Shown here: piece by piece, positions 1 to 53,747 of the stretch
Numbering within the stretch: position 1 is the first letter of the stretch
How the letters are laid out: every line of letters begins with the position of its first letter
Assembly: GCA_050012475.1 (NCBI GenBank)
Contig: JBEKHC010000024.1
Location: 1 to 53,747, forward strand
Origin: Candidatus Velthaea sp.
GTDB taxonomy: Bacteria > Vulcanimicrobiota > Vulcanimicrobiia > Vulcanimicrobiales > Vulcanimicrobiaceae
Direction: 5' to 3'
Length of the DNA stretch: 53,747 nt
Made by a program: the position numbers and the translations under genes
The notes under the pieces: model-generated
Database searches by the model: none
Seen by the model: only the letters and a program-made list of their open reading frames with translations
Told to the model about the DNA's origin: nothing

Positions 1-319
1 GTGGACGGCGCTGATAAATCTTACGGTCAGATAGCCGGCGCCCGGTTCGAGGACAAAGACCTCCGGGTTATCTCACTTCGGTGCGGCGTGGGAGACTGTC
101 AACTGCATTGGCTGTTTACGATGGCAGTCTGCGACTCTATCCTGAGGTGAACTGAAGTGGACTGGATCGCTCGGCCCTGCTCGGCGCAACTTGCTGGGAC
201 GCGCGAGGGGGTACCGCGATGCTAGACGCCTTCCTCCTGGAGGGACATCGAGTGGAATTGTGCGCCGGCCCTGACTACGCCAAGAATGCGTGTGCGGCCG
301 TTCGCGCCGGAACATTGCT

Positions 320-2581
<2,262 letters not shown>

Positions 2582-5368
2582 GCGTCACCGGGCTCGAACG
2601 TCGAGTTGCTCCCGGTCCTCGGTTCTTCGCCGGTCTCGATCAGCAACGCCCAAAGTGCGCCGCCGGCGCATTCCGGCAGGGTAAAGGCGATTGCCTCAGA
2701 GTGGGCGTTCATCACGATGAGCACGGTCGCATCGCTGCCCTTCTGGCGGACGCCCGTCGGTTGGGCACGACCGTCGATCATCATGCCGAAGCAAGGCGTG
2801 GGCTCGTCCCAGGTTTCGTCACACATCTCGACTCCGGACGGGTCGATCCAGGTAACGTCCTTCACGTCAAGTTCGGTGTTGTAGGTCCCGGTGAGAAAGC
2901 GGCTGCGGCGAAGGATCGGATAGGCGATCCGGAGCGCGATCAGCTGGCGCACGAACGCAACTTGACGTTCGGCGGCAGCATCGAACGCCCAGTGAACCCA
3001 GCTGATCTCCGTATCCTGGCAGTAGGCGTTATTGTTGCCCTGCTGCGTGCGGGCGAATTCATCGCCGGCGAGCAACATCGGCGTTCCCTGCGACAGGAGT
3101 AACGTAGCGAGCATGTTTCGCATCTGCCGCCGGCGCAATGCGAGGATCGCCTCGTCCTTTGTCGGACCCTCGACCCCGCAATTCCAGGCGCGGTTGTCGG
3201 AATGCCCGTCGCGGTTGCCTTCGCCGTTCGCCGCATTGTGTTTTTCATTGTACGTGACGAGGTCATTGAGCGTGAAGCCGTCATGCGCCGTGATGAAATT
3301 GAGCGACGAACGCGGCTTGCGCCCGCGGCGGTCGAAGATATCCGGCGACGCGCACAGCCGCGGCGCCAGTTCCGCCGCCGACGCTTTGCCGCGCCAGAAG
3401 TCCCGAACGGCATCACGAAAGCGATCGTTCCACTCGGCCCAGCCGGGCGGAAACGCACCAACTTGATAGCCGCCAGGACCGATATCCCACGGCTCGGCGA
3501 TGAGCTTGACTGCGCCGAGAACCGGATCCTGACGAATCGCTTTGAGAAATCCGCTCTCCGTGTCGAAGCCGCTCGTCTCGCGCGCGAGCACGGTTCCCAG
3601 GTCGAATCGAAACCCGTCGACGTGCATTCCGTTGACCCAGTAGCGCAAGCTGTCGGTGACGAGCTGAATCACGCGCGCGTGCGAGAGATTCAACGTGTTG
3701 CCCGTTCCGGTGTCGTTGACGTAGTAGCGCTTGCGGCCCGCAACGAGACGGTAGTATGACGCGTTGTCGATGCCGCGGAACGACAGCGTCGGCCCGCGCT
3801 CGTTGCCTTCGGCGGTGTGATTGTAGACGACGTCGAGGATGACTTCGAGTCCGGCCTCATGAAAGCGGGCGACCATTTCTTTGAACTCGGCCAAAATCCG
3901 ATGCGGCTCATGGGCGTAGCGCGGGTCGGGTGCAAAAAAGCCGATGGTGTTGTAACCCCAATAATTGCACAGACCTTTGCCGTGCAGCAGATCGTCGGAG
4001 ACGAAGGCGTGCACCGGCAGCAACTCGACCGAAGTGACGCCAAGATTCTTGATGTAGTCGATCACGGCCGGCGAACCCAACCCGGCATACGTCCCGCGCA
4101 ACTCCCGCGGAACACCGGGATGAAGCTTCGTAAATCCCCGGACGTGTGCTTCGTAGACGACCGTAGCTTCCCACGGGACGACCCGGCCCAGCCGCTCGCC
4201 GTGCCACGCAAAGTTCTCGTCGACGACAACGCACTTGGGAACGAACGGTGCGCTATCGCGCTCGTCGAATGAGAGATCTTCGTCGGGCGCTCCCAGCGTG
4301 TAACCGAAACACGCCGGGTCCCAGGTGAGCTGCCCGACGTGGGCGCGCGCGTAGGGATCGAGCAAGAGTTTATTGGGGTTGAAACGATGACCGTTTTCGG
4401 GCTCATACGGACCGTGAACGCGATAACCGTAAATGGTGCCTGGTCCGACATTTTCGAGATAGCCGTGGTAGATCTCATCGGTGTATTCGGGCAGCACGAT
4501 GCGTTCGACTTCGTGGCTGCCGGACGGATCGAACAAGCATAACTCGACCCTCGTCGCGTTGGCTGAGAACAGCGCGAAATTCGTTCCTCGGCCGTCCCAC
4601 TTGGCGCCTTGCGGGTGCGGTAAGCCCTCATGAATCACAGAACTTGCGGTGACGCTCACAGAACGATCACTCCAGTCCCCCGGACGGGGGGCACGTTGTT
4701 CAGCTCGTCGGCAAAGCAATTGTCGGAGACGGCGTATCACCGTTCATCCTCACGAATGGACATTGGCTGCGGACGCATGCATCGGCCGCCACCGGAAGAG
4801 CACGTCGACGTAACTCCGGTGAACGCGTGTTCGGCTTGAGCCGACATCAAACAGACAACCTCGAGTCACGATATGCCAGCTCGCGCTGTTCAGATTAGTG
4901 CCAGGCAAGAAAGATCCAGAGCAATAGTGTCGACGCGATGGGCGTCAGCCGCGCCCGCGCAGCGAAGCAGCGGCGAACGTATGGTCACGAATCGCGACGA
5001 GCGCCGCACTTCAGCTTCGTTTGTTGCGCCAATCGTCGTATCGCTTCGATGCGACAGTGCACGTCGTGGCTGAGGAAAGCCCATGCGGCCTCCGACGAAA
5101 TCATTGTAGACACCGCGGCAGCAAAAATTCAATTGCCTTTTGTCGAATTCACTTTCGTCAAACGGACAGGCCGCCTGACCATCGACGCTGCGCCCGTCGC
5201 CGGGCATTGGCCGGCCTGGACGGACATCGGCGGCGGCCGGCGGCAACATGTCACCGCGGCGGCTGCGCCATGCCGTCGGGCGTCGCTCCAGAACCGGACG
5301 ATCGCACCAGAAGACTGCCTACAACCGGCTTGCCGTGTCGTTGCTGAGGATGTATCGTCGGTTTTACC

Positions 5369-7201
5369 GTGTTTGTCGTAATGGTCGCTTCTGAGTGCGC
5401 ACCGGTGGCGCAAGCGGGCGGATTGGGAGAAGTCGTCTTCGGCCTCAGCCGCGAGCTTGAACGGCGTGGCCATCGGGTTGAGATCATCATCCCGAAATAC
5501 GACTGCATGCGCTACGATCAGATCCACGCGCTCGCCACGGACTACGAGGACCTGTGGGTTCCGTGGTACGACGGGTCCGTCCACTGCACGGTCTGGTCCG
5601 GCTTGGTCCACGGCCGGCGCTGTTTGTTCGTCGATCCGCACTCCACCGACCGCTTCTTCGAGCGCGGGCACGTGTACGGCTCGAGCGACGACGTCATGCG
5701 CTTTGCCTTTTTCTCCAGAGCGGCCCTGGAGTATCTCCTGAAAACAGACCGTCGGCCCGACGTCATCCATTGCCACGACTGGCAGACCGCTCTCGTGCCG
5801 GTGCTGCTCTATGAGATCTACGCCCGCATCGGCATGCACGATCAGCGCGTATGTTACACGATCCACAATTTCGCCCATCAGGGTATCGCCGACGAACGTA
5901 TCCTGCGGGCCACCGGGTTGGGCCGCCCCGAATACTTCTTCGGCCTCGATCGGCTCCGCGACAATTTCAAGCCGACGGCGCTCAACCTCATGAAAGGCGG
6001 CATCGTCTACTCGAATTTCGTCACGACGGTCTCGCCGCACCACGCCTGGGAGGCGATGCACACGGACCAGGCGATCGGGTTGCAGCACACGCTGCAGGTG
6101 CACCATGAAAAATTCGGCGGGGTGCTCAACGGCATCGACTACGACGTCTGGAATCCGGAGATCGACCGCTTCCTCCCAGCGCACTATTCGCCCGAGACCG
6201 TGGAGTGGAAGTACGCTTGCAAGGAGTCCCTGCGCGACCGGCTCTGGCTGCGCAAGGAGTTCAAGCCGATAGTCGCTTACGTTGGACGCCTCGACCGCCA
6301 GAAGGGCGTTCAACTCATCGAGCACGCCATTTCGTACGCTTTGGGCCGTGGAGCACAATTCGTGCTGTTGGGGCAAAGCCCCGACCCTGCCATCAACGCG
6401 CACTTTTGGCGCTTGAAGTACGCCCTCAATGAAAACCCTGACTGTCATCTGGAGTTCGGTTGGGATGAGGGCCTCGCGCATTTGATCTATGCCGGGGCAG
6501 ACATGTTCGTGATGCCGAGCATGTTCGAGCCGTGCGGTTTGACCCAACTCATTGGGCTCAAATACGGCACCGTGCCGATCGTGCGGGCCGTCGGCGGATT
6601 AGTGGACACGGTTTTCGATCGGGACTTCTCCGACCGCCCGCAGTCGGAACGCAACGGCTACGTTTTCCATGGCCACGACAACGCGACGCTCGAGGCGGCT
6701 TTGAGTCGAGCCATCGGGCTCTGGAACGCGTACCCCGCGGACTTTCGGGCGCTCGTGCTCAACGGCATGCGGCAAGACCATTCCTGGGCCGACCCAGGCC
6801 AACACTATCTCAACATTTATGAGTACATCGCAGCACACAAGCCGCCGGCGCCGGCTGCGGAACCGAGCGTACTCCCTGTTGAGCCGGAAGAATCGGCTGT
6901 CCACCGGGAAGAATTGTCCGAGTCCGTCGATGCGCAGCCCGAGCCCGCCGATGCACGCACCGACTCCGTCGACACATCGCGGGACTACGCCGATGCGTTG
7001 CGCGAGTACATCGGTGCGCCCAGCGAGCACTTCGATGCACCGCCCGACTATGTTGCTGCCCTCTTGGAGCACGTCGACACGCTCTCCGCGAATTCGCCTG
7101 CCCCCTGGGAGCCCGTTCACACGGTTCGCGAGGACGTCGACGTGAAGCTCGAACAGGCCGAAACCCCGGTTAAGCAGGTCAAACCCAAAAAGGGTCGCTG
7201 A
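5369..7201 (+). CDS. glgA: Glycogen/starch synthase (GT5) with acidic repeat C-terminal tail
   Basis: SECAPVAQAGGL, HCHDWQT, TIHN, NGID, GRLDRQKG, PSMFEPCGLTQ and GGLVDTV motifs. About 120 aa of extra C-terminal tail. Confidence 0.92.
   Translation: MFVVMVASECAPVAQAGGLGEVVFGLSRELERRGHRVEIIIPKYDCMRYDQIHALATDYEDLWVPWYDGSVHCTVWSGLVHGRRCLFVDPHSTDRFFERGHVYGSSDDVMRFAFFSRAALEYLLKTDRRPDVIHCHDWQTALVPVLLYEIYARIGMHDQRVCYTIHNFAHQGIADERILRATGLGRPEYFFGLDRLRDNFKPTALNLMKGGIVYSNFVTTVSPHHAWEAMHTDQAIGLQHTLQVHHEKFGGVLNGIDYDVWNPEIDRFLPAHYSPETVEWKYACKESLRDRLWLRKEFKPIVAYVGRLDRQKGVQLIEHAISYALGRGAQFVLLGQSPDPAINAHFWRLKYALNENPDCHLEFGWDEGLAHLIYAGADMFVMPSMFEPCGLTQLIGLKYGTVPIVRAVGGLVDTVFDRDFSDRPQSERNGYVFHGHDNATLEAALSRAIGLWNAYPADFRALVLNGMRQDHSWADPGQHYLNIYEYIAAHKPPAPAAEPSVLPVEPEESAVHREELSESVDAQPEPADARTDSVDTSRDYADALREYIGAPSEHFDAPPDYVAALLEHVDTLSANSPAPWEPVHTVREDVDVKLEQAETPVKQVKPKKGR
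6920..7171 (+). repeat. 12 degenerate tandem 21-nt (7-aa) repeats within the glgA 3' extension
   Basis: Units: ESVDAQP/EPADART/DSVDTSR/DYADALR/EYIGAPS/EHFDAPP/DYVAALL/EHVDTLS/ANSPAPW/EPVHTVR/EDVDVKL/EQAETPV. 11 of 12 DNA units begin with GA, in exact 21-nt register. Confidence 0.8.
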
Positions 7202-7223
7202 GGGCCCCAAGCTCCTCCGCGCA

Positions 7224-8834
7224 TCACACCGCGGAGACGTCGAGTTCCGCCTGGCTCCAATGATCGAGCTGTCGACCGTCCGGCCGACCCTCCATTTCCC
7301 AAAGCAGGTAGGCTCGCTCCTGAACCCGCTGATAGATCGCTCGCTCGATCTCCGCGCTCGTTGCCGATGCTGCCCGAGAAGCGGCGCGAATGCCGCGAAG
7401 CGTAGCACCGAAGTAGGCTGCGCCGCGGGCGACCGCGAGGTCGGGTTCGGCGTTTTCCAGCTCGACGGGCGGCGAGCGCCGCTGCCAATTCCCGATCAGG
7501 CGGCAGATTCGCTGACGAAACGCCCGCGGCCGCAGCGAACCGCCATTGAAGAACACTGCTCCGATGGCCGGAGCATTTTTGAGAAATTCAGCGAGGTGCC
7601 GCGTCACCGCCGGTTCGGGCGAGTAGGGAAGCCCCCATTCTCCGAGCGCCGCTTTCGTCACGGCTGGACCGTCGTCCGCATCGCATTCCGGGAAGAACGC
7701 TTCGAGGAGCAGCGCCTCGATCTCCGCCTGCGTGAGATGGCCACTACGCAATCCGGTGCCCATTTGCGGCTCACGTCCCGGAATCGAGACAACGAACACT
7801 TCGTCAGGCGGCCCGTCGCCCGAGAGCGCCCGTTCCTTGACCTCGCGACACTGCGCGACGAGGTGACGCCACTGCCCGTCCGACAGCCCTTCCGGCTCAT
7901 CAACGAGCTGCGGCTCGAGACGATGGGCGATTGCGAGATCCATGTTGTCGCCGCCGAGCAAGATATGGTCGCTCGCCGCGAGCCGCTCGAGCCTCGGCCC
8001 GCCGTTCTCGGCACTCGAAACTTCCATCAAGGCGAAGTCTGACGTCCCGCCCCCAATGTCGACCACCAAAACATGGTGACGGACGGCATCTTCGCGGAAA
8101 TCCTCGGGTCGGCTTCCGTCAAAATCGCGCTCCAAATCCCGTTGCTCGAGCCAGCAGTGGAACGCGGCTTGCGGCTCCTCGATTAGGCGGACGGTGTTCG
8201 GGTAACCGGCTTCAGCGGCGGCAGCCAGGATCAACCGCTGCGCCAAGCCGTCGAACGAAGCGGGTACGGCGACGGTGATCAGCTGGGCGTCAAACGCAAA
8301 GTCGGCGCCAGCGCCAGCAAAGCGTTCGTTCCAGGCGTCGCGCAAGCAACGGAGGATCAGCGCGCAGGCGCGAACCGGCGAGATCTTCGTTTCGCCCGCG
8401 ATGTCGCTCGAACGCCATGGCAAGAACGGTTCCGAGCGCTCGGCAGCTTGATAGCAGAGCCACGATTTGGCGGAATGGGCGACCCGGCCGGGACGGTGCG
8501 CCGCCATCGTTCGCGCAAATCTGCCGACAACCCAATGCGCCTGGGTCGCGGGGTTGCCGTCAACCTGGGTGACCGCCCCCTCTTCGGGAAGGTAGAGAAA
8601 GGACGGCAGCATCGAAGCGCCCGCCGTGGCTCCGGCCGCATCCAGTTGCGGGAGCAGCAAGACCTCGGATTTGGCCTCGATATCGAGGGGGGCGAACGCC
8701 AAGGCACAGTTCGTCGTGCCGAGATCGATGCCGATACTAAAGCGGGACCGAGCCGCGACGACATCGTACCGACCGCTACGCCGACCTTCCAACGCCGCTT
8801 CGAGTTCGCGCGTCCGGCGCATCCGTTCCTTCAC
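7224..8834 (-). CDS. Hsp70/DnaK-like ATPase domain fused to a C-terminal DUF2934-like domain
   Basis: GIDLGTTN, EEPQAA, VDIGGGTSD, GGDNMD, FNGGS and AVARGAA actin-fold motifs. C-terminus ERAYLLWEMEGRPDGRQLDHWSQAE resembles DUF2934. GTG start overlaps the upstream stop (GTGA). Confidence 0.85.
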   Translation of the reverse strand: MKERMRRTRELEAALEGRRSGRYDVVAARSRFSIGIDLGTTNCALAFAPLDIEAKSEVLLLPQLDAAGATAGASMLPSFLYLPEEGAVTQVDGNPATQAHWVVGRFARTMAAHRPGRVAHSAKSWLCYQAAERSEPFLPWRSSDIAGETKISPVRACALILRCLRDAWNERFAGAGADFAFDAQLITVAVPASFDGLAQRLILAAAAEAGYPNTVRLIEEPQAAFHCWLEQRDLERDFDGSRPEDFREDAVRHHVLVVDIGGGTSDFALMEVSSAENGGPRLERLAASDHILLGGDNMDLAIAHRLEPQLVDEPEGLSDGQWRHLVAQCREVKERALSGDGPPDEVFVVSIPGREPQMGTGLRSGHLTQAEIEALLLEAFFPECDADDGPAVTKAALGEWGLPYSPEPAVTRHLAEFLKNAPAIGAVFFNGGSLRPRAFRQRICRLIGNWQRRSPPVELENAEPDLAVARGAAYFGATLRGIRAASRAASATSAEIERAIYQRVQERAYLLWEMEGRPDGRQLDHWSQAELDVSAV

Positions 8835-10138
8835 CCGCGGCCTGGGGAACCCGCCGGGGCAAACACCCGTATTTCTAACGGCCGCAGCCTGAACGTACCG
8901 AAGTTGGATTGCAGCACTCCTTCGGCAGCTGGCGTAACGTCGGCGGCCAGACTCACGTTGCCGAACGTCCGCGGATCGCCGACCTCCACCTCAGCCCAGG
9001 CACGGGGGTCGGGATTGATCAGTGCGACGGCATAGTTCCGTCCGCGGCTCGCGTAGCGAACCAGCGCCAGCGCCGACGTGCCGCCGCCGTACAGCCGGCG
9101 TTCGAGTCCCTCGTCGTTGAGCGCCGGAATCCCGTTCTTCATCGCATTCACCTCGGAGATGAAGCCGCTCAAATCGAAACGCGGCGTCTCCCAGTCGTCC
9201 GGGCGCGTTCTCACCACGTCGAGCGGCCGAGAAAAGCCAAACTCGTATCCCATCGGCATCATTACGCCGCTGGAGAAAAAGGCCGAGAACAGATAGCGCA
9301 GTCGATAGGCCGCCTCGGGATCTTCGCCGGCGGGCAGCTCGCCGATGAGCCGCGGCGTGTCGTGGCTTTCGGGGAAGGCAATCGAGGGTGCGATGTGGCG
9401 AAACTGTTCGTATTGGTCGAGCAGCCAATCCGACTGGAAGTCCCACCATTTCGCTGAGTTGAAGAGAAAATCGAACCCGGCACCATCGAGTTGATAGACC
9501 TCGTCCGGGCGGCAGCCGAGGGTTTCCGCGGCGAAAAGAGCGTTCGGCCGAATCGCGTCCGCGCGCCCGATCAGGCGTTGCCACACGATGCCTGGAACCT
9601 TGTATGCAGCATCGCAACGGAAACCGTCGAAACCCAACTTCACGTAGTGCTCGACGACGTCGCCGAAAAACGCGATGAGCGCCTCGCGTTCGGGCCGCTC
9701 CCACCAATCCAGCTCGGCGAGATCGTGCCACACCGTGCGCCTCGACGCATCGGCCGGATCGACGGCGAACGGCGAATGAACCGCGCCGTCGTGATCGTGC
9801 ACGTACCACTGCGGGCGCTCGGCGACGAGCGGCGCGTCCTTGGCGGTATGATTGACGACCAGATCCATCATCACCGCGAGACCGGCCCCGTGGGCTGCAT
9901 CGACGAACCTTCGGACGAGGTCGTCATCGCTATCGCGCGAGCTGCCGCGGAAGAGGGGGTTGAGCCGGTAGTAGTCCTTGATGGAATACAAGCTGCCGGA
10001 GCAACCGGGGGCGTGAAACGGGTTGACGTAGACCCAATTGAAGCGCATCGCCGCGATCCGCGCGAGATGCTGCGACCAACGGTCGATGGGACCGACGAGC
10101 GTGGGAAACAGATTGTAGATGCGCGGTCCGTTGGTCAC
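8831..10138 (-). CDS. GH13 alpha-amylase-family protein (paralog of the N-terminal domain of the GlgE fusion)
   Basis: [23 protein letters not shown] and ESHDT catalytic regions. GTG start at 10138 after AAAGGGGG, chosen by alignment to the start of 18245-21571. Confidence 0.9.
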   Translation of the reverse strand: MTNGPRIYNLFPTLVGPIDRWSQHLARIAAMRFNWVYVNPFHAPGCSGSLYSIKDYYRLNPLFRGSSRDSDDDLVRRFVDAAHGAGLAVMMDLVVNHTAKDAPLVAERPQWYVHDHDGAVHSPFAVDPADASRRTVWHDLAELDWWERPEREALIAFFGDVVEHYVKLGFDGFRCDAAYKVPGIVWQRLIGRADAIRPNALFAAETLGCRPDEVYQLDGAGFDFLFNSAKWWDFQSDWLLDQYEQFRHIAPSIAFPESHDTPRLIGELPAGEDPEAAYRLRYLFSAFFSSGVMMPMGYEFGFSRPLDVVRTRPDDWETPRFDLSGFISEVNAMKNGIPALNDEGLERRLYGGGTSALALVRYASRGRNYAVALINPDPRAWAEVEVGDPRTFGNVSLAADVTPAAEGVLQSNFGTFRLRPLEIRVFAPAGSPGRG

Positions 10139-10396
10139 CGACGATACCCCCTTTGACAGGCGACGAGATGCCGTTGACGGTTTACTCGCCTCCCGGCTTG
10201 CATCGCGCCCACGCAAAGATGCTGCACGGGAAACACGTTTCGCGCAACTGCCACTGACGCAACTCGATGAACGACGGGGGGCGACCGGATTCAGCTCGAC
10301 GGAAGTTCTGATAACTAAAATGTATCCGCGACGCGACAAACGTCGCGCTGCGCTTTCATTCAACGATCGTGCCGAAAGGGGCGTTCGACGCTTTCT

Positions 10397-11350
10397 TCAC
10401 TCGCAATACCTGCCCGCTGTCGCCGGATTGCTTTTGCGGGAACGGTGATCGGAGCGCGCATCGGTTTCGGCGACTACGCGCGCGAGAGCGCGGATGGTTT
10501 CCGGACCGACGCCGCAGCATCCGCCGATGTGGGTGACGCCCAGCGCCATCCAGCCCGGAACTCCGGCGATAAAAGCGGCTTCGGGCGCTTCCCCGGACAG
10601 CGCCTGCCCGGCGCTTTCACCTTGCCGGCCGAGATTTGGACAAACGAAGATCGGCTTGTCCGTCGCTCCGCGCATCGCGCGCACGAGCGGCGCGATCGCG
10701 TCTGGCGCAGTACAGTTTACGCCGATGACGTCGACGCAGGCAAAGGCGTCGAGTTCTGCAGCAACGTCGGCAAGCCGATCGCCAGTGCAGGTACGGGTGT
10801 CGTCGGCACAGGTGAACGACATCCAAACGTTGCGCAGGCCAAGGTCGCGCGCCGCCTGGGCGATGACGAGGCCCTCGGCCTGCGACGAAATGGTCTCGAA
10901 CAAGAAAACATCCGGCCTAGCACACGCCATCGAACGCAGCCGCTCGGCGTGAAACGCATAGAGCGCGTCGAACTCAATCTGCGGTGAGCGCGAATACTCC
11001 CCGCCCGGACCGAGGGTCGCGCCAAACGGACCCAGCGACCCGGCCACGAGCTGCTCGCTCGACGCGCCGGTCCGGGCACGATGCGAAGCGATCGCGGCGC
11101 GGGCGAGCGCCACGCCGCGGGCGAAGATGCGGTCGATCGCGGCATCGTCGCAGCCCAGTCGACGGAGGGCCGCGTGGGAAAGCTGGTAGGTCGCGGTCGC
11201 GATCACTTCGGCCCCGGCATCGAGATACGCGCGATGCACGTCGACGAGCAGATCCGGACACGTGAAGATCGCTTCGCCCGACCAGAGGGAGGTCGCCGGC
11301 GCGAAGCCGCGCCGTTCGAGCTCCACACCCAAGCCGCCGTCGAGAATCAT
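10397..11350 (-). CDS. mmuM: Homocysteine S-methyltransferase
   Basis: ILDGGLGVELE, TATYQ, AGSLGPFGA, FETI, GVNC and GGCCG zinc-binding motifs. Confidence 0.88.
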   Translation of the reverse strand: MILDGGLGVELERRGFAPATSLWSGEAIFTCPDLLVDVHRAYLDAGAEVIATATYQLSHAALRRLGCDDAAIDRIFARGVALARAAIASHRARTGASSEQLVAGSLGPFGATLGPGGEYSRSPQIEFDALYAFHAERLRSMACARPDVFLFETISSQAEGLVIAQAARDLGLRNVWMSFTCADDTRTCTGDRLADVAAELDAFACVDVIGVNCTAPDAIAPLVRAMRGATDKPIFVCPNLGRQGESAGQALSGEAPEAAFIAGVPGWMALGVTHIGGCCGVGPETIRALARVVAETDARSDHRSRKSNPATAGRYCE

Positions 11351-11389
11351 GGCGAGAACGCTATCCGAATACCCACCGCGATCGAATCG

Positions 11390-12718
11390 TTATCGGCCGA
11401 ACCGCGATTCGACGTACGCAACCTTGCGTTCGAGCGTCGCCAGGACGCGCTGCCACGCGTAGCGCGCCGCCGTTTCTCTGCCGTGCGCGCGCAGCTCCTC
11501 GCCCATCTTCGGATCCGCATACAGCGTGCGGAGGTAGGTCGCGAGTTCGTTGCCGTCGCCGGTGTCGCAGACGAGCGCGTTGATAAACGGGTCGGCGTAT
11601 TCTTCGCCGGTCGAACCGCAAACGGCGATTCCGCCGGCGGCCATGACTTCGAGTCCGACCAGTCCGAACGGCTCTTTGCCGCTGTTGGCGAGCACCGCGT
11701 CGCACGCCGCGTACATCGCGAACAGAAACTTCTCTTCGAGAAACGCGCGCACGTGCACGACCGGCGCTTCCGTCACCGCGAGTCCGGCGATGACGCGGTG
11801 CCCGTCGGTGCCTTCGTATGCCATGCGCTCCACCGCAAGCCCGCGCTCGTGCGCGCGTCCGAACACGATTTCGCTGAAGGGATCCTTGCCGCCACGCACG
11901 ATGAGCCGCGCGGGAATGCCCGCCGTCTGCAGATCGGCGACCGCGTCGACCGCTTGCAGCCAATTCTTGTCCGGGTCGAAGCGGCCGACTTTGAACAGCG
12001 TGGGACGGCCGCGAAACGCGGTTTTGCATTCGGCGACGAGCACCGGATCCGCGCCCAGCAGCAAACGTTCGTCGATCCCGTTGGGAACGACGAGCGCCGG
12101 AACGTTGCGCCGTGCCAACTCGAACTTCATGTAACGGCTGACGGCCGTGACGGCGGCCGCGCGTTTGAGCAAGCGCCAATTCACGCGGTCGAAACCGTAC
12201 ACGTTATTGGCGTTCCACAGGATGGTGGCGGCGGCGCGCAGCCCGCGTTTGCGCAAGCGCGCGTCGAGGGCGATCGCGACGTTCGCCATCTGCCACTCTT
12301 CGATCATGATCAGAACGCGCTCGCCGTTAGCGGCCGCCGGCGCCACCACGAAGTCGGTCAGGTAATTCGGCAAACTGTTTTCACAGTCGGCAATTTTTTC
12401 GGCCTCGCCGTCATAGGCGCTGCGCGGATGCTGGGCGGAGATCCAGCCGCACCAGCGGCGCAGCGTCACGCCGGGAGCCCAAGCCTCGACCGGGCGCAGC
12501 GCGGGATCGCCGACAAAGAACAGCTCGACGCTGCGCCCGGCTCGCCCGAGCGCCCGAGCGAGCGCGCTCACGCGCGTGGCTAAACCGCCGATCGACGCGT
12601 AGCGGTCGGGTCCCTCGAACGCGACGATCGCGACATGCTGCGGCAGCTGCGGCAGGCGGGGAGCGGCCGCAGCGGGCGTTTCCACTTGGCGCGTGGTTTG
12701 CGACACGCCAGCGCTCAT
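11390..12718 (-). CDS. GT-B glycosyltransferase, GT4-like
   Basis: GGL N-terminal loop, VVPNGID, VGRFDPDKN and EPFGLVGLEVMAAG signature. Start at MSAGVS is uncertain. Confidence 0.85.
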   Translation of the reverse strand: MSAGVSQTTRQVETPAAAAPRLPQLPQHVAIVAFEGPDRYASIGGLATRVSALARALGRAGRSVELFFVGDPALRPVEAWAPGVTLRRWCGWISAQHPRSAYDGEAEKIADCENSLPNYLTDFVVAPAAANGERVLIMIEEWQMANVAIALDARLRKRGLRAAATILWNANNVYGFDRVNWRLLKRAAAVTAVSRYMKFELARRNVPALVVPNGIDERLLLGADPVLVAECKTAFRGRPTLFKVGRFDPDKNWLQAVDAVADLQTAGIPARLIVRGGKDPFSEIVFGRAHERGLAVERMAYEGTDGHRVIAGLAVTEAPVVHVRAFLEEKFLFAMYAACDAVLANSGKEPFGLVGLEVMAAGGIAVCGSTGEEYADPFINALVCDTGDGNELATYLRTLYADPKMGEELRAHGRETAARYAWQRVLATLERKVAYVESRFGR

Positions 12719-12803
12719 CGTTCCATTCTTCGCACGCAGCCCGGACTTCGTGTCCGGGCCGACGCGGGCCCGCAACGCGACGGATTCAACGAAGTTGAAT
12801 CCT

Positions 12804-15002
12804 CTAGTTGGAACGGGTGAAGATCACCGTCGCCAACGGCGGGAGATGAACGGTGATCGAGTACGGCTTACCGTGCGCCGTGACTTCCTCCGCTTGCAGC
12901 GGCGGATTCGTCACCCCGCTGCCGCCGTAGGCGCGGTCGTCCGTGTTGAGTGCTTCCGAGTACGTTCCCAGCGCGGACACGCCGATCCGGTAGCCCGGGC
13001 GTGGAACTGGGGTGAAGTTCATCACGGCGATGGCCAAATCGTTGTCGCCCGGACGTGACCGGCGCCCGAAAGCGAGCACGGACGCATCGTGATCCGAGTT
13101 GATCCACTCGAAGCCGGCCGGCTCGTTGTCGAGTTCGTGCAGCGCGGGCAACGCCCGATACACGGCGTTGCAATCACGAATGAGCGTTTGAATGCCGCGG
13201 TGCTGCGGATCCTCGAGCTGGTGCCAATCCAAACTGCGGTCGTGATTCCACTCCCGGCCTTGGGCGAACTCGCCGCCCATGAACAACAGCTTCTTTCCCG
13301 GAGTAGCATACTGGTAGCCGTAGTACAGGCGCAAATTGGCGAACTGCTGCCAGGCGTCGCCGGGCATGCGCGAGAGCAGCGAACCCTTGCCGTGCACGAC
13401 TTCGTCGTGCGAGAGCGGGAGCACGAAATTCTCGCTGAATTGGTACACGAACGTGAAGGTCAGCTCGTCTTGATGGTAGCGCCGGTGGATCGGATCCTCG
13501 TGCATGTATTCCAGCGAGTCGTGCATCCAGCCCATGTTCCATTTGTAGCCGAAGCCCAGGCCGCCGAATTCCACCGGTGAGGAGACGCCCGCGAACGCCG
13601 TCGATTCCTCGGCGACGGTCATGACCCCGGGAACCTCGCCGTACACGTCGGTGTTGACATGCTGGAGCAAGGCGATCGCCTCGAGATTCTCCCGCCCACC
13701 GAAGCGGTTGGGAATCCACTGCCCGTCTTTGCGGCTGTAGTCGAGGTACAGCATCGAGGCGACGGCGTCGACGCGCAAACCGTCGATGTGGTAGACCTCG
13801 AGCCAGAACAAGGCGTTGGCGAGCAAGAAATTCGCGACTTCGTTGCGTCCGAAGTTGAAGATCAGGGTGTTCCAATCCGGCTGGAAGCCTTGCCGCGGAT
13901 CGGCATGTTCGTACAGCGCGGTCCCGTCGAAGTGCCCCAAACCGTGGGAATCGGTCGGAAAATGTCCCGGCACCCAGTCGATGATCACGCCGATCCCGGC
14001 ATCATGCGCCCGCTCGACGAATTCCGCGAACTCCGCCGGCGTCCCGAAGCGGCTCGTCGGCGCGAACAACCCGACCGGCTGGTATCCCCACGAACCATCG
14101 AAGGGGTGTTCAGACACCGGCATGAGCTCGATGTGCGTATAGCCCAAATCCACGACGTAGGGGATGAGCTTGTCGGCGAGTTCGCCGTACGTGAGATAGC
14201 GGTTGCCTTCCGCCCGCTGCCACGAGCCCAGGTGCACTTCATACACCGCAATCGGCGCATCGCGTCGACTTGCGGCTTGGCGCACGGCCAGCCATTCCTC
14301 ATCGTTCCAGGTCGGCTTGCCCGGCAGCGCGACGATCGAGGCCGTCGCCGGCGGCCGTTCGGAAGCGAATGCAAACGGGTCGGCCCTGAGCGGCAGCAAT
14401 TCGCCGTGCGGGCCGATCAGCTCGTACTTGTAGCGGCTGCCCAGCGGAACGTCCGGAATGAAGATCTCCAGCACGCCGCTGGTCCGCCGGCGCATCGGAT
14501 GGCGGCGGCCATCCCAAGCATTGAAGTCCCCGACGACGGACACCCGCTGCGCGTTCGGGGCCCAGACCACGAACGTTACGCCGGCGACGCCGTCGATCGT
14601 GACCGGATGCGCGCCGAAGCGCTGATACAGCTGGCGGTTATTCCCCTCGCCGAACAGATACAGGTCGAGATCGCTGAGGATCGGCCCGAAGCGATAGGGA
14701 TCCTCGATATCCGAGACGTTGGTGCCGAGCGTGACCCGCAGCCGATAACGGAACATCGTATGGCGCCCGGGCAGCGAGCCGGCGAACAAGCCCTCGTTTG
14801 CGATCATCGGCAAGTCGGCAACCACGCTGCCGTCGGCGACGTCGACCACCTGCGCGCGCGAGGCCTGCGGCAGCAGCGCGCGCACGACGACCTCGCCGTA
14901 TACGATGTGCATACCCAAAATGGCGAACGGATCGCCGTGGCGCGCGTTGACGAGCGCGCTGATCGTTTCGTCAGGAAGTTGCGACGGCATGGTCATCGAC
15001 AT
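12804..15002 (-). CDS. glgB: 1,4-alpha-glucan branching enzyme (copy 2)
   Basis: [36 protein letters not shown] and SHDEVVHGK motifs. Start may be 15002, 14996 or 14990. Confidence 0.97.
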
Positions 15003-18000
15003 TTAAAATTGCACGGATCCCTTCAAGCGGAATGCGCAGCCACGAAGGCCGGTTCGCCAACTCGTACGACATTTCATAGAATGCTTTCTCCAAAACGAAA
15101 AGATCGAGCAGGCGTTGGGCCTGATCCGGATCGCCGGGGTACGACGCGCAGCCGCCGATCGCGGTACGGTACCCTTCGAGATACGCGGCGGAACTGCGGC
15201 GCTCCCAGTCCCGCGCCAGCGGTTCGAGCGCACTGGTATCTTCACCGCGATCCGCCGAGAGCCCGCGGACGCCGGCTACCGCCGCATAGTTGATCGATCG
15301 CAGCATCCCGGCCACGTCGCGCAGCGGCGACGATTTGCGCCGCCGGACCGCCGGCTCGCGCCCCGGCTCGCCCTCGAAATCGACGATCATGTAATCGTCG
15401 GCGACCACCAGCACCTGGCCCAGGTGGAAATCACCGTGGTAGCGCGTCTTCATGACCACCGCATCGCCCAACGGCGGGACGGCCATGCGCGCGAGGATTG
15501 CCTCGCGGCGCGCCAGCAGCGCGTCCGTCTCGCCGCGCAGCGCGGCCGGAACGCGCTCGCGTTCGCGCTCCAGCGTGGCCAAAGCCGCCTCCGCCGTGAT
15601 GCGCGCCTGCGCGACCCAGGCTTGGAGATCGGCGGCCGTCGTCGGCTCCGGATCGAAGGCCGGGTCGCCCGTCGGCATCGCGAACGCCTGGTGCAGCTCC
15701 GCCGTGCGCTGGCCCATGGTGCGCGCCCGCTGCAGAAAAATCAAATGCGCATCGGCGAGCGGCTGGTCGGCGTACATGTTCTTGCGGAGATCGAAGAATC
15801 GTTCGAGATAGGCCAGCGTCGCGTTCCAGCCGTCGCCCTGACTTTCGACGAAGCGCTGGACGATCGCCAGCGCGACGGGCTCCGCATCCGGCCGTTCGTA
15901 CTCGAGGTAGCCCAACAGCGCCGGTGTGTTCAGGTAACCGACTTTATCCAAAAAGCGCGCCGTTTCGAGCTCCGGCTGCGGCCCGGCGTAAACGCGGCGA
16001 TAGGCTTTGAGCATCGCCGCTTCCCCGAGCACGACCGACGTGTTGCTCTGTTCGACGTTCAGCCGGCGCACGGCCGGCGTCGCGGGGAGTTCGAGTGCCG
16101 CCAGCGCGGCCGTTGCGTGGGCCACGAATTCACCGCCCCGGGTCGAGCGCCGCCGCCGCTGGGTGCGGATGTCGTCGAGCAGTGCCTGCGCGCATGCGTC
16201 GGTGGCCATACCGTCGTAGAGAAAGCCGTCGCGCGCGCCGCGGCGCACGCGAGCTAAGGTCGACCGCGCCAGGGCGTTGCGCTCGCCGTCCGGCGTGTTG
16301 GCAATCGCGAGCGGCAAATAATACATCCGCTGCGAGCCCTCGAGTTCAACGATGGCGCTGTACGCTTGCGTGGTATCGACGCCTAAGGCCACCGCGTCGA
16401 CCAGGCGAACCTTCTTGAGCGCCGCGTCTTTATCAGCGAACCAACGCTGATTGGGCAGGAAAGCCGGCAGAATCTCGTTCTCCAGCAGCGCCACCGCGGT
16501 GCCGACCAGCTGTTGATGCGTTCGTTCGCGGGGCAAAACCAAGGTCACGAGTTCCGGCAGCTGGTCGGGCATCGACGTCTCCCACGCGGGTGCGTGCGCG
16601 GTATCCGAAAGCAGGAACCAAAAGAACCCGTGACCCGGGAGGGTGATCACGTAGCGGTCGTCCCCGATGGTCGCGAACGGGCTCCAGCCGATCATTTCGA
16701 CCGGAACCCGGCCGCTGTACGCGGATAGATCGACCGCCGCCTGTTGCGGCACGCGCGATAGGTTGGCCACGCACAGCACGATCTGGTCTTCGTATTCGCG
16801 CACGTAGGCGATGACTTTGCGGTTCGCCGGCATGACGAACTTGAGCGTCCCGCGCCCGAAGACGCGGTAGCCTTGCCGCACCCGGATCAGCTTGCGCAGC
16901 CAATTGATGAGCGATGAGGGGCTGGCGCTCTGCGCCTCGACGTTGATGCTCTGGAACCCGTACACGGGATCCATGATCGGCGCGAGATACAACCGGGCCG
17001 GATTCGCGCGCGAGAACCCGCCGTTGCGGTCGACCGACCACTGCATCGGCGTCCGGACGCCATCGCGATCGTTGAGATAGATGTTGTCGCCCATCCCGAT
17101 CTCGTCGCCGTAATAGAGAATCGGCGTGCCCGGCATCGACATGAGCAGGCCGGTCAAAAGTTCGATCCGGCGGCGGTCGTTTTCCATCAGCGGCGCGAGC
17201 CGGCGCCGAATGCCGATGTTGATGCGGGCGCGCGGCTCGCTGGCATACACCCGATACATGTAGTCGCGCTCGGCGTCGGTCACCATCTCGAGCGTCATCT
17301 CGTCGTGGTTGCGCAGAAAAATCGCCCACTGACAATTGGCGGGAATGTCCGGCGTTTGGCGCATGATGTCGATGATCGGATAGCGGTCTTCTTCGGCGAT
17401 CGCCATGAACATGCGCGGCATGAGCGGGAAGTGAAACGCCATGTGGCACTCGTCGCCGTCGCCGAAATAGGCCCGCACGTCTTCGGGCCACTGGTTCGCC
17501 TCGGCGAGGAAGATGCGGTTGGGGTATTCGCTTTCGAGCACGGCGCGCATCTTCTTGAGCACCGCGTGCGTTTCGGGCAGGTTCTCGCAGTTCGTTCCGT
17601 CCCGCTCGACCAGATACGGGACAGCGTCCAGGCGCAAGCCGTCGACGCCGGAATCGAGCCACGACCGCATGACGTCGAGCACGGCTTCGACCACGCGCGG
17701 GTTATCGTAGTTGAGATCGGGCTGGTGCGAAAAGAAGCGGTGCCAGTAGTACTGCGCGGCGACCGAGTCCCAGGTCCAGTTCGAGCTCTCGGTGTCGGTG
17801 AAGATGATGCGCGCGTCCGCGTACCGCGTGTCGGTATCGCTCCAGACGTAGAAATTGCGATAGGTCGAACCGCGCTTGGCGGCACGCGCCCGGGCAAACC
17901 AAGGATGCTGATCGGAGGTGTGGTTGACGACCAGCTCGATGATGACGCGAATGCCGATGTCGTGCGCGCGGCGCACGAAATCGCGAAAGTCGCGCAGCGT

Positions 18001-18240
18001 TCCGTAGGCCGGATTCACCCCGCGGTAGTCGGCGATGTCGTAGCCGTCGTCGCGCAGCGGCGACGGATAGAAGGGGAGCAGCCAAATGCACGTCGCGCCC
18101 AGATTCTTGATGTAGTCGAGCTTTAGCGCGAGCCCCTTGAAGTCGCCGATGCCGTCGTCGTTGGCGTCGAAGAACGATTTGACGTGGACTTGGTAAATGA
18201 CGGCGTCCTTGAACCAGAGCGCGTCGTCCGCAAGTGCCAT
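14971..18240 (-). CDS. treS: Trehalose synthase TreS fused to maltokinase (Mak/Pep2)
   Basis: [32 protein letters not shown] and FLRNHDE in the TreS part. [22 protein letters not shown] and RDVAGMLRS in the kinase part. Start at MALADD (18240). Confidence 0.96.
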
Positions 18241-18244
18241 CGCG

Positions 18245-21200
18245 TCAGTCGCTCGGCGAACGGTAGTCGACGTGCAGCCGGCTGTCGAACTTGAAGATCG
18301 CCGCCGGATTGTCTTGCGGATCCAGGCGCAGGGTCTGCACGGCGCCGTGCCACACGCGGTGCTCGCCCGAAAGCAGTTCTTGACACGCGACGTCGTCGCC
18401 CTCGGCATAGCCGAACTCTGCCATCGGCACCCGCACGGTCGATTCGATCGTGCGGTACGGATCGAGGTTCACCGCGACGAGCAGCGTGTTCCCCGCTGCG
18501 CTTTTCGAGTAGAACAGCAGATCGTCGTCCGCCACGCGGTGAAAGCGCACGTTGCGCCAGGTGTGCAACGCGGGGTTCTCACGCCGGATCGCGTTGATCC
18601 GGGTGATGTCGGCTTTGATGTTGCCCGGCGCGTCCCAATCGCGCACGCGAATCTCGTACTTCTCGGAGTCGGCGTATTCTTCACGGCCCGGCAACGCAGC
18701 GTTTTCGCACAACTCGAAGCCGCTGTAGATGCCGTACACGCTCGAAAGCGTGGCCGCCAAGATCAAGCGGATGCGGAATGCCGGCCGGCCGCCGGTCTGC
18801 AGGAACGGCGGCAGAATGTCGGGCGTGTTGGTGAAAAAATTAGGCCGGTAGTATTCGGCCATCTCGGAGTATGCGAGCTCGTTGCAATAGTCGGTCAGCT
18901 CGGTCTTGAAATTGCGCCAGGTAAAATAGGTGTAGGATTGGGTGAAGCCGAGCTTGGCGAGTTCCTTCATCACTTTGGGCCGGGTGAACGCTTCGGCCAA
19001 GAACAGAACCTCGGGATGCCGCGACTGCACGTCGCCGATCATCCATTCCCAAAAGGCGAACGGCTTGGTGTGCGGGTTGTCGACCCGAAAGATCCGTACG
19101 CCGCGCGCGATCCAAAATTCGACGACGTCGCGCAACTCGTCCCACAGCGCGAGCGCATGCGGCCCGAACCAATTGAAGTTGACGATGTCCTGGTATTTCT
19201 TGGGCGGGTTCTCGGCGTACTGAATCGAGCCGTCGGGCCGAAAGACGAACCATTCGGGATGCTCGCGGACGTAGGGATGATCGGGCGAGCACTGCAGCGC
19301 GTAGTCGAGCGCGATCTCGATGCCCTGCGCGTTCGCGCCGGCAACGAAGCGCTCGAAATCGTCGAGCGTGCCCAAAGCGGGCTCGACCGCCAGGTGGCCG
19401 CCGTTCGCGTTGCCGATCGCCCACGGGCTGCCCGGGTCGTCGGGGCCGGGGTCGAGGCTGTTGTTGCGCCCCTTGCGAAAGGCGTGGCCGATCGGATGGA
19501 TCGGCGGAAGATACAAAACGTCGAAGCCCATCGCGCGAATGTCGGGCAGCCGATGCGCTGCCTGCGCGAACGTCGAGGCCACACCCGGCACCATCCCCTG
19601 CGAACGCGGAAAGAATTCGTACCACGCGCCGAACTGCGCCGCCCGCCGGTCGGCGATCACCTCGAGGTCGCGCACGTAGGTCGTGGCCAGCGAACGATCG
19701 GGCACCGCCCGCATGACGTCGCGCAGCGCGTCGCCGAGCATCACGTCCGCTTGCGCGCCGGCGTCCGGCAGCTCATCGAGTTCCGCGACGATCGCAGCGA
19801 GGCGGATGCGCGCCGCCCGGCCGGCGCGCGCGTACGCCGCATCGATCAGCACGCGGCCCTCTCGCAGCTCTAGTTCGATGACTTGTCCGGCAGCGTGTTT
19901 GCGTTGCGTGGCATGACGCCACGTCGCGAACGCATCGGGCCAGGCTTCGATCGTGTATTGGTAGCGCGTGTTGCGCTCGAGCGTGAACGCGCCGCGCCAG
20001 CGGTCGTTGTCGAATAGTTCCATCGGCGTTTCGCGCCACGCCAATGCGCCGCGTTCGCGGTATTTGAGCACCGCAGCGATCGCGTCGTGACCTTCGCGAA
20101 AGATATCGGCCTGCACCTCGAACCGGTCGCCCACGATCCGTTTGACCGGATGCCGGCCGCCGTCGATCTGCGGCCACACCGCTTCGATCACGGCCGGCCG
20201 TGCCGAGGCGCGCAGGTCGGGCGACGACTCCGCGCGCTGCGCGACCTCGTCGGCGGCGGCGCCATTGCGGCCGGCACCAGTAAATCCATTGGTGAAGACG
20301 CGCATCTCGAGCGGACGCAAGACGATCTGCGCGCCCGGCGCGACCGTCGCCCGCGGCGCAGCTTGCGGGGTGATGTCGACTGCTTCGCACAGTTCGCTCA
20401 ACACGTCGAGCGCATCGACCGTGGCATCGCCAACGGTCCCCGGATTGATCAACGCCACCGCCGAACTGTTGCCGGCTTCGGCGTTGCGCAACAACCCGAT
20501 CGCGTCACCGCGCGTCCCCAACACCCGTTCGGACCCTTCTTCGTTGAGCGCGGGCACCGAGGCTTTCATCGCATTGACCTCGGTAATGAACGACGTGATG
20601 TCAAAGCGCGGTGTCTGCCAGTGATCGGGGCGGGTCATCACCACGTCGAGCGGCCGATCGAAGCCGTATTCGTAGCCCATCGGCATCATCACGCCGCTGG
20701 AAAAAAACGCCGCGAACAAATAGCGAAACCGGTATTCGGCCTCGATTTGGGCATCCGTCCGGCCGGCCAATTCCGCCGCCAGCCGGGGGGTGTCGTGGCT
20801 TTCGGGGAACGCGATCGACGGCGCGATGTGCCGAAACCGCTCGTACTGATCGAGCAGCCAGCCGGCCTGAAAATCCCACCATTTCGAGCTGTTGAAAAGA
20901 TAGCTGAAACCGGCGGGCTGCAGCCGCGTGACGTCTTCGAACGGCGCGCCGAGCGTTTCGGCGGCGAACAGCGCGTCGGGCCGAATCTCGCGCGCCGCCG
21001 CGATATACGCGGCCCACACGTCGCTGGGCACTTTGTAGGCCGCATCGCAGCGAAAGCCGGCGATTCCCAGGCGCGTGTAATGGCGCACCACCTCGCTGAA
21101 ATACGCGACCATCTCCGCTCGCTGGGGACGTTCGCGATAATCGAGTTCGGCCAGATCCGTCCAGACCGTGACGTCCGAGGGATTGGCGGGGTCGTTCGCC

Positions 21201-21571
21201 GACGGCGATTCGATCGAACCGTCTTCGGCACGCCGGTACCAGCCGGGATGCTCGCGGGTGAGATCGGCATCGCGGGCGGTGTGGTTGACGACGAGATCCA
21301 TCATCACGCTGATGCCGGCTGCACCCGCCGCAGCGGTGAAACCGGCGATGAGTTCATCGTCGCTCGCCGTCGCGGTTCCGCGAAAGAGCGGATTGAGCCG
21401 GTAGTAGTTCTTCACCGCGTACAGACTGCCCGAATAGCCCGTCTCATGCAGCGGGTTGAGGTACATCCAATCGAAATTCATCGCCGCGATGCGCTCGACG
21501 TGCGTCTCCCAACGCGCGATCGGGCCGACGAGTGATGGAAAGAGATTGTAGATCCGCGGTCCGGTGCTCAT
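18245..21571 (-). CDS. glgE: Maltosyltransferase GlgE with an additional N-terminal GH13 catalytic domain
   Basis: C-terminal ~680 aa has [46 protein letters not shown] and NTPDI. N-terminal ~425 aa has [13 protein letters not shown] and ESHDT. Confidence 0.95.
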
Positions 21572-21715
21572 CTCATTCTCCCGTTACCCGCTTTTCTGGC
21601 AGCGACTGCGGCCAAAATCCAGGCCCTGCGCCGGCAAGGCCTTGCAGCGCGGGCGAATCCGCTGCCCCAAGCAGATTCGCCCAGGTTGTGCGCCGGGCAC
21701 CGCCCGGCGCACGCT

Positions 21716-24463
21716 TTACCGCAGCGCGACTTGGCGCAGGACGTATTGCAAGATCCCGCCGTGCCGGTAGTAATCGGCTTCGTCCGGCGTATCGATCCGC
21801 AGCAGCGCGGCGAACGTGCGCGTCGAGCCGTTGCTCTCTTTGGCCCGAACCTCGAGGAGCATGCGCGGCTGCACGTTCCCCGCGATCCCGGCAATCGTAA
21901 ACGTTTCTTCGCCGCTGAGGCCAAGGGTCGTCCGGCTCTGACCGTCGGCGTATTGCAGCGGCAAGATGCCCATTCCGATGAGGTTCGAGCGATGGATGCG
22001 CTCGAACGATTCCGCGATCACCGCGCGCACGCCCAGCAGCATCGGCCCCTTCGCCGCCCAGTCGCGCGAAGAGCCCGATCCGTATTCTTTTCCGGCCAGC
22101 ACGATGAGCGGCGTCCCCGCTTCGCGATAGCGTTCCGAAGCATCGAAGATCGACATCCGCTCGCCCGTCGGCAAATACCGGGTCACGCCGCCTTCGACGC
22201 CGGGAACGAGCAGATTGCGCAGCCGCACGTTGGCGAACGTGCCGCGCACCATGACCTCATGGTTGCCGCGGCGGGCCCCATAGCTATTGAAATCAACCGG
22301 ATCGACGCCTTTGGCGATCAGATAGAGTGCCGCCGGCGACGAGCGGGCGATGTTGCCCGCCGGCGAGATGTGGTCGGTCGTCACCGAATCGCCGAGCACC
22401 GCCAACGCCCGCGCGTCGCGGATGTCGGCGACCGGCGCCGGCTCCGCGGGCATGTTGTCGAAATACGGCGCGCGCTTCACGTATTCGCTCTTGGGATCCC
22501 AGGCATAGCGCTCGCCGGTCGGGACCGGCATGGCTTGCCAGCGTTCGTCCCCGCTGAAAACATCGGCATAACGGGACGTAAACATCTGCTCGTTGATCGA
22601 CGCGTTCATCACCGCTTCGATCTCGGCGTTGCTGGGCCAGATGTCGCGCAGAAAAACGTCCTCGCCGGCCGCGCCGCGGCCGAGCGGCTCGCTGGTCAAA
22701 TCGATGTCCATGCGACCCGCGAGCGCATACGCGACGACCAACGGCGGCGACGCCAGGTAGTTCGCGCGCACCTGCGGATGGATGCGGCCCTCGAAATTGC
22801 GGTTCCCCGACAGCACCGCGGCGACGATCATGTCGTGCTCGGCGACCGCTTGGGCGACGTCGTGCGCGAGCGGTCCGCTATTACCGATGCACGTGGTACA
22901 GCCGTAGCCCACCAAGTTGAAGCCCAACCGGTCGAGATACGGGGCCAAACCCGACTTGGCCAAATAATCGGTGACGACTTTCGAGCCGGGCGCGAGCGAG
23001 GTTTTCACCCACGGCGCGGAGCGCAGACCTTTCTCGACGGCTTTCTTGGCTAACAATCCCGCGCCGATGAGCACGGCGGGATTGGACGTGTTCGTGCAGC
23101 TGGTGATGGCCGCGATCACGACCGCGCCGTCGCTGACTTCGGTCGTCGGCCGCGCCGCGACCGCGGTCCCGCCGCCGCCTTCGCCCTCGAACCGGTCGAC
23201 CGCCACGCCGGCGGCATTCGCGCGCGCACTTTGCCAATCGGCGAGCGCCGCGCTGAAGGTTTCTTTGACGCGGGTCAGCGGCACGCGGTCCTGCGGCCGG
23301 CTGGGTCCGGCCAAATTCGGTTCGACGTCGGCCAGATCGAGTTCGAGCCGGTCGCTGAAGCGCGGCTCGGGGGAGTCGTCGGTGCGGAACATCCCGTTGG
23401 CCCGGGCGTAGGCTTCGACGAGCGCGATGTGCTCGGGGCTGCGTCCGGTAAGGCGCAGATAGTCCAGCGTCTGAGCGTCGATCGGGAAGATCGCGATCGT
23501 CGAACCGTATTCGGGGGCCATGTTGCCGATCGTCGTGCGGTCGGCGACGGTGAGATTCGACAGTCCGGCACCGTAAAACTCGACGAACTTGCCGACCACG
23601 CCTTTCTTGCGCAACATCTGCGTCACGTGCAGCACGAGGTCGGTGGCGGTTCGGCCTTCTTTGAGTTTGCCGCTGACTTTGAAGCCGATCACGTCGGGGA
23701 TGAGCATGGTGACGGGTTGACCGAGCATCGCTGCTTCGGCCTCGATCCCGCCGACGCCCCAGGCGACGACACCCAAACCGTTGGCCATGGTGGTATGCGA
23801 ATCGGTTCCCACCACCGTGTCCGGATACGCGACGGGGGTCACGCCTGCGCCTGCCGTCTCGCCAGCGCCGCCGGCCCCGAAGACCACTCGCGCAAGATAT
23901 TCGATGTTGACTTGATGGACGATCCCGGTGTCAGGCGGAACGGCGCGGAAATTCGCCAGCGCTTCCTGGCCCCATTTCAGAAATGCGTAGCGCTCGCCGT
24001 TGCGCTCGAACTCGAGCCGCGCGTTTTCCTCGAACGCACCGTCCGACGCGAACGCGTCGACCTGCACCGAATGGTCGATGACCAGTTCGACGGGCTGCAG
24101 CGGATTGATCCGCTTGGGATCGCCCCCCATCCCGGCGACCGCATCGCGCATCGCGGCCAAGTCGACCACGCAGGGCACCCCAGTAAAATCTTGCAGCAGC
24201 ACGCGCGCGGGACGATACGCGATCTCGCTGGACGCGGTCGAGCCCGGCTGCCACCCGGCCACGGCTTCGATGTCGCTCTTGCTCACCGAGCGTCCGTCTT
24301 CGAATCGGACCAAATTCTCGAGTAAGATTTTGAGCGAATACGGCAGGGTGTCCACGTCGAAGCCCGCCCGCGCGACCGCGGCGAGGCGATAATACGTGTA
24401 CGTGCGGTCGCCGACGCGCAGGCTGTCGCGCGCGCCGAAACTGTCCGGATGTGCGTTCGTCAT
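21716..24463 (-). CDS. acnA: Aconitate hydratase A
   Basis: [47 protein letters not shown] and [10 protein letters not shown] motifs. Confidence 0.98.
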
Positions 24464-24558
24464 AGCCTCGACGGCTTCGCCGGTCGAGTTCGTACCTACT
24501 CTGCCGGCGCGAATGTCGGTTTGCCGCCAGCCTTCGACCTTTATCGCATCGCGCCGGG

Positions 24559-24595
24559 CAAAACAATGGCCGGCCGGCGCACGCGCCGACCGGCC
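24559..24595 (-). terminator. Intrinsic terminator after the LEA-like gene
   Basis: On the minus strand GGCCGGTCGGCG-CGTG-CGCCGGCCGGCC is followed by ATTGTTTTG, 12 nt after the stop at 24608. Confidence 0.65.
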
Positions 24596-24607
24596 GGGGA
24601 ACCAGTT

Positions 24608-25000
24608 TTAGATCTCTTTGCGCGCCTCGACCTTGGCATGATCGATACCGGCTTGAACGCTGTTCTTCGCTTCATTCGCGGCCGAAGCAACTTTCTCACC
24701 CGGCGTCATCGTGTCGCCGGCCACGTCGCGGCGCGTGCGCTCGGCTTCGGCCGTGCTCTTGTGGGTTGCTTCGCTCACCGAATCTTTAACCGCGCCCACG
24801 GCGTTTTTTATGCTGTCTTTGATGCTCATAGAATTCGTATCCCTGGTTCCTTCCAAAACGCTTTTGATATCATCTTTGATGCTCGAAGAAGCGTTATCTC
24901 GGGTGCCGCCGAGGACGTCTTTAAACTCTTCTTTGACGCTGGTCGAAGAATCGTGTCCGGTACCCGCGAGAACGCTTTTGATGTCATCTTTGATGCTCAT
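24608..25000 (-). CDS. LEA/hydrophilin-like small protein with N-terminal 19-aa repeats
   Basis: 130 aa rich in S/K/D/E/A, with no Trp, Cys or Tyr. Amphipathic repeats SIKDDIKSVL. Confidence 0.75.
   Translation of the reverse strand: MSIKDDIKSVLAGTGHDSSTSVKEEFKDVLGGTRDNASSSIKDDIKSVLEGTRDTNSMSIKDSIKNAVGAVKDSVSEATHKSTAEAERTRRDVAGDTMTPGEKVASAANEAKNSVQAGIDHAKVEARKEI
24797..24997 (-). repeat. 3.5 tandem 57-nt repeats in the LEA-like gene
   Basis: SIKDDIKSVLAGTGHDSST / SVKEEFKDVLGGTRDNASS / SIKDDIKSVLEGTRDTNSM / SIKDSIKNAV. Near-identical DNA recurs 114 nt apart. Confidence 0.85.
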
Positions 25001-25030
25001 GCAGCAGCGTATGCCCGGTCGACTCGAAGG

Positions 25031-26227
25031 CTAATCATCGACCAACTCTTCATTTTTGCGTACGAACGTCGTGCGCGGATTGCCGCTCAAATACCCTTCG
25101 ACCCGAACGACTCGTTCGCCGATCAATAGCTCCCACAACGGCTCGACGACCAAGCTGCGCCGCCACGGCGTCAAGTTGAGCACGGCATCGATTTCGGCAG
25201 CCGACACCGGTGTTTCGCGAGCGATACGTTCGAGCGCGCTGCGCGTCAAGAGCAGCGTCGTGGGAAGATCGTTTTCCGCCGCGATCGCGTTCATCAAGAC
25301 CGCCATCGTTGCCACGAGCGCTTCGCGCTGCGCGCCCAACGGCCGCGGCGCGCGCTGCGGAAGTTCGCTTTCCGGAATCGCTTCGCCGCGTGCGACCGCT
25401 TCGATGATGCGCGCACCGTAGTGCCGTTTGATCCCGTTGTCGAGCCGCCGCAGCTGGCCCAGATCCTCGATCGTGCGCGGCCGCAGTGACACCAGTCCGG
25501 CGAGCACGTCGTCGGGCATAACGAATTTGAGCGGGATGTTGCGCTCGCGCGCGAGCCCGTCGCGCAACGCCGCCAGCTCGTTGAGAATGCCCAATTCACG
25601 CCGCGACATGCGCCCGTTCCCCGAAACGCGCAGATACAGCCGGCGCGCGTCGGGCCGGTATGCGCGCAGATCGACGAGCGAGCGCATCTCTTCGCGCGCC
25701 CACGCCGCGCGGCCGCGTTCGGCGAGCAGTGCCTCGAGCCGGTCGGCGAGCGGGAAAAGGTAGCGCACGTCATCCACGAGATAGTCGATCTGCTTCACGC
25801 TGAGCGGACGCGCGCTCCAGTCGCTCACCGTTTGCGATTTACGCAGCGTCACTCCAGCCAGTTCGCGCACCAGATCGAGCAGCGAAATCGTCAACCCGTA
25901 ACCGCAGAACGCGGCAGCGACTTGCGTATCGAACGCCGACTGCGGCAGGATGGTGTAATCTTCGGCGAGGATGCGCAAGTCCGAGGACAACGCGTGCCCG
26001 ACGACTTCGGTCGTCGCCAGCGCTTCGGCCAGCGGGCGCAGATCGGTCAGCGCCAACGGATCGACGATCGCGACACCATCATCGAACGCGAGTTGAACGA
26101 CCATCAATTGCGCGGTGTACGATCGTTCGTTATGGAATTCGGTATCGATGCCGATCCGGCGCGCCGCGCGCACGCGCTCGAGCAGTTCGGTCAACGCTGA
26201 GGGGTTGTCAACGACGCTGACGGTCAT
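25031..26227 (-). CDS. rnd: Ribonuclease D (3'-5' exonuclease plus HRDC)
   Basis: GIDTEF, FDTQVAA, SDWSARPLS and YLVDDV exonuclease motifs, followed by an HRDC-like region (RDGLARERNIP). Confidence 0.9.
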   Translation of the reverse strand: MTVSVVDNPSALTELLERVRAARRIGIDTEFHNERSYTAQLMVVQLAFDDGVAIVDPLALTDLRPLAEALATTEVVGHALSSDLRILAEDYTILPQSAFDTQVAAAFCGYGLTISLLDLVRELAGVTLRKSQTVSDWSARPLSVKQIDYLVDDVRYLFPLADRLEALLAERGRAAWAREEMRSLVDLRAYRPDARRLYLRVSGNGRMSRRELGILNELAALRDGLARERNIPLKFVMPDDVLAGLVSLRPRTIEDLGQLRRLDNGIKRHYGARIIEAVARGEAIPESELPQRAPRPLGAQREALVATMAVLMNAIAAENDLPTTLLLTRSALERIARETPVSAAEIDAVLNLTPWRRSLVVEPLWELLIGERVVRVEGYLSGNPRTTFVRKNEELVDD

Positions 26228-26886
26228 GGAACGGGGGTCGGCGCCGTGTGTGAAGGCGGCCGGTGCGGATGCGGCAACTGCATGCGGATATGATGTTTCT
26301 CAGCGTACGCTTCGGCCGGTTCGACGACGTGCGAGTCAAAGTAGTTCGAGAGAACGTCGCCGCCGATTGCCAGCGCCGTGCAGATCGGCACGGCGATCGC
26401 GCACATCGTATAGACTTGCCGGAAGATTGGGACGCGCAGCGCGGCGGCCGTTTGCGTAGCGATCGTCCCGCCCAATCCGGGAATGACGCGCACGCAGATG
26501 AGAAACATCGGCGAACCGATCTTGAATCGGCGCACCCACTTGGGCAACTTCTGCACCTGTCCTTCGATGTCGAGCAGCGCCGATGTTCGCAGGGCGACGA
26601 TATACCCGATGACGGCCGCGAGCACGATGCCCAGCGCGTTCACCAGTGAGCCCCACCAGGGTCCGAAGATCACCCCGTTCATTATCGCCAAGGCATCGGT
26701 CACGGAAAAGGGTGCCGACGCGACGATCGCCAGAACGAGCACCGCCAGCGGCATCGCAAAGGGTCCCAGTGTGCCCAGCAGGTGCTCGACTTGACCCTTG
26801 CGTGCAACGACGAATGCAGCGAGGGCGAACGAGACCAACAGGATCGCACTCGCCTCGAGCCGGCGCAGCAGCACTGAGGCTTTCAC
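26224..26886 (-). CDS. DedA/VTT (TVP38-like) membrane protein
   Basis: Several hydrophobic helices, GVIFGPWWG and RVIPG motif. GTG start estimated. The stop overlaps the rnd start (ATGA). Confidence 0.75.
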   Translation of the reverse strand: MKASVLLRRLEASAILLVSFALAAFVVARKGQVEHLLGTLGPFAMPLAVLVLAIVASAPFSVTDALAIMNGVIFGPWWGSLVNALGIVLAAVIGYIVALRTSALLDIEGQVQKLPKWVRRFKIGSPMFLICVRVIPGLGGTIATQTAAALRVPIFRQVYTMCAIAVPICTALAIGGDVLSNYFDSHVVEPAEAYAEKHHIRMQLPHPHRPPSHTAPTPVP

Positions 26887-27025
26887 GGCAAACTTTCTTT
26901 GCGGCAGCGAACGGGACGCCTCTTGCTCGCTCGATACGGTCGTAGTACGGGACAACGCTTCGCGCCGTCCTTCGGCGACATCCGGCGAACCGCGCACAGC
27001 TGGAATTAGGTGTGATTTTCCGCTA

Positions 27026-27054
27026 TTGAAATGCATCGGTGCCGGGTGTACGAT
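27026..27054 (+). promoter_or_regulatory. Sigma70-type promoter
   Basis: TTGAAA-17 nt-TACGAT, preceded by an AT-enriched tract in an otherwise very GC-rich sequence. Confidence 0.7.
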
Positions 27055-27059
27055 GCTAA

Positions 27060-27345
27060 GACCTCGAGGTACTCCCGCGAACCCCTAGAGGAGGGCGGAT
27101 GACACCGCAAGATCCACCTGGGTACTAGCCGCCGAAACGGGTGATTGCGCACCGTTCTCGGTGAGACGGCGAGCGCCGTCCAAGCTTTTCGCGCACTTAC
27201 GTTCAAAGGCAAAGGAGGGCGGCTTCTATTTGAGCCCGCAAGATCCACCGAAGGACGATTCGTCGTAGTCGCGGTTTGACGACTGCGGCGCGACAAGAGG
27301 AGTAAGAGAGTGAGCCGTGCAGTTGCGCGGCTCACTCTTGTTTTG
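27060..27345 (+). ncRNA. Putative structured small RNA or micro-ORF transcript with a duplicated motif (unassigned family)
   Basis: Bounded by a promoter and a strong terminator. Contains two copies of GGAGGGCGG-(variable hairpin)-CCGCAAGATCCACC. Lacks the hallmarks of tmRNA, RNase P and SRP RNA. Confidence 0.55.
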
Positions 27346-27845
27346 CTGTCCGGTCGAGCGAGTACGATACCGCGCCGCTGCCGCAGCGCCGAATTTCGCC
27401 CCGACGTCGCTCATGATCCGAACCCGCAACGGCGGGGAAACCAGCCGGTCGAACATCGCTTCGACGTCGAAGGTGCGCGTCGCGGGATCGAAGCCGGCAC
27501 GGTAGAGCGCAGCGGACAGGGCCTCCCGTCCCCGGGATCCAGGTCGGGCGATGCCGGCGGCGCGGCGCGATTCTCCCCGAACAGCCGCAACGCGTCGGCG
27601 ATCACGAAGTCAAAGATGACGATGAAGCCCTTGACCGCCGGAGCGCCGAACGCCCGGGTCAAGGCCGCCAGCTCGGCGTTCGAATCCGTGCCGGCGAGCG
27701 CGCCGACCAGCGTCGTGGTTTTGAAGTCCTCGGGCCCGCCGCCGGCGGCGACGAGCGACGACATCGTCGAGCGTTGCGGCGCGACCGTCGTGCGGCCCAA
27801 CGCCGGACCGGCGGTGAACGCGGTCAACACTGCCGCGACGAGCAT
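27226..27845 (-). pseudogene. Frameshifted secreted hypothetical protein
   Basis: Signal-peptide N-terminus (MLVAAVLTAFTAGPALG). Protein-like sequence continues after a 1-nt shift at ~27523 (DG-[AG]-ALSAALYRAGFDP...MFDRLVS), then runs through the terminator to a distant stop at 27226. Confidence 0.6.
27307..27345 (+). terminator. Intrinsic terminator (possibly bidirectional)
   Basis: 14-bp stem AGAGTGAGCCGTGC/GCGCGGCTCACTCT with one G-U pair and loop AGTT, followed by TGTTTTG. Confidence 0.75.
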
Positions 27846-28279
27846 TACGTTGCGCAGTTCAGTTTATCGATCTCGCGTTGCTCGGCCGGCTCGCTCGTCG
27901 CCGGTGTGCGCAGAAACGCAGCGAGGATCTCGAGGCCCACGGCCGGAGTCGTTGCGCGCATGCTCAAGGCCAAAACGTTCGCATCATTCCAACGCCGCGC
28001 ACCTTCGGCGGTCACCGCGTCCGCGCACAGCGCAGCCCGCACGCCGTCGACTTTATTTGCCGCAATCGAAATACCCGTTCCCGTCCAACAGCACACGACG
28101 CCCCGATCGGCGCGGGCCGCGCTGACTTCCTCGCCGACGGCGCGTCCAATGGATGCCCATGCATCCGAGCCGTCTGCAAGCGCACCGTAGAGGAGCACCT
28201 CATATCCGCGCTCGCGCAAATCCGCGACGAGCGCATCGGTCAGCGCTCCGGTTGCATCGGCGCCCACGGCAATGCGCAT
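27845..28279 (-). CDS. rpiB: RpiB/LacA/LacB family sugar-phosphate isomerase
   Basis: MRIAVGAD, CCWTGTGISIAANKV.GVRAALC and ARRWNDANVLAL motifs. Confidence 0.85.
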   Translation of the reverse strand: MRIAVGADATGALTDALVADLRERGYEVLLYGALADGSDAWASIGRAVGEEVSAARADRGVVCCWTGTGISIAANKVDGVRAALCADAVTAEGARRWNDANVLALSMRATTPAVGLEILAAFLRTPATSEPAEQREIDKLNCAT

Positions 28280-28442
28280 CAGATCGCATTCCGTCTATGC
28301 GGCTGCGCTCCTCCGCCGACGTGCTGCTGTTATCGAGCGCCCACGCGCACGAGTGATGCGCCTGCTGTGCGCGATGCAGAATTATTGCAGCATGCGTCGA
28401 AGGGCTGGCCGTAACTGCGACCACAAATTCGAAGGGCACTCG

Positions 28443-29735
28443 GTGCAACGCAACGTTCTCATCCGTCTTGCCGCTGTTGTGGCTCCGATGGTTCTTGTCA
28501 TGTCAATCGTCTTGGCCGCGTGCGGCGGCGGAGGCAGTTCCGGCAGCAGCGTGCTGAGCGCGGTGCCGTCGGCGGTTCCGGTTCCTTCCCCCAAACCAAC
28601 GGCATCAGCGAAACCAACCCCGGCTCCGAGCGCAACTCCAGCTGCGACGGCGACACCGGTCCCGACCGCGACGCCGACGTCGGTCGCCACATTTACGCCG
28701 ATTCCGGTTCCATCCGGAACCGGAACGCCGACCCCGACCCCCATTCCCACCGCCCCGCCGTCCACGCCCACACCGGCTCCCACGTTCGCTCCGACGCCCA
28801 CGGCGACGCCGACACCGGGTCCGACCGCGACCGGTGCGCCGACGCCGAAGCCCAGTTCCACGCCGATTGCGACGCCGGCACCGACGCCCAATCCTTGCAC
28901 CGGCGCCGCTTCGAGCGCGACCCGAACGGCACTCGCAGGCCGGATCTATCACCAATTCGTTCCGGCAACGCGTTACCGGTCCGCGCAACGCACGGCAAGC
29001 GCCCTCGACACGTCGCTCAACGTCATCTGCCACGGCGGTCCGATCCAGACCAAACCGTATATGTATCTTATTTACTGGGGTGATTCGTGGTCCGACACGT
29101 CGGCGAACGGCGGTGATCCCGACGGCGTGCAAGCGATTGCGACGAGCTTCGCAAAAGTCATGGGCGGAACCCGGTGGCTCAACACCGTGACGCAATATTT
29201 CGACCCGCAACTCGACTATGTCAGCAACACACCCTTCAACGTGACGGTCGTCAACGTCTCCGGAACGCCGCCGGCGGTCCCGCAGTTTAACGATCTCGCC
29301 GCGGTCGCCGCGCACGTCGCGCAGCAATACGGCGATTACAACATCAACGCGAATTTCGTCGTGCTCACGCCGCACGGCGTTTTGCCCGAAGGCTTTCCGG
29401 CGACATACTGCGCCTGGCATTCATCGACGGCGGCAGCCGGCGGCACGATCGCCTTCACCAACCTGCCGTATATTCCCGACGCCGGCTATGGCTGCGGCGA
29501 GAGTTTCGTTCACCCCGGTGCCGCCGGGATTGCCGATGGCGTCTCGGTTGTCTTAGGCCACGAACAAGCGGAGGCCGAAACCGATCCGCAACTCACGGCC
29601 TGGTACGACATCAACGGCGACGAGATCGCCGACAAATGCGCCTGGCAGAACGTCGCCGCAAATCCCAACGCCGCCGGCTATCCCACTCAACCGCTGTGGA
29701 GTAATCGATCCGCGAGCTGCGTTCAGTTCTTCTAG
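28443..29735 (+). CDS. Lipoprotein with Pro/Thr linker and Phi-1/EXORDIUM-like C-terminal domain
   Basis: GTG start after GAAGGG, lipobox LAAC and a ~110-aa PT-rich linker. HGGP..YLIYWG, YCAWHS, HEQAEAETDP and GDEIADKC motifs. Confidence 0.75.
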   Translation: MQRNVLIRLAAVVAPMVLVMSIVLAACGGGGSSGSSVLSAVPSAVPVPSPKPTASAKPTPAPSATPAATATPVPTATPTSVATFTPIPVPSGTGTPTPTPIPTAPPSTPTPAPTFAPTPTATPTPGPTATGAPTPKPSSTPIATPAPTPNPCTGAASSATRTALAGRIYHQFVPATRYRSAQRTASALDTSLNVICHGGPIQTKPYMYLIYWGDSWSDTSANGGDPDGVQAIATSFAKVMGGTRWLNTVTQYFDPQLDYVSNTPFNVTVVNVSGTPPAVPQFNDLAAVAAHVAQQYGDYNINANFVVLTPHGVLPEGFPATYCAWHSSTAAAGGTIAFTNLPYIPDAGYGCGESFVHPGAAGIADGVSVVLGHEQAEAETDPQLTAWYDINGDEIADKCAWQNVAANPNAAGYPTQPLWSNRSASCVQFF

Positions 29736-30163
29736 CGCAGCACCGTGATCGTGTCGGCGTCCAGCGCGCCGTCGGGAGCGCCGCGGCCGCTGACGTCGAC
29801 GGCCGTTCCGGTTCCCGGAGTCGCGCCGCGCGGGTTGATCACGGTTCCCTGGTGCAGGCGCACGGTGCGATAACTGTTCGGCCCGGTTTCCACCTGCATG
29901 TCGTAGCGCTTGAAGTAGCTGACGATGCCCTGGGTCGTGTTGGCGGCGTTGAGCCGGTTGCGGACGATGATGTCGCTCAAGATTCCGGCCGCCGCGCGAA
30001 TGATCGCCTGCGTCGCCGCATCCGTCTGCGGCGGCAGCGTGGGCACGACGATCGGCGAGGGCGTGGGGGCCGGCGTCGGCGTCGCCGTCGCGGCGGCCGG
30101 CCCCAAGAACACAGCGCCGAAGAACGCCGCGAGCAGCGATCCGGCAGCAAAGCGCACAAGCAT
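29732..30163 (-). CDS. Secreted hypothetical protein
   Basis: Signal peptide, short PT linker and a compact domain containing LHQGTVINPRG. Converges on the lipoprotein with overlapping stop codons. Confidence 0.65.
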   Translation of the reverse strand: MLVRFAAGSLLAAFFGAVFLGPAAATATPTPAPTPSPIVVPTLPPQTDAATQAIIRAAAGILSDIIVRNRLNAANTTQGIVSYFKRYDMQVETGPNSYRTVRLHQGTVINPRGATPGTGTAVDVSGRGAPDGALDADTITVLR

Positions 30164-30217
30164 GGTACTCCGCAAACGGGACGGCCCGGCGGCGAGTTCC
30201 GTCGAATCGCGCTCCGC

Positions 30218-30931
30218 ATGGACGAACCGCAAGCCGCGGCCAGCGTCATGATCGGGCGCGAAACAAGTGCCGGCATCGAGTTTTTCATGCTCCGTCGCAG
30301 TTCGCGCAGCGCTTTCATGCCCAGTGTCTTCGTCTTTCCGGGCGGCCGCGTCGAAGCGCCGGATCGGGCCGACGCCGCGACCCGGCAGCTCGCCGGCGCG
30401 CTGCCGGGCCCGGATAAAGCGTTCGTCTATGCCGCTGCGCGCGAAACGTTCGAGGAGTGCGGCCTGCTGTTCGCGACGCGGATGATCGACGAACGGACGC
30501 TCGAAATCGCGCGCAGCCGCGTGCTGAGCGGCACGCATACGTTCGCCGAGGTGCTCGCCGACCTCGGCGCTTGCATCGACGGCAGCGCGTTGCGGTATTT
30601 TTCGCGCTGGATCACGCCGCCGTTCGAGACGCGCCGCTTCGACACGCGCTTCTTCGTCGCTCGGGCCCCCGCAGGACAAGCGGCGCAAGCCGATGCTGGC
30701 GAGACGCACGACGGCCTGTGGATTACGCCGGTCCAAGCGCTGGCGCGCAACGCCGGCGGCACGTTCGCGCTGATCTATCCGACCATCAAACATCTCGAAC
30801 GCGTCGCCGAATTCGTCACGCTCGACGCGCTGCTCGACTACGCGGCGCACAAGCCGATCCACGCGGTCATGCCGACCGTCGCAGCCGACCGGACGATCAC
30901 GATCCCGGCGGCACTCGAGGGCGTGTGGTAA
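30218..30931 (+). CDS. NUDIX hydrolase (NUDT19-like)
   Basis: LRRS...FMP..FVFPGG, AAARETFEECG Nudix box and WITP...RRFDTRFF. Confidence 0.88.
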   Translation: MDEPQAAASVMIGRETSAGIEFFMLRRSSRSAFMPSVFVFPGGRVEAPDRADAATRQLAGALPGPDKAFVYAAARETFEECGLLFATRMIDERTLEIARSRVLSGTHTFAEVLADLGACIDGSALRYFSRWITPPFETRRFDTRFFVARAPAGQAAQADAGETHDGLWITPVQALARNAGGTFALIYPTIKHLERVAEFVTLDALLDYAAHKPIHAVMPTVAADRTITIPAALEGVW

Positions 30932-31839
30932 CCCTCATGCGGGCACCCAATCCGTCGCCGCTGACGCTCGACGGCACGAACGGATACATCATCCGGGCCG
31001 GTCCGCAAACGCTCGTTGCGATCGATCCGGGAATCGACGACGCCGCGCACATCGCGGCGTTCGTCGACTTCGCGCGCGGCGCGCGGGCGGACTTCGCCGC
31101 GATCTTCGTCACGCACGGCCACCCCGATCACTATCCGGGCGCGCTGGCGCTGCGCGCCGCAACCGGAGCGCCGATCTACGCTCACCCCGGCGCGACGTTC
31201 GGCCACGATCGCGATCTCATCGACGGCGCACGCTTGCGCTTCGAGGATGCGACGTTCGTAGCCGTACATGCGCCCGGCCACGCGCGTGACCATCTCGTGT
31301 TCTGGCTCGAGGAGCGCGGCGCGCTTTTCACCGGCGACGTGGTGGTGGGGACTGGGACCGTCGTGATCGCGCCGCCGTCGGGCGACATGCGCGTGTACAT
31401 CGCGTCGCTCGAGCGGCTGCTGCGCGACTACGGTCACGCCGACGTTTTATACGGCGGCCACGGTCCGCCCGTGCTCGACCCGCGGGCCAAATTGCAAGAA
31501 TACATCGACCACCGTGCCCGGCGCGAAGCGCAGATCGTCGCCGCGCTGGACCGCGCGCCGGCAACGATCCCCGACCTCGTCGCTCGCGTCTATGCCGACG
31601 TGAGCGAGACGCTGTGGCCCGCTGCCGCACGCCAAGTGCTGGCGTATTTGATCGCGCTCACACAAGAACACCGGGTCCGCGCAACGCCGCTGGAGCGCGC
31701 GCCGACGACGCGCGAGGCCGCGCTCTTGAATCCCGATCTCAGTCTGCTCGCACATCCCGGCGAGCGCGCGCTGGCGCGCGCCGAATTGGGCCTGGGCGGT
31801 TCGGCCGAACCGCTGCAGCTGTATTCGCCGGCGGGCTGA
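30925..31839 (+). CDS. Metallo-beta-lactamase-fold hydrolase (LACTB2-like)
   Basis: APNPSPLTLDGTN, THGHPDH, APGHARDH, FTGD and GGHG motifs, with a C-terminal winged-helix-like region. Confidence 0.88.
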   Translation: MVTLMRAPNPSPLTLDGTNGYIIRAGPQTLVAIDPGIDDAAHIAAFVDFARGARADFAAIFVTHGHPDHYPGALALRAATGAPIYAHPGATFGHDRDLIDGARLRFEDATFVAVHAPGHARDHLVFWLEERGALFTGDVVVGTGTVVIAPPSGDMRVYIASLERLLRDYGHADVLYGGHGPPVLDPRAKLQEYIDHRARREAQIVAALDRAPATIPDLVARVYADVSETLWPAAARQVLAYLIALTQEHRVRATPLERAPTTREAALLNPDLSLLAHPGERALARAELGLGGSAEPLQLYSPAG

Positions 31840-31880
31840 CACACGCGGAACAGCGCCGCGCGCGGTGAACGCTTGGGCGT

Positions 31881-33248
31881 ATGTCCACCGACAAACTCGC
31901 CGCCACGATCGACACGATCGTCACGGCAGCGCTCGAGCGCCAACACCTCCCGGGCATCTCGCTCGCGGTCGCCCGCGCCGGCGAGATCCTGTTCGCCGGC
32001 GGTTTCGGCTATCGCAACGTGGGTGAAGCGCTGCCTGCCGATGCCGATACGATTTACAGCATCGCATCGATCTCCAAGCAGTTCACCGCGGCGGCGATCA
32101 TGCGCCTCGCCGAGCGCGGACTGCTGCGCATCGACGATCCCGTCGACCGCTATTTTCCCCAGAACCCCTACGGCGATCGCGTCACGCTGCGCCATTTGCT
32201 CACGCACACCTCGGGAATTCCCGATTATTTCCCGCTCGAAGAACTCGACCGGCTGGCCTTCACCGAAGCGTCGCCCGGCGAGATCATCCAATGCGTCGCG
32301 CACCGCGGCGCGACGTTCGCTCCGGGCGCCGAGTATCAATACTGCAACACCGGGTACGTGATGCTCGGCGCGATCATCGAGCGCGTCGCGAATCAATCCT
32401 ACGCGCACTATCTGCAAACGAATTTCTTCGACCCCTTGGAGATGACGCGCACCGGCGTCGACGACACGCCGGCGATCCATCGGAATCTCGCGATCGGCTA
32501 CACCTCATTCGTCCTCGGCCCGTGGGAGTTGGCGCGCGACTATCATCCGACGTGGGAATTCGCGACGGGCGGTTTGTACAGCACGGTTCTCGACGTGCTC
32601 AAATGGAATCGCGCGCTGCGCAGCGGGCGCGTCGTGGGCGCAGCGTCGCTGGCCCTGATGACGGCCCGCGCACGGCTCGGCAACGGTCAGTCGCTCGACT
32701 ATGGATTCGGCTTGAGCGTCAACGACGTCGACGGGCTGCAGGAAATTCGCCATACCGGCGGCCTGCCCGGGATCAGCACCGACAATGCGACCTACCCGGG
32801 CGCCGGGATCGACATCGTCGCGTTCGTCAACCACGACAGCTGCTCGATGTACGCCACCGTCGTGCGCCCGATTCTCGCGCTGCTGCACGCGCAGTCGCCG
32901 GCCGCAAGCGCCCGCGAACCGGCGTTGCCCATGAGTTCGGGACTTGACGAGCGGCCGTGGGCGCAGCATTGGATTCGCACCGCCGCCGCGGGTGGGATCG
33001 GCGACCTCCCGCTCTCGGCGCGTTTCGAGCGCTTCTTGAATCCCGGCCGCCGCGCGCGCTTTGCGGAGCTGCGCGCGTACGGCGAGATCACCGGGATCCG
33101 GCTCATCGAAGCGTCGCGGCGCGATCCCGAAACGGCGTTCAGCTATCGCGTCGATTTCGAGCGCGGGCCGTTGGTCGCCACGCTCGCCGTCCGCGACGAC
33201 GGAACGCTGGCCAACCTGCAATTCCTGCGCTGGGACGACCGGGCCTAG
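31881..33248 (+). CDS. Serine hydrolase (beta-lactamase/D-peptidase family)
   Basis: SISK (SxxK), LLTHTSGI, YCN and HTGG motifs. Confidence 0.9.
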   Translation: MSTDKLAATIDTIVTAALERQHLPGISLAVARAGEILFAGGFGYRNVGEALPADADTIYSIASISKQFTAAAIMRLAERGLLRIDDPVDRYFPQNPYGDRVTLRHLLTHTSGIPDYFPLEELDRLAFTEASPGEIIQCVAHRGATFAPGAEYQYCNTGYVMLGAIIERVANQSYAHYLQTNFFDPLEMTRTGVDDTPAIHRNLAIGYTSFVLGPWELARDYHPTWEFATGGLYSTVLDVLKWNRALRSGRVVGAASLALMTARARLGNGQSLDYGFGLSVNDVDGLQEIRHTGGLPGISTDNATYPGAGIDIVAFVNHDSCSMYATVVRPILALLHAQSPAASAREPALPMSSGLDERPWAQHWIRTAAAGGIGDLPLSARFERFLNPGRRARFAELRAYGEITGIRLIEASRRDPETAFSYRVDFERGPLVATLAVRDDGTLANLQFLRWDDRA

Positions 33249-33276
33249 CGCCAAGCACCTGCGGCTCGTTGTGCGG

Positions 33277-34287
33277 TTATTCGATCGCGAGAACGATTTT
33301 GCCGAACTGCATCGACGAGTTCATGCGTTCGGCGGCGATGACGGCATCTTTCATCGCATAGACGTCGTCGACCGCCGGTTTGAGTTTGCCCTCGGCGACG
33401 AGCGCAAGCATCCCCGCGAAATCCTGCGGCGAGCCCATCGACGTGCCCAAAATGTCGAGGTGCTTCCAAAACAGTGAAAAGAGCCGCACGTTCGCTTTGG
33501 GCGCGGTTCCGCCGTACGTCACGATCCGCGCGCCGGGACGCGCGATGTCCAGACATTGCGCAAACGTGTCGCCGCCGGCGGAATCGATGATCAAACTCGG
33601 GCCGCCACCGCCCGCCGCCGCGCGCACGTCTTTGGCCCAGGCGGCCGAGGTCTTGTAATTGATCGTGACGTCGGCGCCCAGCGCTTTCGCCCGTTCGAGT
33701 TTGTCGTCACTGGACGAGGTCACGATCGTGCGCGCACCGACGTACGCCGCGAAGAGCAGCGCGAACGTTTGCACGCCGCCGCCGATTCCGGTCAGCAGGA
33801 CGACGTCGTCGCGCGTGACGCGCCCGCGCGTAACGAGAGCCCGGTACGCGGTGAGTCCGGCCAGCGGGAGTGCCGCGGCTTCGTCGTCGGAAAGATGGGC
33901 CGGTCGCGGATGCACGTTGCCCGCCGGCACGACGACGTATTGCGCGAACGTTCCGTCGTGCGGCATGCCGAGGATCGAGCTGCCGTTGCTCCACACCGCG
34001 GGATTCGGGCCCCACTCCAGCATCGGGTCGATGACGACGGGGGTGCCGGTCGCCGGACCGTCGACCCCGGATCCCAAGCCGGCGACCACGCCGGTTCCGT
34101 CGGAGCCGAGCGTTCGCGGCAGTTCGATCCCCGGATAGAGTCCTTGGGTGATGAACACGTCGCGCCGGTTGAACGCGGCGCGCGTAATCTGGACCAGGAT
34201 CTCGCCCTGGGCGGGGGCCGGATCGTCGATCGTTTCGAGCCGCAGATGTTGTGGGCCGCCGAGTTCGTTGAGTCGTACCGCTCTCAT
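33277..34287 (-). CDS. Medium-chain dehydrogenase / quinone oxidoreductase family protein
   Basis: LGSDGTG, GTFAQY, AAALPLAGLTAYRAL, GIGGGV and GTSMGS motifs. Confidence 0.88.
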   Translation of the reverse strand: MRAVRLNELGGPQHLRLETIDDPAPAQGEILVQITRAAFNRRDVFITQGLYPGIELPRTLGSDGTGVVAGLGSGVDGPATGTPVVIDPMLEWGPNPAVWSNGSSILGMPHDGTFAQYVVVPAGNVHPRPAHLSDDEAAALPLAGLTAYRALVTRGRVTRDDVVLLTGIGGGVQTFALLFAAYVGARTIVTSSSDDKLERAKALGADVTINYKTSAAWAKDVRAAAGGGGPSLIIDSAGGDTFAQCLDIARPGARIVTYGGTAPKANVRLFSLFWKHLDILGTSMGSPQDFAGMLALVAEGKLKPAVDDVYAMKDAVIAAERMNSSMQFGKIVLAIE

Positions 34288-34316
34288 TGGGCTGACCTAC
34301 GGCGGCCCGCGCCGCT

Positions 34317-35147
34317 TTACCCGGTCGTTACGGGTGCGGGCGGCGGAGCCGAGGGAACCGGCGTGTGAATCGCTGCGGGCAGCGCCCCCAGCGCGCCGAC
34401 GAGCGCGAACGCTTCGTGCACGGCGCGAACGATCAGCGGCGGGACGAATTCGACAAACGCGGTCCCTACGGCCAGCACCGTCACGGTGCCGCCGGCGACC
34501 AGAAACGGCAGGGCGCCCAAACCGATGAGCAGCAGCCAGCCCACCAGCGGCGAGAACGCCCGCAGCGGGCTGTGGGCGACGACCGTTCCGCCGAAGAGGT
34601 CGCCCAGCCGCCGGTGGCCGGGCAGCAACGCCAGGATCCAGCCGATCACCAGAAAATCGACCGGCCGCAGCAGATTGCGGACGAACGCCCGGCCGAAGCC
34701 GACGATCCGGTGCTTGGGCGCGTACACGTGGAGCGAGAAGGCGAGTTTGCCCAGCGTCGTCCCCAGGATCGCCTCGAAAAGCCACAGATAGAGCAGCGCG
34801 ATCGCCAGCCCCATCCCCAAGGTGGCATCGAAGCCGCCTTCACTATTGTTGGGCAGCCCGGTAAACGGGTTGATCGCGATGAGACCGTAAAGCAGCATCG
34901 TCGCTACGCTGGTCACGAGGATCAGATCGAGCGCGAACGCCAGAAAGCGGCGCAGCGCATAGCCGAACGGGTTACCGAAGACATACGTGACGCGCGCCGC
35001 GTCGGGCGGTGGAATGAAGGGCACCTGCCGCGAGAACGGCTGCGGCGGAATCGGCTGGGGCGGGAGATACGCCGGCGCGAGCCCGCCCGGCGACGCCTCG
35101 ATCCGCGGCATCGCTACGGTCGGCTCGAGCCCGTCATGCTCGTTCAT
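34317..35147 (-). CDS. RDD family membrane protein
   Basis: RRFLAFALD, GTTLGK, RNLLRPVD and RRLGDLFGGTVV motifs. Start at MNEHDG. Confidence 0.85.
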   Translation of the reverse strand: MNEHDGLEPTVAMPRIEASPGGLAPAYLPPQPIPPQPFSRQVPFIPPPDAARVTYVFGNPFGYALRRFLAFALDLILVTSVATMLLYGLIAINPFTGLPNNSEGGFDATLGMGLAIALLYLWLFEAILGTTLGKLAFSLHVYAPKHRIVGFGRAFVRNLLRPVDFLVIGWILALLPGHRRLGDLFGGTVVAHSPLRAFSPLVGWLLLIGLGALPFLVAGGTVTVLAVGTAFVEFVPPLIVRAVHEAFALVGALGALPAAIHTPVPSAPPPAPVTTG

Positions 35148-35181
35148 GAACCAAGCGTACCCGTTTTCGCACGCGGAACCC

Positions 35182-35211
35182 TTGACGAGGGCTCGGCGCG
35201 GGTGGTACCTT
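35182..35211 (+). promoter_or_regulatory. Sigma70-type promoter for the metY leader
   Basis: TTGACG-18 nt-TACCTT with an extended -10 TG. Predicted +1 coincides with GTG at 35218. Confidence 0.7.
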
Positions 35212-35217
35212 CGCAGC

Positions 35218-35289
35218 GTGAACCGCCTTGCCGGACTCTGTCCGACCATGATGACGCCGATGCTCTGCCTCCCGCGAGAGGTCGTATAG
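35218..35289 (+). CDS. Putative leaderless Met/Cys-rich attenuator leader peptide MNRLAGLCPTMMTPMLCLPREVV
   Basis: 23 codons including 3 internal ATG and 2 Cys codons, directly upstream of metY. The last codons overlap the 5' arm of an antiterminator. Confidence 0.75.
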   Translation: MNRLAGLCPTMMTPMLCLPREVV

Positions 35290-35338
35290 CCGGTAGTCGC
35301 GCGCTCGAAGCAGTTCGACCCGAACGTACGGCCCTCGC
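35274..35338 (+). promoter_or_regulatory. Antiterminator helix of the metY attenuator
   Basis: GCGAG(A)GGTCGTA (35274-35286) pairs with TACGGCCCTCGC (35327-35338): 12 bp, one bulge, one G-U. It sequesters the terminator 5' arm. Confidence 0.72.
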
Positions 35339-35361
35339 CTCACCGGCGGGGTTCTTTTTTT
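35330..35361 (+). terminator. Attenuator intrinsic terminator upstream of metY
   Basis: GGCCC(T)CGCC-TCACC-GGCGGGGTT followed by C and T7, ending 14 nt before the metY ATG. Confidence 0.8.
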
Positions 35362-35375
35362 CTTGAAAGGCCACG

Positions 35376-36698
35376 ATGAGCTCTCCTATCGATAATGAGG
35401 CGTATCGTTTCGACACGGTCGCCATTCACGGCGCACACGGCGGCGATCCGACGACGAAAGCCCGCGCCATTCCGATTTACCAAACGACGTCCTACAACTT
35501 CGACGATACGGATCACGCCGCGCGGCTGTTCGCGCTCGAACAGTTCGGCAACATCTACACCCGGATCATGAACCCGACCACCGACGTGCTCGAACAGCGG
35601 CTTGCGCAGCTCGAGAAAGGCGTCGCGGGGCTGGCCGTGGCCAGCGGCCAGGCCGCCGTCGTCTATTCGCTGCTCAACCTCGTGCGCGCCGGCGACCATC
35701 TCGTGAGTTCGGCGTCGCTCTACGGCGGCACGTACAACGCCTTCACGCATACGCTGCCGCGCTTCGGCGTCGACGTGACCCTGGTCGACCCCGGCGATCT
35801 CGACAATTACCGGCGCGCGATCCGGCCCAACACCAAAGCCGTCTTCGCCGAATCGATCGGCAATCCGAAGATCGACGTGCTCGACGTCGAGGGCGTGGCC
35901 AAAGTTGCGCACGAGAGCGGCGTGCCGCTCGTCGTCGACAACACGCTGGCCACCCCGTTTTTGCTCCGGCCAATCGAATGGGGCGCCGACGTGGTCGTCC
36001 ATTCGGCAACCAAATTCATCGGCGGACACGGCACGACCATCGGCGGCGTCATCGTCGATGCGGGCAAATTCGACTGGAACGCGTCGGGCCGCTTCGCCTC
36101 GTTCAACGAGCCCGATCCCTCGTATCATGGCGTCCGTTACGTCGAAGCGTTCGGCAACCTGGCGTACATCATCAAGACCCGGGTGCAGTTGCTGCGCGAC
36201 CTGGGCGCGGCGCTTTCACCGTTCAATGCCTGGCTGCTCTTACAAGGGCTCGAAACACTGGCGCTGCGCATCGAACGCCACTCCGCCAACGCCCTTAAGG
36301 TAGCGCAATTCCTGGAGTCGCGGCCGGACGTGGTCTGGGTGTCGTATCCGGGGCTGCCGCGCCATGCTTCGTTCGCGCGGGCTCAAAAGTACCTGCCGGC
36401 GGGTCAAAGCGCGATCCTCACCTTCGGCATCAAAGGCGGCGCCGCCGAGGCGCGGGCGTTCATCGACCGGCTCAAACTCTTCAGCCTGCTGGCCAACGTC
36501 GGCGATGCCAAGTCGCTCGTCATCCACCCGGCATCGACGACGCATCAACAACTGACGATCGAGGAACAGATCGCCAGCGGCGTCAGCGAAGACACGATCC
36601 GGCTCTCAGTCGGCATCGAAAACATCGACGACATCATCGGCGATCTTCGTCAGGCGCTCGACTCGACCGCGACCGAGCCGGCCCCGGCTGCGGTGTAA
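35376..36698 (+). CDS. metY: O-acetylhomoserine sulfhydrylase (aminocarboxypropyltransferase)
   Basis: PIYQTTSY, GNIYTRIMNPT, VVDNT, HSATKFIGGHG (PLP lysine) and LANVGDAKSLVIHPASTTH motifs. RBS GAAAGG. Confidence 0.95.
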   Translation: MSSPIDNEAYRFDTVAIHGAHGGDPTTKARAIPIYQTTSYNFDDTDHAARLFALEQFGNIYTRIMNPTTDVLEQRLAQLEKGVAGLAVASGQAAVVYSLLNLVRAGDHLVSSASLYGGTYNAFTHTLPRFGVDVTLVDPGDLDNYRRAIRPNTKAVFAESIGNPKIDVLDVEGVAKVAHESGVPLVVDNTLATPFLLRPIEWGADVVVHSATKFIGGHGTTIGGVIVDAGKFDWNASGRFASFNEPDPSYHGVRYVEAFGNLAYIIKTRVQLLRDLGAALSPFNAWLLLQGLETLALRIERHSANALKVAQFLESRPDVVWVSYPGLPRHASFARAQKYLPAGQSAILTFGIKGGAAEARAFIDRLKLFSLLANVGDAKSLVIHPASTTHQQLTIEEQIASGVSEDTIRLSVGIENIDDIIGDLRQALDSTATEPAPAAV

Positions 36699-36934
36699 GG
36701 ACGAAGGTGTGGGTTTGCTTCGGCGATCGAGCGGTTCAACCCGCCGGACGCCAAGCAACCCCTCCCCGGCAACCGCAGGCTTTGAGCTGTTTGCTGGCGG
36801 AGACCAAAAGCATGCCACCCTGAGCGGCAATTGTTAGGCTGGCTTACATCCCGAATCGAACGGAGTGCGTTATCCTCGCTACAACGTAACGCACTGGTTG
36901 CCGATGTTTGCTTTCTTCTTTGAAGGGATACCGT

Positions 36935-37282
36935 ATGCTGAAATCTCTCGCTATTGCTTTGGGCTTGTGTACGTTCGCCGGCTCGTCGCTCATCACGAGC
37001 GCTCCGGCTTCCGCGGACGACGCCATGATGAAGATGGATTGTTCGAAGGCCGGGTCGATGATGTCCGACGCCGCGAAGATGGGATCGTCGGCAGCCATGA
37101 CCGGCGACCAGGACAAAGACTATATGATGGTCATGATGGACCACGAAAAAGGCACCATGATGCTCATGAAGGTCGAAGCCGCCTGCGGCAAAGATCCCAA
37201 AATGAAAGCCCAGGCCGCCAAGGATTTAGCCGCTGAGACCGAGCGAATGCAGATGTTCCGCAATCAAGGCACCAGCCAATAG
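36935..37282 (+). CDS. Secreted Met-rich protein, DUF305/CopM-like
   Basis: Signal peptide ending in ASA. 18 Met in 115 aa. MTGDQDKDYMMVMMDHEKG...GKDPKMKAQA resembles a DUF305 half-domain. Confidence 0.7.
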   Translation: MLKSLAIALGLCTFAGSSLITSAPASADDAMMKMDCSKAGSMMSDAAKMGSSAAMTGDQDKDYMMVMMDHEKGTMMLMKVEAACGKDPKMKAQAAKDLAAETERMQMFRNQGTSQ

Positions 37283-37297
37283 CAGTTCCATAGCACG

Positions 37298-37357
37298 CAG
37301 TTCAGAGCGCGATAAAAAGCGTCGCACGTTCGGGCGCTTTTTTCGCGCTCTGAACTG
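37298..37357. terminator. Long inverted repeat / bidirectional terminator between convergent genes
   Basis: CAGTTCAGAGCGCGA-T-AAAAAGCGTC ... GGCGCTTTTT-T-TCGCGCTCTGAACTG. Confidence 0.75.
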
Positions 37358-37372
37358 GAGCGGCGTCGTCGC

Positions 37373-37714
37373 CTACGCGCCCGGCTGATGCGCGCGGTTG
37401 TGCTTGTCGAAATAGATGGAATTCGAAAGGTGATTCTCGCGCGCGTTGAGGTTGTGTCTTTCCGCAACCGTTAAACGGCCGCCGTTGGCGCGCAAATCAC
37501 GGCGCCGGTTGGCATTGATGCGCTGCAGCCGCGTTTCCACGTTCATGTACTCACCGCGCGTGAGTTGCCCGCTCGACACGCCTTGATTGATGCGTGCCTG
37601 TTCGTTATGGATGCGATTGTTCACTTCGCCGGCGTTCGCCGCCAGCGGTAACGCGGTAATGATCAGTGCGGCACACGCGATGGCGGCGCGATTGAAAACG
37701 CTCGTATGAAACAT
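37373..37714 (-). CDS. Small secreted helical protein
   Basis: Signal peptide ending in ANA, QARINQGVSSGQLTRGE and GGRLTVAER repeats. RBS GGGAG. Confidence 0.75.
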   Translation of the reverse strand: MFHTSVFNRAAIACAALIITALPLAANAGEVNNRIHNEQARINQGVSSGQLTRGEYMNVETRLQRINANRRRDLRANGGRLTVAERHNLNARENHLSNSIYFDKHNRAHQPGA

Positions 37715-38260
37715 TGATGAAAACTCCCAAGATGAGTGCTATTGCAAAAAGAAATGGGTGACTGCGCCCAGTCTACTGCACGGGCAAGCGCAACGGAAGA
37801 CGCAGTAATGATATTCTCATCAATCAACCGCAGACACGTTACGTCACGTAACGCGGCAGCGGCATACCTGGGTCTCAAACGAAAAGTACGACGACGGTCC
37901 TGCCAGATAGCTCTGTAGAAAGTGTGCATCGACATCCCTTGATACGGACGACCGCGGATCATTGTGATAGGTTGTCCGCGTAAATAGAACTACGATGTGA
38001 TTGTCCCGAACAGTCTGGCCTGCGCGGATCGTGAAGCAACTTGGATCGCGCGTAGCGCCGCAGTGACTTCGAATCCCGGTGTTCGGGTACATCCCTCTCC
38101 AGGCGATGGTCGCTCGACGGCGTCGATCTCGCCGGGGGCCGGGCCGGCGAAGAAAAAAGCCGCTTCACCACCTCGGCCGCGAGCCGCCCTCAAGCCGCGC
38201 TCACGCCGAAATGAGGCGAACCGAAGGGCATCGCCGGCGATTCCGTCTCGCCGGATTGCG

Positions 38261-39337
38261 TTAGGAGGCGGGATTCGTCGAGAGTGCGTTGGGCCGGCGG
38301 AGCAGCTTGCGCACCCGCAGCGGCGCGCGTCCCCAGGTGAGGATACGGCGCAGCCGTTCGGGTACCGTGCGGCGCTCTTGTTTGAGCCACCGCGCGAACT
38401 CGAACAGGCCGTCGTCGAGGGTGACGCAGGGGCTCCACGACCAGAGTTCGCCGGCGCGCTCGATGTTGGCGAAGGTCACGTTCATCTCGCCGGGCGGCCG
38501 AACGACGAACCGCACGCGCGGTTTGATCTCCAGTGCGACGCCTAACTTTTGCACCAGCGTCAGCACCGTCACCGGTGACGCATTCCCGAGGTTGATGACG
38601 CGGAAACCGGTGCGCTCGCGCGCCGCCGCCGAAATGCCGCGCACGATATCGCTTACGTGCGTGAAATCGCGCGCCATCGAGCCGTCGCCGAACACCGTGA
38701 TCTCTTCTTTGCGCAACATGGCCGTGGCGAACTTGCGGATCGCCAGATCGGGCCGCTGACGCGGACCGTAGACGGTGAACAAGCGCAGGACCGTGATCGG
38801 CGCACCGTACGATTCGGCCGCCGCGGCGCATAACAACTCGCCCGCGCGTTTGGTCGCGGCATATGGACTGGGCGGCAAGTTGCACGGCGCCGACTCGTCG
38901 AACGGCGGCTTGGTGTCGTTGCCGTACGCCGAACTGCTGCCGGCAAATACAATCGGCACCGGATTCTCACGGGCGAACGCGTCGATCACGTTCTGCGTTG
39001 CGACGACGTTGGCGCGAACGTAGCGCCCGGGTTCGGCAACCGAGCGGCGCACGCCAGGCATCCCGGCGAGATGAATGACGACATCGGGGCGCGGACGAGC
39101 CGCCAGCCGCTGCGGCGCGCCGGCGGCGGCCAAATCCATCACGTCGAGTTCGAACCGGTCGTCGCGCAGCGCCGCTTCGATGTTCGCGACTTTGAGCCGC
39201 GGATCGTAGTAGTCGTCGAACGAGTCGATGCCGTGCACGCGGTAGCCCGTCGCTAACAGATGTTCGACGACGTGGGAGCCGATGAAGCCGGCGCACCCGG
39301 TGACGAGCGCGCGCGGCGCGGCCGAAGCGCCGCTCAT
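38261..39337 (-). CDS. NAD-dependent nucleotide-sugar epimerase (UDP-glucuronate 4-epimerase-like)
   Basis: VTGCAGFIGSH, HLAGMPGVRRS, SSSAYG, YAATK and FTVYGPRQRPDLA motifs. ATGA-coupled to the radical SAM gene. Confidence 0.9.
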   Translation of the reverse strand: MSGASAAPRALVTGCAGFIGSHVVEHLLATGYRVHGIDSFDDYYDPRLKVANIEAALRDDRFELDVMDLAAAGAPQRLAARPRPDVVIHLAGMPGVRRSVAEPGRYVRANVVATQNVIDAFARENPVPIVFAGSSSAYGNDTKPPFDESAPCNLPPSPYAATKRAGELLCAAAAESYGAPITVLRLFTVYGPRQRPDLAIRKFATAMLRKEEITVFGDGSMARDFTHVSDIVRGISAAARERTGFRVINLGNASPVTVLTLVQKLGVALEIKPRVRFVVRPPGEMNVTFANIERAGELWSWSPCVTLDDGLFEFARWLKQERRTVPERLRRILTWGRAPLRVRKLLRRPNALSTNPAS

Positions 39338-40455
39338 GCCGGACTCAACTTGGGCCGCCGGCGCAGCGCGGGCCGGCCGCGCAGCGCGTGCCGGAAGATG
39401 TCGCCCGAGTAGACCGCGCTGGGCAGCACTTCGCACTCCGCCCAACAGCCGGGACATCCGCGGACCCAGGCCCGCGCCGACTCGGTGGCCGGACTGAACC
39501 AAACGTCTTTGAAGGGCGTCTCACGCAGATTGCCCAGCTTGCGGCTATTGAATTGACAGACCGGCACGTCGCCGTTGGGAAAAATCCGCAAGTGCGCGCG
39601 CAGCGCGACGCATGGCGGGTTCGGCGTTCCCTCCTGCCCCAGCAGACGATTGCGGATCCCGTCGAGATAGTAGCGCTTCGCCGCGCGCTCGGGCAGCGGG
39701 TAGGACTGCAAGTCCGCTTCGATCGCCCCGAACAATTCGCGCAGTACCGCCGGCGAAAGATCGTCGAACGGCTCGAAGTGCCCGGGATAGTTGGGCGCCA
39801 GATTCGATTCGGCCACGATCGAATATGTCGCGCTGGCGCGGTAAGCGACGACGACCTGATTCTTGACGCCCAGCGGGGCGAGCAGCGCGTGAAGTTCGCC
39901 GTATTGCGCGGCGCCCTCGGCGTCGACCACGGTTTGATTCACGGCCAAGTTCAGCCGCAGCTCCTTACGCCGCGGCGCCAGCGCTTCGACCGTGCGCATG
40001 GCGGAGCGGAAGGCACCGCTGTGGCCGCGGATCGCGTCGTGTTTTTCGCCGACGCCGTCGATCGACACCAGCAGATTGAGCGGCACCGTGCGCGGACGGC
40101 GTTCGCAGAAATCGACGATCCGGTCGGTCAGGAAGCCGTTGGTGGTAACGTGCAGCAATGCAGGCTGGACGGTGTCGACGGCAACCCGCGCGATATCGAT
40201 GAGGTCGCGCCGAACGAACGGTTCGCCGCCGGTCAAGCGCACGGCGTCCATGCGCGGCAGCTGCTTGAAGATGCGCTCGACTTCCGCTAACGTGAGGTCG
40301 CCCTTGCCGTCTTTGCGCCACGAATCGCACATCACGCAGCGCGCGTTACAGGTAAAGGTCACGGTGTAGGTGAGCATGCGCGGCAGGCAGGCGTCGCCGC
40401 GGCGAACCTTGCCGATCGTACTCGCCAGCGCCGCGGCTCGACGCAGGGTTCTCAT
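39334..40455 (-). CDS. Radical SAM protein with SPASM/twitch domain
   Basis: CNARCVMC, TGGEPF, TTNG and SIDG motifs. C-terminal C..(PNGDVPVC)..CPGCWAEC. Confidence 0.9.
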   Translation of the reverse strand: MRTLRRAAALASTIGKVRRGDACLPRMLTYTVTFTCNARCVMCDSWRKDGKGDLTLAEVERIFKQLPRMDAVRLTGGEPFVRRDLIDIARVAVDTVQPALLHVTTNGFLTDRIVDFCERRPRTVPLNLLVSIDGVGEKHDAIRGHSGAFRSAMRTVEALAPRRKELRLNLAVNQTVVDAEGAAQYGELHALLAPLGVKNQVVVAYRASATYSIVAESNLAPNYPGHFEPFDDLSPAVLRELFGAIEADLQSYPLPERAAKRYYLDGIRNRLLGQEGTPNPPCVALRAHLRIFPNGDVPVCQFNSRKLGNLRETPFKDVWFSPATESARAWVRGCPGCWAECEVLPSAVYSGDIFRHALRGRPALRRRPKLSPA

Positions 40456-41558
40456 CGGCTCGCTCCTTGGAGATCGCAACGCACCGGCTGCGGCGCCGCC
40501 GGCAAGTGACGGCGCAGTTCCGCCAGCGCAGCTGGATTGCCGTTCAAGCGATCGGTGACGATCTGCGACCGATAGCCTTCCACATTGGCCAAAAACTCCC
40601 GCAGCGCCGGCCCGGACACCGCGTCGAAGTCGAGCCACGCGCCGGTCCGTTCGTTCGCGAGCAGATGGCCGTGCAGACGCTGTTCGGGGTTGTTCGGCTC
40701 GGGAAACGCCAGGACGGGCTTGCGCAGGTAGAGCGCCTCGCCCAACAACTGATTGCCGGCGGTGGTCACCAGCGCATGCGACGTAGCGAGGTCGTCGACG
40801 AACCGCCCTTCGTCGATGGCGTGAAAGTGGATCTTGCCGACGCTAGGCTGAGCGCCTAAGCCATACGCGCGCACTTCCCGGCCAGTCGCCGCGAGGGCGT
40901 CGAGCAGCCGGTCGGGCCCGAATTTGCGCAAGTAGACCACCAAGTGCGCGCCGTGCTCGGGACGCGCCGCGAGAACGCGCGGACGCAGCAGGGGGCCGAT
41001 CTGGACGGTGCGCCCGAGGCCCGATCGCAGCTTGGGAAAACAAAACGACGAGACGATCGTCGCCGCCTGGCGCGAGTAATACAACTCGACGATCTTGCCC
41101 AGCGCGGCAGCCCGCAGGCGGAGACCCCCCGGTAAGTGGGAGAAGTCGCTGGTAACTAAAAAGTGCTGGTGGTTGAGGCTGACGTACGGCACGCCGCAAC
41201 GCGCCGCGGCACGCGGAAGCGCGGGCTCGAAATCGGTGATGACCAAGTCCGGCCGCTCGGCTTCGATCTCGCGCTGCAGCCGGCCGACGAGTTGGGGCAG
41301 CCGGGCGATATAGCCGAGCGCGGCGCCCGTTGTCCGCCGGCGCGAGACCGACCGATTTGCTGCGTATTCGAAGTGCAGCCCGGGAATGCGCGTCACCCGC
41401 ACGTCGGAATCGGCGTACAAAGGAGCCAGCATGTCGAACGCGTCGCCCGGAGCGAAGATGACGAACCGGTGTTCGGCACGCAGATGCTCGACGATCGTGC
41501 GGACCCGCGCAGCATGGCCGCGACCTTCGCCCGCCAGGCTATAGAAAATCGTCGCCAT
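40452..41558 (-). CDS. Glycosyltransferase, MJ1255/VC2487-like (GT-B)
   Basis: GEGRGHAAR, PDLVITDFEP, IGPLLR, TAGNQLLGEALYLRKP and EQ motifs. Confidence 0.85.
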   Translation of the reverse strand: MATIFYSLAGEGRGHAARVRTIVEHLRAEHRFVIFAPGDAFDMLAPLYADSDVRVTRIPGLHFEYAANRSVSRRRTTGAALGYIARLPQLVGRLQREIEAERPDLVITDFEPALPRAAARCGVPYVSLNHQHFLVTSDFSHLPGGLRLRAAALGKIVELYYSRQAATIVSSFCFPKLRSGLGRTVQIGPLLRPRVLAARPEHGAHLVVYLRKFGPDRLLDALAATGREVRAYGLGAQPSVGKIHFHAIDEGRFVDDLATSHALVTTAGNQLLGEALYLRKPVLAFPEPNNPEQRLHGHLLANERTGAWLDFDAVSGPALREFLANVEGYRSQIVTDRLNGNPAALAELRRHLPAAPQPVRCDLQGASR

Positions 41559-41772
41559 TCGTTATTGCGGGCGCCCGGGCGTGAGCATGATACCCCAAGC
41601 GTTCCCGCTTTGCGCCTTCACTCCTCGACGTGTTCAGCGAACCAAACACGCTTCACGCGTTTACGTTTCACCTACATTGCTCACGAAGCACCCCTAATTC
41701 AGAGGTACGGCGTTCCTAGTTCGACGTCCTTGACCGCCGTGCGAAGCAGGCGTGCCGGGGATGCGGATCGGT

Positions 41773-43389
41773 CTAGACGAAGCCGCTGGCCGCCGTGGCG
41801 CCTTTTTTGCGCAATTCGGCTTGGCGCAGCTCGACCCGCCGGATCTTCCCCGAGCGCGTCTTGGGTAATTCGGCGACGAATTCGAGCTCGCGGGGATACT
41901 TGTAGGGCGCCGTCACGCGCTTGCAATGGTCCTGGAGTTCGCGGGCCAGTTCGGGCGACGCCGGATAGCCCGGTCTGAGCACCACGAACGCCTTGACGAC
42001 GTTCCCGCGATCGTGGTCGGGCGAGCCGACGACCGCCGATTCAGCCACCGCCGGGTGCTCGAGCAAGGCGCTCTCGACCTCGAACGGCCCGATCCGGTAC
42101 GCCCCCGACGAGATCACGTCATCGGTGCGTCCGACGAACCAGAAATAGCCGTCGGGGTCGACCTGGGCACGGTCGCCGGTCAAATACCACTCACCGCGCC
42201 GCGAGGCATTCGTCTCGTCGTCGTTCTTGTAGTAGCCGGCGAACAGCGACGGCGGCCGGCCGCGCAATGCGATATCGCCGACCACGCCGGGTGCGCAGAT
42301 CGCCCCTTCCTCGTCGATGACCGCGACCTCGTGGCCGGGGGTCGGCTTGCCCATCGAACCCGGCCGGACGTCCATGCCCGGCAAGTTGGCGACCAGCAGC
42401 GTGTTCTCGGTTTGCCCGTATCCGTCGTAGATCGTCAAGCCGAACGCGTCGCGCCAGCGGGCTAGGACCTCGGGATTGAGCGGTTCGCCCGCCGAGACGC
42501 AATGCCGCAGCTGCGGCAGCTGCCAGCGCTTGCCCAGGTCTGGCAATTTCGCCTCCAGGCGGTATTCGGTGGGGGCCTGGCAGAGCACGTTCACCCCCAG
42601 ATCGCGGATCAGGTCCAGGCGCTGCTCGGGCACGAATCCGCCTTCGTCCAAAACGATGCACGAACCGCACGACCAAGGCCCGAGCAGAACGCTCCACAGC
42701 GATTTGGCCCAGCCGGTGCCCGCCGTGCACCAGACCAGATCGGCCGGCGTGCAGGCGAACCAGAACCGCGCCGCCATCCGCTTGGCATACGTGTAGGCGA
42801 CCCGCTGGACGACGCCTTTGGGGTCCTTGGTCGTCCCGCTGGTATAGACGATGTAGGCCGGATCGTCGGCAGCCGTCGGGACGCCGGCAAACGGCACCGC
42901 CGTCGCGATCAGCGGCTCGACGGACGTCCAGCCCTCGCGCTGTCCGCCCACGAGCAGGTAGCGCTGCACGTTGGGCGCGTCGGCCGCGATGGCCTCGACC
43001 TCGCCGGCATTGCCGATATGGCCGATCACAACGGTCGCCCCGGCGTGGTTCGCGCGATACAGGAGGTCCTTCGCGCGCAGCTGCTCGGCACCCGGAACGG
43101 CAACCGCTCCCAGCCGCAGCAAGCCCAGCATCGCGAACAGCCATGCCGGCATCTTCGGCAGAACGACGATGACGCGATCGCCCTTGCGGACCCCGGCGTC
43201 GCGCAGGACGGCGGCCCACTTTTGCGATTGCTCCGCGATCTGGGCGAACGTGTACTCCGTCCGCTTTCCCGCCGTGTCGACGAACAGCAGACCGCGCCGG
43301 TCTTGGCGCGCCAACGGATCGATCACGTCGCGCGCGAAATTAAAGTCCGCGGGAACGTCCCACACGAAGGATGCCGGTTTCGTCTCCAT
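41773..43389 (-). CDS. Medium-chain acyl-CoA synthetase (AMP-forming)
   Basis: YTSGTTKDPKG, YGQTE, TGD, GRTDDVI..GAYRIGPFEVE and PKTRSGKI motifs. Confidence 0.93.
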   Translation of the reverse strand: METKPASFVWDVPADFNFARDVIDPLARQDRRGLLFVDTAGKRTEYTFAQIAEQSQKWAAVLRDAGVRKGDRVIVVLPKMPAWLFAMLGLLRLGAVAVPGAEQLRAKDLLYRANHAGATVVIGHIGNAGEVEAIAADAPNVQRYLLVGGQREGWTSVEPLIATAVPFAGVPTAADDPAYIVYTSGTTKDPKGVVQRVAYTYAKRMAARFWFACTPADLVWCTAGTGWAKSLWSVLLGPWSCGSCIVLDEGGFVPEQRLDLIRDLGVNVLCQAPTEYRLEAKLPDLGKRWQLPQLRHCVSAGEPLNPEVLARWRDAFGLTIYDGYGQTENTLLVANLPGMDVRPGSMGKPTPGHEVAVIDEEGAICAPGVVGDIALRGRPPSLFAGYYKNDDETNASRRGEWYLTGDRAQVDPDGYFWFVGRTDDVISSGAYRIGPFEVESALLEHPAVAESAVVGSPDHDRGNVVKAFVVLRPGYPASPELARELQDHCKRVTAPYKYPRELEFVAELPKTRSGKIRRVELRQAELRKKGATAASGFV

Positions 43390-43439
43390 AGAGCGCGAGG
43401 ATTCACCCCGCGTCCCGGCGCACCCGCCCGGTATCGCTT

Positions 43440-43673
43440 ATGGAAAAACACACCCGTTTTGATCCCGCCCGCGCCCTGCGCGTCTCAAAGCTGCGCTTCG
43501 GCAACTTGCGCGCCCAAGGCGTTCCGGCGATTCTCCTCGGTGTCGCCGGAATCGTGCTTGCGGCCGGCGCGATGCGCGTGCTGCAAGCGGGGGCCCCGAC
43601 GCTGCCGGACACGATTCGCGAGATGCGCCAGCTCATCGAATCCAATCGCCGCTCGAAGCCGCTGAACCCCTGA
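43440..43673 (+). CDS. Small single-pass membrane protein
   Basis: 77 aa with one hydrophobic helix (GVPAILLGVAGIVLAAG). Fills the gap before bolA. Confidence 0.55.
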   Translation: MEKHTRFDPARALRVSKLRFGNLRAQGVPAILLGVAGIVLAAGAMRVLQAGAPTLPDTIREMRQLIESNRRSKPLNP

Positions 43674-43760
43674 GATGGAAAATTCAAGACGGCGGCTTGG
43701 CGCCACAGGCGCCAAACGCCAAGGGTTCGGCGAAGCCGAACCATGCGGAGCCCAACCCCG

Positions 43761-43997
43761 GTGATCGACGAGCGATCGATGACCGACCTGATCCGCCGAA
43801 CGTTCCCCGACGCCGAGGTCGAAATTTGGGATCGCACCGGCACCATGGACCACTTCGACGTGTTGATACGCTCGAAGCTCTTCGCGGGGAAATCGCCGCT
43901 CGACCGTCACCGCATGGTCGAGCGAGCACTCGCCGAGGCGCGAGCCGACGGGCGCATCCATGCCCTGGCAATCCGCACCGAACTTCTGGAGACGTAA
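43761..43997 (+). CDS. bolA: BolA/IbaG family protein
   Basis: DHF...S..FAGK..LDRHRMV..AL....IHAL motif. GTG start after GGAG. Confidence 0.9.
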   Translation: MIDERSMTDLIRRTFPDAEVEIWDRTGTMDHFDVLIRSKLFAGKSPLDRHRMVERALAEARADGRIHALAIRTELLET

Positions 43998-44351
43998 ATG
44001 TCAGACGCCATCCGCGAGCAGATCGAAAAAGAAATCGCCGCAAACCCGGTACTCGTGTACGGTAAGGGCACCAAAGACGCGCCGCGCTGCGGCTTCACGC
44101 TCGAGACGATTCAGTTTTTCAATAGTTTCGGTTACCCGTTCACCGTCGTCGACGTGCTCGAGGACATGCCCAAGCGCGCGGCCCTCTCGGCAATGACCGA
44201 TTGGCAAACGCTGCCCAAAGTGTTCATCAAAGGCCAGTTCTACGGCGACACCGACATCCTCGAACCGATGGCCGAAAAAGGCGAACTGCAGAAATTGCTC
44301 GACGAAACCTTTGCCGCCGAAGGCGTCGCGCCCGCGATCAAGCTGCACTAG
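43998..44351 (+). CDS. grxD: Monothiol glutaredoxin (Grx4/GrxD-like)
   Basis: KGT...PRCGFT and WQTLPKVFIKGQFYG motifs. Directly abuts bolA. Confidence 0.88.
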   Translation: MSDAIREQIEKEIAANPVLVYGKGTKDAPRCGFTLETIQFFNSFGYPFTVVDVLEDMPKRAALSAMTDWQTLPKVFIKGQFYGDTDILEPMAEKGELQKLLDETFAAEGVAPAIKLH

Positions 44352-44361
44352 CGCAAGCAGG

Positions 44362-44817
44362 GTGCCGCTCGAACTCTACGCACCCGGGAGCGAAGCCGAA
44401 TGGCTTCGCTCTTTTTCATGGTCGGCACCCTTCCGCCCGCGCTTCTTCGAGACCGACGCGCTCGGTCACGTCAGTAACGTTTTCTATACCGCGTACTTCG
44501 AGATCGCGCGGCTCGATTTTTTTAACTCGTTGGGCGATCCCGATCGCGAACCGCCGCCTAGCCTCGGCTTCATGCACAACGCGGTCGAGATCACGCAGCG
44601 TTTTGTGCGGCCGTGTTTCTACGATGAGGCGCTCGAAGTGCATGCCCGCGTTGCATCGCTTGGCCGCTCGAGCGCAACCCTCGAGCATGCGATAACGTCA
44701 AAAGGCGGCAGCGACGTTCGAACGGTCGCCCGGGTCGCAATCGTCTGCATGAAGCGCGGGCGATCCGCCCCTTGGAGTGACGCGCAGCGCGCGATACTGA
44801 CCGCGCTTTTACGTTAA
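44362..44817 (+). CDS. Acyl-CoA thioesterase (4HBT/YbgC hot-dog fold)
   Basis: RFFETDALGHVSN..Y..YFEIAR and LGRSS motifs. Confidence 0.85.
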   Translation: MPLELYAPGSEAEWLRSFSWSAPFRPRFFETDALGHVSNVFYTAYFEIARLDFFNSLGDPDREPPPSLGFMHNAVEITQRFVRPCFYDEALEVHARVASLGRSSATLEHAITSKGGSDVRTVARVAIVCMKRGRSAPWSDAQRAILTALLR

Positions 44818-45005
44818 CCGCTCGACGCTTGCAGCGCAGCACCGGGGTTTCGCTCGACATTCGACTTACGCCGGATGCTTGACGCTGCGCCCGAGAAATT
44901 GTTAACGTAGCTTTAATCTCTCCTCGTTCGACTGCCCGTGGCCGTGGCCGGACGTTCACTCTCGGCGCCGATGGAATGCCTACTTCGTAGGCAGGGAGTA
45001 TCGAC

Positions 45006-48000
45006 TTGAGCACAGTTCACCGAGCCGCGTTTATTGCAGCGTTGCTGATCGCTGTGATCGGCGCTCCGGTCCGCGCGGCGACGAACCACGCAACGGTCGT
45101 CGCCCAAACAGCGAGCGCAACCGGTACCGTGAGCGGAACGATCGTCGATTCCAACGGCCGGCTGGTGCCGGGCGCCGGCGTGACGGCAAACGGCGGCGGG
45201 CGCAGCCAAAAAGCCGTCAGCAACGGCAGCGGCACCTTCGCACTCGCGCTGCCGCCCGGAATCTACACCATCACGGTGAGCAAAGGCGGCTATCAGACCG
45301 CCCAGCAAGACGTCGTCGTCGCCGGCGGCGAGAGTATCAAGGCGAACATCACGCTCACCGTGGCGTCGCTGAGCAACCTCAACGTGATCGGGCGAACGTC
45401 GACGACGTCGACGCGCAACGCGGCAACGTTCAATGTGTCGTCGAACGCTGCGCCCAGCGTCGGCGTTCAAACGATCCGCGAACGCAACACCCCGGATCTC
45501 TCGCAGATCGTGCAAACGATCCCGGGCGTCACGATCACCGATAGCGCGACCAACGTCAACCACCAATTCGTCGTTCACGGACTGTCGAACGAGACGCGCT
45601 TGACGATCGACGGGCACCCGGTCTCGACCGGCATCTCCGGGCAATTCATCACGAACTACGCCGGCTCCGGACTGTTTTCGGCGGTCGACACCTACCAGGG
45701 CGCCGTCGTCGGACCGCCGTCGGCCGGAACGTCGGGGGCCGGCATTATCAATCTGCGCACGCCGGATTTCTCGGCCAAAAACGGCGGCTACGTCCTGACC
45801 GGTCTCGACCAGTACGGCGGCTCCCAGTATACGATCATCGCCAACGCGAACGCGCTCGACAACCGCCTGCAGGTCGTGCTCGGGAAATCGTTCAGCGGCT
45901 ACAACGGGCCCAGCAAGGGCGTGATCGCCGACGACATCAACACCGCCGAGAGCTACAACTTTCCGACCAACCCGGCCACCCTGCAGGCGCCCAAGCTCGG
46001 GTATTATCCGATCACCGGAAACTACACGGTACCGACGCTGGGGCAAGGACTCGCTCCGGCATACACGATCGCAAGCGCCACCGATTTCAGCAATACGTAC
46101 AGCCTCAACGCGCAGGTGACGAAGGTGCGCTGGAACTTCTCGCCGGCGACGTCGCTGGGGGCCGAGTTCCTGGGGTTACAAGGCCGCTACGATCCGCAAG
46201 GCAACGCCTACGGCCAGATCGCCGGCTACGAAGTCATCCCGCAATGCGTGAACGCGACGACGCTGCCGTCGAAGATAACGTACGACGCGCCGGGCAGCGG
46301 CGCGAAGTGCACCGTGACCTCGATTTACAACGCACCGTGGACGGCAAGCCAGATCGGGACGCTGCAGCCGCTGTATCAGTTCTATCCGGGCTCCGACGTG
46401 CGCCAGAACGAGCCCAACTTCAATCTCGATTTCAAGACCACACTGGGCGCCGACACGATCTTGTTCCGTCCGTATACCGCCAACATCGACCGCTTCATCG
46501 ACGGCAGCCAAGAGGCGGCGGTGCCGGGCAACGACGGCGGCTGGTCCGAAGTCACCAACACCGCCAACTGTCTGGTCAGCTACACCAAGCCGTCGGCGGC
46601 AAACGGCGGCGCAATCGGTCCGTGTTTCTCGGCAAACGCGGCCAATGGTTCGATCGGCTACGTCACCGCAAACAACACCAAATTCGGAACGCTCTTTCCG
46701 TATCAAACGACGGTGCTGCCCAATGGCGGCGCGGGCTGCTCGCCGGCACTACCCTGTTACACGACGGCGACCGCCCAGGCCCAAAGCGGCGCCACCGGCT
46801 ACGGCACCCCGTACAGCACGTTCGAGTTCGATAAACTCAACGGCTACACGTTCACCTACATTCATCCGTTTTCGCAAAATAACGTGAGCGTCACGTTCGA
46901 TCACTATCTCGACGATACGTTTGGCCTGTTCAACGATACCTCGCCGATCCCGGCGGGCTGCACGTACGTCCAGCCGACGGGCGCGACGAATACGCTCGCC
47001 GGTGCCGGTCCGAGCGGCCCGGGCTACGGCTATCAGCCGACCTGCCCGCTCACGAACTTGCCGTACTCACCGATCTCCACGCCCGAGACGGCTTCGTCGG
47101 TAAGCAGTCTGTCGTTTACCGGCCAATTTCAACTCTCGCCCAAGCTGGAGTTCGATTTGGGCAACTATTTCAACATGACCAAGATCCTTGGCCAGGTCGA
47201 AGATCAGGCGCTGGTGTCCCGTGCGATTGCCGCCGGAGCGAAATCGGGTTCCGTCGCGATCGCGCTGGTCCCCTCGACGGTCTTTTTCTCGCACTACGAT
47301 CCGCACTTCGGCTTCGTCTACCGGCCGACGCGCGATATCGCGATCCGCGCGACCGGCGGTTCGTCGCAGACGCTGCCGTTCGCCAATCAGCTTTCCGGAT
47401 TCACCAAAGTCAATCAAGGCGCGTCGAGCACCACCCTCACCACGCCCAATGCGGACCTCCAGCCCGAAGAAGCCGTCGACTACGACCTCGGGTTAGATTA
47501 TCGCACGCCGCACGGCTCGGTCTTCTCGGGCGACATCTGGAATTACACGATCCACAACCCGTTCCTCACCACGACCAACGTCGTCCCCGCAGGCTCGCCG
47601 CTGGCAGCCAGCTTCATCGGCGAAAACACCGGCATCTTGCTACAGTCGACGACCACCAACGCGCAGCAGCTGTATTCACAGGGGTTCCAGGTGGCATACC
47701 GTGACGAGCCGCGGGTCGGCTTCGGCTACTACGGCAACGCGACGTTCCAGCGCGTGTACTATCTCGGGCTGCCGGCGTCGCTGTTCTCATCGATCCAATA
47801 CCCGTACAACGGGCAGCAGCTCTTGAGCTCCAGCACCACGGCGGGCGTGCCGTATACCAAAGCGTACGCCGAATTCCGGCAAGCGTGGCGCAACGGATCG
47901 GTCTTGCGGATGGGCTTCGACTACGAAGGCTTCAACAACCCCAACAACTATTTTCCCTACATTCTCACCGATTTGACGATCAGCCAAAATGTCGGTGCCG

Positions 48001-48206
48001 GCGTCGTGCTCAGCGTCGTTGCCCAAAACCTCTTCAACACCAATTTCGGCAACGGCATCGCACGCTCGGTCGAATATCAAGGGAATTCGCCGATCGGCGC
48101 GCAGATCGTCGGCGACGAATTCACCTATGGGCTCAAGAACACGCAGAACGGAATCATCGGACCGCCGCCGCAGACGTTCTACTTCACGCTGAGCAAGCAG
48201 TTCTAA
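45006..48206 (+). CDS. TonB-dependent-receptor-like outer membrane protein with N-terminal carboxypeptidase-regulatory-like domain
   Basis: TTG start after GGGAG and a signal peptide. GTVSGTIVD...PPGIYTITVSKGGY, plug-like IPGV..IDGHP..G.INL, NADLQPE, QNLFN and a terminal Phe. Confidence 0.85.
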   Translation: MSTVHRAAFIAALLIAVIGAPVRAATNHATVVAQTASATGTVSGTIVDSNGRLVPGAGVTANGGGRSQKAVSNGSGTFALALPPGIYTITVSKGGYQTAQQDVVVAGGESIKANITLTVASLSNLNVIGRTSTTSTRNAATFNVSSNAAPSVGVQTIRERNTPDLSQIVQTIPGVTITDSATNVNHQFVVHGLSNETRLTIDGHPVSTGISGQFITNYAGSGLFSAVDTYQGAVVGPPSAGTSGAGIINLRTPDFSAKNGGYVLTGLDQYGGSQYTIIANANALDNRLQVVLGKSFSGYNGPSKGVIADDINTAESYNFPTNPATLQAPKLGYYPITGNYTVPTLGQGLAPAYTIASATDFSNTYSLNAQVTKVRWNFSPATSLGAEFLGLQGRYDPQGNAYGQIAGYEVIPQCVNATTLPSKITYDAPGSGAKCTVTSIYNAPWTASQIGTLQPLYQFYPGSDVRQNEPNFNLDFKTTLGADTILFRPYTANIDRFIDGSQEAAVPGNDGGWSEVTNTANCLVSYTKPSAANGGAIGPCFSANAANGSIGYVTANNTKFGTLFPYQTTVLPNGGAGCSPALPCYTTATAQAQSGATGYGTPYSTFEFDKLNGYTFTYIHPFSQNNVSVTFDHYLDDTFGLFNDTSPIPAGCTYVQPTGATNTLAGAGPSGPGYGYQPTCPLTNLPYSPISTPETASSVSSLSFTGQFQLSPKLEFDLGNYFNMTKILGQVEDQALVSRAIAAGAKSGSVAIALVPSTVFFSHYDPHFGFVYRPTRDIAIRATGGSSQTLPFANQLSGFTKVNQGASSTTLTTPNADLQPEEAVDYDLGLDYRTPHGSVFSGDIWNYTIHNPFLTTTNVVPAGSPLAASFIGENTGILLQSTTTNAQQLYSQGFQVAYRDEPRVGFGYYGNATFQRVYYLGLPASLFSSIQYPYNGQQLLSSSTTAGVPYTKAYAEFRQAWRNGSVLRMGFDYEGFNNPNNYFPYILTDLTISQNVGAGVVLSVVAQNLFNTNFGNGIARSVEYQGNSPIGAQIVGDEFTYGLKNTQNGIIGPPPQTFYFTLSKQF

Positions 48207-48234
48207 GCACGCCGTTTCGCGTAGCTCGAAGCCG

Positions 48235-48726
48235 ATGCCGAACTTCTGGCTCTTCAAAAGCGAACCCGACGTTTACGGAATCGATCGGCTCGAACGCGAG
48301 GGCCGGACGGAATGGTCGGGCGTGCGTAATTTTCAGGCCCGCAATTTCATGCGCGAGATGACGGTTGGGGAACTGGGTTTCTTCTATCACTCGAGCGTGA
48401 AGCCGCCGGGGATCGCCGGGATCCTCAAGGTGATCCGGGCCGCCTATCCGGATTTCACCCAGTTCGAGCGCGGCCACGAATACGAGGATCCGACCTCGCG
48501 GCCCGAGCGGCCCAAGTGGTGGATGGTCGACGTCGGCTTCGTCCGCAAATTCAACGCCCTCATCACGCTCGACGAATTGCGGTTGATGCCCGCCCTCGAA
48601 GGCATGGCCTTGCTCCAGCGCGGCCAACGCCTTTCGGTTCAGCCGGTTTCAGCCGAACAATGGGCGGCGATCCTGCACGTCGCCGACGCCCAGCCGCCGC
48701 CCGCCGAACCGTTTTTAAGGCTTTGA
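48235..48726 (+). CDS. EVE domain protein
   Basis: WLFKSEP, WSGVRNFQARN, FFYHS and RLSVQPV motifs. Confidence 0.92.
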   Translation: MPNFWLFKSEPDVYGIDRLEREGRTEWSGVRNFQARNFMREMTVGELGFFYHSSVKPPGIAGILKVIRAAYPDFTQFERGHEYEDPTSRPERPKWWMVDVGFVRKFNALITLDELRLMPALEGMALLQRGQRLSVQPVSAEQWAAILHVADAQPPPAEPFLRL

Positions 48727-48818
48727 TTTCGTCCTGGCAAAGGAGCCTAGCGGCGAAGTTTGCTTCAGCAAATGTGCCGCGAACCGACGAAGTCCAGGGC
48801 GAAATCGAAGCCTTAAAA

Positions 48819-50942
48819 CTACACCGCTTGATACGCGCGCAGCATCGTTTGCTGCGCGTCGACGCGCTTCTCGCCGGGCAGCACGCCGCGCCGTTCGTAC
48901 GATCCGTCGGCGTGCAACACCCGGGTCTTGACGTTGTCGGCTGCCATCAGATCGAGGATGTCGCGCTCGATGGTGTCGCCGATGTCCTGGTCGAGGACAG
49001 GGACCACGGTCTCCACGCGCCGGTCGAGGTTGCGGCCCATCCAGTCCGCGCTGCCGATGAAGATCTCGCGCGCGCCGGCGTTATGGAAAGCAAAGATCCG
49101 GGAGTGCTCGAGGAATCGCCCGACGATGCTGCGCACGCGGATCGTGTCGCTGACGCCGGGAATACCCGGGCGCAAAACGCACATCCCGCGCACGATGAGA
49201 TCGATCGGCACGCCGGCGCGCGATGCGCGATAGAGCGCCCGTACGATTCCGGCATCGGTGATCGCGTTGAGTTTCGCCCGGATGCCGCTGGGCCGTCCGG
49301 CGACGGCATGTTCGGTCTCGCGATCGATCAACGCCTCAAAGCCGATCCGCAGGCCGACCGGCGCAACCATGAGTTCTTGGTACGCGTCGGCTTTCGAGAA
49401 CCCGGTGAGCGCATTGAACAATTGGGTGACGTCCGAGCCGAGTTCGGCACGGCACGTGAAGAGGCTCAAATCGGTGTAGATTTTGGCAGTCTTGTCGTTG
49501 TAGTTGCCGGTGCCGAAGTGCATGTAGCGCCGAATGCCCTCGGGCTCGTTGCGCACGATGAGCGTGACCTTCGCGTGGGTCTTAAGACCCGCCAACCCAT
49601 AGATGACGTGCGCGCCGACACGCTCGAGGTTGCGCGCCCAATGGATGTTGTTTTCTTCATCGAAGCGCGCTTTGAGTTCGATGAGCGTTGCAACTTGTTT
49701 GCCGTTCTCGGCGGCGTCGATGAGCGCGCCGACCACCGGCGAGTTGCCGCTCGTCCGGTACAAGGTTTGTTTGATCGCCAGAACGCTGGGGTCGTTGGCA
49801 GCCTGGTTGACGAACTGCACGACGGGATCGAAGGACTCGTAGGGATGATGCAGCAGCAGATCGCCTTCGCGAATCGCTGCGAAGAGATCGGTGGTGCCGA
49901 TCAGCCGCTTGGGAATGGCCGGGGTGAACGGCGGATCGTGCAAGCCCGGCTGGTCGATGTTGACCAGGGTCCACACGTCGGACGTGGCGAGCATCCCATC
50001 GATCTCGTAGCAGTCGACCGTGCTGAGCGCAAGCGCATCGAGCAGCCGGTCGCGCAAGTGCGCCGGCATGCCCTGGCCGACTTCGAGCCGCACCGGTTCG
50101 CCGAAGCGGCGCTTGCGCAATTCGGACTCGATGGCGCGCAGCAAGTCGTCGGCTTCATCCTCTTGCAGATCGAGGTCGGCGTCGCGGGTAACGCGGAAAC
50201 CGTAAGCGCTCTTCACCTTCATCCCGGGAAAGAGCGCCCCGAGGTTGTGCGCGATGAGGTCCTCGAGCATCACGAACCAGTGCTGTCCGGCGGGTGCCGT
50301 TTCGACGGGCACGAAGCGCGGTAAACTCCCCGGAACTTTGACGCGGGCGAAATAGTCGTCTTGTTCGTCGCCGCGCGAGGCTTCTTCGAGTTCGACCGCC
50401 AGCGACAGCGACAGATTGGATATATACGGAAACGGATGACTCTGATCGATGGCCAGCGGCGTGAGCACGGGGAAGACCCGCTCGTCGAAGTACTTGTGCA
50501 TCAACGCCCGCGTTTTGTTGTCCAGCTGATCGTAGGGCAAGATGCGAATGCCGTGCCGTTCGAGCGCGGGCAAGATTTGTTCGTCCAGGCAGCGCATCTG
50601 GCGATCGAGCGAACCGTGCAGCGCGCCAAAAATCGCCGCCAGCTGTTCTTCGGGCAGTTTTCCGTCGTCGGAACGTTTGTGAATCTCGGCTTCGACTTGC
50701 TGTTTGAGCGCCGCGACGCGAATCATGAAATACTCGTCGAGGTTGGTCCCGAAGATCGCGATGAATTTGAGCCGCTCGAGCAGCGGGTTGCGCTCGTCGA
50801 GTGCTTCTTCCAACACCCGGTCGTTGAACTCGATCCACGTCAGTTCGCGGCTGATGTACAGCGATGGATCGTCCAGCTCGATCGAAGCGCCCGGCGGGTT
50901 TGCGGGGACGTCGAGCTCTTCTTCGGAACCGGTAAGCATCAT
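48819..50942 (-). CDS. ppk1: Polyphosphate kinase 1
   Basis: RELTWIEFNDRVL, NLDEYFMIRVA, HHPYESF, IKQTLYRT, KTHAK, GRFLEHSRI and SADWMGRNLDRRVE motifs. Confidence 0.97.
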   Translation of the reverse strand: MMLTGSEEELDVPANPPGASIELDDPSLYISRELTWIEFNDRVLEEALDERNPLLERLKFIAIFGTNLDEYFMIRVAALKQQVEAEIHKRSDDGKLPEEQLAAIFGALHGSLDRQMRCLDEQILPALERHGIRILPYDQLDNKTRALMHKYFDERVFPVLTPLAIDQSHPFPYISNLSLSLAVELEEASRGDEQDDYFARVKVPGSLPRFVPVETAPAGQHWFVMLEDLIAHNLGALFPGMKVKSAYGFRVTRDADLDLQEDEADDLLRAIESELRKRRFGEPVRLEVGQGMPAHLRDRLLDALALSTVDCYEIDGMLATSDVWTLVNIDQPGLHDPPFTPAIPKRLIGTTDLFAAIREGDLLLHHPYESFDPVVQFVNQAANDPSVLAIKQTLYRTSGNSPVVGALIDAAENGKQVATLIELKARFDEENNIHWARNLERVGAHVIYGLAGLKTHAKVTLIVRNEPEGIRRYMHFGTGNYNDKTAKIYTDLSLFTCRAELGSDVTQLFNALTGFSKADAYQELMVAPVGLRIGFEALIDRETEHAVAGRPSGIRAKLNAITDAGIVRALYRASRAGVPIDLIVRGMCVLRPGIPGVSDTIRVRSIVGRFLEHSRIFAFHNAGAREIFIGSADWMGRNLDRRVETVVPVLDQDIGDTIERDILDLMAADNVKTRVLHADGSYERRGVLPGEKRVDAQQTMLRAYQAV

Positions 50943-50956
50943 CGGCGATTCGCCGC

Positions 50957-51553
50957 GTGAGCGCGGACATCTTCGCGCATGTCGTGACGCACGTCGCGCT
51001 CGCGGGCTCAGCGCTGGTCATCGCCGCGGCCATCGGCATTCCGCTCGCCGCGGTGCTGGTCAACCGTCCGCTGCCGCATCGGATCGCATTTAGCGGCATC
51101 GGTGCGCTTCGCGTGGTGCCGAGCCTGGCGGTTCTCACGCTCGCCCTGCCCTATTTAGGACTTGGCTTCCGGCCGGCGCTCTTGGCGCTCGTCGTGCTCG
51201 CGATTCCGCCCATCGCGATCAACACCGACATCGGCTTGCGCACCGTCTCGCCGGCGCTTACCGAGGCCGCGCGCGGGATGGGGATGACGGCGGCCCAAAT
51301 CCGGCGCCGGATCGAGTGGCCGTTGGCGTTTCCGGTCGTCTTGTCAGGCATCCGAACCGCAGCGGTCGAAGTCGTCGCCAGCGCAACGCTCGCTTCGTTC
51401 ATCGGCGGCGGCGGATTAGGTGACTACATCATCGACGGCTTATCGACCAATGACGGCGGCGAGATTCTGGGCGGCGCAACCGCCGTCGCAGCGCTTGCCT
51501 TGATCGTCGACGCTGCCCTGGGCAGCGTGGCCCGCCGCGCGGTGACGGCGTAG
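50957..51553 (+). CDS. Osmoprotectant-type ABC transporter permease
   Basis: PSLA, EAARGMGMT, EWPLAFPVVLSGIRTA and IGGGGLG motifs. Confidence 0.9.
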   Translation: MSADIFAHVVTHVALAGSALVIAAAIGIPLAAVLVNRPLPHRIAFSGIGALRVVPSLAVLTLALPYLGLGFRPALLALVVLAIPPIAINTDIGLRTVSPALTEAARGMGMTAAQIRRRIEWPLAFPVVLSGIRTAAVEVVASATLASFIGGGGLGDYIIDGLSTNDGGEILGGATAVAALALIVDAALGSVARRAVTA

Positions 51554-52447
51554 ATGACGCGGCTCACGCGCGGGCGCACGTTGGCGCTGTTCGGCGCGGC
51601 GCTGGCGGCGGGCGGGTGCGGCGGCGGCGGTCAACCCCAAGTCGCGGTCGGCGCCAAGAACTTCACCGAAGAACTGATTTTGGGCGAAATCTACGCGCAG
51701 GTGCTCGCAGGCCACGGCTTGCGGGTGGCGCGCAAACTCAATCTGGGCGGAACGGATATCGCGATGGAGGCGCTGCGCCGCGGCGAGATCGATCTGTACC
51801 CGGAGTACACCGGAACCGCGCTGCTCACCCAACTCAAGCTCCAACCCATTGCCGACGGCAAGCGGATCTACACGCTGGTCAAAGCCGCCTACGAACGGCA
51901 GTACGCACTCACCTGGCTCGATCCCGCGCCTGCCAACAACACGCAAGCGCTGGCCACGACCGGCCCGATCGCCGCCAAGTACGACATCCGCACGTTGAGC
52001 CAACTCGCTGCGGCGGCCCCGCAACTGCGGCTGGGCGCGATCCCCGAGTTTCTCAAGCGCAGCGACGGTTTGCCGGGCTTGCAGCGCACGTACGGCGGCT
52101 TTGCGTTCAAGGAAACGCATCTCATCGACATCGGGCTGAAATACAAAGCGCTGCTGATCGGCGACGTTGACGTGGTCGTCGCGTTCGGCACCGACGGCGA
52201 GATCGCCGGCGACCATCTGGTGGTTTTCGTCGACGACAAACACTTTTGGCCGGCCTATAACGTCGCGCCCGTCGTCCGCGATCAGACGCTCAAAGCGTAC
52301 CCCGCGATCGCGACCTGGCTGAACAAGATAGCGCCGCTCTTGACCGATACGGTCATGCGTTCGCTCAACGACGAAGTCGCGGGCACGCAAAAGCGCGAAG
52401 CCGGCGACGTCGCCCGCGACTTCGTCAAGGCGCATGCTCTCGCATAG
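51554..52447 (+). CDS. Osmoprotectant-type ABC substrate-binding lipoprotein (OsmF/OpuCC-like)
   Basis: Lipobox ..GGC, KNFTE, LGGT, IDLYPEYTGT, EF..R.DG and DDKHFWPAY motifs. Confidence 0.9.
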   Translation: MTRLTRGRTLALFGAALAAGGCGGGGQPQVAVGAKNFTEELILGEIYAQVLAGHGLRVARKLNLGGTDIAMEALRRGEIDLYPEYTGTALLTQLKLQPIADGKRIYTLVKAAYERQYALTWLDPAPANNTQALATTGPIAAKYDIRTLSQLAAAAPQLRLGAIPEFLKRSDGLPGLQRTYGGFAFKETHLIDIGLKYKALLIGDVDVVVAFGTDGEIAGDHLVVFVDDKHFWPAYNVAPVVRDQTLKAYPAIATWLNKIAPLLTDTVMRSLNDEVAGTQKREAGDVARDFVKAHALA

Positions 52448-53252
52448 CCCGCAAGGCCAGTCTCGCGGAGCCGCGCTGCGCTTGCGCGGCGTCGGCGTGC
52501 GCTATCCGGGCGCGGCGGCAGCAGCCGTGCGCGACGTCGATCTCGATGTCGCGGGCGGCGAACTCACAGTGTTGCTCGGACCCTCGGGATGCGGCAAAAG
52601 CACGCTGCTGCGCACCGTGAACCGGCTGATCGAACCGACGGCGGGCAGCATCGCCGTCGATGGGGTCGACGTCGCGACGCTCGACGCGGTGACGCTGCGC
52701 CGGGGCATCGGGTATGTCATTCAAGCGGTCGGTTTGTTTCCGCACCTCACCATCGCCGCGAACGTCGGCGTCGTGCCGCAACTGCTGGGCTGGGAGCCGG
52801 CGCGGATCGCAGCCCGGGTCGACGAATTGCTCAGCCTCGTCCGGCTGGAACCGGCGCGTTACCGCGACCGTTTGCCGCGCGAGCTCTCAGGCGGCGAGCA
52901 GCAGCGCGTGGGCGTCGCCCGGGCGTTGGCCGCCGAGCCGCGCCTGCTGCTCATGGACGAACCGTTCGGCGCGGTCGATGCCATCGTACGGACTTCACTG
53001 CAGGACGAGATCCGCGCCATCCATCGGCAACTCGGAACGACGATCGTGTTCGTCACCCATGACGTCGATGAAGCGCTGCGCATCGCCGACCGGATCGTGG
53101 TGATGAACGGCGGGACGATCGTGCAGAACGACGTGCCGGCGCGGGTTCTTGCCGCACCGGCTGACGATGTGGTTCGCGGGCTGGTCGGGATCGACGCCGC
53201 GAGCCGCCGCTTCGCCGAAGCGCGGCCGCTGCTGGCCCGCGAATCGCCGTGA
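52434..53252 (+). CDS. ABC transporter ATP-binding protein
   Basis: GPSGCGKST, LSGGEQQRVG, LLMDEPF and FVTHD motifs. Confidence 0.93.
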   Translation: MLSHSPQGQSRGAALRLRGVGVRYPGAAAAAVRDVDLDVAGGELTVLLGPSGCGKSTLLRTVNRLIEPTAGSIAVDGVDVATLDAVTLRRGIGYVIQAVGLFPHLTIAANVGVVPQLLGWEPARIAARVDELLSLVRLEPARYRDRLPRELSGGEQQRVGVARALAAEPRLLLMDEPFGAVDAIVRTSLQDEIRAIHRQLGTTIVFVTHDVDEALRIADRIVVMNGGTIVQNDVPARVLAAPADDVVRGLVGIDAASRRFAEARPLLARESP

Positions 53253-53747
53253 CCTATCTCGTGCGACATCCGCTGGAGGTCGCGGCCCTCACCGGGCAGC
53301 ACGTGCTGCTGACCTTCGGTTCGCTGGCGATCGCGCTGCTGATCGCCTTGCCGCTCGGCGTGGTCGTCGCGCGCGACACGCGCTTCGGCGGTCCGCTCCT
53401 AGCGGTATTGGGGATCATCTACACGATTCCGAGTCTGGCGCTGTTGGCATTTCTGGTGCGTTTTCTCGGCCTCGGCACGTTTTCGGCGATCGTCGCCCTG
53501 GTGGCCTACGCCCAAATGATCCTGGTGCGCAACATCGCGGCCGGCTTGCGCGGCGTCGATCGGGCCCAGCTCGAAGCCGCCGACGGCCTGGGCTTTACGC
53601 CGCTGCAGCGACTGCTGCGCGTGGAGTTTCCCCAAGCGCTGCCCACGATCGTGGGCGGCATCCGGATCGCCACGGTTTCGCTCAACGCCGTGGCGACCGT
53701 CGCCTCGTACATCCACGCGGGCGGCCTGGGCGATCTGCTCTTCGACG
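53249..53747 (+). CDS. ABC transporter permease (partial, runs off the window)
   Basis: GTG overlaps the ATPase stop. Reads TYLVRHPLEV...YTIPSLALL...EAADGLG...AGGLG with no stop before the window end. Confidence 0.88.
   Translation, partial: MTYLVRHPLEVAALTGQHVLLTFGSLAIALLIALPLGVVVARDTRFGGPLLAVLGIIYTIPSLALLAFLVRFLGLGTFSAIVALVAYAQMILVRNIAAGLRGVDRAQLEAADGLGFTPLQRLLRVEFPQALPTIVGGIRIATVSLNAVATVASYIHAGGLGDLLFD

Follow-up and report, generated by a model that had tools for sequence, protein, structure and literature searches.

The 53,747-nucleotide stretch of Candidatus Velthaea sp. DNA that we analysed (the window) carries, just upstream of metY, a short ORF with in-frame Met and Cys codons and two mutually exclusive complementarities, all of which are conserved among relatives. 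The element is real and, in its ORF, terminator, antiterminator and codon spacing, has the sequence-level features of a classical attenuator together with what would be a new amino-acid specificity. It is likely a ribosome-mediated transcription attenuator that would report the charging of tRNA-Met and, less sharply, of tRNA-Cys, and would decide whether RNA polymerase stops before metY. In textbooks, methionine genes exemplify regulation through riboswitches, T-boxes or repressors, not leader peptides. A wider joint claim is on balance favoured: that methionine joins the amino acids sensed by classical attenuation, by way of Met/Cys leaders that four or more phyla have upstream of metY, and that in this lineage about 19 leaderless attenuators, each tuned by its mix of Met and Cys codons, would serve an entire sulfur regulon, covering assimilation, scavenging and transport as well as an extra tRNA-Cys, in which no SAM-I, T-box or MetJ was found.

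The proposed mechanism is conveniently followed from the start of transcription, which we infer to be at or beside the GTG codon that opens the ORF. When methionine is plentiful the ribosome would reach the stop codon at 35287 and cover 35274-35289, leaving the terminator free to form. When Met-tRNA is scarce the ribosome would stall at Met11, Met12 or Met15, positions 35274-35287 would then pair with the 5' arm of the terminator, and metY would be transcribed. Scarcity of cysteine would stall the ribosome at Cys8 with the same antiterminator outcome.

The metY leader and its predicted structures

The predicted promoter (35182-35211, plus strand, as are all features of the leader) consists of a -35 hexamer TTGACG at 35182-35187, an 18-nt spacer and an extended -10 element, TG-G-TACCTT, with its hexamer at 35206-35211. 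A scan with the sigma-70 consensus called no promoter here, and the support for the promoter is its conserved position. The leader ORF (35218-35289) is predicted to be leaderless. Inspection of the sequence places its GTG start at 35218, 6 nt after the -10 hexamer, and 23 codons are followed by a TAG at 35287-35289. The peptide matched no NCBIfam or Pfam family. The candidate control codons (35239-35268) are Cys8 (35239), Met11, Met12 and Met15 (35248, 35251 and 35260) and Cys17 (35266). The last leader codons (35274-35287) make up the 5' strand of the antiterminator, as indicated by folding, shuffles and alignment, and its 3' strand (35326-35338; folding and alignment) overlaps the 5' arm of an intrinsic-terminator-like element (35330-35361; terminator scan, folding and alignment) composed of a hairpin at 35330-35353 and a T7 tract at 35355-35361. 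The predicted metY ribosome-binding site, GAAAGG (35365-35370), lies 3' of the U tract, and neither helix includes it. The presumed regulated gene, metY (35376-36698), begins with ATG at 35376 and encodes an O-acetylhomoserine (possibly also O-acetylserine) sulfhydrylase. Its product scored 683.5 bits against a cut-off of 495.1 for TIGR01326 (O-acetylhomoserine aminocarboxypropyltransferase/cysteine synthase), in agreement with the identity assigned in a preliminary description of this DNA. The coordinates which that description gave were all correct when checked against the sequence, and the terminator it placed before the metY ribosome-binding site was also called by the terminator scan.

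An opposite-strand ORF (34317-35249) would overlap the leader ORF. We preferred a shorter version starting at 35147, as its ATG is kept in two congeners (the third has a different upstream gene). This divergent gene (34317-35147, minus strand) encodes an RDD-domain protein with a proline-rich N-terminus. Directly 3' of metY (36908-37282, plus strand) is a gene for a small, secreted-looking and very Met-rich protein with a weak match to the CopM family. Contigs of four metatranscriptome runs from one study cover parts of metY and its neighbours, with 35164-35373 outside the coverage; as contigs cannot reveal starts, ends or levels, these data say nothing either way about mechanism.

Folding of 35272-35341 (-32.2 kcal/mol; 0 of 200 shuffles as good) gave an antiterminator of 13 predicted pairs between 35274-35287 and 35326-35338 with A35279 bulged. 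The 12-bp helix of the preliminary description is present, although an extra U-G pair brings it to 13 and the bulged A had been missed. Antiterminator and terminator are mutually exclusive in the predicted folds which, with the conservation of both helices, bears out the classical layout proposed earlier. The complete leader folded no better than its shuffles (z -0.82). In the whole-leader fold neither the control codons nor the antiterminator strand paired with the metY ribosome-binding site; only the first codons of the leader paired weakly near it.

Ribosome positions were modelled with a footprint extending 9 nt past the A-site codon, an assumed value. The modelled probability of the terminator of this locus was 0.00-0.03 with the ribosome at Met11 to Met15, 0.44 at Cys17 and 0.76 at the stop codon. 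The modelled cost of freeing the terminator 5' arm followed the same order, being 13.2-17.9 kcal/mol at the Met codons, 10.6 kcal/mol at Cys17 and 4.6 kcal/mol at the stop codon, with shuffle means of about 5-6 kcal/mol. With the ribosome on Met15 the cost was 17.9 kcal/mol versus a shuffle mean of 6.3, and none of 500 shuffles was as high; the matching shuffles per 500 numbered 5 at Met11, 2 at Met12, 21 at Cys17 and 228 at the stop codon. The model is consistent with the earlier proposal that a ribosome stalled at the Met codons or the first Cys would permit the antiterminator and that one reaching the stop codon would remove it, and it adds that the last Cys would permit it only partly.

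When the model was extended to ten loci from four phyla, the predicted protection of the antiterminator dropped in all ten where the Met/Cys cluster ends, either on its last codon or no more than a few codons away. At five of seven other correctly scored loci the terminator was predicted to be favoured at equilibrium whatever the ribosome position, and hence control there would have to be kinetic. (The seven exclude G027 and the Flavobacterium locus, for which the wrong terminator was picked automatically; set arms were used in the ten-locus model.) The leader studied here is predicted to fold into the antiterminator when free of ribosomes, which would make its default state ON, whereas three other loci do not fold in this manner. 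Failed initiation under severe methionine shortage would consequently also switch this copy on.

Conservation of the leader and the weight of its Met codons

Thirty more genomes of the phylum have the same leader; the phylum (Vulcanimicrobiota/Eremiobacterota) is assigned through the nearest titled metY relatives, which are Vulcanimicrobiaceae/Eremiobacteraeota records. We assembled 69 close metY orthologues, the present locus included, of which 29 came from one search and 40 were picked, mostly as top-scoring, from another list. The leader filter demanded a -35/-10 motif, a start codon 4-11 nt later, a length of 10-40 codons and at least two Met/Cys within 8 residues. This strict filter was passed by 30 of the 69 orthologues and by L120 from one further genome to give 31 filtered leaders, and two more leaders were recognized by eye (L211 and L194, the latter truncated where its contig stops). 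The locus of an unpublished genome (L024 of G031) was counted solely as a negative among the 69; the positives are all from published genomes.

Most filter-negative metY loci have a coding region immediately upstream. In two titled loci this region is hom, and both of these hom-metY loci have a Met/Cys leader plus hairpin ahead of hom. Among 20 further operons with a coding region before metY, nine had a leader about 1.2-1.5 kb upstream (reverse strand, 0 of 20), and the remaining 11 may begin beyond the fetched stretch or lack a leader. In three relatives (L007, L208 and L210) a promoter is present with no Met/Cys leader before metY, and metX of the present genome also has no such leader. These three relatives share a second type of 5' region, in which a similar promoter is followed by about 30 nt ending in ATG (minus strand in L007). 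The region of our metX (L239:1366-1500) loosely resembles it, and L007 gave no Rfam match; this type of 5' region is possibly another regulatory motif. A search with a fixed-spacing pattern gave one match in 101 genomes, the pattern being too rigid.

With a promoter motif demanded by the filter itself, all 31 leaders have their start codon 6-9 nt after the -10 hexamer. It is ATG at the same place in all 30 relatives, GTG being found only in the present copy. The leaders have means of 3.1 internal Met and 2.5 Cys residues with a minimum of one each, and of their 652 residues 14.9% are Met and 12.0% Cys, values to be read with the filter's own demand for Met/Cys in mind. We aligned 26 of the 31 leaders, omitting five divergent ones. 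Upstream of the antiterminator core these 26 leaders contain 76 ATG triplets, and every one shares the reading frame of the start codon, with the first internal Met at codon 6 to 14. The antiterminator core itself is read in frame 1 in 15 leaders and in frame 2 in 11, and hence different peptides are encoded by the same RNA strand. The constant frame of the Met codons and the two frames of the antiterminator argue that codons matter upstream and RNA sequence downstream.

Both helices are also conserved in the alignment. For the antiterminator 93.9% of 362 cells were paired, with three pairs having two-sided changes (three cells), and 1 of 500 shuffles was as high. The terminator had 98.5% of 259 cells paired, two pairs with two-sided changes (three such cells) and 0 of 500 shuffles as high. 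Slid controls gave at most 58% (antiterminator) and 65% (terminator) pairing. As the structures were derived from the same, related sequences and the compensatory changes are few, these statistics are supportive rather than proof. Several relatives have weak U tracts, 11 of the 24 scored showing 4-5 T per 9 nt. The comparison with relatives that the preliminary description had proposed as a check thus found the sORF, its Met/Cys codons, the position of its start and both helices to be conserved.

The strongest competitor, although an improbable one, is an attenuator that senses cysteine only, as a report of general sulfur shortage, with the Met codons retained for RNA pairing or incidental. 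In its favor, every metY leader contains at least one Cys, the other 17 leaders of this genome (below) are Cys-rich, and the ATG repeats can pair with the segment after the stop codon. However, this possible 1:2 (anti-antiterminator/pause) helix, which is 83% paired, showed no covariation above shuffles and was not favoured at the present locus (z +1.83), and a pairing or incidental role does not account for the unbroken frame of the ATG triplets at varying distances from the start. The spacing of the codons also speaks for methionine. In the 26 leaders the last Cys ends 5-10 nt before the antiterminator versus 8-19 nt for the last Met, so that a ribosome at the last Cys would partly cover the helix; the greater distance of the last Met favours Met as the main signal.

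Sister leaders in the same genome

A composition-blind scan of the genome found 70 promoter plus sORF sites, 20 of which had a clean terminator. At least two internal Met/Cys codons were present at 18 of these 20 sites versus 18 of the 50 without a terminator (p=4e-5). The genome thus holds at least 18 leaders of this design, the metY leader included, and the 17 others are mostly Cys-rich and stand mainly before sulfur genes. With each target assigned to its best-scoring family, sulfur functions lie behind 14 of the 18 leaders, and the other four have no evident sulfur link. The sulfur targets are metY, cysH-cysC, sulfite reductase, sfnG, cysE, a tRNA-Cys gene plus sulP, and a binding protein plus a second metY, together with transporters (cystine ABC, ssuA, and tauC-, tauA-, ssuC-, metQ- and metN-like genes), several of the transporter calls being below curated cut-offs. 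A nineteenth leader, before a cysK-family gene, was found by eye. The remaining two of the 20 sites are a Leu-containing leader before leuA and a site that looks spurious. In all 18 leaders the modelled antiterminator pairing was stronger before the stop codon than at it, weakly so in four.

Together the 17 other leaders contain 61 Cys and 8 Met codons, a ratio that would make the metY leader the one tuned to Met among sulfur attenuators found throughout the genome. A BLAST search with the metY leader found no paralogue elsewhere in the genome; what the sister leaders have in common is their design rather than their sequence. A scan for Met/Cys sORFs with loose hairpins that took no account of promoters was set aside, as its 599 matches were mostly spurious; in a genome this rich in GC, an abundance of such codons is not specific by itself. 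The four relatives searched have Cys leaders beside sulfite reductase.

The leader before leuA is leaderless and has a terminator (L245:421-570; G000:C21:44920). In a relative (L040:1393-1560) nine consecutive Thr codons and a terminator precede thrC-thrB, and a Met/Cys leader then precedes hom-metY. With Cys codons in sulfur leaders, Leu before leuA and a Thr run before thrC-thrB, the identity of the leader codons tracks the pathway. The match is imperfect: the leaders of the metQ- and metN-like genes are rich in Cys, and in one relative sulfite reductase is preceded by leaders rich in Met.

These counts bear on the possibility, somewhat less likely than cysteine-only sensing, that the translated ORF merely dampens or couples expression through a constitutive or Rho/NusG-assisted terminator with no amino-acid specificity. 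The accessible text of PMC1262725 supplies a non-classical precedent at S. coelicolor ilvB and leuA; at ilvB changes of candidate control codons were without effect, which counts against our attenuation model. The weak U tracts of some relatives also fit dampening. An ORF without amino-acid specificity does not, however, explain the excess of Met/Cys codons at terminator sites or the sulfur genes behind 14 of the 18 leaders.

Arrest of the ribosome by the nascent peptide upon metabolite binding, as in TnaC, could in principle set the RNA switch, with SAM, methionine or cysteine as the ligand. In favor of such arrest, most of the metY leaders contain a Met-Cys dipeptide or something close to it. 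We consider it very unlikely, as the C-terminal half is in different frames among relatives, peptide length and sequence vary widely, and the geometry makes stalling switch the gene on, which is unfit for arrest by an end product.

Several other sites with Cys leaders were seen. An extra tRNA-Cys(GCA) gene, with sulP after it, has a Cys-rich leader and a terminator immediately upstream (L228:4811-5070; G000:C61), and leader, terminator and tRNA-Cys are conserved in a congener (L250:1447-1701; G003). There are three tRNA-Cys genes in the genome, and a second extra copy is located within a sulfur-scavenging island (G000:C39:12600-85800; L221-L225) that contains 13 leaderless Cys-leader attenuator candidates (12 from the scan, one separate). 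Back-to-back divergent Cys leaders precede cysH-cysC and sulfite reductase (L226:5900-6400; G000:C18:25037 and 25178), and G003 has a similar divergent pair.

Known control systems and metY leaders in other phyla

Rfam gave no match at gathering score across the window. At E<=10 over 34900-35500 the sole match scored 11.8 bits; it is on the opposite strand, and the family concerned has a gathering score of 380 bits. The earlier statement that no SAM-I or T-box is visible holds. Across the genome, which is 93.8% complete, SAM-I (RF00162), T-box (RF00230) and MetJ were not found; controls worked, and the same Rfam search recovered SAM-I and SAM-II in other loci. SAM-I and T-box termination switches have the same class of target gene and the same output, premature termination, and differ in the sensor.

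The general scheme of classical attenuators (trp, his, leu, thr, phe and ilv), as given in the accessible parts of bioRxiv 10.1101/834739 and PMC13236596, is a short ORF rich in codons for the end product, an antiterminator overlapping the ORF 3' end and the terminator 5' arm, and a U-tract terminator. The metY element shares all of these. It differs in having Met plus Cys codons, a predicted leaderless ORF, a predicted default ON state at the present locus and at least 18 uses in one genome. The mycobacterial polycysteine sORFs (Ms5788A and kin) resemble it in being leaderless ribosome sensors with sulfur-amino-acid codons at the head of sulfur operons. According to the accessible text of bioRxiv 10.1101/834739 they work at the level of translation, where the Shine-Dalgarno sequence becomes hidden, with no termination reported there, whereas in the metY leader the ribosome-binding site is outside the helices and beyond the U tract and a terminator is present. 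The NCBIfam families NF042933, NF042934 and NF042936 gave no matches to our leader, four relatives or five Cys leaders of this genome; an actinobacterial control leader matched.

Other precedents are partial. As described in the accessible text of PMC8632094, uORFC-8-2 before cysS of Rhodobacterales is likewise predicted to work by ribosome-mediated attenuation and combines an intrinsic terminator with Cys codons in tandem, but it has Cys only and no Met, a tRNA synthetase target and a host of another phylum; the one text supplement of that paper contained no match. The Streptococcus fthC uORF candidate is proposed to respond indirectly to methionine, but via initiator tRNA and the rate of initiation, and the portion of PMC11109978 available describes no internal Met run. 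PMC1262725, in its accessible text, reports actinobacterial Cys leaders without terminators and no RNA element for Met operons, and places methionine under the S-box. We found no Met-sensing leader-peptide attenuator in full-text searches of mostly open literature (including the accessible parts of PMC5314783, PMC2965389, PMC4833913 and PMC13236596), and a prior prediction could lie in subscription journals or supplements.

A methionine attenuator poses a design problem, as its own initiation needs Met-charged initiator tRNA. Natural Met leaders make the separation of elongator and initiator Met supply testable, and the design occurs in named genera that can be cultured, a Flavobacterium record being one example. 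The element would also give a compact Met/Cys biosensor. The work adds regulatory annotation to a soil phylum that has received little study, and it includes a conserved case in which a candidate attenuator immediately precedes a tRNA gene.

Similar Met/Cys leaders stand before metY in Bacteroidota, Acidobacteriota and Gemmatimonadota. We examined 51 loci of the Bacteroidota phylum (30 top-scoring, 20 from lower in the list and the seed). A Met/Cys leader plus terminator preceded metY in 14 (one doubtful) and on the reverse strand in none; 29 of the 30 top-scoring loci were without a leader. Seven of 80 titled loci were positive, two of them doubtfully; among the seven are Ca. Korobacter, two Gemmatimonadota and a Flavobacterium. 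One of eight further Acidobacteriota-class loci passed the filter, and one more was cut by a contig end. The few positives among the Acidobacteriota-class and top Bacteroidota loci indicate that the element is patchy. The leaders of different phyla have no evident sequence similarity that would point to a common origin. At five loci a pair of leaders stands in tandem. In three Bacteroidota-phylum loci (L160, L177 and L180) the leader attenuator is stacked upstream of a separate SAM-I riboswitch before metY.

This stacking, the strict conservation of frame, the Rfam result and the lack of any conserved aptamer-like segment outside the two helices in the aligned leaders make an undescribed metabolite-binding riboswitch (for SAM, for example), with the ORF present by chance, the least credible alternative, even though an expression platform is present and metY elsewhere is often under SAM-I.

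The reverse order was seen in L171, L172 and L178, where a Cys/Met-rich ORF with no clear terminator lies downstream of a SAM-I aptamer before metY. Five Bifidobacteriaceae-titled metY loci (L071, L075, L088, L112 and L115), which have no intrinsic terminator, carry before metY a conserved 8-codon ORF ending in Met-Cys-x together with a complementary segment.
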